This document shows, piece after piece, positions 1 through 64,000 of a stretch of 64,000 nt of DNA. The stretch is taken from assembly GCA_014805025.1 (NCBI GenBank), contig JAAUYR010000039.1, positions 256 to 64,255 of the forward strand, written 5' to 3'. The position numbers were made by a program, and so were the translations under genes. The DNA is from Clostridia bacterium. GTDB lineage: Bacteria > Bacillota > Clostridia > Christensenellales > Borkfalkiaceae. The stretch's first letter is position 1, and every line of letters begins with the position of its first letter. The notes under the pieces are model-generated. The model searched no databases, had not been told where the DNA came from, and saw only the letters and a program-made list of their open reading frames with translations.

Positions 1-2
1 GG

Positions 3-257
3 TTTCCCGACTTCACCGAATTTGCAACGAGTAACGAATTTGCCGCTTCACCGGACTGCATATACTTTTCTTTGGGCGACACGGAGGCAAAAACCAAAAA
101 TACCGTTTTGCAAACGGTAGAAACGAATACCCGATATTTGGAAGCGCATTACAGAGCTAAGGGAATTAAGACCGTTTACGTTTCCAACAAGGGAAATCAT
201 TTTCAAAACGCTGTCTACCGTATGGCAAACGGTATTAAATGGATACTGGAAAATTAA
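3..257 (+). CDS. C-terminal fragment of a protein cut by the window edge (function not recognised)
   Basis: The frame is open from base 3 to TAA at 255-257. The stop runs directly into a strong hairpin. Confidence 0.5.
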   Translation, partial: FPDFTEFATSNEFAASPDCIYFSLGDTEAKTKNTVLQTVETNTRYLEAHYRAKGIKTVYVSNKGNHFQNAVYRMANGIKWILEN

Positions 258-288
258 GACCGGTAAGACTTTTAGTCTTACCGGTCTT
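256..288. terminator. Bidirectional terminator hairpin between convergent genes
   Basis: Perfect 15-bp stem aagaccggtaagact / ttt / agtcttaccggtctt. Confidence 0.8.
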
Positions 289-293
289 TAAAT

Positions 294-1037
294 TTATCCG
301 TATGTTCTTTCAAGCTCGTGCTGAATTTCCTCGGCGCGTGCAATTTGTTCATTGAGTTTCCATTTGCCGATATTCTTTCCATTTCTCAAAAACATTGAGC
401 CGCATTGATGAAAATAGAATTCAATATTTCTTTCTTTGGCTTCTAAATACAAATTCTTTACCCACTCGAACTCAATAGGGCGCACGTCGGCTTTCGCGGC
501 CATTTCGCCGCCCACGTTTACGCACTTAATTAGTCCCGTATCCAGATATTTACCAAGTGAAATCGGGCCTATCAGCGGAGAGCAAAATACTTCCCTGTGT
601 TTTACGGGCGCTTCCAAAAAGTGCTTCAACCGAATATCTGCCATTTCCTGATTTTCAATGGAAATACTCATATAAACGTGGTCCCAGCCCTCGCCCCAGT
701 CGGGAGGAACACAGTCCTTGATTCTCTCCGGCCTTTTTGTAGTCAAAACAAACCGGCAGTCTCTTCTCCTTCTGATAAAATCCCAACAGCCCTCTCTCCA
801 TTCGTCGGCTTCTTCAATGAAGAAATCGGAGGAAAAGCAAAGCTTAACCAAGGAGCCGGGCGGACAGTCCTTATCTTTCAGTTCATAGGTTGTTTTACCC
901 TTTTCAAGTTTTGTGGTATCCCTTCCGTATCTTTGGTCCATTTTGTAAACAAAGCAATTCTTGCAGCCTGCACTTACTTTTTTGCAACCGTGCCAAGGAT
1001 TCCACGGAATAGCTTTTTCAATTTCGTTATTCTGCAT
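294..1037 (-). CDS. Phage Gp37/Gp68-family (DUF5131) protein
   Basis: The N-terminal WNPWHGCKKVSAGCKNCF matches the WNP-x-GC-x5-GC-xx-C signature of PF07505. Length is 247 aa. Confidence 0.8.
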   Translation of the reverse strand: MQNNEIEKAIPWNPWHGCKKVSAGCKNCFVYKMDQRYGRDTTKLEKGKTTYELKDKDCPPGSLVKLCFSSDFFIEEADEWREGCWDFIRRRRDCRFVLTTKRPERIKDCVPPDWGEGWDHVYMSISIENQEMADIRLKHFLEAPVKHREVFCSPLIGPISLGKYLDTGLIKCVNVGGEMAAKADVRPIEFEWVKNLYLEAKERNIEFYFHQCGSMFLRNGKNIGKWKLNEQIARAEEIQHELERTYG

Positions 1038-1043
1038 AGTTGC

Positions 1044-1072
1044 ATTATATCAAATTCAGTAGATTTAGTCAA
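1044..1072 (-). promoter_or_regulatory. Sigma-A-type promoter TTGACT-17-TGaTATAAT, with the ATG 6 nt after the -10 (leaderless type)
   Basis: -35 at 1067-1072, 17-nt spacer, -10 at 1044-1049, ATG at 1037, no SD. Confidence 0.6.
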
Positions 1073-1130
1073 GCTCTCACAAATAAACAAGTACAAACCC
1101 TACTGTGCGTATGTTCGTACAATTCCCTGT

Positions 1131-1148
1131 TGGCGGAGAGAGGGATTC
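1131..1148 (-). repeat. Partial copy of the tRNA-Ser 3' end (att-like scar)
   Basis: tggcggagagagggattc equals the first 20 nt of the tRNA 3' end (1266-1285) apart from a 2-nt AG deletion. Confidence 0.6.
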
Positions 1149-1229
1149 TGCCGTTTCCCTACGGGAGCCTCGGCAGAGCGTCGGGCTACGCCCTCGCGCG
1201 AACCACGGGGCTTCTTCATTCCCTCTATC

Positions 1230-1353
<124 letters not shown>

Positions 1354-1421
1354 GTATTATTCAGTTTTTACGAGAGCGGGCGAATGCGGAGCATTCGTCG
1401 TACCGAAGCACGCAGTGCTTG

Positions 1422-1439
1422 CCGCTTCTCCATCTCTCC
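1422..1439 (-). repeat. Degenerate copy of the tRNA-Ser 5' end, located in the tRNA leader
   Basis: GGAGAGATGGAGAAGCGG versus the tRNA 5' GGAGAGATGGCAGAGCGG, 15/18 without gaps. Confidence 0.4.
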
Positions 1440-1474
1440 ATGTTAAATTTGTCCGCCGTATTTCGGCGAGTTTT

Positions 1475-1503
1475 ATTCTACCAAAAAGCCGGCGGACTGT
1501 CAA
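1475..1503 (-). promoter_or_regulatory. Sigma-A-type promoter TTGACA-17-TAGAAT about 120 nt upstream of tRNA-Ser
   Basis: -35 at 1498-1503, 17-nt spacer, -10 at 1475-1480. Confidence 0.6.
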
Positions 1504-1525
1504 ACAAAACTTGACACGTTATTGA

Positions 1526-2236
1526 TTATTTGTCGTTTATATTAATAAGGTTATCAAGCGAGTAAGTACTTTTAATATCGTCAAGATTTCCGCTTTTATA
1601 ATAACTGAAAAGATTGTTGTCAGCGGCATATATGCAGTGGTCGTAGAAATTCACGTTGTTCATATTGCAGATAAGCTGTACTTGCTTTGTAAACCTGTCG
1701 TCGCTCAGCGAAGGCTGGCTGTTGCCGCTTAAATGATTATGCGCAATAAATACTCCGTACGGTTTGACGGTTGATATTATTTTAACAATTTTGTCTGAGT
1801 CCACCTCTACTTTGCTCTTCTCGTTGCAGGAATAGGTAAACGTCTTTTTAAGTTTGCCGTTCTTTTCAAGACAGTAAAATTCGAGCACCTCTTCCGTTCT
1901 GCCACGCATCCGCGTTACCGCATAAGCTTGAAAGTCCTCAAAATTCTTTAAAACGGCCGCGTCCGTATTGCCGCGAAGATACTTTGTGCACTCGCCGATA
2001 CATTTTAAATACAACGCCACGTTTTCGCCTACGCCGTCAACCGTACACAGCTCTTCAACGCTGGCGTTAAGAACTCCCGATAGGTTTACAAACGTATTCA
2101 AAAGCGAATGCGCTATGGGATTTGTGTTTATACGCGGATACGCATTAAACAGCAAAATTTCCAACAGCTCGTGGTCGTACAGCTTATCGCCGTATTTAAG
2201 TTTTTCGTACATTCTGCGTCTATGACCCTGATGCAT
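1526..2236 (-). CDS. radC: RadC-like JAB/MPN domain protein
   Basis: JAMM motif HNHLSGNSQPS and an N-terminal HhH-like region (VDGVGENVA). A GGAGGA SD lies 5 nt before ATG 2236. The longer ORF-track start overlaps the upstream gene. Confidence 0.8.
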   Translation of the reverse strand: MHQGHRRRMYEKLKYGDKLYDHELLEILLFNAYPRINTNPIAHSLLNTFVNLSGVLNASVEELCTVDGVGENVALYLKCIGECTKYLRGNTDAAVLKNFEDFQAYAVTRMRGRTEEVLEFYCLEKNGKLKKTFTYSCNEKSKVEVDSDKIVKIISTVKPYGVFIAHNHLSGNSQPSLSDDRFTKQVQLICNMNNVNFYDHCIYAADNNLFSYYKSGNLDDIKSTYSLDNLININDK

Positions 2237-2249
2237 TTTATCCTCCGTT

Positions 2250-3626
2250 TCAGTCGCGTTTTCTGTTTGCTCTTTTAACAAAATAAACAATCAACACCAC
2301 CGCTCCGCTTACAACATATATCGGCAGTCCCAGAATCGGTAGCGCTAATAAAAGTACTGCAAAAATTATAAATAGAAGCACAATAACGGAAAGATTTCCG
2401 GAGTCATATTCCGGCTCTTCCACCGCGCACATTGTAAAGCTAAGCTCGCCTTCGGGCAGGGCGTCCAAAAGCAATTTATAGCCGCTGTCGGTCTTTTCGA
2501 ATTCGAAGTAGCTGTCCAAAATATAGTACGGAGTATTTACGCGAACTTCCAGCTCGCCGAAGCTGCTCCACTCCTTAGCCGGAGACAGCAGATATTCGAA
2601 CTCGTATTTGTAAGGCTTATAACTTGTTATAATGCGCGGATACAATGGCGCGATAACCGTATTTAAACAGGTTGCGTGCGGTTCAAGGTTTAACTTGTAA
2701 ACGTACCAGCGCATAAACGAGCCTTCGTTAAACTCTGCAAAATGCAGGTCTACTATATCGCTGCCGGCAATACTTGATACGACCGCATTGTAATAGTCGA
2801 TATCCGAAACCTTGCTGCCCACGCTGCGGTACGAAAGCACGAACTCCTTAAACAGAGTTTGGGTTGTAGCCGTCAGCTTCGCCGAAGCGTTTATGACTTT
2901 CGTCCCGTTGGTAAACTGCCATTTAAGCGTAGATAAATCGACCTCGCCGCCGATAGAATAAAACCTGAATTTTTCGCCGCTGATTAAATAATTTTTTAAA
3001 GTTACCGTTTTGCCGTTTGAGGAGTAATATCCGTAACCAGCATACTTTATATTTTTGTCGCGAACGAAAGTCGCCTCCACCTCAACCGCGTCGCGTAAAC
3101 CGGCGGTAACGGTAAACTCGTACGTATAAACGGTTTTGTCTTCGGTAAAGAATTTATCGGTTATAAAACCGTCGTAAATTTTGTTGCTGTCGGAAGTAAA
3201 ATCAAAGCGGCTGTAACTTACGGTATGCCTGAGCTCCGCATCTGCGGAAACTCCGTCTATCGTAACCCCGAATTTATCGGTATCAAAATCGTCGCAGTAG
3301 CTTGGCGGATACCCGAACGGAAACGCAAGCGTCGCCTCGATTTGGCTGTCGGTAGGGTTTTTAAAGACGTACTGCGCCGTAACCTTGCCCTTATAATCTT
3401 CCGAAACGTTTAATTCGGGAAATTCCGGCACGTCGAATGTCAATAATTCGCTTTCGACTTCTAACGGGCAGTTTTCACCCGTAAACGTCGCGCCGGCGAA
3501 CGTAGTGCCGTACCAGTTTTTCGGCCCGGAATTTGCGCTTGCCGTAATATTTGGCGCTAAAAACGATATAAGCGCTGCCGCGGCAAGTCCGCAAGCAGCC
3601 AGATACGGTTTGATTTTACTTTTCAT
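2250..3626 (-). CDS. Exported protein with a C-terminal membrane anchor, unknown function
   Basis: Signal peptide KPYLAACGLAAAALISFLAPNITASA and a C-terminal TM helix followed by KRANRKRD. The start is set at ATG 3626, just downstream of a consensus promoter. Confidence 0.6.
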   Translation of the reverse strand: MKSKIKPYLAACGLAAAALISFLAPNITASANSGPKNWYGTTFAGATFTGENCPLEVESELLTFDVPEFPELNVSEDYKGKVTAQYVFKNPTDSQIEATLAFPFGYPPSYCDDFDTDKFGVTIDGVSADAELRHTVSYSRFDFTSDSNKIYDGFITDKFFTEDKTVYTYEFTVTAGLRDAVEVEATFVRDKNIKYAGYGYYSSNGKTVTLKNYLISGEKFRFYSIGGEVDLSTLKWQFTNGTKVINASAKLTATTQTLFKEFVLSYRSVGSKVSDIDYYNAVVSSIAGSDIVDLHFAEFNEGSFMRWYVYKLNLEPHATCLNTVIAPLYPRIITSYKPYKYEFEYLLSPAKEWSSFGELEVRVNTPYYILDSYFEFEKTDSGYKLLLDALPEGELSFTMCAVEEPEYDSGNLSVIVLLFIIFAVLLLALPILGLPIYVVSGAVVLIVYFVKRANRKRD

Positions 3627-3635
3627 AGCTCTTTT

Positions 3636-3664
3636 ATTATACTTAAATAACCACATTTTGTCAA
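3636..3664 (-). promoter_or_regulatory. Consensus promoter TTGACA-17-TATAAT, with the ATG 9 nt after the -10
   Basis: -35 at 3659-3664, -10 at 3636-3641, ATG at 3626. Confidence 0.65.
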
Positions 3665-3687
3665 TTGCACCATTAGACGCAAATAAA

Positions 3688-3716
3688 TTGACAGCTATTA
3701 TTTATTGGGATATAAT
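3688..3716 (+). promoter_or_regulatory. Consensus promoter TTGACA-17-TATAAT, with the ATG 6 nt after the -10 (leaderless type)
   Basis: -35 at 3688-3693, -10 at 3711-3716, ATG at 3723. The ORF-track TTG start at 3705 lies inside the promoter. Confidence 0.65.
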
Positions 3717-3722
3717 AATATT

Positions 3723-4523
3723 ATGCACATTGAAAAGCTAAAACTCAGAAAACTGAACAACACTCGTGATTTGGGCGGTTTTGCCACGACGGACGGCAGA
3801 AAAATAAAGCGCGGAAAGCTGATAAGGAGCGGCAAGCTTTACAAGCTGCCTAAGAGCACGCAAAAAAAGCTTAAAGATATCGGCGTTTCGACAATTGTTG
3901 ATATGCGCATGGATTTGGAATGTCAGGAATACCCCACCACCGTCATGGAAGGAGTAAACTACGTGCGCGTGCCTATCGTGTGCACGGCGACTACTGGAAT
4001 TACTCACGAAAAAAAGAGTATGGCACGCACGATGCTTGCCGAAAGCAAGCGCATAAAACACGAGTTCGGCGACTGCGACAATTATATTTTAAAGACTTAC
4101 GAGATAATACTTTTCGACGAGGCCTCGCAGAAAAAACTCAGAGAATTTTTAGACCTTGTAATTAAGGAAGAAGGCTGTATCTTGTGGCATTGCAGTGCCG
4201 GAAAGGACAGAACGGGAATTTCCGCAATGCTTTTGGAAGCGCTTTTGGGCGTTGACGAGGAAACGATAATCGACGATTACGTTATGTCGGATACCTTCCA
4301 GAAAAACAAGCGCAATCTGCAAAAGCTCGGGCTTTGGCTGATGCCGGCGTTCTTTAAATTCAAAGTATTCTTATTCCACCAGATGGCGGCGAAACCGATG
4401 TATATATCGGGGGCAATGAACGCAATTAAGGAGCGATACGGCTCGGTTAAGGAATACTGCAAACAGGCTTTGGGACTGACCGAAGAGGATATCGAAACAC
4501 TCAAAAACAAATATCTTGAATAA
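3723..4523 (+). CDS. Protein-tyrosine phosphatase (Y_phosphatase3-like)
   Basis: CX5R P-loop HCSAGKDRTG and an N-terminal NTRDLGG motif. Confidence 0.8.
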   Translation: MHIEKLKLRKLNNTRDLGGFATTDGRKIKRGKLIRSGKLYKLPKSTQKKLKDIGVSTIVDMRMDLECQEYPTTVMEGVNYVRVPIVCTATTGITHEKKSMARTMLAESKRIKHEFGDCDNYILKTYEIILFDEASQKKLREFLDLVIKEEGCILWHCSAGKDRTGISAMLLEALLGVDEETIIDDYVMSDTFQKNKRNLQKLGLWLMPAFFKFKVFLFHQMAAKPMYISGAMNAIKERYGSVKEYCKQALGLTEEDIETLKNKYLE

Positions 4524-4526
4524 GCA

Positions 4527-4560
4527 AAAGCGGCGCGGGCAAATTTGCCCACGCCGCTTT
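4527..4560. terminator. Bidirectional terminator hairpin
   Basis: aaagcggcgcgggca / aat / tgcccacgccgcttt, between convergent genes. Confidence 0.75.
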
Positions 4561-4568
4561 AATTTATT

Positions 4569-5588
4569 TTAACCTTTATATCCGTTGGGGTTTTTCTGCT
4601 GCCACTTCCATAAGCTTGCGCACATATCGTCAAGCGTCAAGGTCGCCTCCCACCCAAGCTCGCGCTTTGCCTTGGAAGGGTCTGCATAGCAGGCGGCAAT
4701 ATCGCCCTTGCGGCGCGGCTCTATAACGTACGGCAGCTTTTTGCCGCAGGCGTTTTCGAACGCGTGAATAACGTCTATTACGCTGTAACCCTTGCCCGTG
4801 CCGAGGTTATAGGTATAAACGCCGGGTTCGGTAATTTTACTTACCGCCGCAACGTGACCCTTTGCAAGGTCTACAACATGAATGTAATCGCGTACGCCAG
4901 TGCCGTCGGGAGTGTTGTAGTCGTTACCGTAAACGTGAACTTCGTCAAGCTCGCCTATTGCAACTTTTGCTATATACGGCGTAAGGTTGTTGGGAATACC
5001 CTTGGGGTCTTCGCCTATCTTGCCCGTTTTATGCGCGCCGACGGGGTTGAAGTAACGCAAAAGCACAACCGTCCACTCCTTGTCCGCCTTGTAAACGTCG
5101 GAAAGCATAACTTCCTGAAAATACTTGGTTGAGCCGTAAGGGTTGGTCGTTTCGCCAACCTTACAATTTTCGTCGATGGGCAGGCGCTCGGGAGTGCCGT
5201 AAACCGTTGCCGATGACGAGAAAACTATTTTTTTGCAGCCGTGCTCGCGCATTACCTGCAATAAAACGAGCGTGCCGTTTACGTTGTTATCGTAATACTC
5301 TATGGGTTTTGCGCAGCTTTCGCCTACCGCTTTAAGTCCGGCAAAGTGAATTACCCAGTCAATTTTATTATCTGCAAAGATTTTATCAAGCGCGGCGTGG
5401 TTGCGGATATCAGCCGAGTAAAATTTGAGAGGTTTTGCGGCGATTTTACAAACGCGGCTCATACTCTCGTTTGAAGAATTGCACAGATTATCAACTACTA
5501 TAACGTTGTAACCGCTCTGTAAAAGCTCAACGCAGGTGTGGCTGCCGATATAGCCGGCACCGCCCGTAACAAGAATCGTCTTACCCAT
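4569..5588 (-). CDS. galE: UDP-glucose 4-epimerase
   Basis: GGAGYIGSH Rossmann motif and the YGSTK catalytic motif. Length is 339 aa from MGKTILVTGG. Confidence 0.9.
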   Translation of the reverse strand: MGKTILVTGGAGYIGSHTCVELLQSGYNVIVVDNLCNSSNESMSRVCKIAAKPLKFYSADIRNHAALDKIFADNKIDWVIHFAGLKAVGESCAKPIEYYDNNVNGTLVLLQVMREHGCKKIVFSSSATVYGTPERLPIDENCKVGETTNPYGSTKYFQEVMLSDVYKADKEWTVVLLRYFNPVGAHKTGKIGEDPKGIPNNLTPYIAKVAIGELDEVHVYGNDYNTPDGTGVRDYIHVVDLAKGHVAAVSKITEPGVYTYNLGTGKGYSVIDVIHAFENACGKKLPYVIEPRRKGDIAACYADPSKAKRELGWEATLTLDDMCASLWKWQQKNPNGYKG

Positions 5589-5647
5589 TTCAATTACCTG
5601 TAATATCATATTCGGCGGTGCGGAAAATGCGCGCCGCCGTTATTATG

Positions 5648-5676
5648 ATTATACATTGTCGAATAAAAATAGTCAA
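5648..5676 (-). promoter_or_regulatory. Promoter TTGACT-17-TATAAT for galE
   Basis: -35 at 5671-5676, immediately after the glmS stop. -10 at 5648-5653. The leader of about 55 nt contains a 10-bp GC hairpin at 5613-5639. Confidence 0.55.
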
Positions 5677-5677
5677 G

Positions 5678-7435
5678 CTATTCGACGGTAACGCTTTTTG
5701 CAAGATTTCTCGGTTTATCGGGGTCGCGCCCTAAGATTACCGCGGTTTCGTAGGCGATAGCCTGAACGACCACGGCGGAGATGAGCGGCGATAAATACTT
5801 ATCGCATTCGGGCAGCAAAAGCACCTCGCACCTTTTTGAGAAATTGTTATATACTTCGGTATCGTTAGTTATGACCGCGGCCCTGCCTCCGCGCGATAAA
5901 ACCTGCTCTACCGCGTTTTCGCACTTGCCCGCAAGCGCTTTATCGAACATCAGCGCAACGGAAACGGTGTTGCCGTCAATCAAGGCCAGAGTACCGTGTT
6001 TAAGCTCGCCGGCAGGATACCCCTCCGACGGAATATACGATACCTCTTTAAGCTTTAAACTGCCTTCGAGCGCGACAGCATAATCCAAATCCTTACCCAG
6101 GAAATACACGCCGTTTGAACGCGCGCACATCTGCGCAAGTGTATTTATGTCGATATCTTCAATAACCTTTTGGCAAAGCCCGGGCATCTTTTCAAGCTCG
6201 GCCGTTTTTTTGCCTGCAAACGCAAGCGCGGCAAGGTACAGCGCGGTAATTTGACCCGTGTAACTCTTTGTTGCCGCCACGCAAATTTCAGGCCCTGCGG
6301 CAACCGGCACGACGACGCTTGCAAGCCGCGTAAGCTGTGAATACGGCGCGTTGGTTACGGCAACGACTTTTGCACCCATAGACAGCGCAAGCCGCGCCGC
6401 CTCTACGGTGTCCGCCGTCTCACCGCTCTGACTGATTGCAAACACCGCGGTCTTTTCCGTCATGACGGGGTCTTTGTATCTGAACTCGCCCGCCGTTTCC
6501 ACCTCGACGGGCACGCGCGCAAAACTTTCAAAGTAGCGCTTGCCCAAAAGCCCTGCGTGATACGCCGTTCCGCAGCCGACTATTATTATTCTGTTTACGC
6601 CGTCAAGCGCCTTTTTCAGCTCGCCTTCAACGTCGTAAAAAGCAGATATAGTATTCTTTACGGAAGCGGGCACTTCTTTCAGTTCTTTAAGCATATAGTG
6701 GGGGCAACCGCATAAATCAAGGCTTGCGGATACCGCAACGTTGGGTCGCAACTTGCGCTTTACGGGCTTTAACTTGCTGTCGAAAATTTCTATTTTATCG
6801 CGCGTTATCAGGGCGATATCGCCGTCTTCGAGCGAGCAGATATTTTTGCATTTTCCGGCAAGGGCGGGCTCGTCGCTGGCGCAGAAGTTTTCACCGTCGC
6901 CGAAGCCCAAGATGACCGAGCTTTTGCTCTTGGCAACGGCTATCGCCTGAGTATTTTCGCATATCGCCATAAGCGCATATGACCCCTTAACCACTTTAAC
7001 CGCAGCGGCAAGCGCCGTTAAAATATCGCCGCTGAAATTTTTGTTTACGAGCTTTGCCAAAACCTCGCTGTCAGTTTCCGAAAAAAACGTTTCGCCTTTT
7101 TCTATAAACGCGGCTTTGAGTTCGGCGTAGTTTTCAATAATGCCGTTGTGCACTACGGTCACCGCTCCGGCAGAATGGGGGTGGGCGTTTGCGTCGCAAG
7201 GTCTGCCGTGAGTTGCCCAGCGCGTGTGGCCTATTCCGACGCAACCGCGCATTTCCGTAATCAGCGGAGCGAGTTTTTCCACCCTGCCCTGCCGCTTTAC
7301 AACCGATATTTTTCCGTTGCCACCGATAACGGCAAGCCCTGCCGAATCGTATCCGCGGTATTCCAGCCGCCTGAGCCCTTCCAAAACGTTTTCGGCGGCA
7401 TTACCGCCGCCTATATATCCTATTATTCCGCACAT
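5678..7435 (-). CDS. glmS: Glutamine--fructose-6-phosphate aminotransferase
   Basis: MCGIIGY Ntn nucleophile, tandem SIS domains, and a C-terminal LAKSVTVE. Confidence 0.95.
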   Translation of the reverse strand: MCGIIGYIGGGNAAENVLEGLRRLEYRGYDSAGLAVIGGNGKISVVKRQGRVEKLAPLITEMRGCVGIGHTRWATHGRPCDANAHPHSAGAVTVVHNGIIENYAELKAAFIEKGETFFSETDSEVLAKLVNKNFSGDILTALAAAVKVVKGSYALMAICENTQAIAVAKSKSSVILGFGDGENFCASDEPALAGKCKNICSLEDGDIALITRDKIEIFDSKLKPVKRKLRPNVAVSASLDLCGCPHYMLKELKEVPASVKNTISAFYDVEGELKKALDGVNRIIIVGCGTAYHAGLLGKRYFESFARVPVEVETAGEFRYKDPVMTEKTAVFAISQSGETADTVEAARLALSMGAKVVAVTNAPYSQLTRLASVVVPVAAGPEICVAATKSYTGQITALYLAALAFAGKKTAELEKMPGLCQKVIEDIDINTLAQMCARSNGVYFLGKDLDYAVALEGSLKLKEVSYIPSEGYPAGELKHGTLALIDGNTVSVALMFDKALAGKCENAVEQVLSRGGRAAVITNDTEVYNNFSKRCEVLLLPECDKYLSPLISAVVVQAIAYETAVILGRDPDKPRNLAKSVTVE

Positions 7436-7445
7436 ATTTTATACC

Positions 7446-8792
7446 CTAACAGCCGCAGTTTTCCGAAATTTTGTTGGTTAAAATCTTGCAGGACAGCGCG
7501 CAGCATTCCTCGCTTTCGCCCTCGGTCATAATCCGCACGACGCGTTCCGTTCCCGAAGGGCGGACGACTATGCGAACCTTTAAATCGCCTTCGAGCCGTT
7601 CGGCAAGCTCTTTTACGCCTTCCATAGCAAGGGTCTTATCGATTACGGGCACGCTGACCGAAATTTGCGGCAGCGGTCTGAAACCTTTTACAAGCTGAGA
7701 AAGCGAGCCCTTTTCAACGATGGCTTCCATAAGCATAATGGCGGTAACCATACCGTCGCCAGTGCTTTCGTACTTGGAAAACACGACGTGGCCGCTTCGC
7801 TCGCCGCCCAAAACCGCGCCCGTCGCATTCATTGTATCGCATACGTTTTTATCGCCGACTTCGCATAAACTGCATGATATCCCGTGGGCTTTGAGCGATT
7901 TTATAAGTCCGCCGTTGCTCATAACGGTGCAAACTATTCTGTCACCGGAAAGCTCGCCGCGCTCTTTAAGATAATTTGCGCATACGTACATTTCTTCGTC
8001 ACCCGTCACGACCTCGCCGCGCTCGTCAACGGCAATGCATCTGTCCGCGTCGCCGTCGAAGGCAAAGCCAACGTCCAGAGAATTGTCGCGCACGAGCCTT
8101 CTCAGCGCCTCGATGTGGGTAGAGCCGACGCCGTCGTTTACGTTTTCGCCGTCGGGGGTATCGCCTATGACGAAGGTCTTTGCCCCGAGCGCGTCGAACA
8201 CGCTTCTGGCAATGGCAAATGCGCTGCCGTTAGCTCCGTCAAGTCCCACGCGCAGACCCTTGTACGAACAGGTCGAAAGGGATATGAGGTGGCCTATATA
8301 GCGGTTTCGCCCGGAAATATAGTCTACCGTGCGCCCGATATCCGCGCCGCTTGCAAAGGGAATATCTTTGCCTCCGAACGGCTCAAAATCTCCGCTTAAA
8401 TAGCGTTCAACGAGGCATATTACGGGGTCTTCCATCTTTTCGCCCTGCCCGTTCATAAGCTTTATGCCGTTATCGTAATAGGGGTTGTGGCTTGCGGAAA
8501 CCATAATTCCGCAGTCGAAGCCGTCGCACCGTGTTATATACGAAACGGAAGGGGTGGTCGTAACGTGCAGAATGTACGCGTCCGCGCCGGATGCCGTAAG
8601 CCCGGCCGCAAGCGAGTATTCGAGCATATACGACGAAAGCCGCGTATCCTTGCCTATGACCGCCCGACATTTTCCGCCGAGCCTTTCGCCGAAGTACCAA
8701 CCCAAAATTCTGCCGACCTTAAACGCATGCTCGGCAGTGATATTGACGCCCGCTTCTCCGCGGAAGCCGTCCGTTCCGAAATACTTACCCGT
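7446..8792 (-). CDS. glmM: Phosphoglucosamine mutase, with a probable non-canonical ACG start
   Basis: Motifs SASHNPYYDNGIK, FDGDADR and GERSGH are present. The conserved N-terminus GKYFGTDGFRGEAG is in frame upstream of the first canonical start (TTG 8705). ACG at 8790-8792 lies 8 nt after a GGAGGG SD. Confidence 0.8.
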   Translation of the reverse strand, partial: TGKYFGTDGFRGEAGVNITAEHAFKVGRILGWYFGERLGGKCRAVIGKDTRLSSYMLEYSLAAGLTASGADAYILHVTTTPSVSYITRCDGFDCGIMVSASHNPYYDNGIKLMNGQGEKMEDPVICLVERYLSGDFEPFGGKDIPFASGADIGRTVDYISGRNRYIGHLISLSTCSYKGLRVGLDGANGSAFAIARSVFDALGAKTFVIGDTPDGENVNDGVGSTHIEALRRLVRDNSLDVGFAFDGDADRCIAVDERGEVVTGDEEMYVCANYLKERGELSGDRIVCTVMSNGGLIKSLKAHGISCSLCEVGDKNVCDTMNATGAVLGGERSGHVVFSKYESTGDGMVTAIMLMEAIVEKGSLSQLVKGFRPLPQISVSVPVIDKTLAMEGVKELAERLEGDLKVRIVVRPSGTERVVRIMTEGESEECCALSCKILTNKISENCGC

Positions 8793-8946
8793 ACTCTACT
8801 CCCTCCACTCCTCTTTGACTGCGCCGCCGCTCATATGTGCGCGGAAAAATCTGTTTTTAAACGCACTTGTGCCGCGGTACGACTGTGTATTAAAACATAT
8901 GCTTTGCGGTTGATTTTTGTGCATAAAACCTCCACTCGATAATTTG

Positions 8947-8975
8947 TTGACAACTTCGCGCGCGTGTGTTAAAAT
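8947..8975 (+). promoter_or_regulatory. Promoter TTGACA-17-TGtTAAAAT, with the ATG 11 nt after the -10
   Basis: -35 at 8947-8952, -10 at 8970-8975, ATG at 8987, no SD. Confidence 0.6.
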
Positions 8976-8986
8976 TTGCAAAGTCA

Positions 8987-10333
8987 ATGAAAAGAAAATT
9001 CAAAATAAAACTTTCCGTGTGGCAGTTTTTAGCACTCGGATATTTAGCGGTAATTGCCGTGGGAAGCGTTTTGCTTGTTTTGCCGATAGCCTCGGCGGAC
9101 GGCACGTCAACGTCGTATCTGGACGCGCTGTTCGTTGCGACCGCGTCGGCCTGCGTTACCGGACTTTCTACCGTGGACACTGGCACGCACTGGTCGCTGT
9201 TCGGGCAGATTGTTCTGCTCGTGCTCATTCAGACGGGCGGACTCGGTTTTATGACGTTCGTTTCGACTGTGTTTTTAATGTTCAAACACAGAATGAGACA
9301 GTACGAACGCAAGGCGCTGCTTTCCGATGCCGGCGCAATTAATTTTTACGGAATTTCAAAACTTGTAAAGCGCATTTTTATAGGCACGGCGATTTTCGAG
9401 CTTTTAGGCATGTGCCTTTTGTGCATCAGGTTTATTCCCGAGTACGGCGGCATAGGCGCTTACTACGCTTTGTGGCACGCCGTTTCGGCGTTCTGCAATG
9501 CCGGTATGGATTTGGTCGGAGTCGGCGGAACTTCGCTTTCGGCGTACGCAACCGACCCGTTGGTCAGCCTTACATTTTGCTTTTTGATAACCATGGGCGG
9601 ACTCGGCTTCATAGTTTGGAGCGATTTTATAGATTGCCGGGGCAACTTCAAAAAAATGAAGCTGAACACAAAAATTATCCTTTTGTGGAGCTTGATTATA
9701 AACGTCGTTGCAACCGTGCTGTTTTTCGCATTCGAGTACAACGGTCAGGCGTTTAGCGGATACAACTTCGGGGAAAAACTTTTGTGTTCGTTCTTTATGG
9801 CGGTATCCTCGCGCACGGCCGGCTTCTACACCACGGCACCCTCCGCGCTTTGCGACAGCAGCTATCTTCTGACGATTATTATTATGTTTATCGGCGGAAG
9901 CACCGGCTCGACTGCCGGCGGCATCAAGGTGGGAACTTTTGCCGTGATTATTATGGGTATGCTTGCGGTATTCCGCGGATATAAGGACATCAACATCGGC
10001 AAAAAGAGAATTGAGTATTCCCTGCTTTCGCAGGCGCTTGCAATTTTTACGGCGTGCCTTATGCTTATACTTATGGGGACTTTGGCGATTTGCGCCCTTG
10101 AAACCGACCCTGCCGTAACCTTTAACAGAGTGCTCTTCGAATGCGTTTCGGCTTTGGGTACGGGCGGACTCAGTCTTGATTTGACGCCACAGCTCAATAT
10201 CGGCGCGAAGTGCATAATTATTGTTTTGATGTACGCCGGCAGAGTAGGCATATTAACGCTTGCCTTAGCGCTCGGCGAAAAGCGCAGCATATCGGCGGTA
10301 AGAAAGCCGATAGACACCCTTCTTATCGGGTAA
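8987..10333 (+). CDS. TrkH/KtrB-family potassium uptake membrane protein
   Basis: 448 aa, polytopic, with repeated pore-loop GGLGF/TGGLS-type motifs typical of the Trk/Ktr/HKT family. Confidence 0.85.
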   Translation: MKRKFKIKLSVWQFLALGYLAVIAVGSVLLVLPIASADGTSTSYLDALFVATASACVTGLSTVDTGTHWSLFGQIVLLVLIQTGGLGFMTFVSTVFLMFKHRMRQYERKALLSDAGAINFYGISKLVKRIFIGTAIFELLGMCLLCIRFIPEYGGIGAYYALWHAVSAFCNAGMDLVGVGGTSLSAYATDPLVSLTFCFLITMGGLGFIVWSDFIDCRGNFKKMKLNTKIILLWSLIINVVATVLFFAFEYNGQAFSGYNFGEKLLCSFFMAVSSRTAGFYTTAPSALCDSSYLLTIIIMFIGGSTGSTAGGIKVGTFAVIIMGMLAVFRGYKDINIGKKRIEYSLLSQALAIFTACLMLILMGTLAICALETDPAVTFNRVLFECVSALGTGGLSLDLTPQLNIGAKCIIIVLMYAGRVGILTLALALGEKRSISAVRKPIDTLLIG

Positions 10334-10339
10334 AAAATA

Positions 10340-10460
10340 ACAAAACTCCCACATATTAGGGGGGATACCCGTTGTCAACCCCATATGCACACATCTAAGC
10401 GCGGCTTTTGGTTGCTTTTCGCACTGTGCGCCATTGTAGTACGTTTGTACGACTGCTGTC
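10340..10460 (-). other. 16S-rRNA-like sequence fragment (decayed)
   Basis: Minus-sense TACAAACGTACTACAATGGCGCA is 21/23 identical to the conserved 16S segment TACACACGTGCTACAATGGCGCA. Downstream ..GAAAAGCAA..AAGCCGCG.. continues the resemblance. Confidence 0.4.
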
Positions 10461-10480
10461 GCCCAGCGCAAAATTCATTC

Positions 10481-10604
10481 CAAAATACGCAGCTTAGACG
10501 CCTAGCGATTTTACGAGGCAAATTTTGAGATTAGTCAAGGCAAAGACCGCAGGTAATACTATAAGTATTATCAAGGGCTTTAACGCAGAATAAGCAAAAA
10601 TTTG
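10481..10604 (+). repeat. Intergenic repeat element, copy 1
   Basis: Its 5' module is caaaatacgcag and it contains an ACGAGG motif. It also has the hairpin gtaatact/ataa/gtattat and the 3' module aacgcagaataagcaaaaatttg, which is shared with copy 2. Confidence 0.5.
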
Positions 10605-10654
10605 CCCGTAAAATTGTGTCCAGCTGGGGTTGGCAACGGGTAAGGAGAAAAACA

Positions 10655-11305
10655 ATGAAATCGGTTTTATTAATCGGTATGGGAAAGTTCGGGCAGGCAC
10701 TCGGCGAAAAGCTACTTAACATGGGCGACGAGGTTATGATTGTCGATAAAAGCGAGGACGTCATAAACGCGTTGGCGCAGAAATACTCTGGCGCGGTTAT
10801 TGCAAACTGTATGATTGCCGAAAACCTTAAATCGCTTGACGTGCCCTCGTACGACGTTTGCGTGGTAACGATAGGCGACGACTTCCAAAGCTCGCTTGAA
10901 ATTACTTCGGTCTTGAAAGATTTGGGCGCAAAGCACGTAGTATCCAAGGCCAACACCGAAATTCAGCGTAAGTTCTTATTGCGCGTCGGCGCGGACGAGG
11001 TCGTTTACCCCAACCGCGACATTGCCGAAAAGCTTGCAGTAAAGCTTAACGCAAGCCGCGTTTACGATTACGTTGAGCTTGACTCGGAGCACGCTATTTT
11101 CGAAATTGCCGTACCCAAGCGCTGGTGCGGAAACAAGGTTATAGACGTAAACCCTCGCAAGTTCGGACTGAACGTGCTTACGATTAAAAAAGGCAAGTCC
11201 ATTACTCCACTGCCCGGCGCGGACTATATTTTCCAGGACGGTGACCATATGCTGGTCTTCGGCAACACTGAAAAGATTTTGGCCTTTACCAACAAAAACA
11301 AATAA
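10655..11305 (+). CDS. TrkA/KtrA-family potassium uptake regulatory protein (RCK_N plus RCK_C)
   Basis: LLIGMGKFGQALG Rossmann motif, 216 aa, AAGGAG SD before ATG 10655. Confidence 0.85.
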   Translation: MKSVLLIGMGKFGQALGEKLLNMGDEVMIVDKSEDVINALAQKYSGAVIANCMIAENLKSLDVPSYDVCVVTIGDDFQSSLEITSVLKDLGAKHVVSKANTEIQRKFLLRVGADEVVYPNRDIAEKLAVKLNASRVYDYVELDSEHAIFEIAVPKRWCGNKVIDVNPRKFGLNVLTIKKGKSITPLPGADYIFQDGDHMLVFGNTEKILAFTNKNK

Positions 11306-12052
11306 ATGCTTAAAAGCTTTTTGAAAGATTTGCGCGAAAGTCTGTTTCCGCTTGATTACACCTGCGATTTGTGCGGAGTGGAAACCTTCGGCACTAACCT
11401 TTGTCCGGACTGCGCAAAGACGGTTATACTCAACGATAAAGCTACCTGCCCCGTTTGCGGCAGGCGCACCGTACACAGCGAAATCTGCGTTGAATGTAAA
11501 GCCTCTTTGCCGAGGTTCAAACGCGCGGTATCCCCCCTTGTATATGCCGACGGCGGAGAAAAATTAGTAAAGAAATTCAAAGACGGCAACGCTTATTTAA
11601 AGGAATATTTTGCAACACTCATTGCCGAAAAGCTGAACGGGCTGCCAAAGCCCGACTGCATAGTATGCGTTCCGGCAACCGCAAAAACAGTTCGGGAACG
11701 CGGCTATAATCAAAGCCTGTTGCTTGCAAAGGCAATATCTTCAAAAATTTCCGCACCCGTTATAAGGGACGCAGTAATTAAAGTACGGGATACCTCTTCG
11801 CAAAAATCTTTGTCGCGTAAAGAGCGCGAGGCAAATCTTTACGGCGCGTTCAAAGTGAAAAAGCATAGCGAGCTGAAAGGCAAAACGGTTTTGCTTGTTG
11901 ACGATATACTTACCACAGGCTCTACCGCAAACGAGCTTACAAGGGTTATTTTGAACGCAGGCGCGAAAGAAGTTTACCTTGCAACGGCGGCTTCCGTAGA
12001 GTACGAACCTAAGCTGACCGTAAACGAAATTTTAACCAAAATTCCGTTTTGA
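11306..12052 (+). CDS. comFC: ComF-family protein (phosphoribosyltransferase domain)
   Basis: N-terminal double CxxC zinc-finger motifs and the PRTase motif VLLVDDILTTGST. Confidence 0.8.
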   Translation: MLKSFLKDLRESLFPLDYTCDLCGVETFGTNLCPDCAKTVILNDKATCPVCGRRTVHSEICVECKASLPRFKRAVSPLVYADGGEKLVKKFKDGNAYLKEYFATLIAEKLNGLPKPDCIVCVPATAKTVRERGYNQSLLLAKAISSKISAPVIRDAVIKVRDTSSQKSLSRKEREANLYGAFKVKKHSELKGKTVLLVDDILTTGSTANELTRVILNAGAKEVYLATAASVEYEPKLTVNEILTKIPF

Positions 12053-12085
12053 CCCCGTAGTATGCTTGATTTAACGTAAAAAATT

Positions 12086-12119
12086 ATACCGTGCAAAATC
12101 TTTTGCACGGTATTTTTTT
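12086..12119 (+). terminator. Rho-independent terminator after comF
   Basis: ataccgtgcaaaa / tc / ttttgcacggtat followed by TTTTTT. Confidence 0.8.
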
Positions 12120-12138
12120 GCGCTTCATAAAATGAACT

Positions 12139-12627
12139 ATGACAACTTTTCAGTATGACAGAACCGCCGCCGTAGCTTACGCTAAAAAATGGGCTTTCGG
12201 CAGAAACCCGGCGTTTTACGATTTCAGCAAGATAGGCGGCGACTGCACCAACTTCGCCTCGCAATGCATTTACGCAGGAGCCGGAGTTATGAATTTTACA
12301 CCCGAACTCGGCTGGTTTTACCGCTCGACAAACGACAGAACGGCAAGCTGGACCGGAGTTGAATTCTTACATAACTTTTTAGTGACAAACCAGGGCGTGG
12401 GGCCGTTCGGTAAGGTCGTGCCTTTGAGCGAAATAGAAATAGGCGATATTATTCAACTTGGCACTGCCACGGGGGACTTCTACCACTCCCCCGTCGTTGT
12501 CGGCTTTTCTCGCGGACAGATACTCGTTGCGGCGCACACCTACGACGCGTACAACAAGCCTCTCAATTCCTACAACTTCGCAAAGTCCCGACCCATACAT
12601 ATACTGGGGGTAAGGAAAGACGATTAA
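12139..12627 (+). CDS. Putative amidase-domain protein (Amidase_6-like)
   Basis: YDRTAAVAYAKKWA...GGDCTNFASQCIYAG resembles the PF12671 family, with a papain-like catalytic Cys context. Confidence 0.6.
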   Translation: MTTFQYDRTAAVAYAKKWAFGRNPAFYDFSKIGGDCTNFASQCIYAGAGVMNFTPELGWFYRSTNDRTASWTGVEFLHNFLVTNQGVGPFGKVVPLSEIEIGDIIQLGTATGDFYHSPVVVGFSRGQILVAAHTYDAYNKPLNSYNFAKSRPIHILGVRKDD

Positions 12628-12657
12628 AGCGGTGGGCGCTGTATGCGCCCACCGCTT
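12627..12657. terminator. Bidirectional terminator hairpin
   Basis: aagcggtgggcgc / tgtat / gcgcccaccgctt. Confidence 0.8.
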
Positions 12658-12664
12658 ATTCTTA

Positions 12665-13306
12665 TTATTTGGTTCCGAACAGTCTGTCGCCGGCATCGCC
12701 GAGGCCGGGTAAAATATAACCGTTTTCGTTGAGCTGTCTGTCGAGCGTGGAAACGTATACGGGCACGTCGGGGTGCGCCTTTGCAACCGTTTCAACGCCT
12801 TCGGGAGCGCCGATTATTGCCATAAACTTGATATTAGTGCAGCCGCGTTTTTTAAGCGCCGCAAGCGCGTCGCACGCCGAGCCGCCCGTAGCAAGCATGG
12901 GGTCTACCAGGAACACCGTCTTATCTTCGATACCCTCGGGAAGCTTGCAGTAGTATTCCTTGGGCTGCAACGTTTCCTCGTCGCGGTACATTCCTATATG
13001 ACCGACCTTTGCCGTGGGGAATACTTTGTGTACGCCGTTTACCATTCCGAGCCCCGCGCGAAGTATAGGCACTATCGCGATGCTCTCCTCGGGCACTTTG
13101 TACTGCGTGGTAACTTCGAGCGGAGTTTCAACCTTTACGGGCACAAGCTCGATATCGCGCATGCTCTCGTAGGTCATAACCGTTGTAATCTCTTCGATAA
13201 GCTCCCTGAACTCCTTCATTCCCGTGTTTTTGTCGCGGAGAATTGCTACCTTGTGGCGGATTAAGGGGTGGTCGAATATAAATACGTTTTTGTACTTTGT
13301 CATCAT
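12665..13306 (-). CDS. upp: Uracil phosphoribosyltransferase
   Basis: PILRAGLGM and the [15 protein letters not shown] motif. About 210 aa. Confidence 0.95.
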
Positions 13307-14713
13307 TTATTTTTCCTCCTTGGTATCTTCGTTTTCGGTTACCTCTTCTATAACAAGCTGTTCGTCGTCGCTCTTGTTTTTGCCCTTGATATTGACGAGC
13401 AGGTTGCACAAAATACCTAAAATAAGCGCGCAGGCAACCTCGGTTACGGTAACTTTGCCGAAGGTAAGCGTCATTCCGCCTACGCCTGCAATGAGTATAA
13501 CGGAAACTACGAACAGGTTTTTATTATCGCCCAAATCGACGGGCTGAATCATTTTAAGGCCGGATACGGCAATGAAGCCGTACAGTGCTATACATACGCC
13601 GCCCATTACGCAAGCCGGAATTGTTGCAAGGAAGGTAACGAACGGAGCAACGAACGAAGCCACCATACAGATTATAGCCGCAACGAATATGGTTATAATC
13701 GAGGCGTTACCCGAAATTGCCACGCAGCCTACGGACTCGCCGTAAGTCGTGTTGGGGCAACCGCCGAAAAGCGCACCGGCAATCGAACCGACGCCGTCGC
13801 CTAAAAGCGTTCTGGAAAGACCGGGGTCCTGTAAAAGGTCGGTTTCTATAATAGAGGAAATGTTTTTATGGTCGGCAATGTGTTCCGCAAACACAACGAA
13901 CGCAACGGGAATATACGCAACCGCAATAGTTCCGATATACGCGCCGATGTTGCCGAAATCGCCTGCGCCGTAGTCCTTGCTGAAAAGCTGAACGAACGCA
14001 AAGTCGGGGTACCACTTCATTTGTTTGAACAAATCGAAGTTGATAACTCTTAAAGCTTCCGCGCCGGGAATGTAGCTGAAACCGGTAAATATTGCCGCAA
14101 CTACGTAGCCTGCGAGAATACCTATTACGAAAGGTATCATCTTCATAAGCTTTTTGCCGTAAACCGAGCAGACTATGGTAACCGCAAGAGTAACAAGTCC
14201 GCATAAAAGCGCGACGTAGGGCGAGCAGGTTGACACGCTGCCGCTCATTAAATCGCCGACGGCGTTGCCAGCAAGCGAAAGTCCGATAATCGCAACGGTA
14301 GGGCCTATAACGACGGCAGGCATAATTTTATCTATCCATTTAACGCCTGCGAATTTTACTATAACCGCAATAATTACGTAAACCACACCCGCGAACACCG
14401 CGCCGACTATTATGCCGAGGTATCCGAGAGCCGCCGAAACTCCGCCCGAAAAAGCTGCAAACATACTGCCGAGGAATGCAAACGAGCTTCCAAGGAATAC
14501 CGGACTTTTGAATTTGGTAAATAGCAGATAAACTATCGTACCTACGCCTGCGCCGAAGAGCGCCGCAGAGGTTGACATAGCGTAACCCGTTTTACTCTGT
14601 ACGACCATGGGCACGGCTATGGTTGCCGCAAGAATTGCAAGCACCTGTTGCAGAGCGAACAGTATCAGCTGTCCCCACTTGGGTCTGTCTTTTACGCCGT
14701 AAATCATCTTCAT
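13307..14713 (-). CDS. uraA: Uracil/xanthine permease (NCS2 family) with an acidic C-terminal tail
   Basis: Polytopic NCS2-type sequence (FAEHIADHK, GESVG motifs). It abuts upp with no gap. Confidence 0.8.
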   Translation of the reverse strand: MKMIYGVKDRPKWGQLILFALQQVLAILAATIAVPMVVQSKTGYAMSTSAALFGAGVGTIVYLLFTKFKSPVFLGSSFAFLGSMFAAFSGGVSAALGYLGIIVGAVFAGVVYVIIAVIVKFAGVKWIDKIMPAVVIGPTVAIIGLSLAGNAVGDLMSGSVSTCSPYVALLCGLVTLAVTIVCSVYGKKLMKMIPFVIGILAGYVVAAIFTGFSYIPGAEALRVINFDLFKQMKWYPDFAFVQLFSKDYGAGDFGNIGAYIGTIAVAYIPVAFVVFAEHIADHKNISSIIETDLLQDPGLSRTLLGDGVGSIAGALFGGCPNTTYGESVGCVAISGNASIITIFVAAIICMVASFVAPFVTFLATIPACVMGGVCIALYGFIAVSGLKMIQPVDLGDNKNLFVVSVILIAGVGGMTLTFGKVTVTEVACALILGILCNLLVNIKGKNKSDDEQLVIEEVTENEDTKEEK

Positions 14714-14762
14714 TGTAAAAAGTTCTCCTCTTTTGTTTCAGGGCATTGCCCGAATTTTTTTT

Positions 14763-14791
14763 ATTTTATCATACCGCCTTGAAAATTGCAA
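14763..14791 (-). promoter_or_regulatory. Promoter TTGCAA-17-TGaTAAAAT for the permease-upp operon
   Basis: -35 at 14786-14791, -10 at 14763-14768. The leader carries an AAGAGGAG SD. Confidence 0.55.
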
Positions 14792-14815
14792 TTATTAGCC
14801 GTCGCAAATTTACTC

Positions 14816-16210
14816 TTAATTAAAGTATCCGTCCAAATCGAAATATTCGTCCAGATATTCGCGAGTATTGTAACACATCTCTTTAAACAGATTTTTCGAC
14901 TGCTCCATCGTCAGCGTTCCGCAGAGCGCCTGGTTTGCAAAGGCAACGTAAATTTTATTCAAATCACGCTCCTTAATGCCCTCGTAAAGCGTATCGATAT
15001 TGACGCAAGCGCGGTAAACAAGGTTTTTAACAGCCGTGGGAAGCGGCTTTGCAACTATCGGCTTAACGCTGTCGTGCGAGAACACGCAGTTTGTTTCAAC
15101 AATACTGCCGAGCGGCATCTGCGGCATCTGCCCGACGTTTGGCATATTCACGTTTGAAACGTAAGACCCGAACCCCAGTATCGCCTGCATAAGCTCTACT
15201 GCAACCTCCGCGGACTTTACAACGGGAAATTGCTTTCTGCCCTCCGCCATTTCTATCGTTTCGGTAATTTTTTCGGCCTGCTGTTTTTCGCGGAAGTCAA
15301 CGGTAGTCAAGCGGAACTTCCATTCTTCAACGGTCGCCTCGTCCTTTAAATACCAGGTGTTCGGCATAAACTCGGCAAGGTGCCTGTCGCCTGCCGCCGC
15401 AAGCGCGCCGTATTTATTGAATAAATCCATCTTGACCTTGTTGCCGTAAGCAAACGGGTCGGTCTTAAAAGCAAAGCGCGGTTCGTATTCGTAATAGCCC
15501 TCTTCAAAAAACTTTGCTTCGAATTCCGGTATAAGCGATAAAATATCCGTATCGCCGTACTTTGCCTCGGTTATCCAGGTAAAATGGTTGACTCCGCAGG
15601 CGTCGGTGTAAATTTCGTCGCGGCGAGGTTTTATGCCGCGCGTTTCCTTTAAAACGCAGGTTAAAAACTCCTGAGCGTGAAATACCTCGTGGCAGCAGCC
15701 GAAAGCTTTAATACCCGGGAACACGTCGTACAATACCTTTGTGCAGATGCTCATAGGGTTGGTAAAATTGATAACCCAGGCCGTGGGGCAGATGTCTTTT
15801 ATCTTGCGCGCAAAGTCCTCGTAAACGGGCACCGTGCGCATTGCGCGCAACACGCCGCCGGGGCCTGCCGTATCGCCTACGGCCTGATATATGCCGTACT
15901 TTTCGGGGGCATGCACGTCGCTGCGCATCTCTTTGAAGGTCGCCGGAAGTATGGAAATCACAACGAACGTTGCGCCGTCAAGCGCGGCCTCCAACTTATC
16001 GTAAACCTTGTAATCAAACTTAGATTTTGTCTTTGGGTTTTTATTGATAAACCCGCCGATTTTTTTATTACGCTCGGCTGCAACCCTATCGATATCGTAC
16101 AGAGCAATCTCGCCGCCGAGATTTTCCGCAAGCGCCAAGTCGGACATAAAAGTCCTCGCCCAAAGCTTGCTACCCCCTCCTATATATGCGACTTTAACAG
16201 TTTTTTTCAT
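14816..16210 (-). CDS. Glycoside hydrolase family 4 (alpha-glucosidase/alpha-galacturonidase type, NAD/Mn dependent)
   Basis: N-terminal KVAYIGGGS Rossmann motif and GH4-type CHEV and NHFTW motifs. An AAGAGGT SD precedes ATG 16210. Confidence 0.8.
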   Translation of the reverse strand: MKKTVKVAYIGGGSKLWARTFMSDLALAENLGGEIALYDIDRVAAERNKKIGGFINKNPKTKSKFDYKVYDKLEAALDGATFVVISILPATFKEMRSDVHAPEKYGIYQAVGDTAGPGGVLRAMRTVPVYEDFARKIKDICPTAWVINFTNPMSICTKVLYDVFPGIKAFGCCHEVFHAQEFLTCVLKETRGIKPRRDEIYTDACGVNHFTWITEAKYGDTDILSLIPEFEAKFFEEGYYEYEPRFAFKTDPFAYGNKVKMDLFNKYGALAAAGDRHLAEFMPNTWYLKDEATVEEWKFRLTTVDFREKQQAEKITETIEMAEGRKQFPVVKSAEVAVELMQAILGFGSYVSNVNMPNVGQMPQMPLGSIVETNCVFSHDSVKPIVAKPLPTAVKNLVYRACVNIDTLYEGIKERDLNKIYVAFANQALCGTLTMEQSKNLFKEMCYNTREYLDEYFDLDGYFN

Positions 16211-16351
16211 AATTTTACCTCTTACCCGTATCCACCCCCACGGGAACACAGCTGAGGTTGGCTACGGGTACTTAATATCTGCCTTTTATTGTATCACTTT
16301 CGCCTGCATAAATCAATGCTCCCACAAAAATTATTTGATGGATAAGTATAG

Positions 16352-16385
16352 AAAAAAGCCTGAAACGGAAATCCGTTTCAGGCTT
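16352..16385 (-). terminator. Rho-independent terminator after the NYN gene
   Basis: aagcctgaaacgga / tccgtttcaggctt followed by a U-run in the minus sense. Confidence 0.8.
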
Positions 16386-16405
16386 CTTAATTTTGCTGAA
16401 AATTT

Positions 16406-17116
16406 TTAAGCTACACGTTCTATGCGGTCGCGTTTATCGCCAAGCTTTAAAACGTAATTATCATTCAGTAGCGAATAATAATTAAACATTTTCTTTAAAT
16501 AATCGCCAAGCGAATCATAATGGATATGCTTATCGTTTTTAAGAATCGGACCGAGGTTAGCAAGCAACACTTCGTTACTGTTTTTGAACAAGTCTTCAAT
16601 AGTAATCAACAGGTCGCAAAACGTTGCTACCCCGTAAATTTCAGGGTCTTCCGCAGGCTTTATAGCCGTGGGGGCGTTTTCTTTTTCCTGCAACAGCACG
16701 GCTTCGTCATAAGAATTTACCGCTTTATCGTTCTGCTGAGTGTAGAACATTACGGCTTTTTTATGGAACTTTTCCCTGACAGCCTTAGCAAGAGGAATAT
16801 AGTCTTTATCATTAGCTACGACAATACAAGTTTCCAGTTCGGGAAGCTCGTACAGTTTTTCGATTGCGAGAACCGTCATAGCTATATCTGAAGTGTTCGG
16901 GTCGGGTTTGCCTTTCTGCTTTTCCGAGCCCGGAATGTAATGAAGCTGCATTTTGTACTGCGAGTACGCCTCTTCCCATCTCTGCTTCCGCTTTAAAAAG
17001 TCGGAAAAACAGTGAGCTTCGTATACTTCGCCGTAGTCCTGAGCCTCTTCAAAAATTTTCTGCGTGTAGCTTTCGTCTATATTGTCGCCGTCGACAAATA
17101 AAATAATTTTGGACAT
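16406..17116 (-). CDS. NYN (LabA-like PIN-fold RNase) domain protein with a C-terminal OST-HTH/LOTUS-like domain
   Basis: ILFVDGDN, NTSDIAM and VVANDKDYIPLA match the NYN acidic motifs. The C-terminal part of about 70 aa is LOTUS-like. The gene is visibly AT-rich compared with its neighbours. Confidence 0.65.
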   Translation of the reverse strand: MSKIILFVDGDNIDESYTQKIFEEAQDYGEVYEAHCFSDFLKRKQRWEEAYSQYKMQLHYIPGSEKQKGKPDPNTSDIAMTVLAIEKLYELPELETCIVVANDKDYIPLAKAVREKFHKKAVMFYTQQNDKAVNSYDEAVLLQEKENAPTAIKPAEDPEIYGVATFCDLLITIEDLFKNSNEVLLANLGPILKNDKHIHYDSLGDYLKKMFNYYSLLNDNYVLKLGDKRDRIERVA

Positions 17117-17615
17117 TTTTAAGTCTCCTCATATATTTTTATTTTCGATACGACTTGACGGACCTACTTTAATTTTAATTGCACACAAGAAGGAAATATC
17201 CTCGCTTACCACTTAGATATAAAAAACAAAATATTCTTAATAATAAAATCGATTAAGACACGAAAAGTGTTTTCTTCCACGTTCGTTTTATTTCGGAATT
17301 TGCCATTTGTTATACGGATTAAAAATAACTCTACTTTGTAAAGCCTCGGCGTCGTTATTAATAACCCCACATCAAGCGTCTTCCGTAATCTGCTATTTAT
17401 TCTTCTAAATAAATTGCGTCTTATTCGAAGTCGAATAAAGCCCTTCAATTTAAAGCAGTGCGTAAGTTTATACTTTAAATCTACGGTTGTTCAATTGCCG
17501 TCCGCGCCAAACCTCCCTATGCTGCGCGCCGAGCAAAAATGCAAGTTGAAAAAATTTCTTTCCGCCGCGTCTGTATCGGCTGAAAGTTTTTCAGCACTCG
17601 TATAATATCATAATT

Positions 17616-20249
17616 TTACTTATTTGTCAAGTTTTTCCGCTTCTTTTTAGAATAAGCGCGAACGCACAGTTTGAACAGCTCGCCAACGGGGATAACCGAA
17701 AGCGACGCGCCGAAAATTATCAGCCACTGCACGGCCGTAGGCTTTACTAGGCCGAACGCGTGGGAAAGCGGACTTACGCACAAAAGCACGTTGAGCACAA
17801 CACCTATTAAAACGGTAATAAGAAGTACTTTGTTTGCAAACATTCCTTTGCCGAAACCCGACTGTCTTTCGGTGCGGATATTGAAGGACTGGAAAAGCTC
17901 CAAAAACGACAGCGTCATAAAGGTCATGGTCGTTGCAACGGTATTTCCCCAGGCCGCAAGCGACGCGCAGAATACCGATATTGTTACCGCCGTCATAAAC
18001 GCGCCGTAAAAGGCAATGGACGTAAGTGAAATTTTCGAGAATAAACTCTTTTCCGCGCGCTCGGGCGGACGGGTCATACAGTCGACGTCCTCTTTTTCCA
18101 TACCGAGCGCTAAGACGGGAAAGCTGTCGGTTATAAGGTTCAGCCATAAAAGCTGCGTTGAAAGCATAAAGTCGAACCTGAACAAAAACAGCGAAGCAAT
18201 AAGTATTGAAAGCACTTCGGCAAGGTTTGTAGACAGGAAAAACTGTATAGTCTTGCGTATGTTTGCGGAAATTCTTCTGCCCTCGCGAACGGCGGAAACT
18301 ATGGTGGTAAAGTTATCGTCGGTGATAACCATATCCGAAGCGCTCTTGGTTACGTCCGTGCCGGTTATACCCATAGCGATGCCTATATCCGCGCTCTTAA
18401 TGCTCGGCGCGTCGTTTATGCCGTCACCCGTCATTGCCGCAACCTTTCCGCGGCGCTGTAAGGCGGTAACTATCATATGTTTATGCTTGGGCGAAACCCT
18501 GGCAAACACGCGGCACTTTTCAATTGCTGCGTCGCGCTCGTCCTCGGGCAAAGCGTCAAGCTCGTCGCCCGTCATAACTTCGCTTTTATCATGTGCGATA
18601 TTCAACTTTTTGGCAATGGAAAACGCCGTACGCACGTGGTCGCCCGTTATCATAACGGTAGCAATTCCGGCGTCCCTGCATTCGTCAACCGCCTCTTTTA
18701 CGCCCGACTTTAAACCGTCGGTCATACCGCAAAGACCTATGAATATCAGCTCGTCTTCCTTGATTTTTCCGTCGTAATTTTTATATGCAAAACCGAGCAC
18801 GCGCAGCGCCTCGTCGGACATTCTGTCGTTTTCGGAAATCACGGCCTTTCTGTCGGTATCGGTCAGCGGTTTAACCCCCGAGGCGGTTAAAATTTTGGTG
18901 CACTTGCCGATTAAAATATCGGGCGCGCCCTTTGTAAAGCAAACGCTCTCCCCACCGATATTTGCGGCAACCGACATCATCTTTCTTTCCGAGGTAAACG
19001 GAAGCTCGTCTACCTTTACAAAATTGCCGTCAAAATTGCATTCGTCGGCATATATCCTTAGGGCAACCTCAGTCGGGTCGCCTAAATAATTACCCTTAGA
19101 GCCCTTTACGCCCGAGCAAACGGTCATACACTGCAAAAGGCGGTCTTCTTTTGCGATTGCCCCCGACATATCCTGCAACGAACGCTGTTTTCCGTCAGAA
19201 TATACCTCTACAACTTTTAGCTTATTCTGCGTGAGCGTACCCGTCTTATCCGAACAGATAACCGAGCAGCCGCCAAGCGTTTCCACCGATTTCAGCTTGC
19301 GGATAACTACGCCTTTTTTGCTCATCTTCTGCACGCCCATTGCCATAATTATGGTAACCACGGCAGGCAGCCCTTCGGGGATAGCCGCAACGGCTATTGC
19401 AACCGAAGTCATAAAGTTTTTTAAAAGTCCGTCGTCGCGCACGCAAAGCCCCATTATGAACACAATTGCGGTTACGGCAAGCACGAACGCAGAGATTATT
19501 TTGCCGAGCTTGTCAAGGCTCTTTTCAAGCGGAGTTTTAGCCGCCTTGCCGCCTTGAAGCATTGCCGCGATTTTGCCCATTTCCGTATTCATACCGACGG
19601 AAGTAACGACTGCCGAGCCGTTACCGCGCACAACGAAAGTAGAGCCGAACAGCGTGTTCGACATATTCGAAAGCGCAATTTTATTGCCGTGAATTCGTTT
19701 AGCGTTTTTCTCGACGCCGGCGCTTTCGCCCGTTAGCGCGGACTCGTCGCACATGAGCGAGTTGCTCTCTAAAACGCGGCAGTCGGCAGGCACAACGTCG
19801 CCCTCTTCCAAAAGAATTATATCGCCTACGGTCAGTTCTTCGCAGGGAATGACGTATTCCTTTTTATCCCTTCTGACTTTGCAGAACGAGGCGGAAAGCT
19901 TTTTAAGGTTTTCAATTGCCTTGTCCGCGCGGTACTGCTGAACCGTGCTGACAATTGCGTTTAAAAAAATTATGGAAAGGATAATAAACGTATCCGTTAA
20001 ATCGTTTTTATCCTTGGAAAGAAAGGCAATAAGCCCTGAAACGGCCGCGGCGACTATCAATAGAATAGTCATAAAGTCCTTGAACTGCGCAAAAAACAGC
20101 TTTATAGGCCCTGCGGTTTTGCCCTTTTCAAGTTCGTTTCTGCCGTATTTTTCAAGCCTTGCGGCGGCTTCCTCGCGCGAAAGTCCGTCGGATGAAGATT
20201 TAAGTTTGCCGAGCGTTTGACCGGCTTCCTCAAAGCAAAAATTATCCAT
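17616..20249 (-). CDS. Cation-translocating P-type ATPase, Ca2+ (PMCA/SERCA-like, P2 type)
   Basis: Motifs DKTGTLT, TGES, MITGD, TGDGINDAP and PEGLP. An AGAGG SD lies 6 nt before ATG 20249. Confidence 0.9.
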   Translation of the reverse strand: MDNFCFEEAGQTLGKLKSSSDGLSREEAAARLEKYGRNELEKGKTAGPIKLFFAQFKDFMTILLIVAAAVSGLIAFLSKDKNDLTDTFIILSIIFLNAIVSTVQQYRADKAIENLKKLSASFCKVRRDKKEYVIPCEELTVGDIILLEEGDVVPADCRVLESNSLMCDESALTGESAGVEKNAKRIHGNKIALSNMSNTLFGSTFVVRGNGSAVVTSVGMNTEMGKIAAMLQGGKAAKTPLEKSLDKLGKIISAFVLAVTAIVFIMGLCVRDDGLLKNFMTSVAIAVAAIPEGLPAVVTIIMAMGVQKMSKKGVVIRKLKSVETLGGCSVICSDKTGTLTQNKLKVVEVYSDGKQRSLQDMSGAIAKEDRLLQCMTVCSGVKGSKGNYLGDPTEVALRIYADECNFDGNFVKVDELPFTSERKMMSVAANIGGESVCFTKGAPDILIGKCTKILTASGVKPLTDTDRKAVISENDRMSDEALRVLGFAYKNYDGKIKEDELIFIGLCGMTDGLKSGVKEAVDECRDAGIATVMITGDHVRTAFSIAKKLNIAHDKSEVMTGDELDALPEDERDAAIEKCRVFARVSPKHKHMIVTALQRRGKVAAMTGDGINDAPSIKSADIGIAMGITGTDVTKSASDMVITDDNFTTIVSAVREGRRISANIRKTIQFFLSTNLAEVLSILIASLFLFRFDFMLSTQLLWLNLITDSFPVLALGMEKEDVDCMTRPPERAEKSLFSKISLTSIAFYGAFMTAVTISVFCASLAAWGNTVATTMTFMTLSFLELFQSFNIRTERQSGFGKGMFANKVLLITVLIGVVLNVLLCVSPLSHAFGLVKPTAVQWLIIFGASLSVIPVGELFKLCVRAYSKKKRKNLTNK

Positions 20250-20302
20250 TGAATACCTCTTAATTAAGGTATTCGGCCAAGCCCTCGTATATGACAAAAC
20301 AA

Positions 20303-20341
20303 AAAGCGGCGCAAAGTGCGTTTGGCACTTTGCGCCGCTTT
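20303..20341 (-). terminator. Terminator after nifU
   Basis: aaagcggcgcaaagtgc / gtttg / gcactttgcgccgcttt. Confidence 0.8.
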
Positions 20342-20343
20342 AA

Positions 20344-20784
20344 TTATTCTTCTTCAAAGTGATGCTCGTCCTCGTCGGTGGGGTCGGGGAACTGCGCTTT
20401 ATCGTAAGCAATACCGTGCTTGTCGTAATAATCTTTTATCGCCGCGCGGATAGCCTCTTCGGCCAGCACCGAGCAGTGCATTTTATGCGCCGGCAGCCCG
20501 TCCAGAGCCTCTGCAACGGCCTTGTTTGTCAGTTCCAGCGCCTCGGAAAGCGGCTTGCCCTTTATAAGCTCGGTCGCCATCGACGACGAAGCAATTGCGC
20601 TGCCGCACCCGAACGTATTGAACTTAACGTCCACTATAATATCGTTTTCTATTTTAAGATAAATCTTCATTATGTCGCCACACTTTGCGTTGCCGACCTC
20701 GCCGATACCGTCGGCATCCTCTATTTTGCCAACGTTGCGCGGATTAGTGAAGTGGTCCATAACCTTTTCGCTGTATAATGCCAT
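20344..20784 (-). CDS. nifU: Fe-S cluster assembly scaffold (NifU/IscU type)
   Basis: NPRNVG, GNAKCGD, FGCGSAIASS and HCSVLA motifs. Confidence 0.9.
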   Translation of the reverse strand: MALYSEKVMDHFTNPRNVGKIEDADGIGEVGNAKCGDIMKIYLKIENDIIVDVKFNTFGCGSAIASSSMATELIKGKPLSEALELTNKAVAEALDGLPAHKMHCSVLAEEAIRAAIKDYYDKHGIAYDKAQFPDPTDEDEHHFEEE

Positions 20785-20798
20785 AATTTTCTCCTAAA

Positions 20799-21992
20799 TT
20801 ATATTAAATGAGGCTTTTCGCCCTTTTCAAGACTTTCCCAAACCGGGGAAATTCCGCGCAGATATTCCACCACACGGGGTACTTCCTTTAAAATCGTATC
20901 AATTTCGTCCTCGGTATTGTACTCCGAAAGCGAGAGCCTCAGCGAGCCGTGCGCAACCTCGTGCGGAAGCCCCAACGCAAGCAGAACGTGCGAGGGGTCT
21001 AACGAACCGGAAGTACAGGCCGAGCCGGACGACGCGCAAATGCCCTTAGCGTCCAAAAGCAGTAATAAACTTTCGCCCTCTATTCCCTCGAAGCAGATAT
21101 TGACGTTGTTCGGAAGTCTTTGTTTTCTGTCGCCGTTTAGCTTGGAATGAGGAACTTTCAAAAGCCCGTCTATGAGCCTGTCCCGAAGCCGTTTTTCTTT
21201 TTCGGAGTTTTTGGTCATATTCGCGCAGGCTTCTTCCAAAGCCGCCGCCATTGCCGCAATGCCGCCGAGGTTTTCCGTACCGGCGCGCCTGCCGCGTTCC
21301 TGAGCGCCGCCCTCAACGAACGTCAAAAGCGGAATTTGTTTTCTGCAATAGACCGCGCCCACACCCTTCGGCCCGTGGAATTTATGCGCCGAAAGCGACA
21401 GCATATCGATATTCTGCGCCTTTACGTCAACGGGAACATGCCCGACCGCCTGAACCGCGTCCGTATGAAAAATTACGCCCTTTTCACGGCAGACCGCGCC
21501 GATTTCGGCTATCGGCAGTATAGTGCCCACCTCGTTATTCGCAAACATAACGGTAACGAGCGCGGTATCGCTGCGGATAGCTTTTTCAACCTCTTTCGCG
21601 GTTATAAGTCCGTCGGGGTGCACGTTTAAATACGTAACTTCAAACCCCTCTTTTTCCAGCTTTTTAAGCGTGTGCAGCACTGCGTGATGCTCGAAAGCCG
21701 TCGTTATTATATGTTTTTTGCCCTTTTTAGCGCCGTTTACCGCCGCCGAGCGTATCGCCTGGTTGTCGCTTTCGCTTCCGCCCGAGGTAAAATAAATTTC
21801 CCGAGGCTCGCAGTTCAAAAGCTTTGCTATTTTCGCCCTTGCCTCATCCAAGTGCTCTTTTGCAACCTGCCCCACCGTGTGCAGCGACGAGGGGTTACCG
21901 TACACCTCTTTTAAATACGGCGTCATAGCGTTTATAGCCGTATCACTCATTGCGGTCGTTGCCGCGTTGTCAACATAAATCGTCTTTGCCAA
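20799..21992 (-). CDS. nifS: Cysteine desulfurase
   Basis: PLP-lysine motif [10 protein letters not shown] and the active-site loop SSGSACTS. Confidence 0.9.
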
Positions 21993-22063
21993 AACTTAAT
22001 TCCTATTTAATTAGTATGATTTTATTATAAAAAACAATTCCTATGTTGTCAATAGGAATTATA

Positions 22064-22456
22064 CTATTTTATTAAATCTTTTAAAGATTTCGAGGTTAAA
22101 AAATTCATTATGACCTCGTCAAGCTCTTTAAACAGCGGAAGCGTATCGCAAGTACCGGCGTTTTCACAGCCGCTTATAAGGCAGGAAACGGGCGCAAGCG
22201 AGCCTTCGCCCGACAAAAGAATTTCGGCAACGGTGTACTCCTCGGCGCGCCTTGCAAGCTTGTAACCGCCGCTTTTGCCGCGCGCGCTTATAACAAGCCC
22301 TGCCTGGGATAGCGACTTTGCCGAGGCTTCGAGATATTTAAGCGATTCCTTTTGCCGCTCGGCAACGTCGGCAAGAGAGATAAACCCTTCGCCCTCGTGC
22401 TTTGCCAAATCTATCATAACTTTAAGGGCGTTTCTGCCCTTGGTCGTAATCATCAT
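22064..22456 (-). CDS. iscR: Rrf2-family transcriptional regulator (IscR-like)
   Basis: A wHTH N-terminus and a three-Cys cluster CLISGCENAGTC. It heads the nifS-nifU operon. Confidence 0.75.
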   Translation of the reverse strand: MMITTKGRNALKVMIDLAKHEGEGFISLADVAERQKESLKYLEASAKSLSQAGLVISARGKSGGYKLARRAEEYTVAEILLSGEGSLAPVSCLISGCENAGTCDTLPLFKELDEVIMNFLTSKSLKDLIK

Positions 22457-22471
22457 AAGAGACTCCTCTCA

Positions 22472-22709
22472 CAAATTTTCTTTGCTATTCTGCGCAAATA
22501 AAATTTCGTGAATTTTAGGGGCTTCTCGCCCCTCGTGCCGCAATATTTAAGGGCACACAAGCGTATAATTTGCACCTTATTATCTGAAACCTTTTACAAT
22601 AAGGTGTGCAAAGCTTCGCTTCGCTCGCGTGCGGCACTTCACCCTCGGCGAGCCGCAAGTATGCGCAAATTGGGGCGCGCTAACGCAAGGAAACCTTGCT
22701 TGCGCAGTT
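22472..22709 (-). repeat. Intergenic repeat element, copy 2 (inverted orientation)
   Basis: The minus-sense 3' module gcgcagaatagcaaagaaaatttg resembles copy 1 at 10582-10604. The 5' module aactgcgcaagcaagg resembles the copy 3 start. Several GC hairpins are present. Confidence 0.45.
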
Positions 22710-22716
22710 AATTATT

Positions 22717-23631
22717 TTAACCGCCTAACTCAATCATTCGCTCGATACATTTAACCGATTGTTGCCTTTCCTGCTCGTCAATAATTATTTCTTCGCCGCC
22801 CTCGCCAAGAATACAGTTTAAAACGTCGGGAAGCGTGGTAATTTTCATATTATGGCACAATAAATCTTTGGAAAGCGGATAAAACCGCTTTTCGGGGCAC
22901 TTATACTGCAAATGCTCTACAATTGCGTTTTCCGTGCCTATTATAAACTCTTTGGCCTCGGAGTTTATTGCAAAATCCATTATCCCAGACGTCGAGCCGA
23001 CGTAGTCTGCAAGCTTTACGACCTCCGGACGGCACTCGGGGTGCACCAAAAACAGCGCGTTCGGGTGCGCGGCTTTTGCTTTAAGCACGTCCGATTTTTC
23101 CATTTTAGCGTGCGTAGGGCAGCCGCCCGACAAAAGCTTGAAGTTCTTTTCGGGAACCTGTTCTTTTACGTAAGTGCCGAGGTTGATATCGGGAATGAAC
23201 AATATGTTCTTTTCGGGCATTGCGCGGCAGATTTTAACCGCGCTTGACGAGGTTACGCAAACGTCGGCTATGGTTTTAAGCTGAGCCGTGGTGTTCACGT
23301 ACGCGACCACCGCGTAATCGGGGTACATTTTTTTGACCTCGGCAATTACCTCTCTATCCATCTGCTCCGCCATAGGACAGCCGGCCTGAGGGTTTGCAAG
23401 ATAAACGCGCTTTTCGGGCGCGAGCATTTTAACCGTTTCCGCCATGAACCGCACGCCGCACATAATAACGGTGCTCTGTTTTGCAGTTTTAGCCTTTAAC
23501 GCAAGTGCGTAGCTGTCGCCCGTGAAATCAGCAACCTCGCAAATATCTTCCGACATATAGCTGTGCGCCAGAATACATATATCGCGCTCGGCTTTGAGCT
23601 TTAAAATTTTCTGTTGTAAATCTTTAACCAT
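22717..23631 (-). CDS. nadA: Quinolinate synthase
   Basis: ILAHSYM, CGVRFMAE and HPEC motifs. Length is 304 aa from MVKDLQQ. Confidence 0.9.
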   Translation of the reverse strand: MVKDLQQKILKLKAERDICILAHSYMSEDICEVADFTGDSYALALKAKTAKQSTVIMCGVRFMAETVKMLAPEKRVYLANPQAGCPMAEQMDREVIAEVKKMYPDYAVVAYVNTTAQLKTIADVCVTSSSAVKICRAMPEKNILFIPDINLGTYVKEQVPEKNFKLLSGGCPTHAKMEKSDVLKAKAAHPNALFLVHPECRPEVVKLADYVGSTSGIMDFAINSEAKEFIIGTENAIVEHLQYKCPEKRFYPLSKDLLCHNMKITTLPDVLNCILGEGGEEIIIDEQERQQSVKCIERMIELGG

Positions 23632-23643
23632 ATAGCTTTTTAG

Positions 23644-23672
23644 ATTATACACGAAAGCTTTTATTTTGTCAA
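23644..23672 (-). promoter_or_regulatory. Consensus promoter TTGACA-17-TATAAT, with the ATG 12 nt after the -10
   Basis: -35 at 23667-23672, -10 at 23644-23649, ATG at 23631, no SD. Confidence 0.65.
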
Positions 23673-23805
23673 ACGTATAAAAAAAGCGGCGGCAAGAACT
23701 CACACGGGGTTAAAACCGACCGAAAATTAATAAACAAAAGATGCAAATTAAGAAACGGTTTTCAGGTCTAAACCGCCGTAAACGCAATATATTACGGGGG
23801 CAATT

Positions 23806-23838
23806 AAGAAGCCGTCCGCTGACAGCGGACGGCTTCTT
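23806..23838 (-). terminator. Terminator of the V-ATPase operon
   Basis: aagaagccgtccgct / gac / agcggacggcttctt, abutting the ntpD stop. Confidence 0.8.
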
Positions 23839-24456
23839 TTAATTATTTTTGACTTTCATTAATCTTACTACTGCTGCTCGCTCGTTTTCGTCGAGCTTTG
23901 ATTTTATAAACTTAATAGTCTCTTCAAGCTGAGGTATCATTACGTATTCAAGCGCATTTACGCGGCGCTTGTTACGCTCGATTTCGTCGGCTAAGAGCCG
24001 CACCGTCTTTTCCGTTTCGGCAAGCTTGACAAGCTTGGGTAAAAGCTTTGCGGCTTTTTCGACCGAATAGTCCGCCTCGCTCGTTATCTCCGAAAACGCA
24101 TAGGGCAACCCCTCGGCACGCTGTTTTTGCACGAGCTCTACCTTGGGCACTTCCACGCCCATTATGCTCGATACGCCGCAGTCCGCCGTTACCGCAACCG
24201 AGGGCAGCGCAAAGGCCGTTTCCGCACGGTACGAGGGAGTAACCGAACGCGCGATGGAAAACTGTTTGAGCGTTTGCGAAAGCTCCTTTTCAACCTCGTC
24301 GCGAAGGCGCTTGTTTTCCTTAATAATTACGGAAAAGCGGCGCACCATTTCGTCCGATTTATCCTTTAAAAGTTTATGTCCGCGCGTGGCGGTTGTAAGC
24401 CGCGCTTTGAGCTTTTTAAGCTCCATTCGCGTGGGGTTTACGTTTAATCTTGCCAT
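23839..24456 (-). CDS. ntpD: V-type ATPase subunit D
   Basis: MARLNVNPTRMEL...LKDK coiled-coil D-subunit sequence. Last gene of the operon. Confidence 0.9.
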   Translation of the reverse strand: MARLNVNPTRMELKKLKARLTTATRGHKLLKDKSDEMVRRFSVIIKENKRLRDEVEKELSQTLKQFSIARSVTPSYRAETAFALPSVAVTADCGVSSIMGVEVPKVELVQKQRAEGLPYAFSEITSEADYSVEKAAKLLPKLVKLAETEKTVRLLADEIERNKRRVNALEYVMIPQLEETIKFIKSKLDENERAAVVRLMKVKNN

Positions 24457-24484
24457 ATCAACCTATTACAAAGTTATCAAGTCA

Positions 24485-24602
24485 AAAACACAGAGAAGCA
24501 AGCAAGACAAGGCGAACGAGGAAAACCCGAAGGAGTTTACTTAAAGGTAAATGACTGAGGGGTGCCGCAGTTCAACGAAGTATTGCGATGCTTATATGTG
24601 TT
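24485..24602 (+). repeat. Intergenic repeat element, copy 3, lying between ntpB and ntpD
   Basis: aaaacacagagaagcaag (24485-24502) is identical to 63983-64000. It contains an ACGAGG motif and the hairpin agtttac/ttaaag/gtaaat. Confidence 0.55.
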
Positions 24603-25970
24603 TTAATTAAGGTATTTATCGATATACGCCTGTCGTATACGTTTCAGTTCACCGACCGGCAGTATTTTCAAAAGCTGCCAGCCCAGAGTAAGCGTATCCT
24701 CGATAGTTCTGTCCGTTTCGAAGCCCTGGCTTATATACAGCTTTTCGAACTCTTCGGCAAACTTTGCATACAGCTTGTCGGTGTCCGAAAGCGCCGCCTC
24801 GCCGAGTATTGCGGAAAGCTCTTTACACTCTTTGCCCCTCGCATATGCCGCAAATAACTGGTTTAAAGTGTCCGCATGGTCCTCGCGAGTTTTGCCCTTG
24901 CCTATGCCCTTATCTTTAAGACGGGAAAGCGACGGCAACACGTCGATAGGCGGATTTATGCCCTTTTTGTAGAGGTCGCGAGAAAGGATAATCTGCCCCT
25001 CCGTTATATAACCGGTAAGGTCGGGTATGGGGTGGGTTTTGTCGTCCTCGGGCATGGTTAAAATGGGTATCTGCGTTATCGAGCCTTCCGAGCCGCGTAT
25101 ACGGCCGGCGCGCTCGTACATAGTCGCAAGGTCGGTATAAAGATAACCAGGATAGCCGCGGCGACCGGGAACTTCGCGGCGCGCTGCGGAAACCTCGCGG
25201 AGAGCTTCCGCGTAGTTGGTTATATCAGTCATAATTACAAGCACGTGCATACCGCACTCGAAAGCGAGGTATTCCGCGCAGGTCAGCGCCATACGGGGCG
25301 TTGAGATACGCTCAACCGCAGGGTCGTTTGCAAGGTTTGTAAACAGCACCGTGCGCTCTATTGCGCCCGTCTTTTTAAAGTCGTTTACAAAGTATTGCGA
25401 CTCCTCAAAGGTTATGCCTATCGCCGCGAAAACTACGGCGAACTTGCTGTCCGTTCCGCGAACCTTAGCCTGCCTTGCTATCTGCGCCGCAAGCTCGGCG
25501 TGAGGCAGACCGCTCATTGAAAACACGGGCAGCTTCTGACCGCGCACAAGCGTATTGAGGCCGTCTATTGCGGAAATGCCCGTCTGAATAAACTCGTCGG
25601 GGTAGTTGCGCGCCGCGGGGTTAATCGGCTCGCCGTTGATATCCAGAACTTTTTCTGGAATAACGGGTGCGCCGCCGTCGCGAGGGTTGCCCATACCGTC
25701 GAATACTCGGCCGAGCATATCGCGCGAAACGGCAAGCTGTTGGCTGTGTCCCGTAAACCGGGCCTTGGACGAGGCTATTTGAAGCCCCTGCGAGTTCTCG
25801 AAAAGCTGAACGACCGCTTTATCGCGGTTAATTTCCAAAACTTTGCCGCGGCGGATATCGCCGTTAGCGCAAACTATATCTACAAGCTCGTTATAAGTTA
25901 CGCCTTCGACGCCGTCAACGACCATAAGAGGGCCTACGACCTCGCGGATGGTTTTGTATTCCTTATACAT
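24603..25970 (-). CDS. ntpB: V-type ATPase subunit B
   Basis: Typical B-subunit sequence ([28 protein letters not shown]). The start overlaps the ntpA end by 8 nt. Confidence 0.95.
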
Positions 25971-27732
25971 TGTCTTCTCCGCCTCCTTGCGCAAGCGCCT
26001 TCATTTCAGCGTTAATAAGTTTTAAAATTTCGTCGAACTCGGCAAGGTTGTCTTCGGTTATGAATTTTGCTCTGCCGATTTTGTCCTTGCAGCTGCATGC
26101 AAGTATATCGTTCAAGCTTGCGTAGTTCAAAAGCGCTTCGCGTGCGCGTGAGTCGAACTCGTAAACAAGCTTCAACATCAAAAACTGTTTTTGCATCGAG
26201 GTATAGGTATCGATATCGTCAAACGCGTTCTGGTGCAGGTAGTCCTCGCGGATAATCTTTGCGGTTTCCATAGTCAGCCTGTCTTTGGAGGACAGCGCGT
26301 CCATACCGACAAGGCGAACAATTTCGTCCAGCGCCGCCTCCTCCTGCAACACCGTCATTATGAACTGGCGGTATTTAAAGAACTGCGCACTTACGTTATC
26401 GTCGAACCAGTCTTTTAATTTATCGGCGTACAGCGAGTAGCTGATGAGCCAGTCAATTGCCGGGAAATGACGCTTGTAAGCAAGCGAAGCCGAAAGCCCC
26501 CAGAAAACCTTTACAATTCTGAGCGTTGCCTGGGAAACGGGTTCGCTCAAATCTCCGCCGGGAGGCGATACCGCGCCGATAGCCGTTACCGAGCCGGTCT
26601 TATTGCCCGAGCCCAGAAGCTTTACAATGCCGGCGCGCTCGTAGAACTCCGCAAGCCTTGACGAAAGGTACGCGGGGTAGCCCTCGTCGCCGGGCATCTC
26701 TTCGAGTCTGCCGCTCATCTCGCGCAAAGCCTCGGCCCAGCGCGACGTGGAGTCGGCCATTATTGCCACGTTGTAGCCCATATCGCGGAAGTACTCCGCA
26801 ATGGTTATACCCGTATATATGCTGGCTTCACGCGCCGCAACGGGCATATCCGAAGTGTTTGCAATAAGCACCGTACGCTTCATTATCGGCTCGCCCGTTT
26901 TGGGGTCTTTAAGCGCCGGGAATTCGTTTAAAACGTCGGTCATTTCGTTGCCGCGCTCGCCGCAGCCGATATAGACTATTATGTCTGCATCCGCCCATTT
27001 TGCGAGCTGGTGCTGAACTACCGTTTTGCCGCTGCCGAACGGGCCGGGAACTGCCGCAACGCCGCCGCGAGCTATGGGGAACAGCGTATCTATTACGCGC
27101 TGACCCGTAACCATGGGCGCGTCGGGCGCAAGCTTTTCTTTATAGGGTCTGCCGCGGCGCACCGGCCATTTGCGGAGCATACTTACGGGGCGCTTGCCCG
27201 AATCCGTCGCGATGATTGCGACCGTATCCTCTATGGTAAATTCGCCCTCGAAAATTTCAAGGACTTTGCCGCGCATACCGTTGGGCACTAAAATTCTGTG
27301 CTCGATAATTTCCGTTTCCTGAACCGTGCCCAAAACGTCGCCCTCGGCAACGCTATCGCCGGCCTTTGCAACGGGCACGAACTTCCACTTTTTGTCGCGG
27401 TCGAGGTTGTTTACCGAAACGCCTCTCGATATTCTCGCGCCGTACTTGAAGTACAGTGTGGTAAGCGGACGCTGTATACCGTCGAATATGCCCTGGATAA
27501 GCCCCGGCGCAAGCTCTACGGAAAGCGGCTCGCCCGTGGACACGACTTCTTCGCCCGGGCCTAAGCCGGAGGTTTCCTCGTAGACCTGAATGGACGCCTT
27601 GTCGCCGCGCAGTTCTATTATTTCACCGATAAGCCCCTTATCCGAAACGCGGACAACGTCGTACATCTTGCTGTCCGCCATATTTTCGGCAATGATAAGC
27701 GGTCCGGAAATTTTTACTGTTTTACCTGCCAT
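25963..27732 (-). CDS. ntpA: V-type ATPase catalytic subunit A
   Basis: Walker A GPFGSGKT and Walker B-region motifs. Length is 589 aa. Confidence 0.95.
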
Positions 27733-27772
27733 AAGTCCTCCTCATAAAAAACCGCGCTGCGGCCTTTTACGA

Positions 27773-28090
27773 TTAATCGTTAAATAAAATATCCACGCCC
27801 AGGGCGCGTTCCATTGCGTTTTTAAGTAGCTCCGTGCCGTGACCCGTGCTTCCGTTTTTGGAAGGCACGCTTAAAATTACGGGGTAAGGCTCTTCGTCGA
27901 ACCGTTTTAAAAACTCCGATAACGGCCGCGCAAGCTCTTCCGTAAGGAAAATTATTTTGTATTCCTTTGCAATTCGCCGCAATATATCCCTTGCTTTCGC
28001 CTCGTTTTCGGCAGGGAATGCGGCAATGCCGGCCGCCTTGAATACCATTATACTGTCGCCGTCGCCGACGATTGCCATTTTACCTGTCAT
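27773..28090 (-). CDS. ntpG: V-type ATPase subunit F (E. hirae NtpG position)
   Basis: 105 aa with MAIVGDGDSIMVFKAAGI, typical of subunit F. ATGA overlap with the upstream gene. Confidence 0.85.
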   Translation of the reverse strand: MTGKMAIVGDGDSIMVFKAAGIAAFPAENEAKARDILRRIAKEYKIIFLTEELARPLSEFLKRFDEEPYPVILSVPSKNGSTGHGTELLKNAMERALGVDILFND

Positions 28091-29070
28091 ATTGTTCTAA
28101 GCCTTTTTCTTATTTCCTGCTCGGGCATACCCGAAAGCAGGCAAACAAACAGAATACGCACGTTTAAGTTTTCGGCGCGGCGGCGGAATACGTAGTAAAG
28201 AAACGGTTGCGACTTCTTTAATTCGTATTTTTTAATTGACAGCAAACCGCACTCCAAACTGTCGGCAAGCTTTTCCGCTTCGGTCAAGGGCAAGCCGGCG
28301 TTTTTCCGTTCGATACACATTTTTACAAAGTCTTTATAATCAGTTTTATCGAAGGCCTGAATAGCCTTTTCGCTGTCTTCAATAAAAAGATTTTCCAGCT
28401 GTTCTTTTTTGAGTTTTCCGCCGCTTACGTACGAAAGTGCGGCATATTCGGGGGTCTGCGAGCGTAAGGCCGTTAAAATATTCGTCATATCGGCCTTTGC
28501 CGCAACCGCCTTTTTCAAAAACGAATTATGCGCGCAGGCCTTTGCAAGGCTTGAATACAGCGCCTTGTCGAATATCCTGCCTACCTCCGCACCGGATACT
28601 TCTTTACCCTCGTTTTCGCCGGTGAACAGCTCCACCGCAGTTTGTATAGCTTTAAAAAGCTCGCCTTGCGCTTCTTTATAGCCGCCGTTTTTGATGCAGT
28701 CGGTCAGATACGCCGCGGTATACAGGCCGTCGGGTGCAAGCATTGCCGAGGTATCCTCCGTTTTAAGGTACTCGGCCTTAATGAGCGCCTTTGCGTTATG
28801 GAAATCGCGCGGAGACAAAAGATACTCTTTTTCTGCGTTAGTTGCGGCATATTCGCGGACGAACTCGTCCAAATCGCGCTCGTCGGCAGTCAAAAGCCGC
28901 TCGTAATCGTGAACGGAATTAACTTCCGCCCCTTTACCGAAGCCGCTCTCCTGCAACGTGCGTAGCGCGTCCTCCGCGCTCGCCTCGCAAAGCTTGAATA
29001 TTTTATCTTTTAACAAATACGTTTCTTTCACGGCGACTACGCCGCTCGTATAGGTAAAGTCCTTAGCCAT
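28087..29070 (-). CDS. ntpC: V-type ATPase subunit C (d-type)
   Basis: 327 aa, all-helical, in the conserved operon position. Confidence 0.8.
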   Translation of the reverse strand: MAKDFTYTSGVVAVKETYLLKDKIFKLCEASAEDALRTLQESGFGKGAEVNSVHDYERLLTADERDLDEFVREYAATNAEKEYLLSPRDFHNAKALIKAEYLKTEDTSAMLAPDGLYTAAYLTDCIKNGGYKEAQGELFKAIQTAVELFTGENEGKEVSGAEVGRIFDKALYSSLAKACAHNSFLKKAVAAKADMTNILTALRSQTPEYAALSYVSGGKLKKEQLENLFIEDSEKAIQAFDKTDYKDFVKMCIERKNAGLPLTEAEKLADSLECGLLSIKKYELKKSQPFLYYVFRRRAENLNVRILFVCLLSGMPEQEIRKRLRTI

Positions 29071-29079
29071 AATAAACCG

Positions 29080-29649
29080 TTAAAAAATCATAGCCGCAAT
29101 TTCCACCTGATGCTCTTCTCTATCAAGCGCAAGCAGTGCGGTGTAGGATACGTCCTTATCGCAATTCTTGCCGCGGAGAATAAAACCTCCGCCGACCTTG
29201 TCCGAAGTTTTAGGGGAAACTTTAAGCTTTTTTTCGCTTACCACTTCGAGATTCGAAACTTCCTTTGCGTACTTATAGTCAACCGCAAAAACAATTTCGT
29301 CGCCCTCTTCGGCAAAGCTTTGCAAAAGATTTTCCGCAAGCTTTAACGCGTCGCTTTTTTCAAGCGATAAAAGCTTTTCCAGGGCGCGCTCGTAAACCGT
29401 ATCGATAACCCGTCTTTTTTCGGCAAGCAAAATCTTGGCGGAGTCCAGTCTTGCCGTCGCCGCTTTGCCGTCGAGAATACCCTTGGTCTTCTCTTTTATC
29501 TCGGCTTCGGTGCCGAGTCTGTTTCTTTCGGCGCGCAAGTTTGCTTGGGAAATAATTTCTTCGGCCTGTTTTTCCGCTTCCGAAATTATCTCCGCGGCGC
29601 TATTGTCCGCGTCGAGAAGAATTTGTTGTAATATCGCCTCTTTGCTCAT
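29080..29649 (-). CDS. ntpE: V-type ATPase subunit E
   Basis: 189 aa with an N-terminal charged coiled coil. Conserved operon position. Confidence 0.8.
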   Translation of the reverse strand: MSKEAILQQILLDADNSAAEIISEAEKQAEEIISQANLRAERNRLGTEAEIKEKTKGILDGKAATARLDSAKILLAEKRRVIDTVYERALEKLLSLEKSDALKLAENLLQSFAEEGDEIVFAVDYKYAKEVSNLEVVSEKKLKVSPKTSDKVGGGFILRGKNCDKDVSYTALLALDREEHQVEIAAMIF

Positions 29650-29658
29650 ACGCTTGCC

Positions 29659-30102
29659 TTAGATGTTCGCTACGAGCATTATGGATATGATAAGTCCCAA
29701 AATTGCGTAGAACTCTATCATTGCGGGATAGATAATCAGCTTACCGCCGAGCGAATCCTGCTTGCCTACCGCATAAATGCAGTTTACGGCCGACTTGCCC
29801 TGGAAAATACCGGTGATAAGTCCCGAAAGCGCCATAGGCAGAACCGCGCCGCAAAGCGCCCAGCCCTGAGCGGCAGCCTCGATACCACCAAGCGACGAGG
29901 AAGCAATTATGCCGATAATAAATCCGTAAATACCCTGCGTTGCCGGCAGAAGCACCAATACCAGCACTTTACCGAACTTTTTGGGGTTTTCGCCCAAAAC
30001 TCCGGCAGCCGCGCTACCCGTCTTATACAGACCAATAGCCGAACCTACGCCGCAGAGCAACACGCACAGCGCCACTCCTATCATACCGATTGCATAACCC
30101 AT
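29659..30102 (-). CDS. ntpK: V-type ATPase proteolipid subunit K (4-TM c subunit)
   Basis: LLPATQGIYGFII, GIFQGKSAV and AMIEFYAILG align with E. hirae NtpK LLPGTQGLYGFVI, GIAQGKVAA and AMVETYAILG. Confidence 0.9.
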   Translation of the reverse strand: MGYAIGMIGVALCVLLCGVGSAIGLYKTGSAAAGVLGENPKKFGKVLVLVLLPATQGIYGFIIGIIASSSLGGIEAAAQGWALCGAVLPMALSGLITGIFQGKSAVNCIYAVGKQDSLGGKLIIYPAMIEFYAILGLIISIMLVANI

Positions 30103-30123
30103 AAAAAAACCTCCAAAGAGTTA

Positions 30124-32094
30124 TTATTTGTTTAAACTTATATATTTATGTTGCGAGCCGAGGGGAGTAAAAATCTCGCCCTCGCCCTCGTAAAACCTGC
30201 CGTAAAATTCCACGTACTGCAACCTTGCGTCGTGAATGTACGCGCCGAGCAAACCTATTGCAAGGTTAAACGCGTGCCCTATTATCATAAGCAAAACGCC
30301 CAGAATTATCAAAGCCGGGTTACCGCCCGTAACGAATTGTACCGAATACTGCGAAACTATCTGAGCTATTACCGCGCCAGAAAGCATCAGACCGTAAAGC
30401 CTTGCGTAGCTCAGAATGTCGGAAGCGTAGTTTATAACTCCGTACGCCGCGCCGAAGCCCTTGGTGAATTTACCCAAAAGTTTTTCGTGTCTGCCCGCCG
30501 TCAAAATCGCTATAAGCAGCGAAACTCCTGCAATTTCCCCACCTATATATGCGAGTATCGGCATTTTCGCCTCGTCCACGAGCCCGATAATTGCAAGCCC
30601 CACGCCAAGCGAGAACACCGCCCAGGTAACGCCGTCCCAAATGCCGTCCCAGACCTTTTTGCGCCGCCAGTACTGAACGGCCTTGCAAATATAGCCCGCC
30701 AAAAGCTGAACTATACCTATTTCAAGACTGATAACGAGTACCGCCGGTATAGATATACCCATAAACTTCCACATATCGTCCTTGGCGTTGGGCATAACCG
30801 TCGGCATAAACGAAAGCGTTATTCCGAAGAACGAATTGAACAATAGACCCCATACTATGGCGCAAATACCGCCTATTGCGAACACTCCGGAGAGCCGTTT
30901 TAAACCGCTGTCCTTCGCGCGGTTTTTCATATATATTGCTCCGCCGCCCAAAAACATAAGCAAGCCGTAACCGATATCGCCCATTATAAAGCCGAGGAAT
31001 ATGCTGTAAAACACGGCCATTATGGTGTTGGGGTCGAACTCGCGCGAGTTTACCGGCGAATACATATTAGTAATGGTTTCAAAGTTTTTTACCACCGCGT
31101 TGTTCTTATACAGCGTGGGCGGAATTTCGTCCTCTGCCGGCTCGGAAAACTCGTAATATACCGCGCCGCTTACCCCTTCGAGCGCCTCTTTTACTTTGTC
31201 CTGCGCCTCTTTGGGAACGTAAGCTTCAAGCAAAAAGGTCGTTCGCGTTTCGCGCATCTTTTCGGAAAGCTCGGCCTTTTCAAGCTCGAAAGCAAGATAG
31301 TCGCAATAAATTTTAAGCGTTCTGATATTTCCGCTTAACGCCAGCAAATCTGCCCTTACGCTTTCAAGCCGGTTTGCAAGCTCGGCTCTTTTACCGATAA
31401 GGCAATTGTAAAGCTCCTCGCCCGAGCGGTCGTCGCCGGCAAAAGGACAAGCAGTGAAGTTTGCCTCCTGCAAAAGCGGTTCGACCTCCTGCACTGCCGA
31501 CTTATGATAAGCCGCGCAAAGAAGCGCCTCCTCGGTATTGCGCGAAAGTGTTTCAATATATAAAAGCCCGGCTCTCTCCGCTGACTTCATAAGGTTATCT
31601 ACCGAAGCTACGGGTATAGTGCCAAGCCTGATTTTTGCGTGCTGAGTATCCGCAAAACCGCATAGGGGCAGTTTTACGACTGAATAAATTTCCGCAGATT
31701 TTATAGTGCGGTCGTTTTTTGTGATTTCCGAGCGGATTTGCCTTGACTGCTCCTGCAAAGCGGTAATTTTTGCAACTACCTCTTCAACAGCGCCGCGCAA
31801 ATTTTCTGCTTCGGTAAATTCCGTAAAAGATATTTCCAAATCTTCTACGGTCGGTTTAATCTTATTTTCCTTATTATAATTTTCGGTTTCGTCACAAAGA
31901 CAGCCCAAAGCCGCCTCGACGGACGCGAGGCGAGCGCTAAGCTCCTCCGAGTTTACTGTCATCGGAGTAGTGGCTTCGGTTTCTTTTTGCAGCTTAATCT
32001 CGGTAGCGCCGGTGCGTTGCAGGGCGTTTAATACCGCGTCCCTGTCGTACGACATAGCTATAAGATTAAGCTTGCCCATTTCAGCTAACGCCAC
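30124..32094 (-). CDS. ntpI: V-type ATPase subunit I (a subunit)
   Basis: 656 aa with a cytoplasmic coiled-coil N-half and a polytopic C-half containing ARLYGLMLSG. Confidence 0.9.
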   Translation of the reverse strand: MALAEMGKLNLIAMSYDRDAVLNALQRTGATEIKLQKETEATTPMTVNSEELSARLASVEAALGCLCDETENYNKENKIKPTVEDLEISFTEFTEAENLRGAVEEVVAKITALQEQSRQIRSEITKNDRTIKSAEIYSVVKLPLCGFADTQHAKIRLGTIPVASVDNLMKSAERAGLLYIETLSRNTEEALLCAAYHKSAVQEVEPLLQEANFTACPFAGDDRSGEELYNCLIGKRAELANRLESVRADLLALSGNIRTLKIYCDYLAFELEKAELSEKMRETRTTFLLEAYVPKEAQDKVKEALEGVSGAVYYEFSEPAEDEIPPTLYKNNAVVKNFETITNMYSPVNSREFDPNTIMAVFYSIFLGFIMGDIGYGLLMFLGGGAIYMKNRAKDSGLKRLSGVFAIGGICAIVWGLLFNSFFGITLSFMPTVMPNAKDDMWKFMGISIPAVLVISLEIGIVQLLAGYICKAVQYWRRKKVWDGIWDGVTWAVFSLGVGLAIIGLVDEAKMPILAYIGGEIAGVSLLIAILTAGRHEKLLGKFTKGFGAAYGVINYASDILSYARLYGLMLSGAVIAQIVSQYSVQFVTGGNPALIILGVLLMIIGHAFNLAIGLLGAYIHDARLQYVEFYGRFYEGEGEIFTPLGSQHKYISLNK

Positions 32095-32398
32095 CTACAA
32101 TCCTCCCGACGATATCGTTTACCTGCTTTTGCGTTTTGCCCAAGACCCCGTCTGCATAGTCGCGAGCTTTAACCTCGCTTTCCTTTAACGCGGCCTCATA
32201 GTTTTTCTGAGCCTGCTCTTCGGCCTTTTTTATGCTGCTTTCGCGCAGAGCTTTAAGCTGCGCCTCGCCCGACTTTTCGATACGGGCAGACTCCGCGTCG
32301 GCTTCCGAAAGAATACGCGCGGCTTTTTCCTGAGCTTCAAGCTTTATTGCCGCGGCTTTTGCCTCGGCCTCGTTTATTGATTTGATTAAATCTTCCAT
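32081..32398 (-). CDS. ntpF: V-type ATPase peripheral-stalk subunit G/H-like (E. hirae NtpF position)
   Basis: 105 aa, Ala/Glu/Lys-rich coiled coil. First gene of the operon. The start is set at ATG 32398, downstream of the promoter. Confidence 0.7.
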   Translation of the reverse strand: MEDLIKSINEAEAKAAAIKLEAQEKAARILSEADAESARIEKSGEAQLKALRESSIKKAEEQAQKNYEAALKESEVKARDYADGVLGKTQKQVNDIVGRIVGGVS

Positions 32399-32406
32399 TA
32401 TTATTA

Positions 32407-32435
32407 AGTTTAGCATTTTTACTGTTATTTTGCAA
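32407..32435 (-). promoter_or_regulatory. Promoter TTGCAA-17-TAAACT for the V-ATPase operon, with the ATG 8 nt after the -10
   Basis: -35 at 32430-32435, -10 at 32407-32412, ATG at 32398, no SD. Confidence 0.5.
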
Positions 32436-32572
32436 GTAGTTATCTGAAATTGTTTAATAATTTCACCATATTTTAACAAATTGTCCTCGTTTTGCCAAAA
32501 TGATTAATTTTTTCATTTTTAATGTAAATTTATACAATTTTATGAATATTTATAATTCATATGCAAAATTGC

Positions 32573-32601
32573 TTGCGTTTATAAATATGCAGTGATATAG
32601 T
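32573..32601 (+). promoter_or_regulatory. Promoter TTGCGT-17-TGaTATAGT for the ABC transporter operon
   Basis: 17-nt spacer. The leader of about 35 nt carries an AAGAGG SD. Confidence 0.55.
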
Positions 32602-32636
32602 TAGCCTACAAATTATTTAACAAGAGGCAATAAATT

Positions 32637-33473
32637 ATGAAAAAGTTATTAATGACACTGACCGCCGCACTGCTTGTTGCGGCATCTGCACTCGGCATTT
32701 CCGCTTGCGGAAAAGACCCCAACACTATTTACGTTGATACCAACGCGTACTTTGCACCGTTTGAATACTACGGCGGCGAAAAAGGCACCGAAATTATGGG
32801 CGTTGACATTGACATAATGAATATGGTAGGCGAAAAGCTTGGCAAAAACGTTAAATTTATAAACACCGACTTCGACGTAATTATCGATAACGTTGAATCC
32901 GGTAAAAAGTACGACTGCGGCGCGGCAGGTATTACCATTACCGAAGAAAGGCAGGAAAAAGTTGCTTTCTCCAACCCCTACTTCACTTCCGTTCAGTACG
33001 TAATCGTAAAGAACGACTCGCTGACCAAGGACGGCACCACTACCGACGGCGTTGACTATATTTTATGGGATTCGCTTGCAGGCAAAACGATAGGCGTTCA
33101 GCGCGATACGACCGGCGACATTTACGCTAACGACGAAATCGACTCCGAAAAGGGTACTCTTCACGGCTCCGGCGCAGAAGTTAAGCAGTTTGACAACGCT
33201 CAGCTTGCGGTAGACGCTATCGGTATCGGCAACAGCCTCAGCGTTGACCTCGTAGTTGTTGATAAGCTTCCTGCGCAGTTCATTGTAAATAACAATTCCA
33301 ATTACCAATGCTATGCACTTTATTATGACGAAGAAACCGCAACCGAAGAACAGTATGCTATCTGCGTAACCAAAGGCAACGACGAGCTGTTAAGCGCTAT
33401 CAACGCAGTACTTACCGAGCTTGGCACAAGCGGCATCAACGCACTCGTATCTAAGCACCTCGGTCTTAACTAA
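32637..33473 (+). CDS. Amino-acid ABC transporter substrate-binding lipoprotein (SBP family 3)
   Basis: Lipobox LGISACG and an SBP_bac_3-like sequence (FAPFEY, GVDIDI). Confidence 0.85.
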   Translation: MKKLLMTLTAALLVAASALGISACGKDPNTIYVDTNAYFAPFEYYGGEKGTEIMGVDIDIMNMVGEKLGKNVKFINTDFDVIIDNVESGKKYDCGAAGITITEERQEKVAFSNPYFTSVQYVIVKNDSLTKDGTTTDGVDYILWDSLAGKTIGVQRDTTGDIYANDEIDSEKGTLHGSGAEVKQFDNAQLAVDAIGIGNSLSVDLVVVDKLPAQFIVNNNSNYQCYALYYDEETATEEQYAICVTKGNDELLSAINAVLTELGTSGINALVSKHLGLN

Positions 33474-33491
33474 ATTTTAAAATTAAATTAG

Positions 33492-33529
33492 ACGGGAACT
33501 GCGTTTAATACAGTTCCCGTTCGTTTTTT
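33492..33529 (+). terminator. Intra-operon terminator/attenuator after the SBP gene
   Basis: acgggaactg / cgtttaata / cagttcccgt followed by tcgTTTTTT. Confidence 0.7.
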
Positions 33530-33539
33530 GAGGATACTT

Positions 33540-34253
33540 ATGTTTAATTATCTGTTGGCAGGGTTTTTTGAAAATATAGGCACTATACTTTCAACGGCTA
33601 AATATATGAATATGTTGTGGGAAGGTCTTAAAATGACCCTTATAATCTCACTCGGCGCGGGCGTTGTGGGGCTTTTCCTCGGCACGGTAGTCGCGCTTAT
33701 CAGTATTCAGCCTAAAAGCAATAAGTGGTTTATAGTTCCGCGCTATATTTGCAAAATTTATACCACCGTCGTACGCGGTACTCCTATGGCTTTGCAGCTG
33801 TTTATTATGGCGTTCGTTATTTTTGCAATACGCGGATTCCCCGCTGAACTCATAGCAATTTTTGCGTTCGGCTTCAACAGCGGAGCTTACGTTTCGGAAA
33901 ACATCCGTGCCGGCATTCTTTCAGTTGACAAGGGGCAAACCGAAGCAAGCAGAGCGCTGGGCATCGGTACGGGTTATACTATGATGCGTATAGTTATTCC
34001 GCAGGGTATGAAAAACGTTATACCGGCAATCGGCAACGAGCTTATAGCGCTTATTAAGGAAACTTCGATAGTCAGTATGATAGGTATGGTGGATTTAACC
34101 GCAGTAGCAAAAATGATTGGCTCGGGGCAGAACCTCGCAACGTACTTTGCACCTATGGTGGTTGTAGCTATATTCTATCTTGCAATCGTGTATTTACTTA
34201 CCCTCGTAATCAAGCTTATAGAAAGGAGACTGAGAAAAAGTGAAAAAAGATAA
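33540..34253 (+). CDS. Amino-acid ABC transporter permease (His/Glu/Gln/Arg/opine family)
   Basis: The EAA-type loop [12 protein letters not shown] and a GAGGA SD before ATG 33540. Confidence 0.85.
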
Positions 34254-35163
34254 TTTAAAGCCCCAAAGAATCAAGGGGCAAAAGTTTATAAAAACTCAGG
34301 TTACTCCCGTTGAGCCTTGCGACCCCGAGGCGTTAATCGAAGTTCAGCACCTCACCAAAAATTTCGGCGAGCTTAAAGTACTCAACAACATAAGCACTAA
34401 AATAATGCAGGGCGAAAAAATTGCGGTAATCGGGCCTTCGGGCAGCGGCAAGAGCACGTTTTTAAGGTGCCTGAACGTTCTGGAAGACCCCACCGACGGC
34501 TACGTTTTCTTCGAGGGCAATAATCTTTGCAACCTTAAAGTGGATATAAACGTTCAGCGCCGCAGAATGGGCATGGTGTTTCAGCAGTTCAACCTGTTCA
34601 ACAACATGACCGTGCTTAAAAACATTACTCTTGCTCCCGTTCACGTTGGAATGCAGGACTTACATAAGACCCAGCGCAAGAATTTAGTTATCAGAATTAA
34701 AAACTTATTTAAAAAGAAAGATAAAAAACTTGCGCTTCTGCCCGTTGAAAAGAGCGCCAAGCAAATCAAAGCCGAAGCGGAAAGCAACGCTATGCGCCTT
34801 CTTGAACGCATAGGCCTGTCCGATAAAGCGAACGTTTACCCCTCTACCCTTTCCGGCGGTCAGCGGCAGAGAATTGCTATCGTCCGCGCGCTTGCAATGA
34901 GCCCCAAGGTTATGCTGTTCGACGAGCCTACCTCCGCACTCGACCCCGAAATGGTCGGCGAGGTTTTAAGCCTTATAAAAGAGCTTGCCAACGAGGGCAT
35001 GACGATGGTCATAGTAACCCACGAAATGGGTTTTGCAAGGGAAGTTTCAACGCGCGTTCTGTTTATGGCCGACGGCGACATTATGGAGCAAGGCCCTCCC
35101 GAAGAGGTTTTCGGAAACCCCAAGTGCGACAGATTAAAAGATTTTTTATCCAAAGTATTATAA
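34240..35163 (+). CDS. Amino-acid ABC transporter ATP-binding protein with an N-terminal extension and an internal insertion
   Basis: Walker [10 protein letters not shown], signature LSGGQRQR and Walker [12 protein letters not shown]. About 35 extra residues lie between the Q-loop and the signature. Confidence 0.85.
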
Positions 35164-35201
35164 AAAAAGCGGCGCGGACTTATCGTCCGCGCCGTTTTTT
35201 T
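35162..35201. terminator. Bidirectional terminator
   Basis: A7-cggcgcggac / ttatc / gtccgcgccg-T7. Confidence 0.85.
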
Positions 35202-36528
35202 AAGCGTAACCGTATTTTTTGCGGAAAGCCAAAATCAGGCTTGCCGTCACAATTAAGGAAAGTATATCGGCAAAGCAAGTCGCCGACCAGACCCCGTCAA
35301 TACCGAGCCAAATCGGTATAACCATTACCGCGGCGATTTGGAAAACGAACGTCCTCGAAAACGAGATTATTGCCGAAATAAGCCCGTTATTCAGTGCGGT
35401 AAACAGCGACGACCCGAATACCGAGAAGCCCGATATAATGAATGCTATCGAGTAAATCCTGAGCCCCCTGACCGTCATATCGAACAGCGCGCCGTCGAAC
35501 CCGAACATTTTTACCGCGGGGTAAGCCAAAGCCTCTGCAAGCCCCGTCATGACAACTCCCGCTATCGAGACAATTATAAGGCTTTTCTTAAACAGATTTT
35601 TAAGTTCGTCTTTATTGCCCGCGCCGTAGTTAAAGGCGATAAGCGGTGCGCTACCAACTGCATAGCCCATATATATCGCGGCGAATACCATCATTATATA
35701 TCCTATTACAGCGTATGCCGCAAGTCCCTCTTTGCCCACAAGTTGCATTACCTGATAGTTGTAAAGCATCATTACGACCGCCGCGGATACGTTTGAGAAG
35801 AATTCCGAAGAGCCGTTTGTTACCGCTTTTAAAAAGGCTTTGCCGTAAAACCTGGTCTTGGTTAGTCTTAGCAGACTGTTGTTTTTGCGGACGAAATATA
35901 TAACGGGAACTAATCCACCGAAAACCTCGCTCGCAATTGTTGCAATTGCCGCGCCCGTAAGCCCCAACCTGACCCCAGCAACCAGCACTGCGTCCAAAAT
36001 TATATTTGTTAAACCCGCCGCAACCGTAACTATAAGCCCGAGGCGAGGCTTTTCCGCCGTGACGAAAAAGCTTTGAAATATGTTTTGCAGAATAAAGAAC
36101 GGTTGCCCCGCCAATAAAATTCTGCCGTAAAGAACGCAGTAATCAAAAAGTTGCCCTTCCGCACCGAAAAGCCTTGCAACGTGCGGCACGATAAACTGCC
36201 CAGCTACAGCTATTGTTATACCTATGCCCAAAGTAACGTAAACGAGCATAGAAAAGTATTTATTTGCCCTTTCGTGGTCACCCTCGCCCAAAGTCTTTGA
36301 AACGAGCGCACTGCCGCCCGCGCCTATCATAAAGCCGATAGACCCCAACACTATGATAAGCGGAAATATTAAATTTATAGCTTCAACCGCTTCTTCGCCG
36401 ACTATGTTAGAAACGAATAGTCCGTCAACTACGCTGTAAACGTTGACGAAAACCATCATTACTATCGAAGGCGCAACGAATAATAATAATTTTTTAAACG
36501 TGAAATGGTCGGATAACTGAATTCTCAT
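35200..36528 (-). CDS. MATE-family efflux transporter
   Basis: 442 aa, 12-TM profile with MATE-like repeats. Confidence 0.8.
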   Translation of the reverse strand: MRIQLSDHFTFKKLLLFVAPSIVMMVFVNVYSVVDGLFVSNIVGEEAVEAINLIFPLIIVLGSIGFMIGAGGSALVSKTLGEGDHERANKYFSMLVYVTLGIGITIAVAGQFIVPHVARLFGAEGQLFDYCVLYGRILLAGQPFFILQNIFQSFFVTAEKPRLGLIVTVAAGLTNIILDAVLVAGVRLGLTGAAIATIASEVFGGLVPVIYFVRKNNSLLRLTKTRFYGKAFLKAVTNGSSEFFSNVSAAVVMMLYNYQVMQLVGKEGLAAYAVIGYIMMVFAAIYMGYAVGSAPLIAFNYGAGNKDELKNLFKKSLIIVSIAGVVMTGLAEALAYPAVKMFGFDGALFDMTVRGLRIYSIAFIISGFSVFGSSLFTALNNGLISAIISFSRTFVFQIAAVMVIPIWLGIDGVWSATCFADILSLIVTASLILAFRKKYGYA

Positions 36529-36537
36529 AGTCCGTCT

Positions 36538-36566
36538 ATCATAAGGGATATAAAAATTTAAGTCAA
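36538..36566 (-). promoter_or_regulatory. Promoter TTGACT-17-TATGAT, with the ATG 9 nt after the -10
   Basis: -35 at 36561-36566, -10 at 36538-36543, ATG at 36528, no SD. Confidence 0.6.
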
Positions 36567-36581
36567 CCGTTTAAACCGCGA

Positions 36582-36610
36582 TTGACATAATTTTTACTTT
36601 ATTATATAAT
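36582..36610 (+). promoter_or_regulatory. Consensus promoter TTGACA-17-TATAAT, with the ATG 12 nt after the -10
   Basis: -35 at 36582-36587, -10 at 36605-36610, ATG at 36623. Confidence 0.6.
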
Positions 36611-36622
36611 AAAGAAGTACTT

Positions 36623-37480
36623 ATGAAAAATATCATACAAAATAAAACATTGGACGAAGAACGCGCGCTTTACGGCGTTTGCGATACTCTTATTAAAAAC
36701 TGCACTTTTGCAGGCGAGACAGACGGCGAATCGGCATTAAAGGAATGTAGAAATATCGGGGTGGAAAATTGCAGTTTTTCGCTGCGCTATCCTCTGTGGC
36801 ATGCAGAAAACTTTTACGTTAAGGACTGCAAAACCGACGCTTTTGCCCGTGCCGCGCTTTGGTTCTGCAAGGACGGAGAAATCACATTAAGCACGCTTGA
36901 AGGCATCAAGGTTTTACGCGAGTGCGAACGCATAACCGTGCGAAACTGCAACATATCCTCGCCCGAATCGTTTTGGAAGTGCAAAAACGTTACCTTGAAC
37001 GACTGCGAAATCATATCCGAATATTTACTTTTGGGCAGCAGCGATTTTAAGCTTAAAAACGTAAAGATGAGCGGCAAGTATTCCTTTCAATACGTAGAGA
37101 ACGGAGTAATAGAAAACAGTACCTTCGACACAAAGGACGCTTTCTGGAACAGTAAAAACGTTTACGTTAAAGACAGCGTTTTAAAAGGCGAGTACTTAGG
37201 CTGGTATTCAGACGGCTTAACGCTTGAAAACTGCGTGATATGCGGCACCCAACCGCTCTGTTACTGCAAAAATTTGAAGCTTATAAACTGCCGCACCGAG
37301 GGCTGCGATTTAGCTTTTGAAATGTCCGACGTGGAAGCAACCATAATCGGCGACGTGCTTTCCGTTAAAAACCCCAAAAGCGGATTTATAGAAGCCGACT
37401 TCGTGGGCGAAGTTATAAAAACCGCCGCTCCCTCCCCTTGCACCGGTAAAGTAATAATACGAAATAAAAAAGCAATTTAA
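36623..37480 (+). CDS. DUF3737-like beta-helix repeat protein
   Basis: ERALYG..NCTF..GESALKE..RYPLWH and repeated (V/I)xNC(x)F units. Confidence 0.55.
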   Translation: MKNIIQNKTLDEERALYGVCDTLIKNCTFAGETDGESALKECRNIGVENCSFSLRYPLWHAENFYVKDCKTDAFARAALWFCKDGEITLSTLEGIKVLRECERITVRNCNISSPESFWKCKNVTLNDCEIISEYLLLGSSDFKLKNVKMSGKYSFQYVENGVIENSTFDTKDAFWNSKNVYVKDSVLKGEYLGWYSDGLTLENCVICGTQPLCYCKNLKLINCRTEGCDLAFEMSDVEATIIGDVLSVKNPKSGFIEADFVGEVIKTAAPSPCTGKVIIRNKKAI

Positions 37481-37488
37481 AATTTTCA

Positions 37489-37521
37489 GGCGCCGCTAAG
37501 CATATTTTGCTTGGCGGCGCC
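37489..37521 (+). terminator. Terminator after the DUF3737 gene
   Basis: ggcgccgctaagc / atatttt / gcttggcggcgcc. Confidence 0.75.
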
Positions 37522-37530
37522 GTATTATAT

Positions 37531-37738
37531 TGTGGATAACTTTATGCTTATCCCCCTCTATGGGCGGCAATATGGCAAGTTTTCCACAAAAAGTTGTCCA
37601 CATTTTAATTGTGAATAGTATTTTACAATATATTATTTAAAAAATTTATCCACAATTTATCCACACGGGTGTTAAAATGATGTAAATTTCGACAATTTCA
37701 GTGTTAATTTTATAATATTTTAAAATATGTTATCCACA
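37531..37738. promoter_or_regulatory. DnaA-box cluster (four perfect and two one-mismatch boxes) with AT-rich tracts
   Basis: Perfect TTATCCACA boxes lie at 37531-37539 (minus strand), 37646-37654, 37657-37665 and 37730-37738. One-mismatch boxes are TTTTCCACA at 37580-37588 and TTGTCCACA at 37594-37602. Confidence 0.8.
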
Positions 37739-37744
37739 ATGTAT

Positions 37745-37777
37745 AGCGGCGGCAACCTTTTTAAGGTTGCCGCCGCT
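37745..37777 (-). terminator. Terminator after dnaJ
   Basis: agcggcggcaacctt / ttt / aaggttgccgccgct. Confidence 0.75.
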
Positions 37778-37795
37778 TTAATTAATGCTGTAATA

Positions 37796-38938
37796 TCACT
37801 GTTTTTCAACCTTTTTGCCGTAAATTGCCGAAAGGTTGTTGGAATACTTCTGCATATTCTCGCAGGATTTCAAAGGCACGCACTCTTCGAAGTCTGCAAG
37901 CTTTTTGGTCTGCTCGCGCGAAAGCTTAGAAGGCACGTCTATTTCAACCGTCACGTAGAGGTTACCCGTACCGTTCACGGTCTTAACGCCCTTGCCGCGC
38001 ATACAGAACCTCGTGCCCGAAGCCGTGCATTCTGGAATACTCAATTCCAGCGTATCGTCTATGCCGGGCACTTGAATTTTGCCGCCCATAACCGCAGTTT
38101 TATAGGATATAGGCACGGTAACGTACAAGTCTCTGTCCTCGCGGCGCAGCATTTTGTGCGGCTCTATACGGAAGTAAACGTACAAATCGCCGCTTTCGCC
38201 GCCGTTCCCGGCCGCCTGACCGAAGCCGCGCTTTCTTAAACTGCTGTCCTTATCTACGCCCGCGGGTATATTTACGGTAAAGCTCGTTTCCTTTCTCTGA
38301 TAGCCCTTACCCTTGCAGTAGGGGCATTTATCCGTTATCTTCTTGCCCGTGCCGCCGCAGTCGGGGCAAGCGCCGACCTGTATCGTCCTGCCGAAAATAG
38401 TATCCTGCTGAAACTTTACTCTGCCGCTGCCGCCGCAACGCGAGCACTTCTGAAATGCAGTGCCGTCCTTAGCGCCCGTGCCGCCGCACGAAGTACACGG
38501 CTCGTTGCGCATATAGCTGACCGTCTTGGAACAGCCCTTGATAGCATCCAGAAAGGATAGATTTATAGTCTGCTCTATATCCGCGCCGCGCGGAGTTGAG
38601 GCCTCCGCTCTGCCGCCGAAGCCACCGAACATTGAACTTATGATATCCTCGAAGCCGCCCATGCCGCCCGAGAACCCACCCGAAAAACCTCCGAACGGAT
38701 TTCCGCCGCCCATACCGGGGTGTTCAAGCTCGTAGTCGTACTGCTTGCGCTTGTTCTCGTCTGAAAGTACTTCGTTGGCCTCGTTTATCTCTTTGAACTT
38801 CTCGGCAGCCGCCGCATCGCCGGGATGAAAGTCGGGGTGATACTGCTTTGCAAGCTTTCTGTAAGCCGACTTGATTTCGTCCGCCGAAGCCGTCTTGGAA
38901 ACGCCGAGAATATCGTAATAATTTTTCTTATCCGCCAT
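37796..38938 (-). CDS. dnaJ: Molecular chaperone DnaJ
   Basis: J domain with HPD, a G/F-rich linker and four CxxCxGxG zinc motifs. Confidence 0.95.
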
Positions 38939-39014
38939 AATTGACCCTATACTATGCTTTAAATACCGCTTAAAGGGGTGTTTGAAAACACCCCTTTATA
39001 ACCGGTTCGGATTT

Positions 39015-40811
39015 TTAAGAATGCTGATTAAACTCAGTACCGTCGTCGCCGCCGGGATTACCGCCGTTTGCCGCACCCTGAGCCTGTTGATACATCTTTG
39101 CTACTACGGGCTGAACTTCGTTTGTCAGAGTTTCCATAGCCGCCTTAATGCGGTCGTTATCGTCCGATTCAAGCTCGGTCTTAGCCTTTGCAACCGCGTC
39201 CTCTATCGTCTTTTTATCTTCGTCCGAAAGCTTGTCGCCGGCCTCTTTAACCGTCTTTTCAAGGTTATCTATCATACCTTCGAGGTTGTTTTTGTTGTCG
39301 ACCGCCTCTTTACGCTTCTTGTCCTCTTCGGCGTATTTCTCGGCGTCCTTAACGGCCTTGTCGATATCCTCTTCGGAAAGGTTCGTTGAAGCGGTTATCG
39401 TTATATTAGTACTCTTACCCGTACCCAAATCTTTTGCGGTAACGTTCACAATGCCGTTTGCGTCCACGTCGAAAGTAACCTCTATCTGAGGCACGCCGCG
39501 AGGTGCGGGGGGAATATCCGTAAGCATGAACTTGCCGAGCGACTTATTGTCACGCGCGAACTTTCTTTCACCCTGCAAAACGTTGATTTCAACGCCGGGC
39601 TGATTATCTGCCGCCGTAGAGAAAACCTGGCTCTTCTTAACGGGAATAGTCGTGTTCCTTTCGATAAGCGGAGTCGAAACGCCGCCCAAGGTTTCAATGC
39701 CGAGGGTTAAGGGCATAACGTCGAGCAAAAGCACATCCTTAACTTCGCCGGAAAGCACGCCGCCCTGAATTGCCGCGCCGATAGCGACGCACTCGTCGGG
39801 GTTGATGCCCTTGAAAGGCTCTTTACCGGTAACCTGCTTAACCTTATCGAATACGGCGGGGATACGCGTAGAGCCGCCCACCATTATAACCTTTGAAATA
39901 TCTCCGTACGAAAGCCCAGCGTCCTGCATAGCCTTTCTCATAGGCTCAACCGTGCGCTCTACGAGGTCTTTGGTTAAGCTGTCGAACTTCTGCTTTGAAA
40001 TATCTATATCGAGGTGCTGAGGCGCGCCGTCTACAACCGTAATGAACGGAAGGTTGACGTTGGTCGTGCTCATACCGGAAAGCTCTATCTTAGCCTTTTC
40101 AGCGGCCTCTTTAAGCCTCTGCATAGCCATCTTATCCTTGGAAAGGTCAACGCCCGTTTCCTTTTTGAAGCTCTCCACAAGGTAGTCCATAACTTTCTGG
40201 TCGAAGTCGTCGCCGCCGAGGTGAGTATCGCCGTTGGTTGCCAGAACTTCGAATACGCCGTCGCCGATTTCGAGAATGGAAACGTCGAACGTACCGCCGC
40301 CAAGGTCGTAAATCATTACCTTCTGGCTGCCTTCCTGCTTATCGAGGCCGTATGCAAGCGCCGCCGCCGTAGGCTCGTTTATAATACGCAGAACGTTGAG
40401 GCCGGCAATTTTACCCGCATCCTTGGTTGCCTGGCGCTGGCTGTCGTTGAAGTATGCCGGGCAGGTTATAACCGCGTCGGTCACCTTGCCGCCGAGGTAG
40501 CTTTCCGCGTCGGCTTTAAGCTTTGAAAGCACCATTGCGGAAATTTCCTGAGGCGAAAATCCCTTATCGATATTTACTTTATACGATTCGCCCATATGAC
40601 GCTTTATGGAAATAACCGTCTTGTCGGGCTGAGCTACGGCAAGTCTTTTTGCCGCCTGACCGACAACGCGGCTTCCGTCCGCCTTGAACGATACGACCGA
40701 GGGCGTGGTTCTGTTGCCCTCGCTGTTAGCTATTACGACGGGCTCGCCGCCTTCCATTACCGCTACGCACGAGTTGGTCGTGCCTAAATCTATACCTATT
40801 ACCTTTCCCAT
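39015..40811 (-). CDS. dnaK: Molecular chaperone DnaK (Hsp70)
   Basis: [17 protein letters not shown] and the other Hsp70 signatures. Length is 598 aa. Confidence 0.97.
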
Positions 40812-40837
40812 AAAAAAACTCCTTTTTTCCTTTTATT

Positions 40838-41365
40838 TCAAACGGTTACGGTAACCTGCGCAAAACGGATTACCTTGTCCCCCGATTTATATCCTTTCTT
40901 TAAAACCTGCTTTACGGTGTTGGGCTTCTCGCCGTCCTCGCAAGGGAAGTTCATTATAGCTTCCATCTCGCTTTCATCGAAGGGCGCGCCGGCCGATATT
41001 GCAATTTCCTCGACGCCAAGCGAGCTTAAAACGGTTGTAAAGCTTTTAATTACCTTTTCAATGCCTGCCCTGGTCTTTTCGTCGCTTGCGCCGTCAAGCG
41101 CGTAACCGAAGTTATCCGCAACCGGCAAAAGCTTTAAAATTGCTTCCGCCGCGCCGTCTGCGTACGCCTTGGATACTGCCGCAGTGTTGCGCTTTCTGTA
41201 ATTGTCATACTCGGCAGAAACGGAATACCATTTGCGCTTATAGTCCTCTGCAAGCGCCTGAGCCTTTTCAAGTTCGGAAGATTCTTTCTCGGAAGGTTCG
41301 CTTTCGACAACCTCTTCCGCTACGGCTTCCTCTGTTTTGATTTCTTCTTTCTTTTTAGCCATCAC
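40838..41365 (-). CDS. grpE: Nucleotide exchange factor GrpE
   Basis: Acidic N-terminus and RKR..E GrpE motifs. It lies upstream of dnaK. Confidence 0.9.
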   Translation of the reverse strand: MMAKKKEEIKTEEAVAEEVVESEPSEKESSELEKAQALAEDYKRKWYSVSAEYDNYRKRNTAAVSKAYADGAAEAILKLLPVADNFGYALDGASDEKTRAGIEKVIKSFTTVLSSLGVEEIAISAGAPFDESEMEAIMNFPCEDGEKPNTVKQVLKKGYKSGDKVIRFAQVTVTV

Positions 41366-41472
41366 AAATTCCTGTAACTTTTTAATCTACAATATTAATA
41401 TAAAGCTTTATTTCCCCCGTTAAACAAAAAAGTAACATTTTTTTATTTAAAATTTATTGTCGCGCTTCCGGC

Positions 41473-41501
41473 TTGACACCGCGCCGCCTTTATTCTATAA
41501 T
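41473..41501 (+). promoter_or_regulatory. Consensus promoter TTGACA-17-TATAAT, with the ATG 10 nt after the -10
   Basis: -35 at 41473-41478, -10 at 41496-41501, ATG at 41512. The ORF-track TTG start is the -35 hexamer itself. Confidence 0.65.
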
Positions 41502-41511
41502 TTTTAACCGA

Positions 41512-42216
41512 ATGAAATTACGAAATCCTTTTAAAAGCTTAACCAAATTCGAGTGGGCGCTTTGGATATGCTCGCTTGCCGCGGTTATAATATCTTTTTT
41601 TGCAGCGCGCAATACCGACTACGCAACACTCGCCGTATCTCTTATCGGCGTAACCTCGCTGATATTCGCCGCAAAGGGCGACCCGTTCGGGCTGATGATT
41701 ATGCTGGTATTCAGTCTTACCTACGCGTTCGTTTCGTACTGCTTCGGCTACTACGGTGAAATGATAATTTACCTTTGTATGCAGTTGCCCGTCTGTATTA
41801 CCTCGCTCGTAAGCTGGCTTAAACACCCTGCAAAAGAGGGCGGCGGTGAGGCCAAAGTTGGCAGTTTGCCCCCCAAGTATGCCGTAGTTATGTGTGTTTT
41901 GGCGGCGGCGGTAACAACTGCGTTCTACTTTATTCTGCGTGCGTTCAATACCGCGAATCTTATCGTAAGCACCCTGTCCGTAGGCACAAGTTTTATTGCG
42001 TTATACCTTATGGTATTCCGCGTTCCGGCGTACGCCGCGGCGTTCACGCTGAACGATATAGTGCTAATAGTTTTATGGTCGTTTGCCTGCGTGCAGTCGC
42101 TCAACTACATACCAATGGTCGTGTGTTTTACCGTATTCCTCATTAACGACATTTACGGCTTCATAAGCTGGACGCGCCGAAAGAAAAAACAAAACGAAAA
42201 GCCGTCGGAAGAATAA
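41512..42216 (+). CDS. pnuC: Nicotinamide riboside transporter PnuC
   Basis: 7-TM protein with a PnuC-like C-terminus (NDIYGFISW). It is adjacent to the NAD genes. Confidence 0.75.
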   Translation: MKLRNPFKSLTKFEWALWICSLAAVIISFFAARNTDYATLAVSLIGVTSLIFAAKGDPFGLMIMLVFSLTYAFVSYCFGYYGEMIIYLCMQLPVCITSLVSWLKHPAKEGGGEAKVGSLPPKYAVVMCVLAAAVTTAFYFILRAFNTANLIVSTLSVGTSFIALYLMVFRVPAYAAAFTLNDIVLIVLWSFACVQSLNYIPMVVCFTVFLINDIYGFISWTRRKKKQNEKPSEE

Positions 42217-42230
42217 GCTTCCGACGGCTT

Positions 42231-42740
42231 TTAAATTTCTATTAAAAATCCCTTTTCTCTGAGCTTTGTTTCAATTGCGTTTAAAACTTCCTCGCTCGGC
42301 GCGGAAACGGTGTGGTAGTGATATCCGTCCGTTACGCTCATAAGCGGCTTTGACGCGCCAGAAACAAGCGAGCGGTACAGCTCCTCGACGTGCGTTCGGT
42401 TGTATAAATCCAGCCTCGCCGAAATTCTGCCGTAGACCCTGTGGTTTACAAAAATGTCCTCAACCTTGCCGCCAAGCTCTATAATCAAAACGCCCTCGTC
42501 CACTATCTCGTCAAAGGTATGCCGACATTTAAACACCCTTGACGCCTGAACTTTTACGTTTAAAACGTATCCCCTGTTAGTGGACGTTATATCGTAGCCG
42601 CCGGCCCTTAAAACGGCTATATCCTGCACTATAACCTGTCTTGAAACGTTAAAGCGCTCCTTTAAAACGTTAGCCGGAATGGGGTTATCGGTGTTGCCCA
42701 AAAGGCTTAAAATTTCCTCGCGCCGTTTTTCCGCCTTCAT
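42231..42740 (-). CDS. niaR: NAD-biosynthesis transcription repressor NiaR (HTH_11 plus 3H domain)
   Basis: N-terminal wHTH and a 3H domain with conserved His residues (CRHT, VNHR, GYHYHT). It is co-operonic with nadBC. Confidence 0.8.
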   Translation of the reverse strand: MKAEKRREEILSLLGNTDNPIPANVLKERFNVSRQVIVQDIAVLRAGGYDITSTNRGYVLNVKVQASRVFKCRHTFDEIVDEGVLIIELGGKVEDIFVNHRVYGRISARLDLYNRTHVEELYRSLVSGASKPLMSVTDGYHYHTVSAPSEEVLNAIETKLREKGFLIEI

Positions 42741-43585
42741 TTCTCCTCCACGGGCTTTAAGTTTTTAAGCGATAAATCGAGTATCGGCGCGGAATGAGTA
42801 AGCGCTCCGCTCGATACGAAATCGACTCCGCAGTCTATTATGTTTTTAATGTTCTCGCGAGTAACGTTGCCGCTGCACTCGGTAAGCGCCCTGCCGCCTA
42901 TAAGCTTAACCGCCGCCTTCATTTCGGCGGGCGACATATTGTCAAGCATTATAATATCCGCACCGGCCTCTACCGCCTCGCGACACATTTCCAGGTTTTC
43001 CACTTCCACTTCAACCTTGTGCACGAACGAGCAATAGCTTTTAGCCGCAAGCACGGCCTCCTTAACGCCGCCGGCAGCGCCGATATGGTTGTCTTTAAGC
43101 ATTACCCCGTCCGATAAATTGTATCGGTGGTTGTTTCCTCCGCCGACCTTTACGGCGTATTTTTCGAATATCCTCATATTCGGAGTAGTCTTGCGCGTAT
43201 CTAAAAGCTTGGTCTTACTGCCCTTTAAAAGCGCGGCAACCTCCGCGGTATAAGTTGCTATTCCGCTCATTCTTTGAAGATAATTCAAAGCCGTGCGCTC
43301 GCCCGATAAAAGCACGCGGATATCGCCCGTTAGTGTGGCAATATGCTGGCCTTTCGCCACTTTTTCGCCGTCGTTCACATAGAACTCAAACTGCGTGTTT
43401 TTATCCAGAATTTCAAAGGTATGCGCAAAAACTTCCAGTCCGCAGATTATGCCGTCCTGCTTGCATATGAGCTGAACGGTACCCTTTTTATATTCCTTGA
43501 TTACCGAGTTCGTGCTTATGTCCTCGCTCGTTATATCCTCTTTAAGCGCAAGCCTTATCAGCTCGTCCATATTACTGTTAAACAC
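42737..43585 (-). CDS. nadC: Nicotinate-nucleotide pyrophosphorylase (carboxylating)
   Basis: ERTALN, LDTRKT, HRYNLSD and IMLDNM motifs. Confidence 0.92.
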   Translation of the reverse strand: MFNSNMDELIRLALKEDITSEDISTNSVIKEYKKGTVQLICKQDGIICGLEVFAHTFEILDKNTQFEFYVNDGEKVAKGQHIATLTGDIRVLLSGERTALNYLQRMSGIATYTAEVAALLKGSKTKLLDTRKTTPNMRIFEKYAVKVGGGNNHRYNLSDGVMLKDNHIGAAGGVKEAVLAAKSYCSFVHKVEVEVENLEMCREAVEAGADIIMLDNMSPAEMKAAVKLIGGRALTECSGNVTRENIKNIIDCGVDFVSSGALTHSAPILDLSLKNLKPVEEK

Positions 43586-44879
43586 CGTCCGCCTCCTTAA
43601 TGGCTTTTTTAAGAATTTCCTTTAAACTTTCAAGCAGTTTTTCCGGGTCGGAATATTCCTGCATATCCAGCTTATTTGCGACATATTCGGCACCCAATTT
43701 GTCAAACGCCTTAAAATTTCCGCCTATATCCTTGCCTGCGCGCTCGGCAAACAGCAAGCTTTCCAAAAGCGAGTTCGAAGCAAGTCTGTTTGCGCCGTGC
43801 ACGCCGTTGCAGCAGGTTTCGCCGACTGCGTAAAGCCTGTTCATTGTGGTCTTGCCGTCGAGGTCGCTTCTTATTCCACCCATAAAATAATGCTGAGCCG
43901 GAACAACCGGTATGCACTCTTTAAACACGTCGTAGCCCTCGCTTGCGCAGTGCTCTACGATTCCGGGGAAGTGCTCGCGCACCTCGGCCTCGTCGATAGT
44001 CCGCATATCCAGCCAGACGTGTTTCGTGCCGTCCTTTTTCATCTGTTTTGTAATTTCCGCCGTAACCACGTCGCGCGGCTGCAACTCGTCGGTAAACCGC
44101 TTAAAGTTCTTATCCAGCAATACCGCGCCCTCGCCGCGAACCGATTCAGAAATCAAAAAGCTTCTGCCGCCCTTTTCCGAATACAGCGTTGTGGGGTGTA
44201 TCTGAACGTAGTTCACGTTGTCTACCGCAACTCCGCGCTTTATGGCAATTGCCACGCCGTCGCCCGTCAAAAGACGGAAGTTTGTGGAGTGCTCGTAAAT
44301 GCCGCCTATTCCGCCGCAGGCGAGAACGGTATAGCTTGAAAAAATCTTTAAAACCTTGCCGCTTGCGTTTTCAAGCGCGACAATTCCGAAGCACTCGCCG
44401 TTGTCGGAAATAATATCCAGCATCGTAACTTCGGGCGCAATCTCTACGTTTTTAAGCTTTTCAACGCTCTGCATGAGCCGGGTTGTAATTTCCTTGCCCG
44501 TGCAGTCCTTATGAAAGCATATGCGGTTTCTGGAATGTCCGCCTTCGCGTGTCGCGGCAAGCGTGCCGTCCGCGTTTCGCGCAAAGTCCACTCCAAGCTC
44601 CAAAAGCCCGTCTATAACCTCGGGCGAGGATTTAATCATGCACTCGACCGCGGCAGGGTTATTTTCCGAATGCCCGGCGCGCATTGTGTCGGCAAAGTAG
44701 CTTTCGTAGTCCTCTTCCCCCTGCAAACGGCATATGCCGCCCTGGGCAAGATAGCTGTCGCTCTTTTCGGGCTTGCCCTTGCAGATTAAAAGTATTTTTT
44801 TGTCGCGCGGCAGGTGCAGCGCCGCGTTAAGCCCGGCAACCCCTGCGCCCACGATAATTACGTCGTAAACCTTTTCCAT
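43578..44879 (-). CDS. nadB: L-aspartate oxidase
   Basis: FAD motif DVIIVGAGVAGL and GANRLASNSLLE. The start is set at MEKVYD. Confidence 0.9.
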   Translation of the reverse strand: MEKVYDVIIVGAGVAGLNAALHLPRDKKILLICKGKPEKSDSYLAQGGICRLQGEEDYESYFADTMRAGHSENNPAAVECMIKSSPEVIDGLLELGVDFARNADGTLAATREGGHSRNRICFHKDCTGKEITTRLMQSVEKLKNVEIAPEVTMLDIISDNGECFGIVALENASGKVLKIFSSYTVLACGGIGGIYEHSTNFRLLTGDGVAIAIKRGVAVDNVNYVQIHPTTLYSEKGGRSFLISESVRGEGAVLLDKNFKRFTDELQPRDVVTAEITKQMKKDGTKHVWLDMRTIDEAEVREHFPGIVEHCASEGYDVFKECIPVVPAQHYFMGGIRSDLDGKTTMNRLYAVGETCCNGVHGANRLASNSLLESLLFAERAGKDIGGNFKAFDKLGAEYVANKLDMQEYSDPEKLLESLKEILKKAIKEADGV

Positions 44880-44902
44880 ATTATTCCCTGATATTATATG
44901 CA

Positions 44903-44931
44903 AGTTTACACTAAAACTTTACACCTGTCAA
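44903..44931 (-). promoter_or_regulatory. Candidate nadB promoter TTGACA-17-TAAACT
   Basis: -35 at 44926-44931, -10 at 44903-44908. It overlaps TTTAC repeats and a GTTTACA/TGTAAAC inverted repeat (44904-44944). Confidence 0.45.
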
Positions 44932-45041
44932 GTCATATGTAAACTTTACGCCGATTTTTTTCAAATCGACAAAATTATAATTTTTTTTGCGTGCTTTTAG
45001 CGGCAACGCCGAAATACTATAAAGACGTAAGGAGTAAAATT

Positions 45042-45554
45042 ATGAAAGTATCAGATTTTTACGGCAAAAAAGTCGTCAGTACCGCTGGTAAAAGGGGTTA
45101 CGTCGTTTCGGTGAACGCAAGCGCGGAAAAGGTAGAGTGTTTAATCTGCGCGGACTCGGACGAAAACGAGTTTATGGTAGACGTCAACAACGTCGTACGC
45201 ATAGGCGACACCAAAATTATTTACGATGACCGGGAAACCGCTATGCGCCAGGCAAAGCCCGTGCGCCTTGGCAGCTTATGCTTTGACGAAAGCGGAAACT
45301 ATCTCGGCACGCTTTGCGACTATTTGTTTAACAACCGCGGCTTACAGAAAGCAAAAATCGGCAAAAAAAATTACCCCGCCGAAAGAGTGATTTCCGGCGA
45401 CGTAATTATCGTTAAAGATATTAAAACCGTTAAAAGCGACGTCTTAAAGGACGGCAAAATTTTGATTAAAAAGGGCACGCCCGTAACCGAAGAGGTTTTA
45501 AAGACGGCCGAATCCGAGGGCGAGTACGTTCAGCTTACAATGAAAAGCATTTAA
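45042..45554 (+). CDS. PRC-barrel domain protein (two YlmC/YmxH-like modules)
   Basis: SDFYGKKVVS..GKRGYV and a second LGSLCFDESGNYLG module. AAGGAG SD. Confidence 0.55.
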   Translation: MKVSDFYGKKVVSTAGKRGYVVSVNASAEKVECLICADSDENEFMVDVNNVVRIGDTKIIYDDRETAMRQAKPVRLGSLCFDESGNYLGTLCDYLFNNRGLQKAKIGKKNYPAERVISGDVIIVKDIKTVKSDVLKDGKILIKKGTPVTEEVLKTAESEGEYVQLTMKSI

Positions 45555-46174
45555 ACGTTATACTTTGCCATAAGCTTTAAAAGAGTATTGAAATTATCGT
45601 TTAAAATATCCGACTCCGCAGGGGAAAGCGAGCCCTTTATCTGCAAAACCGCAAGGGTGTTTTTAAGCTTTTCCAGCTCCTGCCTGTCGCTTTTGCCGAG
45701 GTTCTTAGACAAAAGTTTATCGGTTACCGAAACGGCGTGCTCCAACCGCACGCTGTTTTTTGCCGCATGAACTTCGGGGTGCTGGGCCTTGGGCGGAGCA
45801 GGAGCGGCAACCTGCGGTAGCGCCGCCGCAATCGCGGGGGCCTCCACCTGCCGTATCTTTGCGGAAGTTTTGGAAACCGCACACAGCGCGCCGTACAATA
45901 AATACCCTATCACCCAGAAAAGCGCGGTAATCAAAACGGACTGCGCAAACTCGCACTTTAACAGGAACAAAGCGAGATTGACCGCGGCATATGCGTTAGT
46001 TAAGCACAAAAACGGGCGTTTGGAAAGTTGCTTTACCTTCCTCAATTTAAGCGAAAGTATAAAGCTTATCAAAAAGATAGCGGCAAACGACCCCCATACC
46101 GTCCATACGAGCGCGTCAAAGGGAATTTTAGCAACCAAAGCGTAAATTTTATTTGCAAATTCAGATAACATCAC
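45551..46174 (-). CDS. Hypothetical membrane protein
   Basis: Three predicted N-terminal TM helices, an Ala/Pro-rich linker and a helical C-terminus. No family recognised. Confidence 0.5.
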   Translation of the reverse strand: MMLSEFANKIYALVAKIPFDALVWTVWGSFAAIFLISFILSLKLRKVKQLSKRPFLCLTNAYAAVNLALFLLKCEFAQSVLITALFWVIGYLLYGALCAVSKTSAKIRQVEAPAIAAALPQVAAPAPPKAQHPEVHAAKNSVRLEHAVSVTDKLLSKNLGKSDRQELEKLKNTLAVLQIKGSLSPAESDILNDNFNTLLKLMAKYNV

Positions 46175-46246
46175 GCTTAAATTATAGCCGAATTATTTTA
46201 AAAACCCCCTCATATATGGTCGAAATAACACTTATTTTGTCTGTAA

Positions 46247-49200
46247 TTAAACTACTCCGGAATCTAACACTATTTGTCTGCGTTTGAATATGTTTACTAT
46301 TACGCAGGTTATTTTTTCTTCCGCCGTACCCGTAATAATTGCGGTCGCTTTTTTATACAGCGCAAGCTGGCGCGAGTAAGTCTTTATAAGCTCCTCGTCG
46401 GTCTTGTGCGAATATTTATAGTCAATTATTTTAACGCCGAAATTGCCCCGTGCTATCAAGTCTATCGCGCCCTGAACAAGCACTCCGTCGTCTGCGCTGA
46501 CACCCGGCAGAATTTCGTTTGCTGGCAGACGGCACAAAAACTCCTGCTCCCTTAAAAGCTCCGCTTCCCTTAAACCGGCAAAGACCGGCATCGTTAAAAT
46601 CTCGGCAAGCTCGTCTACGTTCAAAAGCTCTGCCTGCTCCCTTGTAAGTCTGCCGCTCAAAACAAAGTTTTCTATTTCCGCGCCGATTTCTTTGGTTGAG
46701 TTTTTTGCAAAGTCGCAAAGTTCCAAAAACCTGTGATATGCAGTTCCGCGGTCGGTGCCCGTCTCTCCCTCGCCGCCGAAAAGCGCGTGCTCGGCAAAGT
46801 GCGGCTCATTCTCCTGCATGCGCAGTATTGCCGAAGCCGAGCTCTTAACGGGCAAATCAACGCTCTCCGACTTTGCGTAGCCCTTCATAAACCGCTTTTC
46901 TATTTCCTTAACCAGATTATTATCGGGCTTGAATATAAACGCCTCGGCGTCGGCGCTTGCCGTAAATTCGCCGTGCGGCTCAATTACCTCGGGCGCAAAC
47001 ATACTCATATCGAAGGTATCCGCATAGCACTTAGCTTCCGTAACGTCGACTTCGGAAAACGTCTGCAACTCTTCCGCAAGAATATGCAGTCTGCACATAG
47101 CTCGCGTGCAGGCAACGTAAAAAAGATTAAGCTCGTTTTTCAGCTCCTCGCCGTCGGCGCGCAGCTTTGTAAGCCTGCGCAGCACCGTTTTACCGACGAG
47201 CATATTTTCCCTGTCGTAGTACTTGGGCGCAAAACCGTAAGTCTCGTCAAACGGCGTTTCACTGTAATCCATACCCTTGAAGGTGCGGCAGATATCCGCA
47301 ATTATTACCACGGGGAATTCCAGCCCCTTAGCCGCATGCATAGTCATAATTTTTATACTGTCGGAAGAAGCCGAAGCGGGCGCGGCAACGTCAAAGCCGC
47401 CGGCCTTTATTTTTTGCAGAAACGCGGCAAGCGAAAGCTCGCTTCCCTCGGCAATAAACTTTAAAACGTTTTTAAGTTTTCCGCCGCCGTAAACAGCTTC
47501 CAGACCGTAAGTTTCAAGCAGTTCGTCGGCAAGCTCGCTTACGCTCAAAATCTCTGCAAGCGCACGCAATTTTTCAAGTTTACCCCCGAATATGCTTAAC
47601 TTTCGCGATATTTCACCGGGAAATTTAGCGCCGTAAAGTCGGCAGCATTCGCGGAATGACAGCCCGCTTTCCTTTACCGAAATTCTTATTTGCGCAAGCT
47701 CGTCCTCGGTCAAATCCCCGAGCGGCGAGAGTAGCGCGGTAACAAGCGGAATGTCCTGTTCGGCGTTGTCTATAAGCGATAAAATATCGTAAAACTGCTT
47801 GACTTCTGGCAGGTCGCAAACGTTGGACTGCTGCGCGCCCGAAACGGAATATCCCTCGTCGCGGAGCGCCTTTACAATGCCCTCCGTCGAACCGCCCTTG
47901 TTCTTTCTAGTAAGTATGCAGATATCGCCCGGCTGGGTCTGAACGTACGCGCCGCTCTTTAAGTCGTAGTGCGTTGATTTAAGCTCGCTTTCAACCAGCG
48001 AGAGCACTGCAAGCCCCTCACGCGTATGTCGGCTTTCCCTGCCGTCCTCTTTGACCGAGTAAACTTTAAGCTCCCTTTCTTCCGCCGCGTCTTTGCCGAA
48101 AATATGAATTTTCGCGCCGCCGCAGTTTTCGGGATACCCTCCGCCGGCAAGCATAACACCGCTCTTTGCGTAATCGATGCCGCATGTCGAGCTTTGCATA
48201 ACGAAAGAAAACAGTGCGTTTACAAAGTTCAGAACTCCGTCCGCGCTCCTGAAATTATTCGAAAGCCTCAGCGCCGTTCCTCCGCCGCCCAAAAAGTCGT
48301 TGTACTTTTCGGCGAAGAACAGCGACTTACTGCCGCGGAAGCCGTAAATTGCCTGCTTGACGTCGCCCACCAGAAACACCTCACCGCCGAGCGAGGAAAT
48401 TATTTCTTCCTGCACGGGGTTCACGTCCTGATACTCGTCGACGAACACGTATTTAAACTTTGAATTTATTTCCGCTTTGACGCTCTCATCCTCTAAAAGT
48501 TTAAGCGTCATATGCTCCAAATCGTTGTAGTCGAGTTTGTTCTCGTCGCGCAAAAGTGCGGCATATTCCCTATCGAATTGCAACAAAACGCGCGAAAACG
48601 CCGTTGCAAGCTCGCCGCTTTTTATAAACGCTTCGAACTCGGTTTTCTCGTCTTTGTAATCGCCGCGACACGCGTTGTACTTTTTCTGAATTTCCTCTTT
48701 GAACTTTTTAAACCTTTCACCGGCTTCCTTATCTTCGGGAGGGTCGGTAGGTTTGCGCGTTACTGTAAGCGGCGGTTTTTCGTCGAAAATACCGAGCCTT
48801 GCGCTCTCGGTCAAAGCCGACTTCATCTCGCCCAAAATTTTGAAGTACGCGTCGGCGTTTTTAGTTACGGTAAAATCTTTTTCAAAGCTTTCAACGGCCT
48901 TTATAAGCGTTGCGTACTTGTCCGCGAGCGCGGTTTTAAGTTCAGCGCAGATTTTATCAAAGCCCTCTTTTGTGTACAGCTTTTCCGCACTGCCGAGCAG
49001 TTCGCCGTAATGCGCCGTTGAGCGCACCTTTGAGTAAGCCTCGTCCAAAAGCTTTTTTACAGAAGCGTCGGTGCGCTTTTTCATAAAGCAGGATAAAACC
49101 AGCTTAAAGTCCCTGTCGTCCGTATCGTAAAGCCGTTCGAAAAGCGAGTCCATAGCACGCGCTTTCAAATCTTTTGCGACGGCGTCATCGGCGGAAATTA

Positions 49201-49567
49201 TATCAAAGCCCCCGTCAACGCCGAGGATATAAAAATACGTTCTTATAAGTCTTGCGCAAAACGCGTGAATTGTCGAAATGTTAGAGGCGGCAATTTTTGA
49301 AAGCTGCACTTTCAGCCTTGCCTTGGTCTCGCCGTCCGCGCCGTCAACGCGCGCAATCAGCGCCGCGCGCAGTTTATCTTTCATTTGAGCCGCGGCTTTT
49401 TTGGTGAAGGTTACGGCAAGCACCTCGTCAAGGTCGGCGCCGTTTACGATTGCGCGGACAAGCTTTTCTATCATAACGAAAGTCTTTCCGCTGCCGGCCG
49501 AAGCGGAAACAATTACCTTGCCGCGGCTTTCAACGGCCGCAAGCTGTTCTTTTGTAAGATTATTCAA
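46247..49567 (-). CDS. addA: ATP-dependent helicase/nuclease subunit A
   Basis: UvrD-type Walker A SASAGSGKT, VDEYQD, and a C-terminal PD-(D/E)XK nuclease region (GAIDLI..DYK). Confidence 0.9.
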   Translation of the reverse strand: MNNLTKEQLAAVESRGKVIVSASAGSGKTFVMIEKLVRAIVNGADLDEVLAVTFTKKAAAQMKDKLRAALIARVDGADGETKARLKVQLSKIAASNISTIHAFCARLIRTYFYILGVDGGFDIISADDAVAKDLKARAMDSLFERLYDTDDRDFKLVLSCFMKKRTDASVKKLLDEAYSKVRSTAHYGELLGSAEKLYTKEGFDKICAELKTALADKYATLIKAVESFEKDFTVTKNADAYFKILGEMKSALTESARLGIFDEKPPLTVTRKPTDPPEDKEAGERFKKFKEEIQKKYNACRGDYKDEKTEFEAFIKSGELATAFSRVLLQFDREYAALLRDENKLDYNDLEHMTLKLLEDESVKAEINSKFKYVFVDEYQDVNPVQEEIISSLGGEVFLVGDVKQAIYGFRGSKSLFFAEKYNDFLGGGGTALRLSNNFRSADGVLNFVNALFSFVMQSSTCGIDYAKSGVMLAGGGYPENCGGAKIHIFGKDAAEERELKVYSVKEDGRESRHTREGLAVLSLVESELKSTHYDLKSGAYVQTQPGDICILTRKNKGGSTEGIVKALRDEGYSVSGAQQSNVCDLPEVKQFYDILSLIDNAEQDIPLVTALLSPLGDLTEDELAQIRISVKESGLSFRECCRLYGAKFPGEISRKLSIFGGKLEKLRALAEILSVSELADELLETYGLEAVYGGGKLKNVLKFIAEGSELSLAAFLQKIKAGGFDVAAPASASSDSIKIMTMHAAKGLEFPVVIIADICRTFKGMDYSETPFDETYGFAPKYYDRENMLVGKTVLRRLTKLRADGEELKNELNLFYVACTRAMCRLHILAEELQTFSEVDVTEAKCYADTFDMSMFAPEVIEPHGEFTASADAEAFIFKPDNNLVKEIEKRFMKGYAKSESVDLPVKSSASAILRMQENEPHFAEHALFGGEGETGTDRGTAYHRFLELCDFAKNSTKEIGAEIENFVLSGRLTREQAELLNVDELAEILTMPVFAGLREAELLREQEFLCRLPANEILPGVSADDGVLVQGAIDLIARGNFGVKIIDYKYSHKTDEELIKTYSRQLALYKKATAIITGTAEEKITCVIVNIFKRRQIVLDSGVV

Positions 49568-52500
49568 CGTCTCCGCCCCCCTTTATGTTTTTGACCAGCG
49601 CGGCAATATCCGAGCACTTTACCGAAGTCGTCTTTCTCTCCGCACCGTCGATACCTACGGCAAAGTTACAGCTTCCGCCGGCCTTGCAGTAATCGCAAGT
49701 ACCCTTGGCGGGCGACGGCGTTACGTTGCCGGAGATAAGCTCTTGCGCGCCCTTGTCCGCAACCAAACGCGAGTACTCCAAAAATGCGGCAAAATCTTCC
49801 CTGGGCATTGCCCCGTCTATTTTTCTGCCCGAGAGGTACGCATCTACAAATTCGCTCTTCTGTTTGGGCTGAACGGACTTGTCTGAGGCCGACACAACCT
49901 CGTCGCTGCCGTCCATAAAGCCCTGCAAGCGGAAAACTCCGTCCTGCTTTTCCTTGTACTCGATAGCGGCCGGGAAGTAATACGCGCCGACCGCGCGCTT
50001 GCCCTCCGATACCGATAACAGATAAAGCGGCAACTGCAATTTCGCGCCAGTGTAATACTTAGCCGCGGAAGCGTCGATAGCTCCCGTCTTGTAATCGATA
50101 ATTCTGACCATATCGCCGCTCTTGTCAACGCGGTCAATTCTTCCGAAAATTTTAACTCCGCCGCCGAGGTTCACCTCGCACTTGCACTCGGCCTCGGACA
50201 CCTCAAACGACGAGTTCTTTATTTGCGAATACATTCCGAGTGAAATTTTAACCGCCTCGCCTATTAACGCCTCCGCCGCGAAGCTTCCGCTCTTGGAATC
50301 GGCAAGCGAAGAGTACGGCGGTTTTTTAAGCTTATCTTCCGCAATCTCGCGAGCGCGGTTCAACAGGGTCGGCTCGTCGGAAATTCCGTTTACCTCGGGC
50401 GCCAAGTCCTGCAACACCGAGTGAATAAAATTGCCGTTATCCACGGCGCGCACCGCGCCCTCCTCGCGCTCCTTAACTTTAAGGCCCTGCCGCATAAAGC
50501 TCAAATACGGACAAGAAAAATAAGTTTCAAGCGCAGTCGGAGATATGCCGTTATAGCTCAAATACAGCCGTTGACCGCAGGATATGTCGCGACGAACGCG
50601 TTTTTTAAGCGCTCCGTCGGCCTCGGTTTTAAAGCCGTTTTTGGATAACACCTCGTACACTGCCGAAGCCCCGTCACCCGAAGCGTACTTCTGTAAATAC
50701 TTCAAAGCCGGCAATTTTTCGCTGCAATAATATGGCACGGCCCGGCCGGACTTTTCTATTCTCTTCATATCCACGGCTTTCAGTGCCGCCCCGGAGGGCG
50801 CGGAAAATATAGCCGAAGCATAGGATATAATTTCGCTTGCGCCGCTTTCCTCACCGCCCAGCCTTGTGGGATAAGTCAGATAAAGCTGCTTGCGGAACGC
50901 GCAGATATTCAGCGCTATAGTCTCGCTCCGGCGCGCGTTTACCTGCCGTATCTTAGGGGATATGTTGAGGTTAACGTCCTCCAAAGCCGAAATTTCCCTG
51001 TCGGTCAACAGTGCGCAGTCGGCGCTCGCACCGGGCACATCGCCGGTTAGCCGAGCCGCAAATACCACGTTGGTACCCGTGTTTGCAGTAGCCGACAAAT
51101 CGCCTACGAACACCGCGTCGGACTTGGGCGGAATAAGCGAAATCTTCATTGCGGCAAAGCCGCTTTTTAAAATTTTAACAAACTCTTTTAAAGTGGTAGT
51201 ATCGTTTAAAAGGCTCTCCGCTTCGCTCAATACGCTTAAAACCGCGTCGTATGCGCGCGCGCTGAACTGCGCGGAAGTCGGCCTTTCGTCCTTATAGCTT
51301 TCTGCAAGGCTTTTCAGCTTATTTTGAACGTCAAAACCCTCCAAAAGTGCGCGTACACCCCCACATATGCCCGATTTAACGCCTTTTGAGGTTATTAAAT
51401 CAAGCCCGTTTAAAAAGGTTTTGCGCAAAGCTGTTACCGTTTCGTAATCAAACCCGAACTCTTCTGAAATCTCTTTTTTGGGTTCGCGACGTACTCCGCC
51501 GCGGTAGTTGCCGAGCCTTAATAAATAGTTGCGGTAAATATCCTTTTCGCCTCTTTCCGCAGGGAAAAACGGCGAAGCGATAACCGCGTCAACGTCGGAA
51601 AAATTACAGCCCGACAGCGCGCACAAAAGATAGTTTATTATAAACGCGCAAAGCGGATGCTCGGCAAGCGGCAGCTGTCTGTCCGCATAGTACGGTATTG
51701 CAAACCGCTTGAAGACGCGCGCAAGCGCGCGCTCGCCGCCGTCCAAATCGGGCAGCATAACGGAAATTTTAGCGTAGCGCTCGCCGCCGTCGATGACGTG
51801 TTTTTTGATGCTGGCGGCAATAAACTCCAACTCCTCTTCCTCGTCCGCCGCCTCGAAAACGTGAACCTTATCGGTCGGCATAGCGCTTTTATAAAAGCTT
51901 TCGGGGTTGAAAAGTCCGCGCCGCAGCTCCTCCGCTTCGGGCAAAAGTCCGCCCTCGACAAAGCTGGTTTCGGCGCCGCCGAACTCCGCCGCTGCCCCCG
52001 TAAAACTTAAAAACGCTTCGTTTACGTAAATATCCTCTTCGCCGCCCGTAAACAGGCCGAACACGCTTTCCGCCGAAGAAAACGCGGCGCGCACGCACTC
52101 GGTAACCGTACAGGTGAATGCCTGAAAGCCGAGGAAAATTACTCTGCTGCCGCGGATTTTCGGACTGCTTTCTATAACCGGGCCGAGCTGTTTTAAGTAG
52201 CCGTTCCTGTCCTGCTTGCCGCTGGACTTTAAAAACTTTTCGTATTCCGAATAAATTATAGCCAAATCGTGCAGCTTGCCGCCGAGAATACTGCCGCTGA
52301 CCGAGGCTTTTTCTACGTCCTCCGCAGACACTCGCGAGGAATACAAAAGCGCAATGGTATCGTAGACGGCTTGAGCCGCCGAGGACGACGAAAGCTTTTT
52401 AAAAAGTTGAAGCTTGTCCTTCTGCTCCTCTATTATCATGCGCACGGCCATTGCCGAGCCCTGTGCAGACAAAACGTTGCCGCTGTTGCCCTTTTCCGCC

Positions 52501-52700
52501 GCCAAAAACCTCGCAAACGTATAAACCGAGGTCAAAAAAGTTCCGCCAACCGCGGCGCAGATAGTGCGCTCGGCGGCAAGCGACAGCCTGTCCTCGCAGA
52601 AAACCACGGTTTTTTTGCCGAGTTTTTCGCCGTCCTGCACTAATTTTTTAAGTTTTTCAAGCGCCGAAGAAAGCGCGGCGCAACGGTAGGCTTTAATCAT
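49560..52700 (-). CDS. addB: ATP-dependent helicase/nuclease subunit B (RexB-like, no Walker A)
   Basis: C-terminal nuclease domain with the Fe-S cysteines CPY...CDYCKAGGSC. It overlaps addA by 8 nt. Confidence 0.85.
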   Translation of the reverse strand: MIKAYRCAALSSALEKLKKLVQDGEKLGKKTVVFCEDRLSLAAERTICAAVGGTFLTSVYTFARFLAAEKGNSGNVLSAQGSAMAVRMIIEEQKDKLQLFKKLSSSSAAQAVYDTIALLYSSRVSAEDVEKASVSGSILGGKLHDLAIIYSEYEKFLKSSGKQDRNGYLKQLGPVIESSPKIRGSRVIFLGFQAFTCTVTECVRAAFSSAESVFGLFTGGEEDIYVNEAFLSFTGAAAEFGGAETSFVEGGLLPEAEELRRGLFNPESFYKSAMPTDKVHVFEAADEEEELEFIAASIKKHVIDGGERYAKISVMLPDLDGGERALARVFKRFAIPYYADRQLPLAEHPLCAFIINYLLCALSGCNFSDVDAVIASPFFPAERGEKDIYRNYLLRLGNYRGGVRREPKKEISEEFGFDYETVTALRKTFLNGLDLITSKGVKSGICGGVRALLEGFDVQNKLKSLAESYKDERPTSAQFSARAYDAVLSVLSEAESLLNDTTTLKEFVKILKSGFAAMKISLIPPKSDAVFVGDLSATANTGTNVVFAARLTGDVPGASADCALLTDREISALEDVNLNISPKIRQVNARRSETIALNICAFRKQLYLTYPTRLGGEESGASEIISYASAIFSAPSGAALKAVDMKRIEKSGRAVPYYCSEKLPALKYLQKYASGDGASAVYEVLSKNGFKTEADGALKKRVRRDISCGQRLYLSYNGISPTALETYFSCPYLSFMRQGLKVKEREEGAVRAVDNGNFIHSVLQDLAPEVNGISDEPTLLNRAREIAEDKLKKPPYSSLADSKSGSFAAEALIGEAVKISLGMYSQIKNSSFEVSEAECKCEVNLGGGVKIFGRIDRVDKSGDMVRIIDYKTGAIDASAAKYYTGAKLQLPLYLLSVSEGKRAVGAYYFPAAIEYKEKQDGVFRLQGFMDGSDEVVSASDKSVQPKQKSEFVDAYLSGRKIDGAMPREDFAAFLEYSRLVADKGAQELISGNVTPSPAKGTCDYCKAGGSCNFAVGIDGAERKTTSVKCSDIAALVKNIKGGGDVE

Positions 52701-52706
52701 ACGTTC

Positions 52707-52715
52707 ATTATATCA
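52707..52715 (-). promoter_or_regulatory. Extended -10 TGaTATAAT, 6 nt upstream of the addB ATG
   Basis: TATAAT at 52707-52712 preceded by TGa. ATG at 52700, no SD, no good -35. Confidence 0.45.
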
Positions 52716-52754
52716 CAAAGTTGGCTTAAATTTACTAAATTGTGCATAAAAGTT

Positions 52755-52783
52755 TTTACAATTTTAAATTTGTATGGTATAAT
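52755..52783 (+). promoter_or_regulatory. Promoter TTTACA-17-TGgTATAAT
   Basis: -35 at 52755-52760, -10 at 52778-52783. The 32-nt leader carries an AAGGTG SD. Confidence 0.6.
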
Positions 52784-52815
52784 ACGGCTATAATTGTAAT
52801 TATAAAAGGTGTTAA

Positions 52816-53973
52816 ATGAAAAAACCCGTAGCGTTAATTGCCGTGGCACTTGCGGCAAGCTGTACTCTGACCTTTACGGCCTGCGGCGGAAGCACTAAAA
52901 ACAACGCCGCGCTCAGCTCGAACTGGTACGCGAACACAGCTTTCAAATATATTCAGCCCACCATTACCGAGGGCAACGAAAACTTTACCGCAACCGAAGG
53001 CGCGGAAAAAATAACCTATAAAGTTTCGTATCAGGCTCCCGAAATCGGCAACGGCACTTACGAGGTAAACTACCCCGGCAACAACACTTACACGACGGAG
53101 TTTTACGCAAAAACTTTCGTTGTAAGCGCTTTGACCGACGGAGATTACAGGTCGGGCTATCCTTCCAAGGCCGGCTTTACCGCGTACTACTATAAAACGG
53201 TTTTGGATATTCAGACGATAACCTATAAACTGAAAGCCTCCGGCGAAGAAAAGAGCTTCGAGGGCGACAAGGTTGTAACGGAGTGCTACTTTATGCCCGT
53301 CGGCGATTATTTAAGGCCGCTGTACTCCAAACAGACGGTAAAGAGCACCTCTCCTGCCAACCTTCAAGCAAACGCTCTTGAAAACGGCAATGCGTACAAG
53401 CTTATAGAAAGCGAATACGAAAACTTTTACAGTTACGACGGAAAATCGGCTAAATCCGTTAAAAAAGATATTTTAACGGGCGAAACCACAGTTACAGTAA
53501 ACAATAACCTCGGCGACTGCAAAAACTCGCTTTTCGATTTCACTTCGCTGAATATCGTAGCAAGGGCAACCAACCTCACCACAAGTCTTTCGCAGGTTTT
53601 AAGCCTGTATTCGCCCGAAAGCGGAGTTCAGAACTACACTTTGACAGGTTCCGACACCCCCTTATCCACGGACGAGAGCACGGCGGCAACGCTTAAAACC
53701 GATTTTGAGAACAAGCTTTACGAAAAAGGTCTTTTCAAGCGCGTAAACGACAACGAGGGCAACCCCGTAGGTCTTAAAACCATTGCGGTAAGCGTTTTAT
53801 ACGGCGGCGAAAAATCGGGAGTTTCACAAACCTACTGGTTTGCGGCAATCGATAACGCGGCAAACAACACGGGCAGAACCACACTGCTTAAAATGTCCGT
53901 ACCGCTCACTTATAACCTCGGCACTTTAAACTATACTTTGCAGAGCTTTGAAAGCACTCTTTGGAATAAATAA
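52816..53973 (+). CDS. Lipoprotein of unknown function
   Basis: Lipobox LTFTACGG. Thr/Asn/Tyr-rich beta-type sequence. Confidence 0.6.
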   Translation: MKKPVALIAVALAASCTLTFTACGGSTKNNAALSSNWYANTAFKYIQPTITEGNENFTATEGAEKITYKVSYQAPEIGNGTYEVNYPGNNTYTTEFYAKTFVVSALTDGDYRSGYPSKAGFTAYYYKTVLDIQTITYKLKASGEEKSFEGDKVVTECYFMPVGDYLRPLYSKQTVKSTSPANLQANALENGNAYKLIESEYENFYSYDGKSAKSVKKDILTGETTVTVNNNLGDCKNSLFDFTSLNIVARATNLTTSLSQVLSLYSPESGVQNYTLTGSDTPLSTDESTAATLKTDFENKLYEKGLFKRVNDNEGNPVGLKTIAVSVLYGGEKSGVSQTYWFAAIDNAANNTGRTTLLKMSVPLTYNLGTLNYTLQSFESTLWNK

Positions 53974-53975
53974 TT

Positions 53976-54680
53976 ATGCCTCCTAAAGTTTTCGGGTGGC
54001 AACACCTTGTATATCTTGCAATATTCATAGCCGTTTCGGCAGGCGCGATAGTTGCTATCAAGCTGAAAGTAAAGAGCGAAAAGACGCTGGATATTATAAT
54101 TAAAAGTCTCGGCGGCGCTTTGCTTGTGCTTTTGGTATGGAACAGAATTGCAATCTGCATACACAAAAACAACTGGCTTATGCTTCTGCCGGACAGTTTT
54201 TGCGGCGTTTCCAGCCTCTGTATGGGAATTTGCGCGATTTTCTGCAAGCGCGACGCTCTGCCCTTCCACTACCTTGTATACATTGCGGTGTTCGGCGGCG
54301 CGGCCAACGATTTGTTCCCCTACTACCTGGGACAAGCCGATTACTTTATGTACCCGGCGACGATTTCCGGTATGCTGCACCACAGCTTATCGCTGGATAT
54401 CGGGCTTATAATGCTGCTTACGGGCTACTTCAAGCCCTGCCTTAAAAAGCTTTACGCGTTCCCCCTGGGCGTATGCTTTACGATGGTGTTCGGCATATTC
54501 CTTGTGGACGCGCTCAAATTCGAAACGGCGATGTACATTTACTCGCCTTTGGTAGGCCCTTTGACCTGGTATATGGTATTCCCTGCGGTGACGGCGGCGC
54601 TTTACGGAGCATTGTTCTTATACGAAAAGGTAATACTGCCTAAGATTACAGCTAAAAAACAAACCGGCGCGAGCGATTAA
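53976..54680 (+). CDS. Integral membrane protein, unknown function (possibly YwaF/TIGR02206-like)
   Basis: Six or seven predicted TM helices. Its start lies 2 nt after the lipoprotein gene's stop codon. Confidence 0.55.
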   Translation: MPPKVFGWQHLVYLAIFIAVSAGAIVAIKLKVKSEKTLDIIIKSLGGALLVLLVWNRIAICIHKNNWLMLLPDSFCGVSSLCMGICAIFCKRDALPFHYLVYIAVFGGAANDLFPYYLGQADYFMYPATISGMLHHSLSLDIGLIMLLTGYFKPCLKKLYAFPLGVCFTMVFGIFLVDALKFETAMYIYSPLVGPLTWYMVFPAVTAALYGALFLYEKVILPKITAKKQTGASD

Positions 54681-54697
54681 GCTCGCGCTTATTTTTT
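54667..54697 (+). terminator. Rho-independent terminator with the stop codon in its loop
   Basis: gcgcgagc / gattaa / gctcgcgc followed by ttaTTTTTT. Confidence 0.75.
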
Positions 54698-54718
54698 ACG
54701 GAAATTTAAAAATGGGTA

Positions 54719-54747
54719 TTTACTTAACGCAAAACGGGTGATATAAT
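54719..54747 (+). promoter_or_regulatory. Promoter TTTACT-17-TGaTATAAT for kdgK
   Basis: 17-nt spacer. The leader of about 34 nt carries a GGGGGAA SD. Confidence 0.6.
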
Positions 54748-54781
54748 ATATTATGAAACAGTAATTTTTCGGGGGAAAAAT

Positions 54782-55822
54782 ATGGCTAAAAACACTGATA
54801 AAATAAAATTCATTACAATGGGCGAACTGCTTTTAAGGCTTTCGCCCCCTAACTATGAGAAAATTCGCTCCGCCGACGAGTTCAAAGTAACCTACGGCGG
54901 CGCGGAGGCAAACGTTGCGGCGAGCCTTTCAAACCTCGGCATAGCCGCCTCGTACTTTACCGTCGTGCCCGACTCATCTATCGGCAAAGCGGCTATAAGG
55001 TATCTGCGCTCGAACGACGTGCACTGCTCGCCCTGCATCTATTCGCAAAAGGGCAGAATGGGCATTTACTTTCTGGAAGAAGGCTTCGGCGTGCGCTCGT
55101 CAAAGGTAACTTACGACAGAAAGGACTCTGCCTTCGCCACGTACGATTTCTCCCAGGTGGACTTTAAAACGACGCTTTCGGACTACACCTGGCTGCACCT
55201 TTCGGGAATAACCCCCGCGCTTTCTAAGAACTGCCGCGACCTTGTAATGTACGCGTTAAAGGCGGCTAAGGAGCTTAACATAACGGTAAGCTTCGACTGC
55301 AACTTCCGTTCGGCTCTGTGGAGCTGGCAGGAAGCGCGCGACTGCATAACCGAGTTTTTGCCTTACGTAAACGTGCTTTTCGGCATCGAGCCGTTCAATT
55401 TACCCGGTCCCGACGGCAAGGATATAAAGGACGGGCTTTCAATGAACCCCTCCTATAAGGAGCAGGACAGGGTGTTCCGCGAAATTGCAAAGCGCTATCC
55501 CAACATAAAGGCGATAGGCAGACACGTACGTTACGTGCACTCTGGCAGTGAAAACAGCCTTAAAGCGTTTATGTGGTACGAGGGCGAAACGTACGAAAGC
55601 CGCACCTTCCGCTTTAACATACTCGACCGCGTAGGCGGCGGCGACGCGTTTGCAAGCGGTATGATTTACGCTATTATGCGTCAGATGAACGCCGAGGATA
55701 TAGTCAACTTTGCCGTAGCATCGTCCGTCATAAAGCACACCATGCACGGCGACTTCAACATCACCGACGACGAAGAATCAATTATAAAATTAATGAATCA
55801 GGAATTCGAAATTCGCAGATAA
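54782..55822 (+). CDS. kdgK: 2-dehydro-3-deoxygluconokinase (PfkB family)
   Basis: PfkB signatures GGAEANVA and DRVGGGDAFASG. Confidence 0.8.
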   Translation: MAKNTDKIKFITMGELLLRLSPPNYEKIRSADEFKVTYGGAEANVAASLSNLGIAASYFTVVPDSSIGKAAIRYLRSNDVHCSPCIYSQKGRMGIYFLEEGFGVRSSKVTYDRKDSAFATYDFSQVDFKTTLSDYTWLHLSGITPALSKNCRDLVMYALKAAKELNITVSFDCNFRSALWSWQEARDCITEFLPYVNVLFGIEPFNLPGPDGKDIKDGLSMNPSYKEQDRVFREIAKRYPNIKAIGRHVRYVHSGSENSLKAFMWYEGETYESRTFRFNILDRVGGGDAFASGMIYAIMRQMNAEDIVNFAVASSVIKHTMHGDFNITDDEESIIKLMNQEFEIRR

Positions 55823-55826
55823 AGAC

Positions 55827-55865
55827 AAAACGCTCTCGGACAAATTGTCCGAGAGCGTTTTGTTT
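55827..55865. terminator. Bidirectional terminator
   Basis: aaaacgctctcggacaa / ttgtccgagagcgtttt followed by gtttt. Confidence 0.8.
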
Positions 55866-55874
55866 TAGTTACTA

Positions 55875-56171
55875 TTAAACTATTTTTTCGTGATAAATAA
55901 TTTCTTTGCCGTGCTCTTTTGCATAAAGCAATTCTCTTGAAACAGACTCGCCGATATAACCGCCGAGATTTACGATATATACGGCGTCGGATATATCGAT
56001 TTTTTTGAAATGGGCTTTGGCTAAGCTTTCTTTATCTTCTTCGCTCAGCGTAATCGTTGCATCACCGACGGGGGCAATAACGCAATATCCTTTTTTAATT
56101 TCAAGCTCCGTTGCAATTTCTTGCATTTGCCTTGAAAACCTCATACTTCCGCATAAAGTAACTACTTTCAT
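55875..56171 (-). CDS. Small hypothetical protein, possibly with a nucleoside 2-deoxyribosyltransferase-like fold
   Basis: MKVVTLCGSMRF...DAVYIVN..GYIGESV..E pattern. The gene is AT-rich. Confidence 0.4.
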   Translation of the reverse strand: MKVVTLCGSMRFSRQMQEIATELEIKKGYCVIAPVGDATITLSEEDKESLAKAHFKKIDISDAVYIVNLGGYIGESVSRELLYAKEHGKEIIYHEKIV

Positions 56172-56205
56172 ACCGGCTTTATTCTCCGTTAAATTAAAAT
56201 TTAGT

Positions 56206-56310
56206 TTATAATGCAAAATGCAATATAAAAGAAACCACTGAAAGTATAAGACCTACTGCACCAAGAATTATACCAACTATTCCTAATTTATTGTTGTCGG
56301 GCTTTTTCAT
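56206..56310 (-). CDS. 34-aa hydrophobic peptide (below the ORF-track cutoff)
   Basis: A GGAGG SD lies 5 nt before the ATG. Sequence is MKKPDNNKLGIVGIILGAVGLILSVVSFILHFAL, with a single TM helix. Confidence 0.4.
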   Translation of the reverse strand: MKKPDNNKLGIVGIILGAVGLILSVVSFILHFAL

Positions 56311-56333
56311 AGCAACCTCCGCTAAATTACCGT

Positions 56334-58388
56334 TTATTTTTTAGTTGTAGTTTTCTTTGCCGTTGTCGCTTTCTTTTTAGCGGTGGGCTTTTTAGCCTCT
56401 TCCATAGGCGGAACCTGCGGTATATGCGATAAATCGTTCTTTACCGCTTTATGCTCGCGCTGAATACGCGCGCGCACGGCCTTTTCCTTCTTTTTCTCTT
56501 CCTCGGTCTCCTCTTTGTAGGGCACTTCGAATATAACCGACTCGAAAGGTCTTAAAGTAAAGGTCAGCTTGTATTTTCTGCCGTCGCAAAGCTCTTCCTT
56601 GGCCTGTATTTCAAGCGGACTGCCGTCGGGGTAGGTCGAGAATATCCTCTTATACACTCCGTCGACGGGCGCGCCTACGCCGTACTCCCATCTTTCCACG
56701 GGCGCGAAGTTGCACACGAAGATAAGCGCGTTATTGTAGTTCCAGGGGTTGCGGCGGATAAACGTGAATATGCTGCGCTGATAGTCGCCGCTGTTTATCC
56801 ACTCGAATGAAACGGGGCCGCCGCAGTCGTTGTAAAGCACGGGGCGCTCCTTATAGATATGTAACAGTGTGCGGAAGCAGTCTAAAACCTCGCGGTGACT
56901 ACTGTCGTCGCAAAGATGCCAGTCAAGGCTGGTTTTAAAGTTCCATTCCCTCTCCTGCGCGAAGTCCTGACCCATAAACAGCAGCTTTTTGCCGGGGTGA
57001 CCCATCATCATAGTGTACGCCGTTTTAAGGCTGCCCAGCTTGTCCATTTTGTTGCCGGGGAACTTGTTTATCATACTGCCCTTGCCGTATACCACCTCGT
57101 CGTGAGAGAGCACAAGCATATAGTTTTCGTCGAAAACGTATTCCAGCGTGTGCGTCATAAGCCCGTGGTGATAGGGGCGGTAAATGGGGTCTTTGTTGTA
57201 ATACTTGATGCTGTCGTTCATCCAGCCCATATTCCACTTTAAGCCGAACCCGAAGCCGCCGTCCTTTGCCGGCTTTGTCATTCCGCCGATAATTGAGCTG
57301 TCCTCCGCAATAAGGAACGCGTCGGTGCGCTGCCTTAAAACGCTGTTAAGGTGACGGAAAAACTCGAAGCTTTCAAGGTTTTCGTTGCCGCCGTACATAT
57401 TCGGGCGCCATTCCTGTCTGCCGAAGCTGTTATAAAGCATTGCCGCAACCGCGTCCACGCGCAGCGCGTCGATATGGTATTTTTCTATCCAGAAAAACGC
57501 GGAAGCAATCAAAAAGTTCGAAACTTCCTTTTTGCCCAAATCGAAAGCCTTGGTGCCCCATTCGCCGTACTCGGCGCGTAAGGGGTCGCTGTATTCGTAA
57601 AGGTTAGTGCCGTCGAAGTTGGCAAGCGCGAAATCGTCCTTGGGGAAGTGCGCCGGTACCCAGTCCAAAATTACGCCTATACCGTTTTTGTGCATATAGT
57701 CTACGAAATACATAAAATCGTCGGGCGAGCCGTAGCGCGCCGTAGGCGAAAAGTATCCCGTAACCTGATACCCCCAGGACGGGTCAAAGGGGTATTCGCA
57801 GATACCCATAAGCTCAACGTGAGTGTAGCCCATCCACTTTACGTATTCGCAAAGCTCGTAGGCAAGGCGGCGGTAATCGAGGTACTGGTCTTCGTCCTGC
57901 TTCCAGGTATCTTTTTTCCAGCTTCCGAGGTGAACCTCGTACACAGCCATAGGCTTTTCAAGAAAGTTTCCGCCGCGGTTGTTATCGCGCCATTCCTTGT
58001 CGCCCCACTCGTACCTGTCAAGATTAGCAACGATTGAAGCGTTTGCAGGTCTAAGCTCCGAACGGAACGCGTACGGGTCTATCTTCTGAACCTCGGAACC
58101 GTCCGCGCGGACGATTAAATACTTATACTTAACGCCCTCGCACATTCCGGGAACGAACAGCTCCCAGATTTCGTCGTCAACCTTTTCCATAATATCCTGC
58201 CAGGGCGTCCAGCCGTTGCCATCGGATACAACGCAAACGGCCCTTGCGTGCGGTGCCCAGAGCACGAAGTGCACGCCCCAAACGCCGTTGACCTCGCGCA
58301 GGTGCGCGCCCATTTTGTTGTACAGCTCGTAGTGCGTGCCGTGATGGAACAGGTATCTGTCCAAGTCTCCGAAGAATCTGTTTTCCAT
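56334..58388 (-). CDS. glgB: 1,4-alpha-glucan branching enzyme with a Lys/Thr-rich C-terminal tail
   Basis: GH13 regions GVILDWVPAHF, ALRVDAVA and FLIAEDS. Length is 684 aa. Confidence 0.92.
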   Translation of the reverse strand: MENRFFGDLDRYLFHHGTHYELYNKMGAHLREVNGVWGVHFVLWAPHARAVCVVSDGNGWTPWQDIMEKVDDEIWELFVPGMCEGVKYKYLIVRADGSEVQKIDPYAFRSELRPANASIVANLDRYEWGDKEWRDNNRGGNFLEKPMAVYEVHLGSWKKDTWKQDEDQYLDYRRLAYELCEYVKWMGYTHVELMGICEYPFDPSWGYQVTGYFSPTARYGSPDDFMYFVDYMHKNGIGVILDWVPAHFPKDDFALANFDGTNLYEYSDPLRAEYGEWGTKAFDLGKKEVSNFLIASAFFWIEKYHIDALRVDAVAAMLYNSFGRQEWRPNMYGGNENLESFEFFRHLNSVLRQRTDAFLIAEDSSIIGGMTKPAKDGGFGFGLKWNMGWMNDSIKYYNKDPIYRPYHHGLMTHTLEYVFDENYMLVLSHDEVVYGKGSMINKFPGNKMDKLGSLKTAYTMMMGHPGKKLLFMGQDFAQEREWNFKTSLDWHLCDDSSHREVLDCFRTLLHIYKERPVLYNDCGGPVSFEWINSGDYQRSIFTFIRRNPWNYNNALIFVCNFAPVERWEYGVGAPVDGVYKRIFSTYPDGSPLEIQAKEELCDGRKYKLTFTLRPFESVIFEVPYKEETEEEKKKEKAVRARIQREHKAVKNDLSHIPQVPPMEEAKKPTAKKKATTAKKTTTKK

Positions 58389-58400
58389 AATTTTTCTCCC

Positions 58401-60443
58401 TTAATCTTCTTTGTATTTATAGTAATAAACCGCGCCCGACTGCTCGGGAAGCGTTACAAAAAGCCTGCCGTGACGTACTTCAAACTGCTGTTCGTCCAAG
58501 CTGAACTCGCAGTCCGAGCAGAAGAATTTTCGCGTCATTTTTCTGCCCTCGCGCTCGACGCCGATTTCCCATACGGGCACGCTCAAAGATATCTCTACGT
58601 CGTTGGTGTTTATGACCACCGCGCAGCACTCGTCCTCGTCGAACCTGCCGTAAGCTATAAAGCCGTTACCTGCGTCAAGCCGTTTAATACTGCCCATTTT
58701 AAGGCACTTTATGTGCTTTCTCAAAGCAATTGCCGCTCTGTGGAAGTCTATAAGCTTTTTATCCTCGTTGCCCCAGGGATAAGTTCTGCGGTTGTCGGGG
58801 TCTGTCCAGCCGACCTGTCCGGCTTCGTCCGCATAGTAAAGTCCGGGCGCGCCCGGCCAAGTCATCTGAATTAATACCGCAAGCTCCATAACGCGCTTGT
58901 CCACGTCGTAAGCCGCCGCGTGCGGCCCCTTGTTTTTCAAGGTTCCGGCGGTACGGTTAGTGCGCGTTAAAAATCGCGAATGGTCGTGATTGGAAAGCTG
59001 ATTTAAAGCCGAATCCAGCGCGGGACGGGGGAACTTTGACATATTCTTGAACATACTGTCAAAGAAATGCTTGCCGTCGCGCAGCCTGCCCTCGTCAAAG
59101 CTTTCGCTGTGCTTTTCCATACCCGTTAAAAACCAGGTAACGGGCTCCATAAACGCGTCGTAGTTCATAACCGAGTCCCACTCGCCGCCGACAAGCCAGC
59201 TTTCGGGCGAGCCGTAATGCTCGGCAAATATAATCGCGTCGCCGTTCTTTTCGCGCACTCTGTCGTGGAACTTGCGCCAGAATTTATGGTTGTACTTTAA
59301 ACTGTGCCCGAGGTCTGCGGCAACGTCAAGCCGCCAGCCGTCGCAGTTGTAGGGCGCGGAAACCCACTTGGCGCCCGTAGATAAAATGTATTCTTCAAGC
59401 TCGGGGCTTTGCTCGTAATTGAGCTTGGGCAAAGTGGCAAATCCCCACCAGCCCTCGTACTCGCTTTTTGCCTCGTTGGGCTTATTGAATTTGAAATAAC
59501 TTCTGTACGGGCTTTTCGCGGACTGGAACGCACCCGGCTCGAAGCCCTCTTTATTTAAATAGATGCCCTCTCTGTCCAGCCATTTATTGAACGAACCGCA
59601 GTGGTTGAAAACGCCGTCAATAACGACTCGCATACCGCGTGCGTGAATTTCCTCTACAAGCTTTGCAAAGTACTCGTTACTCTTTTCAAGGTTGTTTTTA
59701 GAGGTAACGCGTTTGATGTACTTGGGTGCGAACCCGTTATGCGTTTCCCAGTGCTGCATACGGTAATCGTCGTCGTCCTCAATTACGGCAAAGTGAGGGT
59801 CAATATGGTCGTAGTCCTGCGTGTCGTACTTGTGGTTTGAGGGCGATACGAACAGCGGATTAAAATAAATTACCTCAACGCCCAAATCCTGCAAATAATC
59901 GAGCTTCTGCCAAACGCCCTGCAAGTCGCCGCCGTAGAATTTGTTTACGTCCAGCTCGTCGGGGTATTTGTCCCACTCGCACACCCTGCGCGAATGTCCG
60001 CCCGTATAAAAATACTCGTTGTCCTCAACGTCGTTCTGAGGGTTGCCGTTGCAGAAACGGTCGGTAAAAATCTGATAATATACCGCGCCCTTGGCCCAGT
60101 CGGGAACTTTCTGACCGGGCACGAAGGAAAAATCGTATTCTTCCTGAGGGTTTTCAACGGGGCCCAAGCGGTTATAACAAACCCTGTCGTCCTCGTCGTA
60201 TAAAGCAAAGTGGTATCTTACCGCCTTTTCGGTGCAGGTAAACGACATAGAATACCAGTCGAAATCCTCGTTCGAGCGGTACTTGGTCATAGCGCGCTTA
60301 ACGCCGTTTACTTTCGCGTAAACCTTTAATACGTCGTTTTTAAGCGTTCTTATGCGAAGCGTTACCCTGTCGCCGGCTTTCGGCTCGTAAGGTGATTTAT
60401 AGCATTCCGTTTCGTCGCAAAACAGCGCCTTTCTGTTTATCAT
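58401..60443 (-). CDS. GH13 alpha-glycosidase (neopullulanase/cyclomaltodextrinase-like)
   Basis: GH13 regions VVIDGVFNHCG, GWRLDVAADLG, IIFAEHYG and LSNHDHSRF, plus an N-terminal beta-sandwich domain. Confidence 0.85.
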   Translation of the reverse strand: MINRKALFCDETECYKSPYEPKAGDRVTLRIRTLKNDVLKVYAKVNGVKRAMTKYRSNEDFDWYSMSFTCTEKAVRYHFALYDEDDRVCYNRLGPVENPQEEYDFSFVPGQKVPDWAKGAVYYQIFTDRFCNGNPQNDVEDNEYFYTGGHSRRVCEWDKYPDELDVNKFYGGDLQGVWQKLDYLQDLGVEVIYFNPLFVSPSNHKYDTQDYDHIDPHFAVIEDDDDYRMQHWETHNGFAPKYIKRVTSKNNLEKSNEYFAKLVEEIHARGMRVVIDGVFNHCGSFNKWLDREGIYLNKEGFEPGAFQSAKSPYRSYFKFNKPNEAKSEYEGWWGFATLPKLNYEQSPELEEYILSTGAKWVSAPYNCDGWRLDVAADLGHSLKYNHKFWRKFHDRVREKNGDAIIFAEHYGSPESWLVGGEWDSVMNYDAFMEPVTWFLTGMEKHSESFDEGRLRDGKHFFDSMFKNMSKFPRPALDSALNQLSNHDHSRFLTRTNRTAGTLKNKGPHAAAYDVDKRVMELAVLIQMTWPGAPGLYYADEAGQVGWTDPDNRRTYPWGNEDKKLIDFHRAAIALRKHIKCLKMGSIKRLDAGNGFIAYGRFDEDECCAVVINTNDVEISLSVPVWEIGVEREGRKMTRKFFCSDCEFSLDEQQFEVRHGRLFVTLPEQSGAVYYYKYKED

Positions 60444-60478
60444 TTTAAACTTCCTTTGCGGTCAAATCCGCCTTGAAA

Positions 60479-60507
60479 ATTGTAACATAATTACCGGTTA
60501 AAGTCAA
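60479..60507 (-). promoter_or_regulatory. Promoter TTGACT-17-TACAAT for the GH13-glgB operon
   Basis: -35 at 60502-60507, -10 at 60479-60484. The leader carries an AAGGAAG SD. Confidence 0.5.
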
Positions 60508-60508
60508 T

Positions 60509-60536
60509 ACGGCGCGGCGAATTTTCGCCGCGCCGT
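60509..60536 (-). terminator. GC-rich hairpin after the YitT gene (no clear U-run)
   Basis: acggcgcggcga / attt / tcgccgcgccgt. Confidence 0.55.
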
Positions 60537-60539
60537 GAT

Positions 60540-61427
60540 TTAACCCACAGTATCTCTGAACCCCTTGCCGAGAATTTCGTGCGTGTCCGTAAGTATTACG
60601 AACGCCGCAGGGTCGCTTTGTAAAATCCGCGCCTTTAATTTCAGCGCTTCGCTGTTCTTTAAAACGGTAAGCATAACCGTTTTTTCCTCGCCGGAGTATC
60701 CGCCCGTAGCCTTGTACGAGGTAAAACCCCTGTGCATGGTATCCAGAATAAACGGCGCGATGACCTCGGGTTTGGAAGTAATAATCGTAACGAACTTGCT
60801 CTTGCCTATGCTCTCTATAACTCCGTCTACAAGGAACGCCTTTGTGAAAAGCCCCAAAAGCGAGAACAAGCCCGTTTGAATATCGAAAATGAAAAACGTT
60901 GACGAGGCAATTAAAAAGTCCGTTAAAAGCAGCGCTCTGCCCACCTGAATTCTGGTGTACTTTTTAACTATCAGCGCCACGATATCCGTGCCGCCCGACG
61001 AGGCCTTGCAGTTGAAAATTATTGCAGACCCGGCGCCCGTTAAGAGCATTGCATAGACAAACTCCATAAAGATGTCGCCCGTCATAGGCAGCTTTACGGG
61101 GATAAACTTCATCAGCCACATTTCAAAGGAGTAAACAAGACTGCAATAAACGGTTTTAACCGTGCCCTGCCAACCCAAGAAAATGAGGCCGAGTAAAAGC
61201 AGCAGCACGTTCAAAATAATCATTATTTCCGTCTGACCGAGCCAAGCTACGTGCGGAGTTATAAACTTGCTTAAAATTATAGAAATACCGCTTACTCCGC
61301 CCGTAGCGAAGTTGTTCGGCGCTTTAAAAAAGTAAACGCCGGCGGCAAGCAGCAACGTGCCTAAATTGAGAAACGCCCAGTAGGCAACCTTTTCTTTTAT
61401 TTTTTTACCGTCGATTTTTCCGCCCAT
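60540..61427 (-). CDS. YitT-family membrane protein (DUF2179 C-terminal domain)
   Basis: FATGGVSG and ASSGGTDI motifs, and a C-terminal GGYSGE..LT..V (DUF2179) region. Confidence 0.8.
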   Translation of the reverse strand: MGGKIDGKKIKEKVAYWAFLNLGTLLLAAGVYFFKAPNNFATGGVSGISIILSKFITPHVAWLGQTEIMIILNVLLLLLGLIFLGWQGTVKTVYCSLVYSFEMWLMKFIPVKLPMTGDIFMEFVYAMLLTGAGSAIIFNCKASSGGTDIVALIVKKYTRIQVGRALLLTDFLIASSTFFIFDIQTGLFSLLGLFTKAFLVDGVIESIGKSKFVTIITSKPEVIAPFILDTMHRGFTSYKATGGYSGEEKTVMLTVLKNSEALKLKARILQSDPAAFVILTDTHEILGKGFRDTVG

Positions 61428-61441
61428 ACTCTGACCCGCGA

Positions 61442-62503
61442 CTAAAACGTGCCGCCGAAACCTTTTCCGAGTATTTCGTTAGCGTCGGTTATTATTACGA
61501 ATGCGGTCGGGTCAACTTCTTTAACCTTGGTTTTGAGCTTTAACGCTTCACCGCGCTTGCAAACGGTAATTAAAACCTTTTTCTGCTCGTGCGAGTATCC
61601 GCCCTCCGCGTCGTACATTGTGTAGCCGTGTTGTATAACGTTTAGTATATAATCCGAAATAACTTCGGGGTGGCTCGTTATAATGGTAATATACTTTGTT
61701 TTACCGAAGCTTTCTATAACGCCGTCCAGAAGGAACGTTCTTGCAAACAGACCCAGGAATGAATACAGCGCGATATCCAAACTCTTGAAGGTGTAAACGG
61801 ATATTGTAGCAACCAATACGTCGATTATCAAAAGTGCCACGCCTACGTTAATTTTAGTGAACTTCTTTAAAATAAGCGCGATAATATCCGTACCGCCCGA
61901 CGACGCGTTGCAGTTGAATATCATAGCACCGCCTACGCCGAACAAAAGTATGGCGTAGCACAGCTCCAAAAACGTCTGCGTGCCAGTATAGCCTATAATC
62001 TCGCCGGCCTCGTCAAAAATATAGTGCGCAGTCAAAGGCTTCCCAAGCGGAACGAGAGTTTCGAATACCCATATAAGCCCCGTGTATACCAACGAGCAGT
62101 AAATTGTACGGAACGTACACTGTTTGCCGAGCACTATAAGCCCCACGATAAGCAGCGCGACGTTGATAATCGCCATAATTACCGCCTGTTTAAGCCAGGG
62201 CACGGACGGGGTTATAACTTCGCTCAACATAATCGAAAGTCCGGCAACGCCGCCCGTCGCAAAGTTATTCGGCGCCTGGAAAAAGTAAACGCTTACGGAC
62301 ATCATAATTATGCCCACGTTTAAAATTATCCAGCGGAACGCCGTGCGTTTTTGCTGCTCTTTTTTAGTTAAAACCTTGTCGGGATAAACCTTTACTCCGC
62401 CCTGAGGCTCGGGAACGGGCTGTGCCTCCGCTTCGGGCTCCTGCGGAACGGTTACTTCCTCTTCCGCTTCAACTTTGTTTTCCGTAGTTTGTGTTTCTTT
62501 CAT
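61442..62503 (-). CDS. YitT-family membrane protein, paralog with an acidic/Pro-rich N-terminal extension
   Basis: Same motifs (FATGGVAG, ASSGGTDI, GGYSHE) plus about 55 extra N-terminal residues. Confidence 0.8.
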   Translation of the reverse strand: MKETQTTENKVEAEEEVTVPQEPEAEAQPVPEPQGGVKVYPDKVLTKKEQQKRTAFRWIILNVGIIMMSVSVYFFQAPNNFATGGVAGLSIMLSEVITPSVPWLKQAVIMAIINVALLIVGLIVLGKQCTFRTIYCSLVYTGLIWVFETLVPLGKPLTAHYIFDEAGEIIGYTGTQTFLELCYAILLFGVGGAMIFNCNASSGGTDIIALILKKFTKINVGVALLIIDVLVATISVYTFKSLDIALYSFLGLFARTFLLDGVIESFGKTKYITIITSHPEVISDYILNVIQHGYTMYDAEGGYSHEQKKVLITVCKRGEALKLKTKVKEVDPTAFVIITDANEILGKGFGGTF

Positions 62504-62535
62504 ACCTGAATTTACCTTAAATTAAAAGCCAGTAA

Positions 62536-62564
62536 ATCATATCATAACGGCAAAATCTTGTCAA
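62536..62564 (-). promoter_or_regulatory. Promoter TTGACA-17-TGaTATGAT for the YitT pair
   Basis: -35 at 62559-62564, -10 at 62536-62541. The 32-nt leader carries an AAGGTAA SD. Confidence 0.55.
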
Positions 62565-62570
62565 TAGATT

Positions 62571-62604
62571 TAAAGTAAACGGAGGCGCAATTTTTGCGCC
62601 TCCG
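62571..62604 (-). terminator. Terminator after eda
   Basis: cggaggcgc / aattttt / gcgcctccg, followed by a T-rich tract in the minus sense. Confidence 0.75.
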
Positions 62605-62616
62605 ATATTTTAAAAA

Positions 62617-63234
62617 TTATTTAACAAGGCTAACCGCAGCTTTTGTTTTAGCCTCGATTTCCTCGGGCGTGCCGCTCATCATCCAGCTTCCGCCGCAGGC
62701 TATAATTTTATCATATGCAAGATACTCTAAAATGTTGTCCGCCGAGATACCGCCCGTGGGCATAATCTGCAAATACGGGAATGCCGCGCATATCGCCTTT
62801 ATGGTTTTAAGACCGCCGTAGTTGGACGCAGGGAAGAATTTAAGCGTAGTAAGTCCCTTTGCGATTGCCGCCATAGCCTCGGTAGGGGTTACGATACCGG
62901 GCAGATACAACATATCGTGCTTTTTGCAGCAGTCTGCAACTTCCTCGGAAAAGCCGGGGGATACTATAAACTTAGAGCCTGCCTTAATAGCCTTTTCGCA
63001 CTGTTCCTTATTAATAACGGTGCCGGCGCCGACGAGCATATCGGGGAAGGTTTTAACGGTAAGCGCAATGGCCTCCGCCGCGCAAGGGGTACGGAAAGTA
63101 ATTTCCGCGCAGGGCAGACCGCCGTTTACAAGCGCCTGCATTTTAGGGATAGTTTCCTCAATGGAGTTGAGCACCACTACGGGAACTATCTTTGTCTTTT
63201 TAATTTGTTCGATAAGCTGTTGTTGAGTCATCAT
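62617..63234 (-). CDS. eda: KDPG / 4-hydroxy-2-oxoglutarate aldolase
   Basis: EITFRT, GAGTV, the Schiff-base region KFFPA, and PTGGI. Confidence 0.9.
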   Translation of the reverse strand: MMTQQQLIEQIKKTKIVPVVVLNSIEETIPKMQALVNGGLPCAEITFRTPCAAEAIALTVKTFPDMLVGAGTVINKEQCEKAIKAGSKFIVSPGFSEEVADCCKKHDMLYLPGIVTPTEAMAAIAKGLTTLKFFPASNYGGLKTIKAICAAFPYLQIMPTGGISADNILEYLAYDKIIACGGSWMMSGTPEEIEAKTKAAVSLVK

Positions 63235-63350
63235 TTTTCCTCCAAAATTTCAATAATTCAACCGACACTTATTATATCACGGGCTTTTCGCTTTTGCAAT
63301 ACGTAGTTTTAAAATATTTGAAAAAGCCGTGCACCCCAAGCCGTTTTAAA

Positions 63351-63632
63351 TTACTCGAACAACTCGCCGATGGCGTTAAATACGGGTTGGTAAAAATCCT
63401 CACATTCCTTTTTTACGCTTATTATAAACTCCGTCAGCTCTTTTTCGTCAATAACCCTTTGCTTTACCTCTTTCCCCTCGTACGCTTGTTTAACATAATC
63501 GTAATAAATTAAATCTTTCTTTTTATCTTTATATTGCTCCCAACAATACAACATGGCGCGCAACCGCCTCGTTTTTTCCTCTTCCGTAAGAGCTTCGTCC
63601 CTGCAAATTTTTGCCGCCAATACTGCCAACAT
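63351..63632 (-). CDS. Small hypothetical protein
   Basis: A GGAGGA SD lies 7 nt before ATG 63632. Length is 93 aa, charged and helical, AT-rich. Confidence 0.45.
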   Translation of the reverse strand: MLAVLAAKICRDEALTEEEKTRRLRAMLYCWEQYKDKKKDLIYYDYVKQAYEGKEVKQRVIDEKELTEFIISVKKECEDFYQPVFNAIGELFE

Positions 63633-63662
63633 ATATTTTCCTCCATCGTGTTTCAATAATTA

Positions 63663-63679
63663 TATGTGCATTGCACATA
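63663..63679. promoter_or_regulatory. Perfect 8-1-8 palindrome (candidate operator) between divergent genes
   Basis: TATGTGCA-T-TGCACATA. Confidence 0.5.
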
Positions 63680-63720
63680 CTTGTCAAGAAAATCATTGTT
63701 TACTGTTGTAAAATTTGCCT

Positions 63721-63921
63721 ATGGAATTTGGCCAAAGATTTCGTGAAGCACGAGTACAAAACGGATTTACTCAAACGCAAATTGCAAATATGCTTGGCAT
63801 CGAGCAGTCCAACATAAGCGACTGGGAAAACAATATTTCCAGACCCGAATACGAAAATCTTATTGCTCTTGCAAAAATTTACGGCGAAACGCTTGAAACT
63901 TTGCTTGGCATTGAATTATAA
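63721..63921 (+). CDS. XRE-family helix-turn-helix transcriptional regulator (66 aa)
   Basis: GFTQTQIANMLGIEQSNISDWENN is a typical HTH_3 motif. TAAAAT lies 6 nt upstream of the ATG and there is no SD. Confidence 0.8.
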   Translation: MEFGQRFREARVQNGFTQTQIANMLGIEQSNISDWENNISRPEYENLIALAKIYGETLETLLGIEL

Positions 63922-63932
63922 GCATAATTAAA

Positions 63933-63960
63933 GCGGCGCGGTTCATACGAACCGCGCCGC
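63933..63960 (+). terminator. Terminator after the XRE gene
   Basis: gcggcgcggttc / atac / gaaccgcgccgc followed by aaaattttt. Confidence 0.7.
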
Positions 63961-63982
63961 AAAATTTTTAACCAAATTTTTT

Positions 63983-64000
63983 AAAACACAGAGAAGCAAG
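63983..64000 (+). repeat. Intergenic repeat element, copy 4 (cut by the window end)
   Basis: aaaacacagagaagcaag is identical to 24485-24502. Confidence 0.5.

Follow-up and report, generated by a model that had tools for sequence, protein, structure and literature searches.

A class of genes in a small, uncultured gut bacterium of the order Christensenellales very probably consists of leaderless-type transcription units, in which, judging from the DNA sequence, transcription would start at or near the AUG and translation would begin at this 5'-terminal AUG. The geometry behind this reading is plainly enriched: throughout the 1.32-Mb host genome, complete promoters accumulate 6–10 nt upstream of ATG start codons. 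The class comprises about 50 genes, which corresponds to ~5% of all genes and ~9% of operon-leading genes.

The window, i.e., the whole stretch of DNA analyzed here, spans 64,000 nt and contains eleven such arrangements, listed with the −35 hexamer, the interhexamer distance, the −10 hexamer, the gap, and the start codon:

1035–1072, minus strand: DUF5131 (phage Gp37/Gp68 family) gene; TTGACT, 17 bp, TGA-TATAAT (1049–1044), 6 nt, ATG 1037
3624–3664, minus strand: gene for an exported protein of 458 aa without Pfam family; TTGACA (3664–3659), 17 bp, TATAAT (3641–3636), 9-nt spacer aaaagagct, ATG 3626
3688–3725, plus strand: Y_phosphatase3 tyrosine-phosphatase-family (PTP) gene; TTGACA (3688–3693), 17 bp, TATAAT (3711–3716), 6-nt spacer aatatt, ATG 3723
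8947–8989, plus strand: trkH; TTGACA, 17 bp, TAAAAT (8970–8975), 11 nt, ATG 8987
23629–23672, minus strand: nadA; TTGACA, 17 bp, TATAAT (23649–23644), 12 nt, ATG 23631
32396–32435, minus strand: first gene of the V-ATPase operon (G-subunit-like, 105 aa); TTGCAA, 17 bp, TGC-TAAACT (32412–32407), 8 nt, ATG 32398
36526–36566, minus strand: MATE exporter gene; TTGACT, 17 bp, TATGAT (36543–36538), 9 nt, ATG 36528
36582–36625, plus strand: DUF3737 gene; TTGACA, 17 bp, TATAAT (36605–36610), 12 nt, ATG 36623
41473–41514, plus strand: pnuC; TTGACA, 17 bp, TATAAT (41496–41501), 10 nt, ATG 41512
52698–52715, minus strand: addB; extended −10 TGA-TATAAT (TATAAT 52712–52707) in place of a −35, 6 nt, ATG 52700
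63709–63723, plus strand: XRE/HTH_3 repressor gene (66 aa); TAAAAT (63709–63714), neither a −35 nor an extended −10 (no TG), 6 nt, ATG 63721

A coordinate check placed the end of the −10 hexamer 6–12 nt upstream of the ATG in all eleven cases, with gaps of 6–8 nt at five sites, of 11–12 nt at three, and of 9–10 nt at the remainder. At nine of the eleven sites, a −35 hexamer with at least 4/6 matches lies at exactly 17 bp (5–6/6 matches in eight), and the promoter of the XRE gene is the weakest in the set. No Shine-Dalgarno (SD) sequence was found at the eleven starts, for which anti-SD duplex energies range from −4.0 to +2.9 kcal/mol (−1.5 kcal/mol at ATG 3626). A strict SD test applied to the genes of the window revealed strong sites (e.g., AAGGAGG, ≤ −7 kcal/mol) in 26 of 56. 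Known leaders and riboswitches from Rfam were searched for in these intergenic regions, and none were found. In six of the eleven cases, the longest ORF opens within the promoter or ahead of it (3705 TTG, 8966 GTG, 23703 GTG, 32479 TTG, 41473 TTG, and 3656 ATG), the last being an in-frame ATG between the −35 and the −10 of the 3626 gene. All of this bears out a preliminary description of the window, which had reported the loci, their −10 hexamers and gaps (every one correct on re-check), the lack of SD sequences at these genes and their strength at others, the 17-bp distance in most promoters, and ORF calls that open within promoters.

The preliminary description had also pointed to two TTGACA-17-TATAAT promoters in a divergent pair, and both were recovered as 12/12 matches by a promoter scan of the window (3664–3636 on the minus and 3688–3716 on the plus strand). 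From the end of the −10 hexamer it is 9 nt to ATG 3626 on the one side and 6 nt to ATG 3723 on the other. The 96 bp between the two ATGs are exactly 9 + 29 + 23 + 29 + 6 nt; being wholly occupied by promoters and gaps, they leave no room for leaders. Outside of this pair, a further upstream promoter may give a leadered transcript. None of the public RNA runs searched matched this DNA, and a search of four metatranscriptomes at 80% likeness yielded no 5' ends and nothing beyond fragments of dnaK and V-ATPase genes from other organisms.

A scan of −10-to-ATG distances, as proposed in the preliminary description, was extended to the complete 1.32-Mb genome, with d defined as the number of nucleotides from the end of a complete promoter to an in-frame ATG near the 5' end of an ORF. 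Only five promoters in total were found at d = 0–5, followed by a sharp peak of 28 at d = 6 (2.1 expected, Poisson P = 8e-22) and a shoulder of 34 at d = 7–10 (8.6 expected, Poisson P = 4e-11), comprising 10, 4, 12, and 8 promoters at d = 7, 8, 9, and 10, respectively. The nine promoters at d = 11–13 represent no enrichment (6.4 expected, P = 0.2), and some members of the class at these distances hold an SD sequence in the spacer. Positions d = 14–21 carry about three promoters each, a second broad mode at d = 22–40 reflects SD-led genes, and the background elsewhere is about two complete promoters per position. The best promoters behave in the same way: among the 143 with at least 11/12 matches, 26 end 6–10 nt before an ORF-opening ATG and 8 end at 11–21 nt. 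As a consequence of the flat counts at d = 11–13, trkH, nadA, and DUF3737 (d = 11–12) are statistically inseparable from chance placement, and their assignment draws on per-gene evidence. The median duplex energy of all 71 leaderless-type ATGs is +0.1 kcal/mol.

The accumulation at d = 6–10 is specific to ATG (62 cases versus 2 GTG, 5 TTG, 16 ATA, and 14 AAG; Fisher P = 5e-13). GTG, TTG, and control codons form no peak, the GTG and TTG counts being at background level; strong-SD genes start with GTG or TTG in 18% of cases. Furthermore, the base at position −1 is T in 27 of the 28 starts at d = 6, compared to 164 of 345 strong-SD ATG starts (P = 1e-7), which fits the start-site rule of RNA polymerase. 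A plain list of TATAAT-N6-ATG occurrences likewise has T before the ATG in 32 of 38, and at d = 7–10 T is found in 24 of 34 (48% background; P = 0.01). These features bear directly on the possibility that the hexamers next to the ATGs have arisen by chance in AT-rich DNA or are not used, and that transcription starts upstream and yields an SD-less, unstructured A/U-rich leader that is translated. Several observations are compatible with this explanation: d = 11–13 stays at background level, looser −10 or promoter thresholds, applied in search of a larger hidden class, bring no extra excess but background alone, some orthologues have SD-less starts behind terminator-like leaders, and strong SD sites are present in only about 37–50% of genes across the order by the strict test. 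However, chance matches cannot explain why the peak at d = 6 is one base wide and confined to ATG, nor do they account for the nearly invariant T at −1, the −35 located 17 bp away, the low counts at d = 11–21, or a spacing that is kept while the spacer sequence drifts, and the divergent pair has no room for other promoters within its 96 bp. We therefore regard this explanation as improbable.

An interpretation with even less to recommend it, and in our view highly improbable, assigns the true start to a downstream codon with its own SD sequence and places the promoter-proximal ATG within an ordinary 5' leader. One gene, the PTP gene at 3723, does have a strong SD-like match of −10.5 kcal/mol among its in-frame candidates, but for eight of the nine genes compared in the window, no candidate start has an SD better than −3.0 to −5.9 kcal/mol. 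The protein evidence also argues against downstream starts. The Pfam profile begins within residues 2–20 in seven of nine family-matching proteins, and six proteins, namely PTP, DUF5131, NadA, DUF3737, V-ATPase G, and the HTH protein, have their domain start at residues 2–11, although the match of the G-like protein to V-ATPase_G_2 is under the gathering score. Orthologue N-termini are conserved and align to the proposed Met; for the 3626 protein, homologue alignments begin at residues 5–18.

Taken together, the distance distribution, the ATG restriction, the preference for T at −1, the missing SD sequences, and the spacing in orthologues point to a transcription start on the AUG or no more than a few bases away from it. 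In the model we propose, the housekeeping RNA polymerase holoenzyme would bind a TTGACA-17-TATAAT or TG-extended −10 promoter. With a gap of 6 nt, the preferred start, i.e., the seventh base after the −10, would be the A of the ATG; with gaps of 7–9 nt, this A would still lie in the known 6–10-nt start window or would be preceded by a 1–3-nt leader. The resulting mRNA would be too short at its 5' end for an SD sequence, and the ribosome with initiator tRNA would bind the 5' AUG directly. For gaps of 10–12 nt (pnuC, trkH, nadA, and DUF3737), leaders of 3–6 nt without SD are plausible, yet less secure. A variant of this model treats gaps of 9–12 nt as a distinct class with short leaders of 2–6 nt, whose translation might be inefficient or condition-dependent. 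The large d = 7–10 shoulder of this genome speaks for such a class, as do several d = 9 spacers in which the seventh base after the −10 is a purine; on the other side, the persistence of T at −1 at d = 7–10 suggests that transcription still often begins with the A of the ATG, and the start window of E. coli RNA polymerase covers this A at d + 1 ≤ 10. A separate class seems possible but rather unlikely.

Comparison with genus and family orthologues revealed that the predicted −10-to-ATG spacing is kept while the spacer sequence drifts, or that the gene has switched to a predicted SD sequence. The PTP gene provides the clearest example, with a −10 hexamer 6–7 nt before the ATG and an unconserved spacer in 13 of 15 same-genus orthologue rows, and AAGGAG plus GTG in one of the 15. 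For addB, d = 6–7 was found in four family orthologues (five loci including that of the window); others have an SD sequence, one of them with a TTG start. DUF3737 orthologues of the same genus show d = 6 in four cases and d = 12 in one, besides the d = 12 of the window, and further include one with a 29-nt leader and one with an AAGGAG SD. For nadA, close relatives carry TATAAT 6–12 nt ahead of a conserved MIKDL start; in others, TAGGA(A/G) lies in a leader of 25–30 nt, and distant relatives have GGAG. For trkH, orthologues in the family have a −10 at 8–14 nt in about seven loci and an SD sequence in others. Leaderless geometry thus applies to part of the family for addB, DUF3737, nadA, and trkH. 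Some of the SD-bearing orthologues start with GTG or TTG, so that orthologues toggle between promoter-plus-ATG and SD-plus-NTG forms. Orthologues of the MATE gene keep the MRIQLSDH start but lie mostly downstream of terminator-like hairpins or longer leaders, and those of pnuC have promoters at d = 13–14 or a structured leader. As the ATG of MATE and pnuC orthologues can follow a terminator-like hairpin without any SD, a missing SD alone is not diagnostic in this genus. A sequence resembling the pnuC-leader motif, located on contig C1 of this genome, was probably a chance match and was discarded.

The preliminary description had proposed a large class of leaderless or short-leader mRNAs that includes the heads of major operons. 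The distance distribution supports the existence of this class, which includes the V-ATPase, addBA, trkH, and nadA operon heads; the leaderless-type genes are a minority, and the 11–12-nt gaps are not enriched. A strict estimate assigns 59 of 629 operon-leading genes (9%) to it. For those with a strong promoter no more than 200 nt away, the figure is 60 of 258, and of the genes that have one within 60 nt, about 20% belong to the class.

Leaderless expression as a mechanism is already known, and what is new is the lineage, for which we found no published report of leaderless starts. The earlier statement that such mRNAs are not the textbook expectation for Bacillota went too far. Transcription start site (TSS) mapping has identified 9% leaderless operons or mRNAs in S. 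pneumoniae (D39), S. pyogenes, and S. agalactiae (PMC6212727, PMC6431027), and leaderless genes have been predicted in Lactobacillales and Mycoplasma (PMC3160421). They are nevertheless unusual for mapped Clostridia, as the TSS maps of C. difficile and C. phytofermentans contain few leaderless genes (PMC5171806, PMC7438776). The streptococci belong to the same phylum and have the same share as the genome studied here; however, their leaderless expression was shown experimentally, including efficient translation of a pbp2A reporter, whereas our assignment derives from sequence, concerns an uncultured member of the class Clostridia, and includes a larger share of 7–10-nt gaps. Group C of GeneMarkS-2, which comprises Actinobacteria, Deinococcus-Thermus, and 36 of 1064 Firmicutes, is similar with respect to a Pribnow box 6–8 nt from first operon genes and to combined leaderless and SD start models (PMC6028130), but differs by a predicted leaderless fraction of 25–50%, compared to ~9% of operon heads here, and by TAnnnT promoters instead of the full TTGACA-17-TATAAT. 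The survey by Zheng et al. (2011), in which 2.4–16.6% of genes are affected, describes for the low-GC Firmicutes Lactobacillales and Mycoplasma a TAtAAT, often TG-extended, about 10 nt upstream, as found here; Clostridia are unmentioned and the present lineage is unsampled (PMC3160421). In Deinococcus-Thermus, a phylum of its own in which such starts are far more frequent, a −10 element immediately adjoining the ORF is reported to drive leaderless expression (PMC12340547). With our data, the lineages that have a substantial share of leaderless genes would come to include uncultured gut Clostridia. There is also a practical consequence for annotation: callers that use the longest ORF or are trained on SD sequences put starts at TTG, GTG, or ATG codons within the promoter, and such misplaced starts add spurious N-terminal residues, signal peptides being among the affected regions.

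To what extent the trait is shared was addressed across the order. A plain pattern search (TTGA-N18-20-TANAAT-N6-7-ATG, with N3-4 as control) in 201 genomes yielded about 2780 versus 1880 control matches, a noisy result that serves as a crude guide only and made an ORF-aware pipeline necessary. With this pipeline, a sharp, ATG-specific peak at d = 6 appeared in four Christensenellales families (f1, f32, f36, and f40), and it was weak or absent in the larger-genome families f5 and f8. Two genomes of this order, with 60% and 53% GC, were used as negative controls. The 60%-GC genome had no case at d = 6–10 and a 29%-GC genome had 25 at d = 6 versus 0–2 at adjacent positions, so that base composition is not the cause of the peak. 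Two possible correlates were dismissed: the strict-SD fraction was 0.37–0.51 in seven genomes with or without the d = 6 peak, ruling out weaker SD use, and S1-domain proteins are present but ribosomal protein S1 gave no explanatory lead. We see an even chance that leaderless initiation is a lineage trait of several small-genome Christensenellales families, to which the genus studied here may add 1–5-nt leaders or a relaxed start-site window. If so, the order would offer a natural setting in which to study changes of initiation mode. The orthologue comparison points to repeated changes of the same gene between leaderless and SD-led starts within one family. The d = 7–10 shoulder of our genome is unusually large in this comparison (34 versus 28 at d = 6; 2–6 versus 6–25 in other genomes of the order), and in a genome of 1.0 Mb and 29% GC, leaderless geometry was found in about 9% of all genes.

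The preliminary description placed two divergent consensus promoters at 3624-3725, and the hexamers, the 17-bp spacing and the gaps (d, the distance between the end of the -10 hexamer and the start codon) of 9 and 6 nt were found there as described.

Promoters of the divergent pair, read from the sequence
TTGACA 3664-3659, 17 bp, TATAAT 3641-3636, 9 nt, ATG 3626; minus strand; gene for an exported 458-aa protein
TTGACA 3688-3693, 17 bp, TATAAT 3711-3716, 6 nt, ATG 3723; plus strand; gene for a PTP-family protein

Both promoters scored 12/12 in an independent consensus scan, and the 96 bp separating the two ATGs are accounted for exactly by a 29-bp promoter and its spacer on each side plus the 23 bp that separate the -35 boxes. 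Hexamers and gaps at the remaining nine sites (DUF5131, trkH, nadA, a V-ATPase G-like gene, MATE, DUF3737, pnuC, addB, and an XRE gene) were likewise as stated, so that the observation is confirmed at all 11 sites. A -35 box at exactly 17 bp, claimed for most sites, is present at 9/11; addB has a TG-extended -10 in its place, and the XRE gene has neither. Shine-Dalgarno (SD) sites were said to be absent here and strong elsewhere, which agrees with anti-SD duplex energies of -4.0 to +2.9 kcal/mol at the 11 starts and strong GGAGG-type sites at 26 of the 56 window genes. In six cases the longest ORF begins within the promoter or upstream of it, matching the earlier remark on ORF calls that open inside promoters. 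As a check on the start codons, the first residue covered by the Pfam profile lies at 2-11 in the PTP-family, V-ATPase G-like, and HTH proteins and in DUF5131, NadA, and DUF3737; the MatE profile starts at residue 20. A strong SD downstream of the proposed start was absent in 8/9 window cases, and no Rfam leader or riboswitch was found in the window. For the exported protein (3624-3656, minus strand), an in-frame ATG at 3656 lies 10 codons upstream of ATG 3626, between -35 and -10; longest-ORF calling from it would prepend MWLFKYNKRA to the signal peptide MKSKIKPYLAACGLAAAAL. Two candidate leaderless-type starts were found in addition:

46171-46186, minus strand: TATAAT 46186-46181, 6 nt to GTG 46174 and 9 nt to ATG 46171
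12128-12141, plus strand: TAAAAT 12128-12133, 5 nt to ATG 12139

The preliminary description had also proposed a genome scan of the -10-to-ATG distance. For 1116 ORF-genes of ≥90 aa, we asked for every in-frame ATG up to 80 codons from the ORF opening whether a complete promoter (a -10 by score, accompanied by a TG extension or by a -35 spaced 16-18 bp from it) ends d nt upstream.

Complete promoters by distance to ATG, own genome
d = 0-5: 5 in total
d = 6: 28
d = 7: 10
d = 8: 4
d = 9: 12
d = 10: 8
d = 11-13: 9
d = 14-21: ~3 each
d = 22-40: a further broad mode, made up of SD-led genes

With 2.1 per position as the background, the peak at d = 6 was highly significant (P = 8e-22), as was the excess at d = 7-10 (P = 4e-11); d = 11-13 was not enriched (P = 0.2). 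At d = 6-10, 62 ATG codons compare with 2 GTG, 5 TTG, 16 ATA, and 14 AAG, none of which formed a peak. Promoters matching at least 11/12 numbered 143; the distance to an ORF-opening ATG was 6-10 nt for 26 of them and 11-21 nt for only 8. The scan, run blind, recovered 9/11 sites; the other two lie outside the gene set, one gene being 66 aa long and one masked by a shadow ORF. Since looser promoter thresholds brought no further excess of near-ATG promoters in this genome, the leaderless-type class probably comprises about 45-60 genes, i.e., ~5% of genes, 59/629 operon-leading genes, and 60 of the 258 operon heads that have a strong promoter no more than 200 nt away. The proposed class of leaderless or short-leader mRNAs is supported, by these counts and by the orthologue comparisons below, for gaps of 6-10 nt, but less secure for the gaps of 11-12 nt, given the lack of enrichment at d = 11-13.

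At d = 6, the A of the ATG is the seventh base after the -10, the position at which bacterial RNA polymerase most often starts. T precedes the ATG at 27/28 of these starts, compared to 48% of strong-SD starts (P = 1e-7), the pattern that the start-site rule (pyrimidine at -1, purine at +1) predicts. At d = 7-9, the A occupies positions 8-10, still within the start window described for E. coli. Because T at -1 is still over-represented at d = 7-10 (24/34; P = 0.01), many of these genes may also start on the A, and others would carry leaders of 1-3 nt. From these sequence features we infer transcription starts at or near the ATG and translation along the 5'-terminal-AUG route that leaderless mRNAs are known to take (cited in PMC6431027, PMC10783764). 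A search of public RNA runs gave none with this DNA, and contigs from four metatranscriptomes, compared at 80% likeness, yielded just dnaK and V-ATPase fragments from other organisms.

The same pipeline was applied to 335-400 kb from each of six other Christensenellales genomes (f, family of the order).

Complete promoters by distance in seven genomes
Own genome, f1, 46.5% GC: d = 6, 28; d = 7-10, 34; d = 22-40, 128
Same-genus genome, f1, ~45% GC: 6; 4; 46
1.0-Mb genome, f32, 29% GC: 25; 6; 40
f36 genome, 41% GC: 12; 2; 31
f40 genome, 47% GC: 6; 4; 31
f5 genome, 53% GC: 3; 1; 25
f8 genome, 60% GC: 0; 0; 20

Control codons gave no peak in any of the seven genomes, T at -1 recurred in 11/12 and 5/6 cases in other genomes of the order, and the strict-SD fraction was similar throughout (0.37-0.51). 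Among the seven, the signature is sharpest in the f32 genome (335 kb sampled, loci L211-L228), where 25 complete promoters end exactly 6 nt before an ATG among 283 genes (~9%) and neighbouring distances reach 0-2. A cruder pattern count in 201 genomes of the order agreed by family, with d = 6-7 to d = 3-4 ratios that were high in f36 (3.2), f40 (2.6), f32 (2.2), f25 (2.2), and f1 (2.0), and low in f5 (1.1), f26 (0.95), f8 (0.7), and f41 (0.5). Smaller genomes tend to go with enriched families, a correlation among related genomes rather than a test.

Orthologues were compared for individual genes. In 13/15 same-genus rows of the PTP gene, a -10 hexamer lies 6-7 nt before the aligned ATG with a variable 6-nt spacer; one same-genus orthologue has AAGGAG and a GTG start instead, and SD sites precede the gene in other families of the order. 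Relatives of nadA carry TATAAT 6-12 nt upstream of the conserved MIKDL start; in others the leader is 25-30 nt long and bears a weak TAGGA(A/G), while Oscillospirales-type genomes, which are distant, show GGAG. The genomes that hold the nadA relatives were assembled from gut metagenomes of mouse, chicken, and rabbit and are labelled Christensenella/Christensenellaceae, Candidatus Borkfalkiaceae, or Candidatus Coproplasma, which places the host (assembly of 1.32 Mb, 83 contigs, 46.5% GC, estimated completeness 85%; the window is from contig C39) as an uncultured, small-genome member of the Christensenellales, Clostridia. The addB gap is 6-7 nt in four family orthologues besides the window's own, and others are SD-led, once with a TTG start. 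For trkH, ~7 family members have gaps of 8-14 nt; for DUF3737 (d = 12 in the window), four orthologues have 6 nt and one more has 12 nt. Orthologues of MATE and pnuC are mostly preceded by leaders that are terminator-like or structured and lack an SD, and SD absence alone is therefore not diagnostic here.

Leaderless genes as such are already well described. GeneMarkS-2 assigned 90% of Actinobacteria, 97% of Deinococcus-Thermus, and 36/1064 Firmicutes to its leaderless group C (PMC6028130), and in the survey of Zheng et al. leaderless genes were predicted for 56/209 Firmicutes, at a mean of 4.2% of genes and with a concentration in Lactobacillales and Mycoplasma (PMC3160421). Transcription start site (TSS) maps revealed 9% leaderless operons in S. 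pneumoniae, where a reporter proves efficient translation; the share is 8.6% for S. pyogenes and 9% for S. agalactiae, with much of the set conserved across all three species (PMC6212727, PMC6431027). The frequency in our genome (59/629) is similar. In mapped Clostridia they are rare, with 15 genes in C. difficile (PMC7438776) and 4% potentially leaderless in C. phytofermentans, most with another TSS and a ribosome-binding site (PMC5171806). The view that such starts depart from the textbook for Bacillota thus holds for mapped Clostridia, but has to be softened in light of the streptococci. A full-text search for leaderless genes in Christensenell* returned unrelated matches only. The main value lies in start-codon annotation of such genomes and in the natural example they give of genes that change from leaderless to SD-led starts or back.

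Leaders of two kinds were also seen in relatives. In same-genus MATE orthologues (L251, L253, L254, L256-L258), the ~60 nt upstream of the ATG contain a GC-rich hairpin with a U-run that ends 3-25 nt short of the conserved start MRIQLSDH, without an SD; it had no Rfam match and could be an attenuator or else terminate transcription of the upstream gene. A structured leader before a pnuC-like gene is conserved in nine same-genus genomes; the window's pnuC has none.

pnuC-like leaders (locus, strand)
L276:1400-1497, plus
L280:2188-2285, minus
L283:1045-1142, plus
L284:2191-2288, minus
L285:2194-2291, minus
L286:1391-1488, plus
L288:1385-1482, plus
L289:2188-2285, minus
L290:1177-1274, minus

It comprises a first hairpin with loop CCACCGGGTA, a long second hairpin with apex CGTTAGGTCTTTGAAG, and a U-run after the latter, 10-25 nt upstream of the ATG. 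No Rfam 15 family matched it, whether at the gathering threshold or with E values as high as 1. RNAalifold predicted 22 pairs, 15 with compensatory changes, and the leader is a candidate riboswitch or attenuator, as yet without a name, for Pnu-type transporters.

What the first reader, a model, noticed from the sequence alone, without database searches (positions are those of the whole stretch)
37531..37738. Dense DnaA-box cluster with an origin-like layout, far from any dnaA gene
A 208-bp non-coding stretch lies between two convergent terminators (37489-37521 and 37745-37777).
- It holds four perfect TTATCCACA boxes at 37531-37539 (minus strand), 37646-37654, 37657-37665 and 37730-37738.
- It also holds two one-mismatch boxes: TTTTCCACA at 37580-37588 and TTGTCCACA at 37594-37602.
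- The tandem pair at 37646/37657 is spaced 11 bp start to start. It is followed by a GC-rich hexamer (cgggtg) and about 60 bp of very AT-rich DNA. This coarsely mirrors the box / GC-cluster / AT-rich organisation of bacterial unwinding modules.
- No dnaA or dnaN is in the window, and most genes on both sides are on the minus strand. That argues against this being the chromosomal oriC.

Candidate roles are a DnaA-titrating locus (like E. coli datA or the B. subtilis DnaA-box clusters), a DnaA-controlled regulatory site, or a relic or secondary origin.
Basis: partly seen in the sequence, partly recalled or inferred. Interest (0 to 1): 0.7.

Follow-up and report, generated by a model that had tools for sequence, protein, structure and literature searches.

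The report
Conserved DnaA-box array beside dnaJ
A 220-bp non-coding stretch carries six binding sites for the replication initiator DnaA at fixed spacing next to dnaJ in at least 56 related uncultured gut Clostridia; it is not the chromosome origin and most likely acts as a decoy or control site that holds DnaA.

Summary
All four perfect TTATCCACA boxes of the 64-kb window lie at 37531-37738, together with the two one-mismatch boxes.

The cluster is a discrete module of about 220 bp.
- It is conserved in at least 56 of 80 species-level relatives (uncultured Christensenellales/Borkfalkiaceae MAGs).
- It nearly always sits between the 3' end of dnaJ and DUF3737 or a MATE gene.
- Box spacing is almost invariant: 48/49, 14, 52, 11 and 72/73 bp.
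- Individual boxes keep their own variants, and A-tracts precede three of them, while the spacers are nearly randomised.
- Its orientation has flipped repeatedly between the same neighbours.
- GC skew has the same sign on both sides in the window and in 30 of 31 relatives, and no dnaA is nearby, so it is neither oriC nor the terminus.

The "origin-like" details are specific to this genome or absent. I found no conserved DnaA-trios, GC cluster, promoter, RNA structure or ORF. One extra motif is conserved, TTTCGACA, the reverse complement of the Spo0A box.

Best reading: an autonomous, orientation-independent, high-affinity DnaA-binding array. Its kind is already known from the B. subtilis DnaA-box clusters and is functionally comparable to E. 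coli datA. Its function is inferred, not shown.

The parts
37524..37742 (+). Whole conserved DnaA-box module (profile match)
   Evidence: An nhmmer profile built from 44 related modules matches here with 136.9 bits, E = 4e-40. It is the only full-length match in the window.
37531..37539 (-). Box 1: perfect TTATCCACA, the only box on the opposite strand. It forms the left arm of the terminal inverted repeat with box 6.
   Evidence: Perfect in 35 of 41 relatives. Inverted repeat 37518-37540 / 37729-37751, 23 nt, 83% complementary. In relatives the perfect repeat is 9-15 nt.
37540..37579 (.). Spacer 1: variable sequence of fixed length, relatively G+C-rich
   Evidence: 50% G+C here; family mean 42%. 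No conserved fold, mean z = -0.5. Box 1 to box 2 is 48 or 49 bp in 40 of 40.
37580..37588 (+). Box 2: TTTTCCACA here
   Evidence: In relatives it is perfect in 19 and has one mismatch in 21 of 40.
37594..37602 (+). Box 3: TTGTCCACA, a conserved non-consensus variant 14 bp after box 2 and preceded by AAAAAG
   Evidence: TTGTCCACA in 22 of 40 relatives. Spacing of 14 bp in 39 of 40.
37603..37645 (.). Spacer 3: very A+T-rich, ending in an A-tract
   Evidence: 9.3% G+C here; family mean 23%. Box 3 to box 4 is 52 bp in 39 of 40.
37646..37654 (+). Box 4: perfect, preceded by an A-tract
   Evidence: Perfect in 22 and one mismatch in 15 of 40 relatives.
37657..37665 (+). Box 5: perfect here but a weak variant in most relatives, 11 bp after box 4
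   Evidence: In relatives the commonest forms are TTATTAACA (10), TTATCAACA (8) and perfect (5). Spacing of 11 bp in 36 of 36.
37687..37694 (+). TTTCGACA motif, the reverse complement of the Spo0A-box core TGTCGAA(A)
   Evidence: TTCGACA with at most 1 mismatch occurs in 38 of 49 modules in this orientation and 1 of 49 in the other. Exact TTCGAC occurs in 26 of 49, nearly always at one of two positions about 10 bp apart. The 0A-box core comes from PMC3485338 and PMC5295017. Binding was not tested.
37689..37716 (+). Sigma-70-like promoter match (TCGACA-16-TATAAT) pointing at box 6 and the dnaJ hairpin. It is specific to this genome.
   Evidence: 11 of 12 matches. Across 48 modules the best forward score averages 7.65 against 7.54 in shuffles, so it is not a conserved feature.
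37730..37738 (+). Box 6: perfect, preceded by an A-tract; the right arm of the terminal inverted repeat
   Evidence: Perfect in 28 of 40 relatives. Box 5 to box 6 is 72 or 73 bp in 36 of 36. Box 4 to box 6 is 83 or 84 bp.
37489..37521 (+). Terminator hairpin of the DUF3737 gene. A neighbour, not part of the module.
   Evidence: 14-pair stem with a T-rich tail; -30.1 kcal/mol. A hairpin on this side is not conserved in relatives.
37745..37777 (-). Hairpin after dnaJ. A neighbour, not part of the module.
   Evidence: -29.8 kcal/mol. In relatives the strong hairpin stays on the dnaJ side whichever way the module points.
37796..38938 (-). dnaJ, last gene of the grpE-dnaK-dnaJ operon; the conserved neighbour
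   Evidence: TIGR02349 392 bits. DnaK at 39015-40811 and GrpE at 40838-41365.
36623..37480 (+). DUF3737 gene, the other neighbour, present in about half of the relatives
   Evidence: PF12541, E = 1e-107. Synteny table.

Best explanation
The stretch is a self-contained array of about 220 bp holding six DnaA boxes. It is a non-origin DnaA-box cluster (DBC), inherited vertically at one chromosomal site in a family-level clade of gut Christensenellales.

Proposed mechanism (inferred):
- DnaA binds the strong boxes 1, 4 and 6, with box 2 often as strong.
- Binding spreads cooperatively to the tuned weaker sites: box 3 (TTGTCCACA) and box 5, which lies 11 bp from box 4.
- Boxes 3, 4, 5 and 6 lie on one face of the helix. 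Their start-to-start distances are 52, 63 and 136 bp, about 5, 6 and 13 turns.
- Phased A-tracts and A+T-rich spacers pre-bend the DNA, so one compact, long-lived DnaA oligomer can form.
- The complex acts in trans. It holds DnaA, possibly DnaA-ATP preferentially, away from oriC until the locus is duplicated, and so damps or times initiation.
- This is what was shown for B. subtilis DBCs and proposed for E. coli datA.
- Because it works through the protein it binds, its orientation and its neighbours do not matter.

Shown here: the sequence architecture, its conservation, its independence of orientation, and its position inside a replichore.
Inferred: DnaA occupancy, cooperativity, bending and the effect on initiation.
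For: Enrichment:
- 4 perfect boxes against 0.25 expected in 64 kb.
- In 1.22 Mb from 80 related loci, 140 of 147 perfect boxes lie inside the module, about 10.8 per kb against 0.006 per kb outside.

Conservation:
- The profile finds the module once per locus in 56 of 80 species loci and nowhere else in the window.
- An unbiased motif scan of metagenomes found 4 more copies in the same gene neighbourhood.

Selection on the boxes, not on the sequence between them:
- Spacings are invariant to within 1 bp.
- Each box keeps its own variant, and AAAAAG flanks recur.
- Pairwise identity is 75% in boxes against 43% in spacers; 29% is the random expectation.

Autonomy:
- The neighbours stay the same (dnaJ, DUF3737 or MATE) but the orientation flips in several clades of the DnaJ tree.
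- The dnaJ hairpin does not move with the module.
- There is no conserved promoter, RNA fold, Rfam family or ORF.

Not an origin or terminus:
- GC skew averages +0.070 on the left and +0.070 on the right, with the same sign in 30 of 31 loci and in the window.
- No dnaA in the window or in any locus.

Precedent:
- B. subtilis has six DBCs outside oriC. Deleting all six causes early initiation, and one reintroduced DBC rescues this at ectopic sites (PMC3245932).
- B. subtilis DnaA binds such arrays cooperatively and with high affinity (PMC4447404).
Against: - No binding, occupancy or replication data exist for any of these uncultured organisms.
- The distance to oriC is unknown, because only 64 kb is in hand. 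Gene dosage matters for the B. subtilis effect.
- In B. subtilis only two of the six DBCs carry most of the effect, and a plasmid-borne DBC did not complement. A box cluster alone therefore does not guarantee a role in initiation control.
- Simple titration does not obviously need such exact spacing, a tuned weak box, or the conserved TTTCGACA motif. These hint at a more specific nucleoprotein function.
- In two species (L057, L060) the module ends about 12-16 bp before the MATE start codon. There it must also serve as promoter or leader DNA.
Confidence: 0.55

Rival explanations
1. Local cis-regulation. DnaA acts here as a transcription factor or roadblock for the adjacent genes. It could repress a promoter inside the module that reads into the MATE gene. 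It could also block read-through and antisense transcription between the converging dnaK operon and DUF3737.
For: - In genomes without DUF3737 the module is followed by the MATE gene, mostly with box 6 nearest to it (12 loci against 3). In L057 and L060 the module ends about 12-16 bp before the start codon.
- A subset of species, including the window, has a good TCGACA-16/18-TATAAT match just upstream of box 6.
- Several B. subtilis DBCs double as DnaA-regulated promoters: sda, ywlC, yydA.
Against: - Across 48 modules promoter scores equal those of shuffles.
- Orientation relative to every neighbour flips.
- In the window and in more than 25 species both neighbours present their 3' ends to the module. 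No gene is left to regulate, yet the boxes and spacing are just as conserved.
Confidence: 0.2
2. A site that integrates DnaA with Spo0A or another regulator. The array, together with the conserved TTTCGACA site, would couple DnaA availability or local chromosome structure to stationary-phase or sporulation signalling. The precedent is the Spo0A boxes interleaved with DnaA boxes in B. subtilis oriC.
For: - TTCGACA (at most 1 mismatch) occurs in 38 of 49 modules in one orientation only, and exact TTCGAC, where present, nearly always sits at one of two positions about one helical turn apart.
- The conserved core CGACA equals TGTCG, which contains the three bases contacted by Spo0A (PMC3485338).
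- Spo0A boxes overlap DnaA boxes in B. subtilis oriC and affect chromosome copy number (PMC5295017).
- Some Christensenellales MAGs that group with Borkfalkiaceae carry spo0A (PMC11536998).
Against: - The presence of spo0A in this genome was not tested, and no sporulation gene lies in the window.
- Cultured Christensenella are described as non-spore-forming.
- The motif could instead be a -35-like element or the site of an unknown protein.
- 11 of 49 modules lack it.
Confidence: 0.12
3. A secondary, dormant or relic replication origin. DnaA bound at the tandem pair would melt the adjacent A+T-rich spacer.
For: - A tandem pair of boxes 11 bp apart is followed by cgggtg and 58 bp of 15.5% G+C in the window.
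- Spacers 3 and 5 are A+T-rich across the family, at 23% and 29% G+C.
Against: - There is no skew or gene-strand switch in the window or in 30 of 31 relatives.
- The dnaK operon would run head-on into forks leaving such an origin.
- No conserved DnaA-trios lie next to the pair, 3 of 44 as in shuffles. The G+C cluster is not conserved, with 43% G+C on average (BUS definition from PMC8287927).
- No dnaA, dnaN or other origin-linked gene is nearby.
- There is no similarity to plasmid or phage replicons.
Confidence: 0.04
4. A mobile or switchable element: either a miniature inverted-repeat element or a recombinase-driven invertible promoter (inverton).
For: - The module is about 220 bp long, A+T-rich, and bounded by an inverted repeat. 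The repeat is 23 nt at 83% in the window and 9-15 nt perfect in relatives.
- Both orientations are found among species.
Against: - There is one copy per locus, always in the same neighbourhood, and no second copy in 64 kb or in 1.2 Mb of related loci.
- The inverted repeat is simply the outermost DnaA boxes.
- Orientation is stable between close relatives: L026/L028, L024/L031, L042/L043, L012/L013 and L015/L016.
- No recombinase was found among the ORFs scanned (most ORFs of at least 150 aa in the window).
Confidence: 0.03

Closest known systems
[quoted passage not shown]
   Same: - Intergenic clusters of consensus and near-consensus DnaA boxes in a Firmicute, away from dnaA.
- They act, or are proposed here to act, by binding DnaA and restraining initiation.
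- The effect does not depend on the expression of particular neighbouring genes (PMC3245932).
   Different: [quoted passage not shown]
- Here one module keeps its site, its box order, its spacing to within 1 bp and its box-specific variants across at least 56 species. It has also inverted repeatedly.
- There is no sequence homology.
- Function and distance from oriC are untested.
Escherichia coli datA
   Same: A non-coding locus with several high-affinity DnaA boxes that lowers initiation potential (as summarised in PMC3245932 and PMC4585315).
   Different: - datA is about 1 kb and depends on IHF.
- It promotes DnaA-ATP hydrolysis rather than merely binding DnaA.
- It belongs to a different phylum and is not homologous.
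- No IHF-type site was sought here, and no hydrolysis-promoting activity can be inferred.
Firmicute oriC basal unwinding system (tandem DnaA boxes + DnaA-trios + A+T-rich DNA)
   Same: A tandem pair of boxes 11 bp apart (boxes 4 and 5), with the stronger box upstream, is followed by A+T-rich DNA.
   Different: - No conserved run of 3'-GAT-5' trios and no conserved G+C cluster.
- No dnaA or dnaN linkage.
- No skew switch.
Spo0A boxes interleaved with DnaA boxes in B. subtilis oriC
   Same: A TGTCGAA-type motif is embedded among DnaA boxes.
   Different: - Here the motif is a separate site between boxes and does not overlap them.
- It lies outside oriC.
- Spo0A binding, and even the presence of spo0A, are untested.
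E. coli DARS1/DARS2
   Same: Short non-coding DnaA-box arrays in which one box is oriented opposite to the others.
   Different: - From general knowledge, the DARS core needs closely apposed, oppositely oriented boxes I and II.
- Here the only opposed pair (boxes 1 and 2) is 48-49 bp apart.
- There is no homology.

Membership tests
Chromosomal oriC | Replication-direction switch at the locus (GC-skew sign change, gene-strand divergence) | tested here: not met
   Skew is negative across the whole window. It has the same sign on both sides in 30 of 31 related loci. Genes on both sides are mostly on the same strand.
Chromosomal oriC | Linkage to dnaA/dnaN (the rule in Firmicutes) | tested here: not met
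   No DnaA signature in the six-frame translations of the window or of 80 loci. No dnaA or dnaN among the Pfam/NCBIfam-annotated ORFs.
Chromosomal oriC | Cluster of DnaA boxes | tested here: met
   Six boxes in 208 bp.
oriC basal unwinding system (BUS) | [quoted passage not shown] | tested here: not met
   Runs of 3 or more consensus trios occur in 3 of 44 modules downstream of box 5 and in 0-3 of 44 in the other configurations. This equals the shuffled controls. Definition from PMC8287927.
oriC basal unwinding system (BUS) | [quoted passage not shown] | not testable with these tools
   The window has 58 bp at 15.5% G+C; the family mean is 29%. Unwinding needs P1-nuclease or strand-separation assays.
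Non-oriC DnaA-box cluster (B. subtilis DBC type) | Several consensus or near-consensus DnaA boxes clustered in an intergenic region outside oriC | tested here: met
Non-oriC DnaA-box cluster (B. subtilis DBC type) | Stable DnaA binding in vivo (ChIP) | not testable with these tools
   The organisms are uncultured and no data are available.
Non-oriC DnaA-box cluster (B. subtilis DBC type) | Removal advances initiation; the effect scales with dosage or proximity to oriC | not testable with these tools
   This needs genetics and a complete genome. The position relative to oriC is unknown.
E. coli datA | IHF-dependent promotion of DnaA-ATP hydrolysis at a defined set of boxes | not tested
   No IHF-type site was searched for, and the biochemistry cannot be tested here. 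There is no sequence relationship.
DARS | Closely apposed, oppositely oriented boxes I and II, plus box III | tested here: not met
   The only opposed pair is 48-49 bp apart in 40 of 40 modules.
DnaA-regulated promoter (sda / dnaA / yydA type) | A promoter and a downstream gene in fixed relation to the boxes | tested here: not met
   Promoter scores equal shuffles. Orientation and downstream gene vary. A local exception is possible in L057 and L060.
Inverton / MITE | Multiple copies or sites (MITE); or an adjacent recombinase and mixed orientations within a population (inverton) | tested here: inconclusive
   Single copy at a single site, which argues against a MITE. No recombinase was found among the ORFs scanned. 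Heterogeneity within a population needs raw reads.

The most novel reading that the evidence does not exclude
The module is more than a passive sink. It would be a dedicated initiation-control cassette of gut Clostridia, built on a pre-bent, helically phased scaffold. That scaffold assembles a defined DnaA oligomer and also reads a second signal through the conserved TTTCGACA site, which may bind Spo0A~P or another regulator. It would be a clostridial functional counterpart of datA or DARS that couples DnaA activity to growth-phase or sporulation signalling. Because it is symmetric in function, it can invert freely.
Probability: 0.15. Interest if true: 0.7.

Novelty: new member of a known kind. 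Interest (0 to 1): 0.45.

Why it matters
Control of replication initiation outside oriC is understood in detail only in E. coli (datA, DARS). It is understood partly in B. subtilis, where the authors could not find what distinguishes effective DnaA-box clusters.

This module offers comparative data from at least 56 species:
- which boxes must be strong;
- which box is kept weak;
- which spacings are fixed;
- that orientation is free.

That is a ready-made set of design rules to test by EMSA, footprinting or transplantation into B. subtilis or C. difficile.

It also gives a landmark for a large, mostly uncultured gut lineage. It warns that origin finders based on DnaA-box density would mis-call oriC here.

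Tried and rejected
- **Small RNA:** the Rfam gathering scan found only a tRNA elsewhere. A permissive scan gave tsr25 at 34.6 bits against a gathering score of 63. That hit vanished when the sub-region was changed.
- **Conserved RNA or DNA fold in the spacers:** mean z was -0.2 to -0.5, so there is none.
- **Small ORFs:** only 29-36 aa ORFs that overlap the boxes, plus a 170-aa ORF antisense to dnaJ. I did not test them further; the non-conserved spacers argue against coding.
- **Conserved sigma-70 promoter:** rejected.
- **DnaA-trios / BUS:** rejected.
- **Plasmid or phage replicon:** no plasmid match, and only a 28-nt chance match in Campylobacter phages.
- **MITE:** single copy at a single site.
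- **L001 as an independent second sample:** it is 100% identical to the window over 17 kb, so it adds nothing.
- **Hairpins as part of the module:** they stay with dnaJ.
- **dnaA/oriC of this lineage:** I could not retrieve it.
- **Literature:** the held library has no report of a DnaA-box cluster linked to dnaJ.

Full report
**1. Observation**

The sequence is as described.
- TTATCCACA occurs four times in the 64-kb window, all between 37531 and 37738. One copy is on the minus strand and three are on the plus strand. The expectation is 0.25, and none of 100 shuffles reaches four.
- The two one-mismatch boxes at 37580 and 37594 are present.
- No other 208-bp stretch of the window holds more than two boxes with at most one mismatch.
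- The cluster lies in the 315-bp gap between a DUF3737 gene (36623-37480, +) and dnaJ (37796-38938, -). dnaJ is the last gene of a grpE-dnaK-dnaJ operon.
- Both flanking hairpins are very stable, about -30 kcal/mol. Only the left one scores as a canonical terminator.

**2. Source organism and related loci**

- A look-up of the DUF3737 protein returned one metagenome contig, L001. It is 100% identical to the window over 17 kb, so it is not independent.
- A scan of one genome per GTDB species with the DnaJ protein returned 80 loci at 73-92% amino-acid identity. All come from uncultured gut Clostridia labelled Christensenella, Christensenellaceae, Candidatus Borkfalkiaceae or Candidatus Coproplasma.

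**3. The cluster is a conserved module**

- In these loci the perfect boxes are almost all just downstream of dnaJ, and their spacings recur.
- Stacking the regions without gaps shows six boxes in register.
- A profile built from 44 modules finds one full-length match per locus in 56 of 80 loci. It finds one match in the window and none elsewhere. Several of the 24 loci without a match end within a few hundred bases of dnaJ, so 56 is a lower bound.
- Start-to-start distances in 41 species:

| Interval | Distance (bp) | Count |
|---|---|---|
| box 1 to box 2 | 48 or 49 | 40 of 40 |
| box 2 to box 3 | 14 | 39 of 40 |
| box 3 to box 4 | 52 | 39 of 40 |
| box 4 to box 5 | 11 | 36 of 36 |
| box 5 to box 6 | 72 or 73 | 36 of 36 |

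- Each position keeps its own box variant. Boxes 1, 4 and 6 are mostly perfect. Box 3 is TTGTCCACA in 22 of 40. Box 5 is usually a weak TTATYAACA. Boxes 3, 4 and 6 are preceded by AAAAAG.
- Spacer sequences are close to randomised. Pairwise identity is 43% in spacers against 75% in boxes, with 29% expected at random.
- Over 1.22 Mb of related loci, 140 of 147 perfect boxes lie inside the module.
- Boxes 3, 4, 5 and 6 are separated by 52, 63 and 136 bp. These are close to whole numbers of helical turns, so they face the same side of the helix. This step is inference from the distances.

**4. Context and orientation**

- The usual order is dnaJ, module, then a converging DUF3737 gene and a MATE transporter. 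Where DUF3737 is absent, the MATE gene follows directly.
- The profile assigns orientation unambiguously: 100-168 bits for most modules (37.8-96.6 bits for the weakest matches) against at most 28 bits on the other strand of the same site.
- The module points either way between the same neighbours. On a DnaJ neighbour-joining tree the two states are interleaved, which implies several independent inversions. Close relatives share the same state.
- The outermost boxes (1 and 6) form the terminal inverted repeat. It is 23 nt at 83% in the window and 9-15 nt perfect in relatives.
- The strong hairpin stays on the dnaJ side whichever way the module points.
- I also scanned metagenome contigs for the pattern box 2 - 14 bp - box 3 - 52 bp - box 4, a search that does not depend on dnaJ. 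It gave six hits. Four are the same module. One lies next to MATE, one between DUF3737 and dnaJ, and two lie beside the start of a V-type ATPase operon. That operon lies about 5 kb away in the window.

**5. Not an origin or a terminus**

- GC skew is negative across the whole window with no turning point at 37.5 kb.
- In 31 related loci with at least 6 kb on both sides, mean skew is +0.070 on the left and +0.070 on the right. The sign is the same in 30 of them.
- Genes on both sides run mostly the same way. The dnaK operon would be head-on to forks leaving this site.
- No DnaA signature occurs in the window or in any locus.
- Annotation of most of the longer ORFs shows ordinary metabolic, transport and repair genes.

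**6. The origin-like details do not hold up**

- The basal unwinding system is defined by DnaA boxes followed within 16 bp by at least three DnaA-trios of consensus 3'-GAT-5' (PMC8287927; the C. difficile example is in PMC7561715).
- Next to the box 4/5 pair, runs of three or more consensus trios occur in 3 of 44 modules, the same as in shuffled spacers.
- The seven bases after box 5 average 43% G+C, so there is no conserved G+C cluster.
- The window's very low G+C in spacers 3 and 5 (9% and 15.5%) is more extreme than the family means of 23% and 29%.

**7. Other readings tested**

- No Rfam family reaches threshold. A sub-threshold tsr25 hit was not reproducible.
- The spacers have no conserved fold.
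- ORFs in the gap are 29-36 aa and overlap the boxes, apart from a 170-aa ORF antisense to dnaJ.
- The window has a near-perfect promoter match, TCGACA-16-TATAAT, at 37689-37716. Across 48 modules the best forward promoter score (7.65) equals that of shuffles (7.54).
- There is no similarity to plasmids or phages.

**8. One extra conserved motif**

- In spacer 5, exact TTCGAC occurs in 26 of 49 modules, and TTCGACA with at most one mismatch in 38 of 49. It is almost always in the same orientation (38 of 49 against 1 of 49), and exact TTCGAC nearly always sits at one of two positions about 10 bp apart.
- The extended consensus is TTTTTCGACAAA.
- Its reverse complement, TTTGTCGAAAAA, contains the Spo0A-box core TGTCGAA. 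The most conserved part, CGACA, holds the three bases that Spo0A contacts (PMC3485338).
- In B. subtilis oriC, Spo0A boxes overlap DnaA boxes and affect chromosome copy number (PMC5295017).
- As a DnaA box the motif would carry a G at the conserved C6 position, so it is a poor box. This rests on established knowledge of the consensus TTWTNCACA.
- Some Christensenellales MAGs that group with Borkfalkiaceae carry spo0A (PMC11536998). I could not test this genome, and no sporulation gene lies in the window. The assignment is a lead, not a finding.

**9. Interpretation**

- What is conserved is a set of protein-binding sites with their spacing and helical phase.
- What is not conserved is sequence between the sites, orientation, any promoter, or any relation to a particular gene.
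- That pattern fits an element which works by the complex it assembles and acts in trans.
- The closest known kind is the non-oriC DnaA-box cluster of B. subtilis. There, deleting all six clusters advances initiation, and a single cluster reintroduced at ectopic sites rescues this in a dosage-dependent way (PMC3245932). E. coli datA is a functional analogue.
- The present module differs in being fixed in place and architecture over a whole clade. In Bacillus the clusters sit by different genes in each species, and no discriminating structure was found.
- I put 0.55 on a role as a trans-acting DnaA sink or regulator. I put 0.2 on mainly local regulation. This is plausible where the module abuts the MATE start, as in L057 and L060. 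I put 0.12 on a combined site for DnaA and a second regulator. A secondary origin or a mobile element gets a few per cent each.
- That DnaA binds here at all is close to certain from sequence, but it is still inference.

**10. Novelty**

- Non-origin DnaA-box clusters are a known kind, so this is a new member.
- It has unusual features: strict architecture, recurrent inversion and a Spo0A-box-like site.
- No report of a cluster linked to dnaJ was found in the held library.
- Interest is moderate. The element is a good comparative handle on the design rules of DnaA arrays, and a caution for origin predictors based on box density. Its function is unproven and the hosts are uncultured.

Noticed in passing
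L087:6374-6714 (JGI contig Ga0172376_10008584): In an unrelated organism with 27.8% G+C, 24 perfect TTATCCACA boxes stand head to tail with an alternating 12/13-bp period (TTATCCACAGAGTTATCCACATCCT...). A dnaK homologue lies about 1 kb away (one intervening ORF). This is a far denser DnaA-box array than any I know of. It may be a titration array or part of an origin.
   Followed up: partly
L083:1303-1471: A 3.4-kb metagenome contig (47% G+C) has eight DnaA boxes, four of them perfect, all on one strand within 170 bp. It is not the window's module and its context is unknown.
   Followed up: no
window 40838-41500: The grpE-dnaK-dnaJ operon has no hrcA gene upstream; a divergent pnuC gene sits there instead. 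No CIRCE element (TTAGCACTC-N9-GAGTGCTAA, up to 3 mismatches) occurs anywhere in the window. Heat-shock control here is therefore not of the HrcA/CIRCE type, at least locally.
   Followed up: partly
window 37518-37540 and 37729-37751; related loci: The module has inverted in place several times during the divergence of the clade, between inverted repeats that are little more than the outer DnaA boxes (9-15 nt). Whether this is slow illegitimate recombination or an active process is unknown.
   Followed up: partly
L057:11277-11474 and L060:11270-11466: In these two species the module ends about 12-16 bp before the start codon of the MATE transporter gene. The MATE promoter or leader must therefore overlap the DnaA boxes there.
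   Followed up: no
window 41473-44903: An NAD cluster lies just beyond the dnaK operon: pnuC, a NiaR-type regulator (HTH_11 + 3H), nadC and nadB. nadA is 14 kb to the left of the module, at 22717-23703. This is an ordinary observation.
   Followed up: no
window 2250-3656, 44991-46174, 52816-54680: Five ORFs of 187-468 aa have no significant Pfam (one has a sub-threshold PRC-barrel hit) or NCBIfam match.
   Followed up: no
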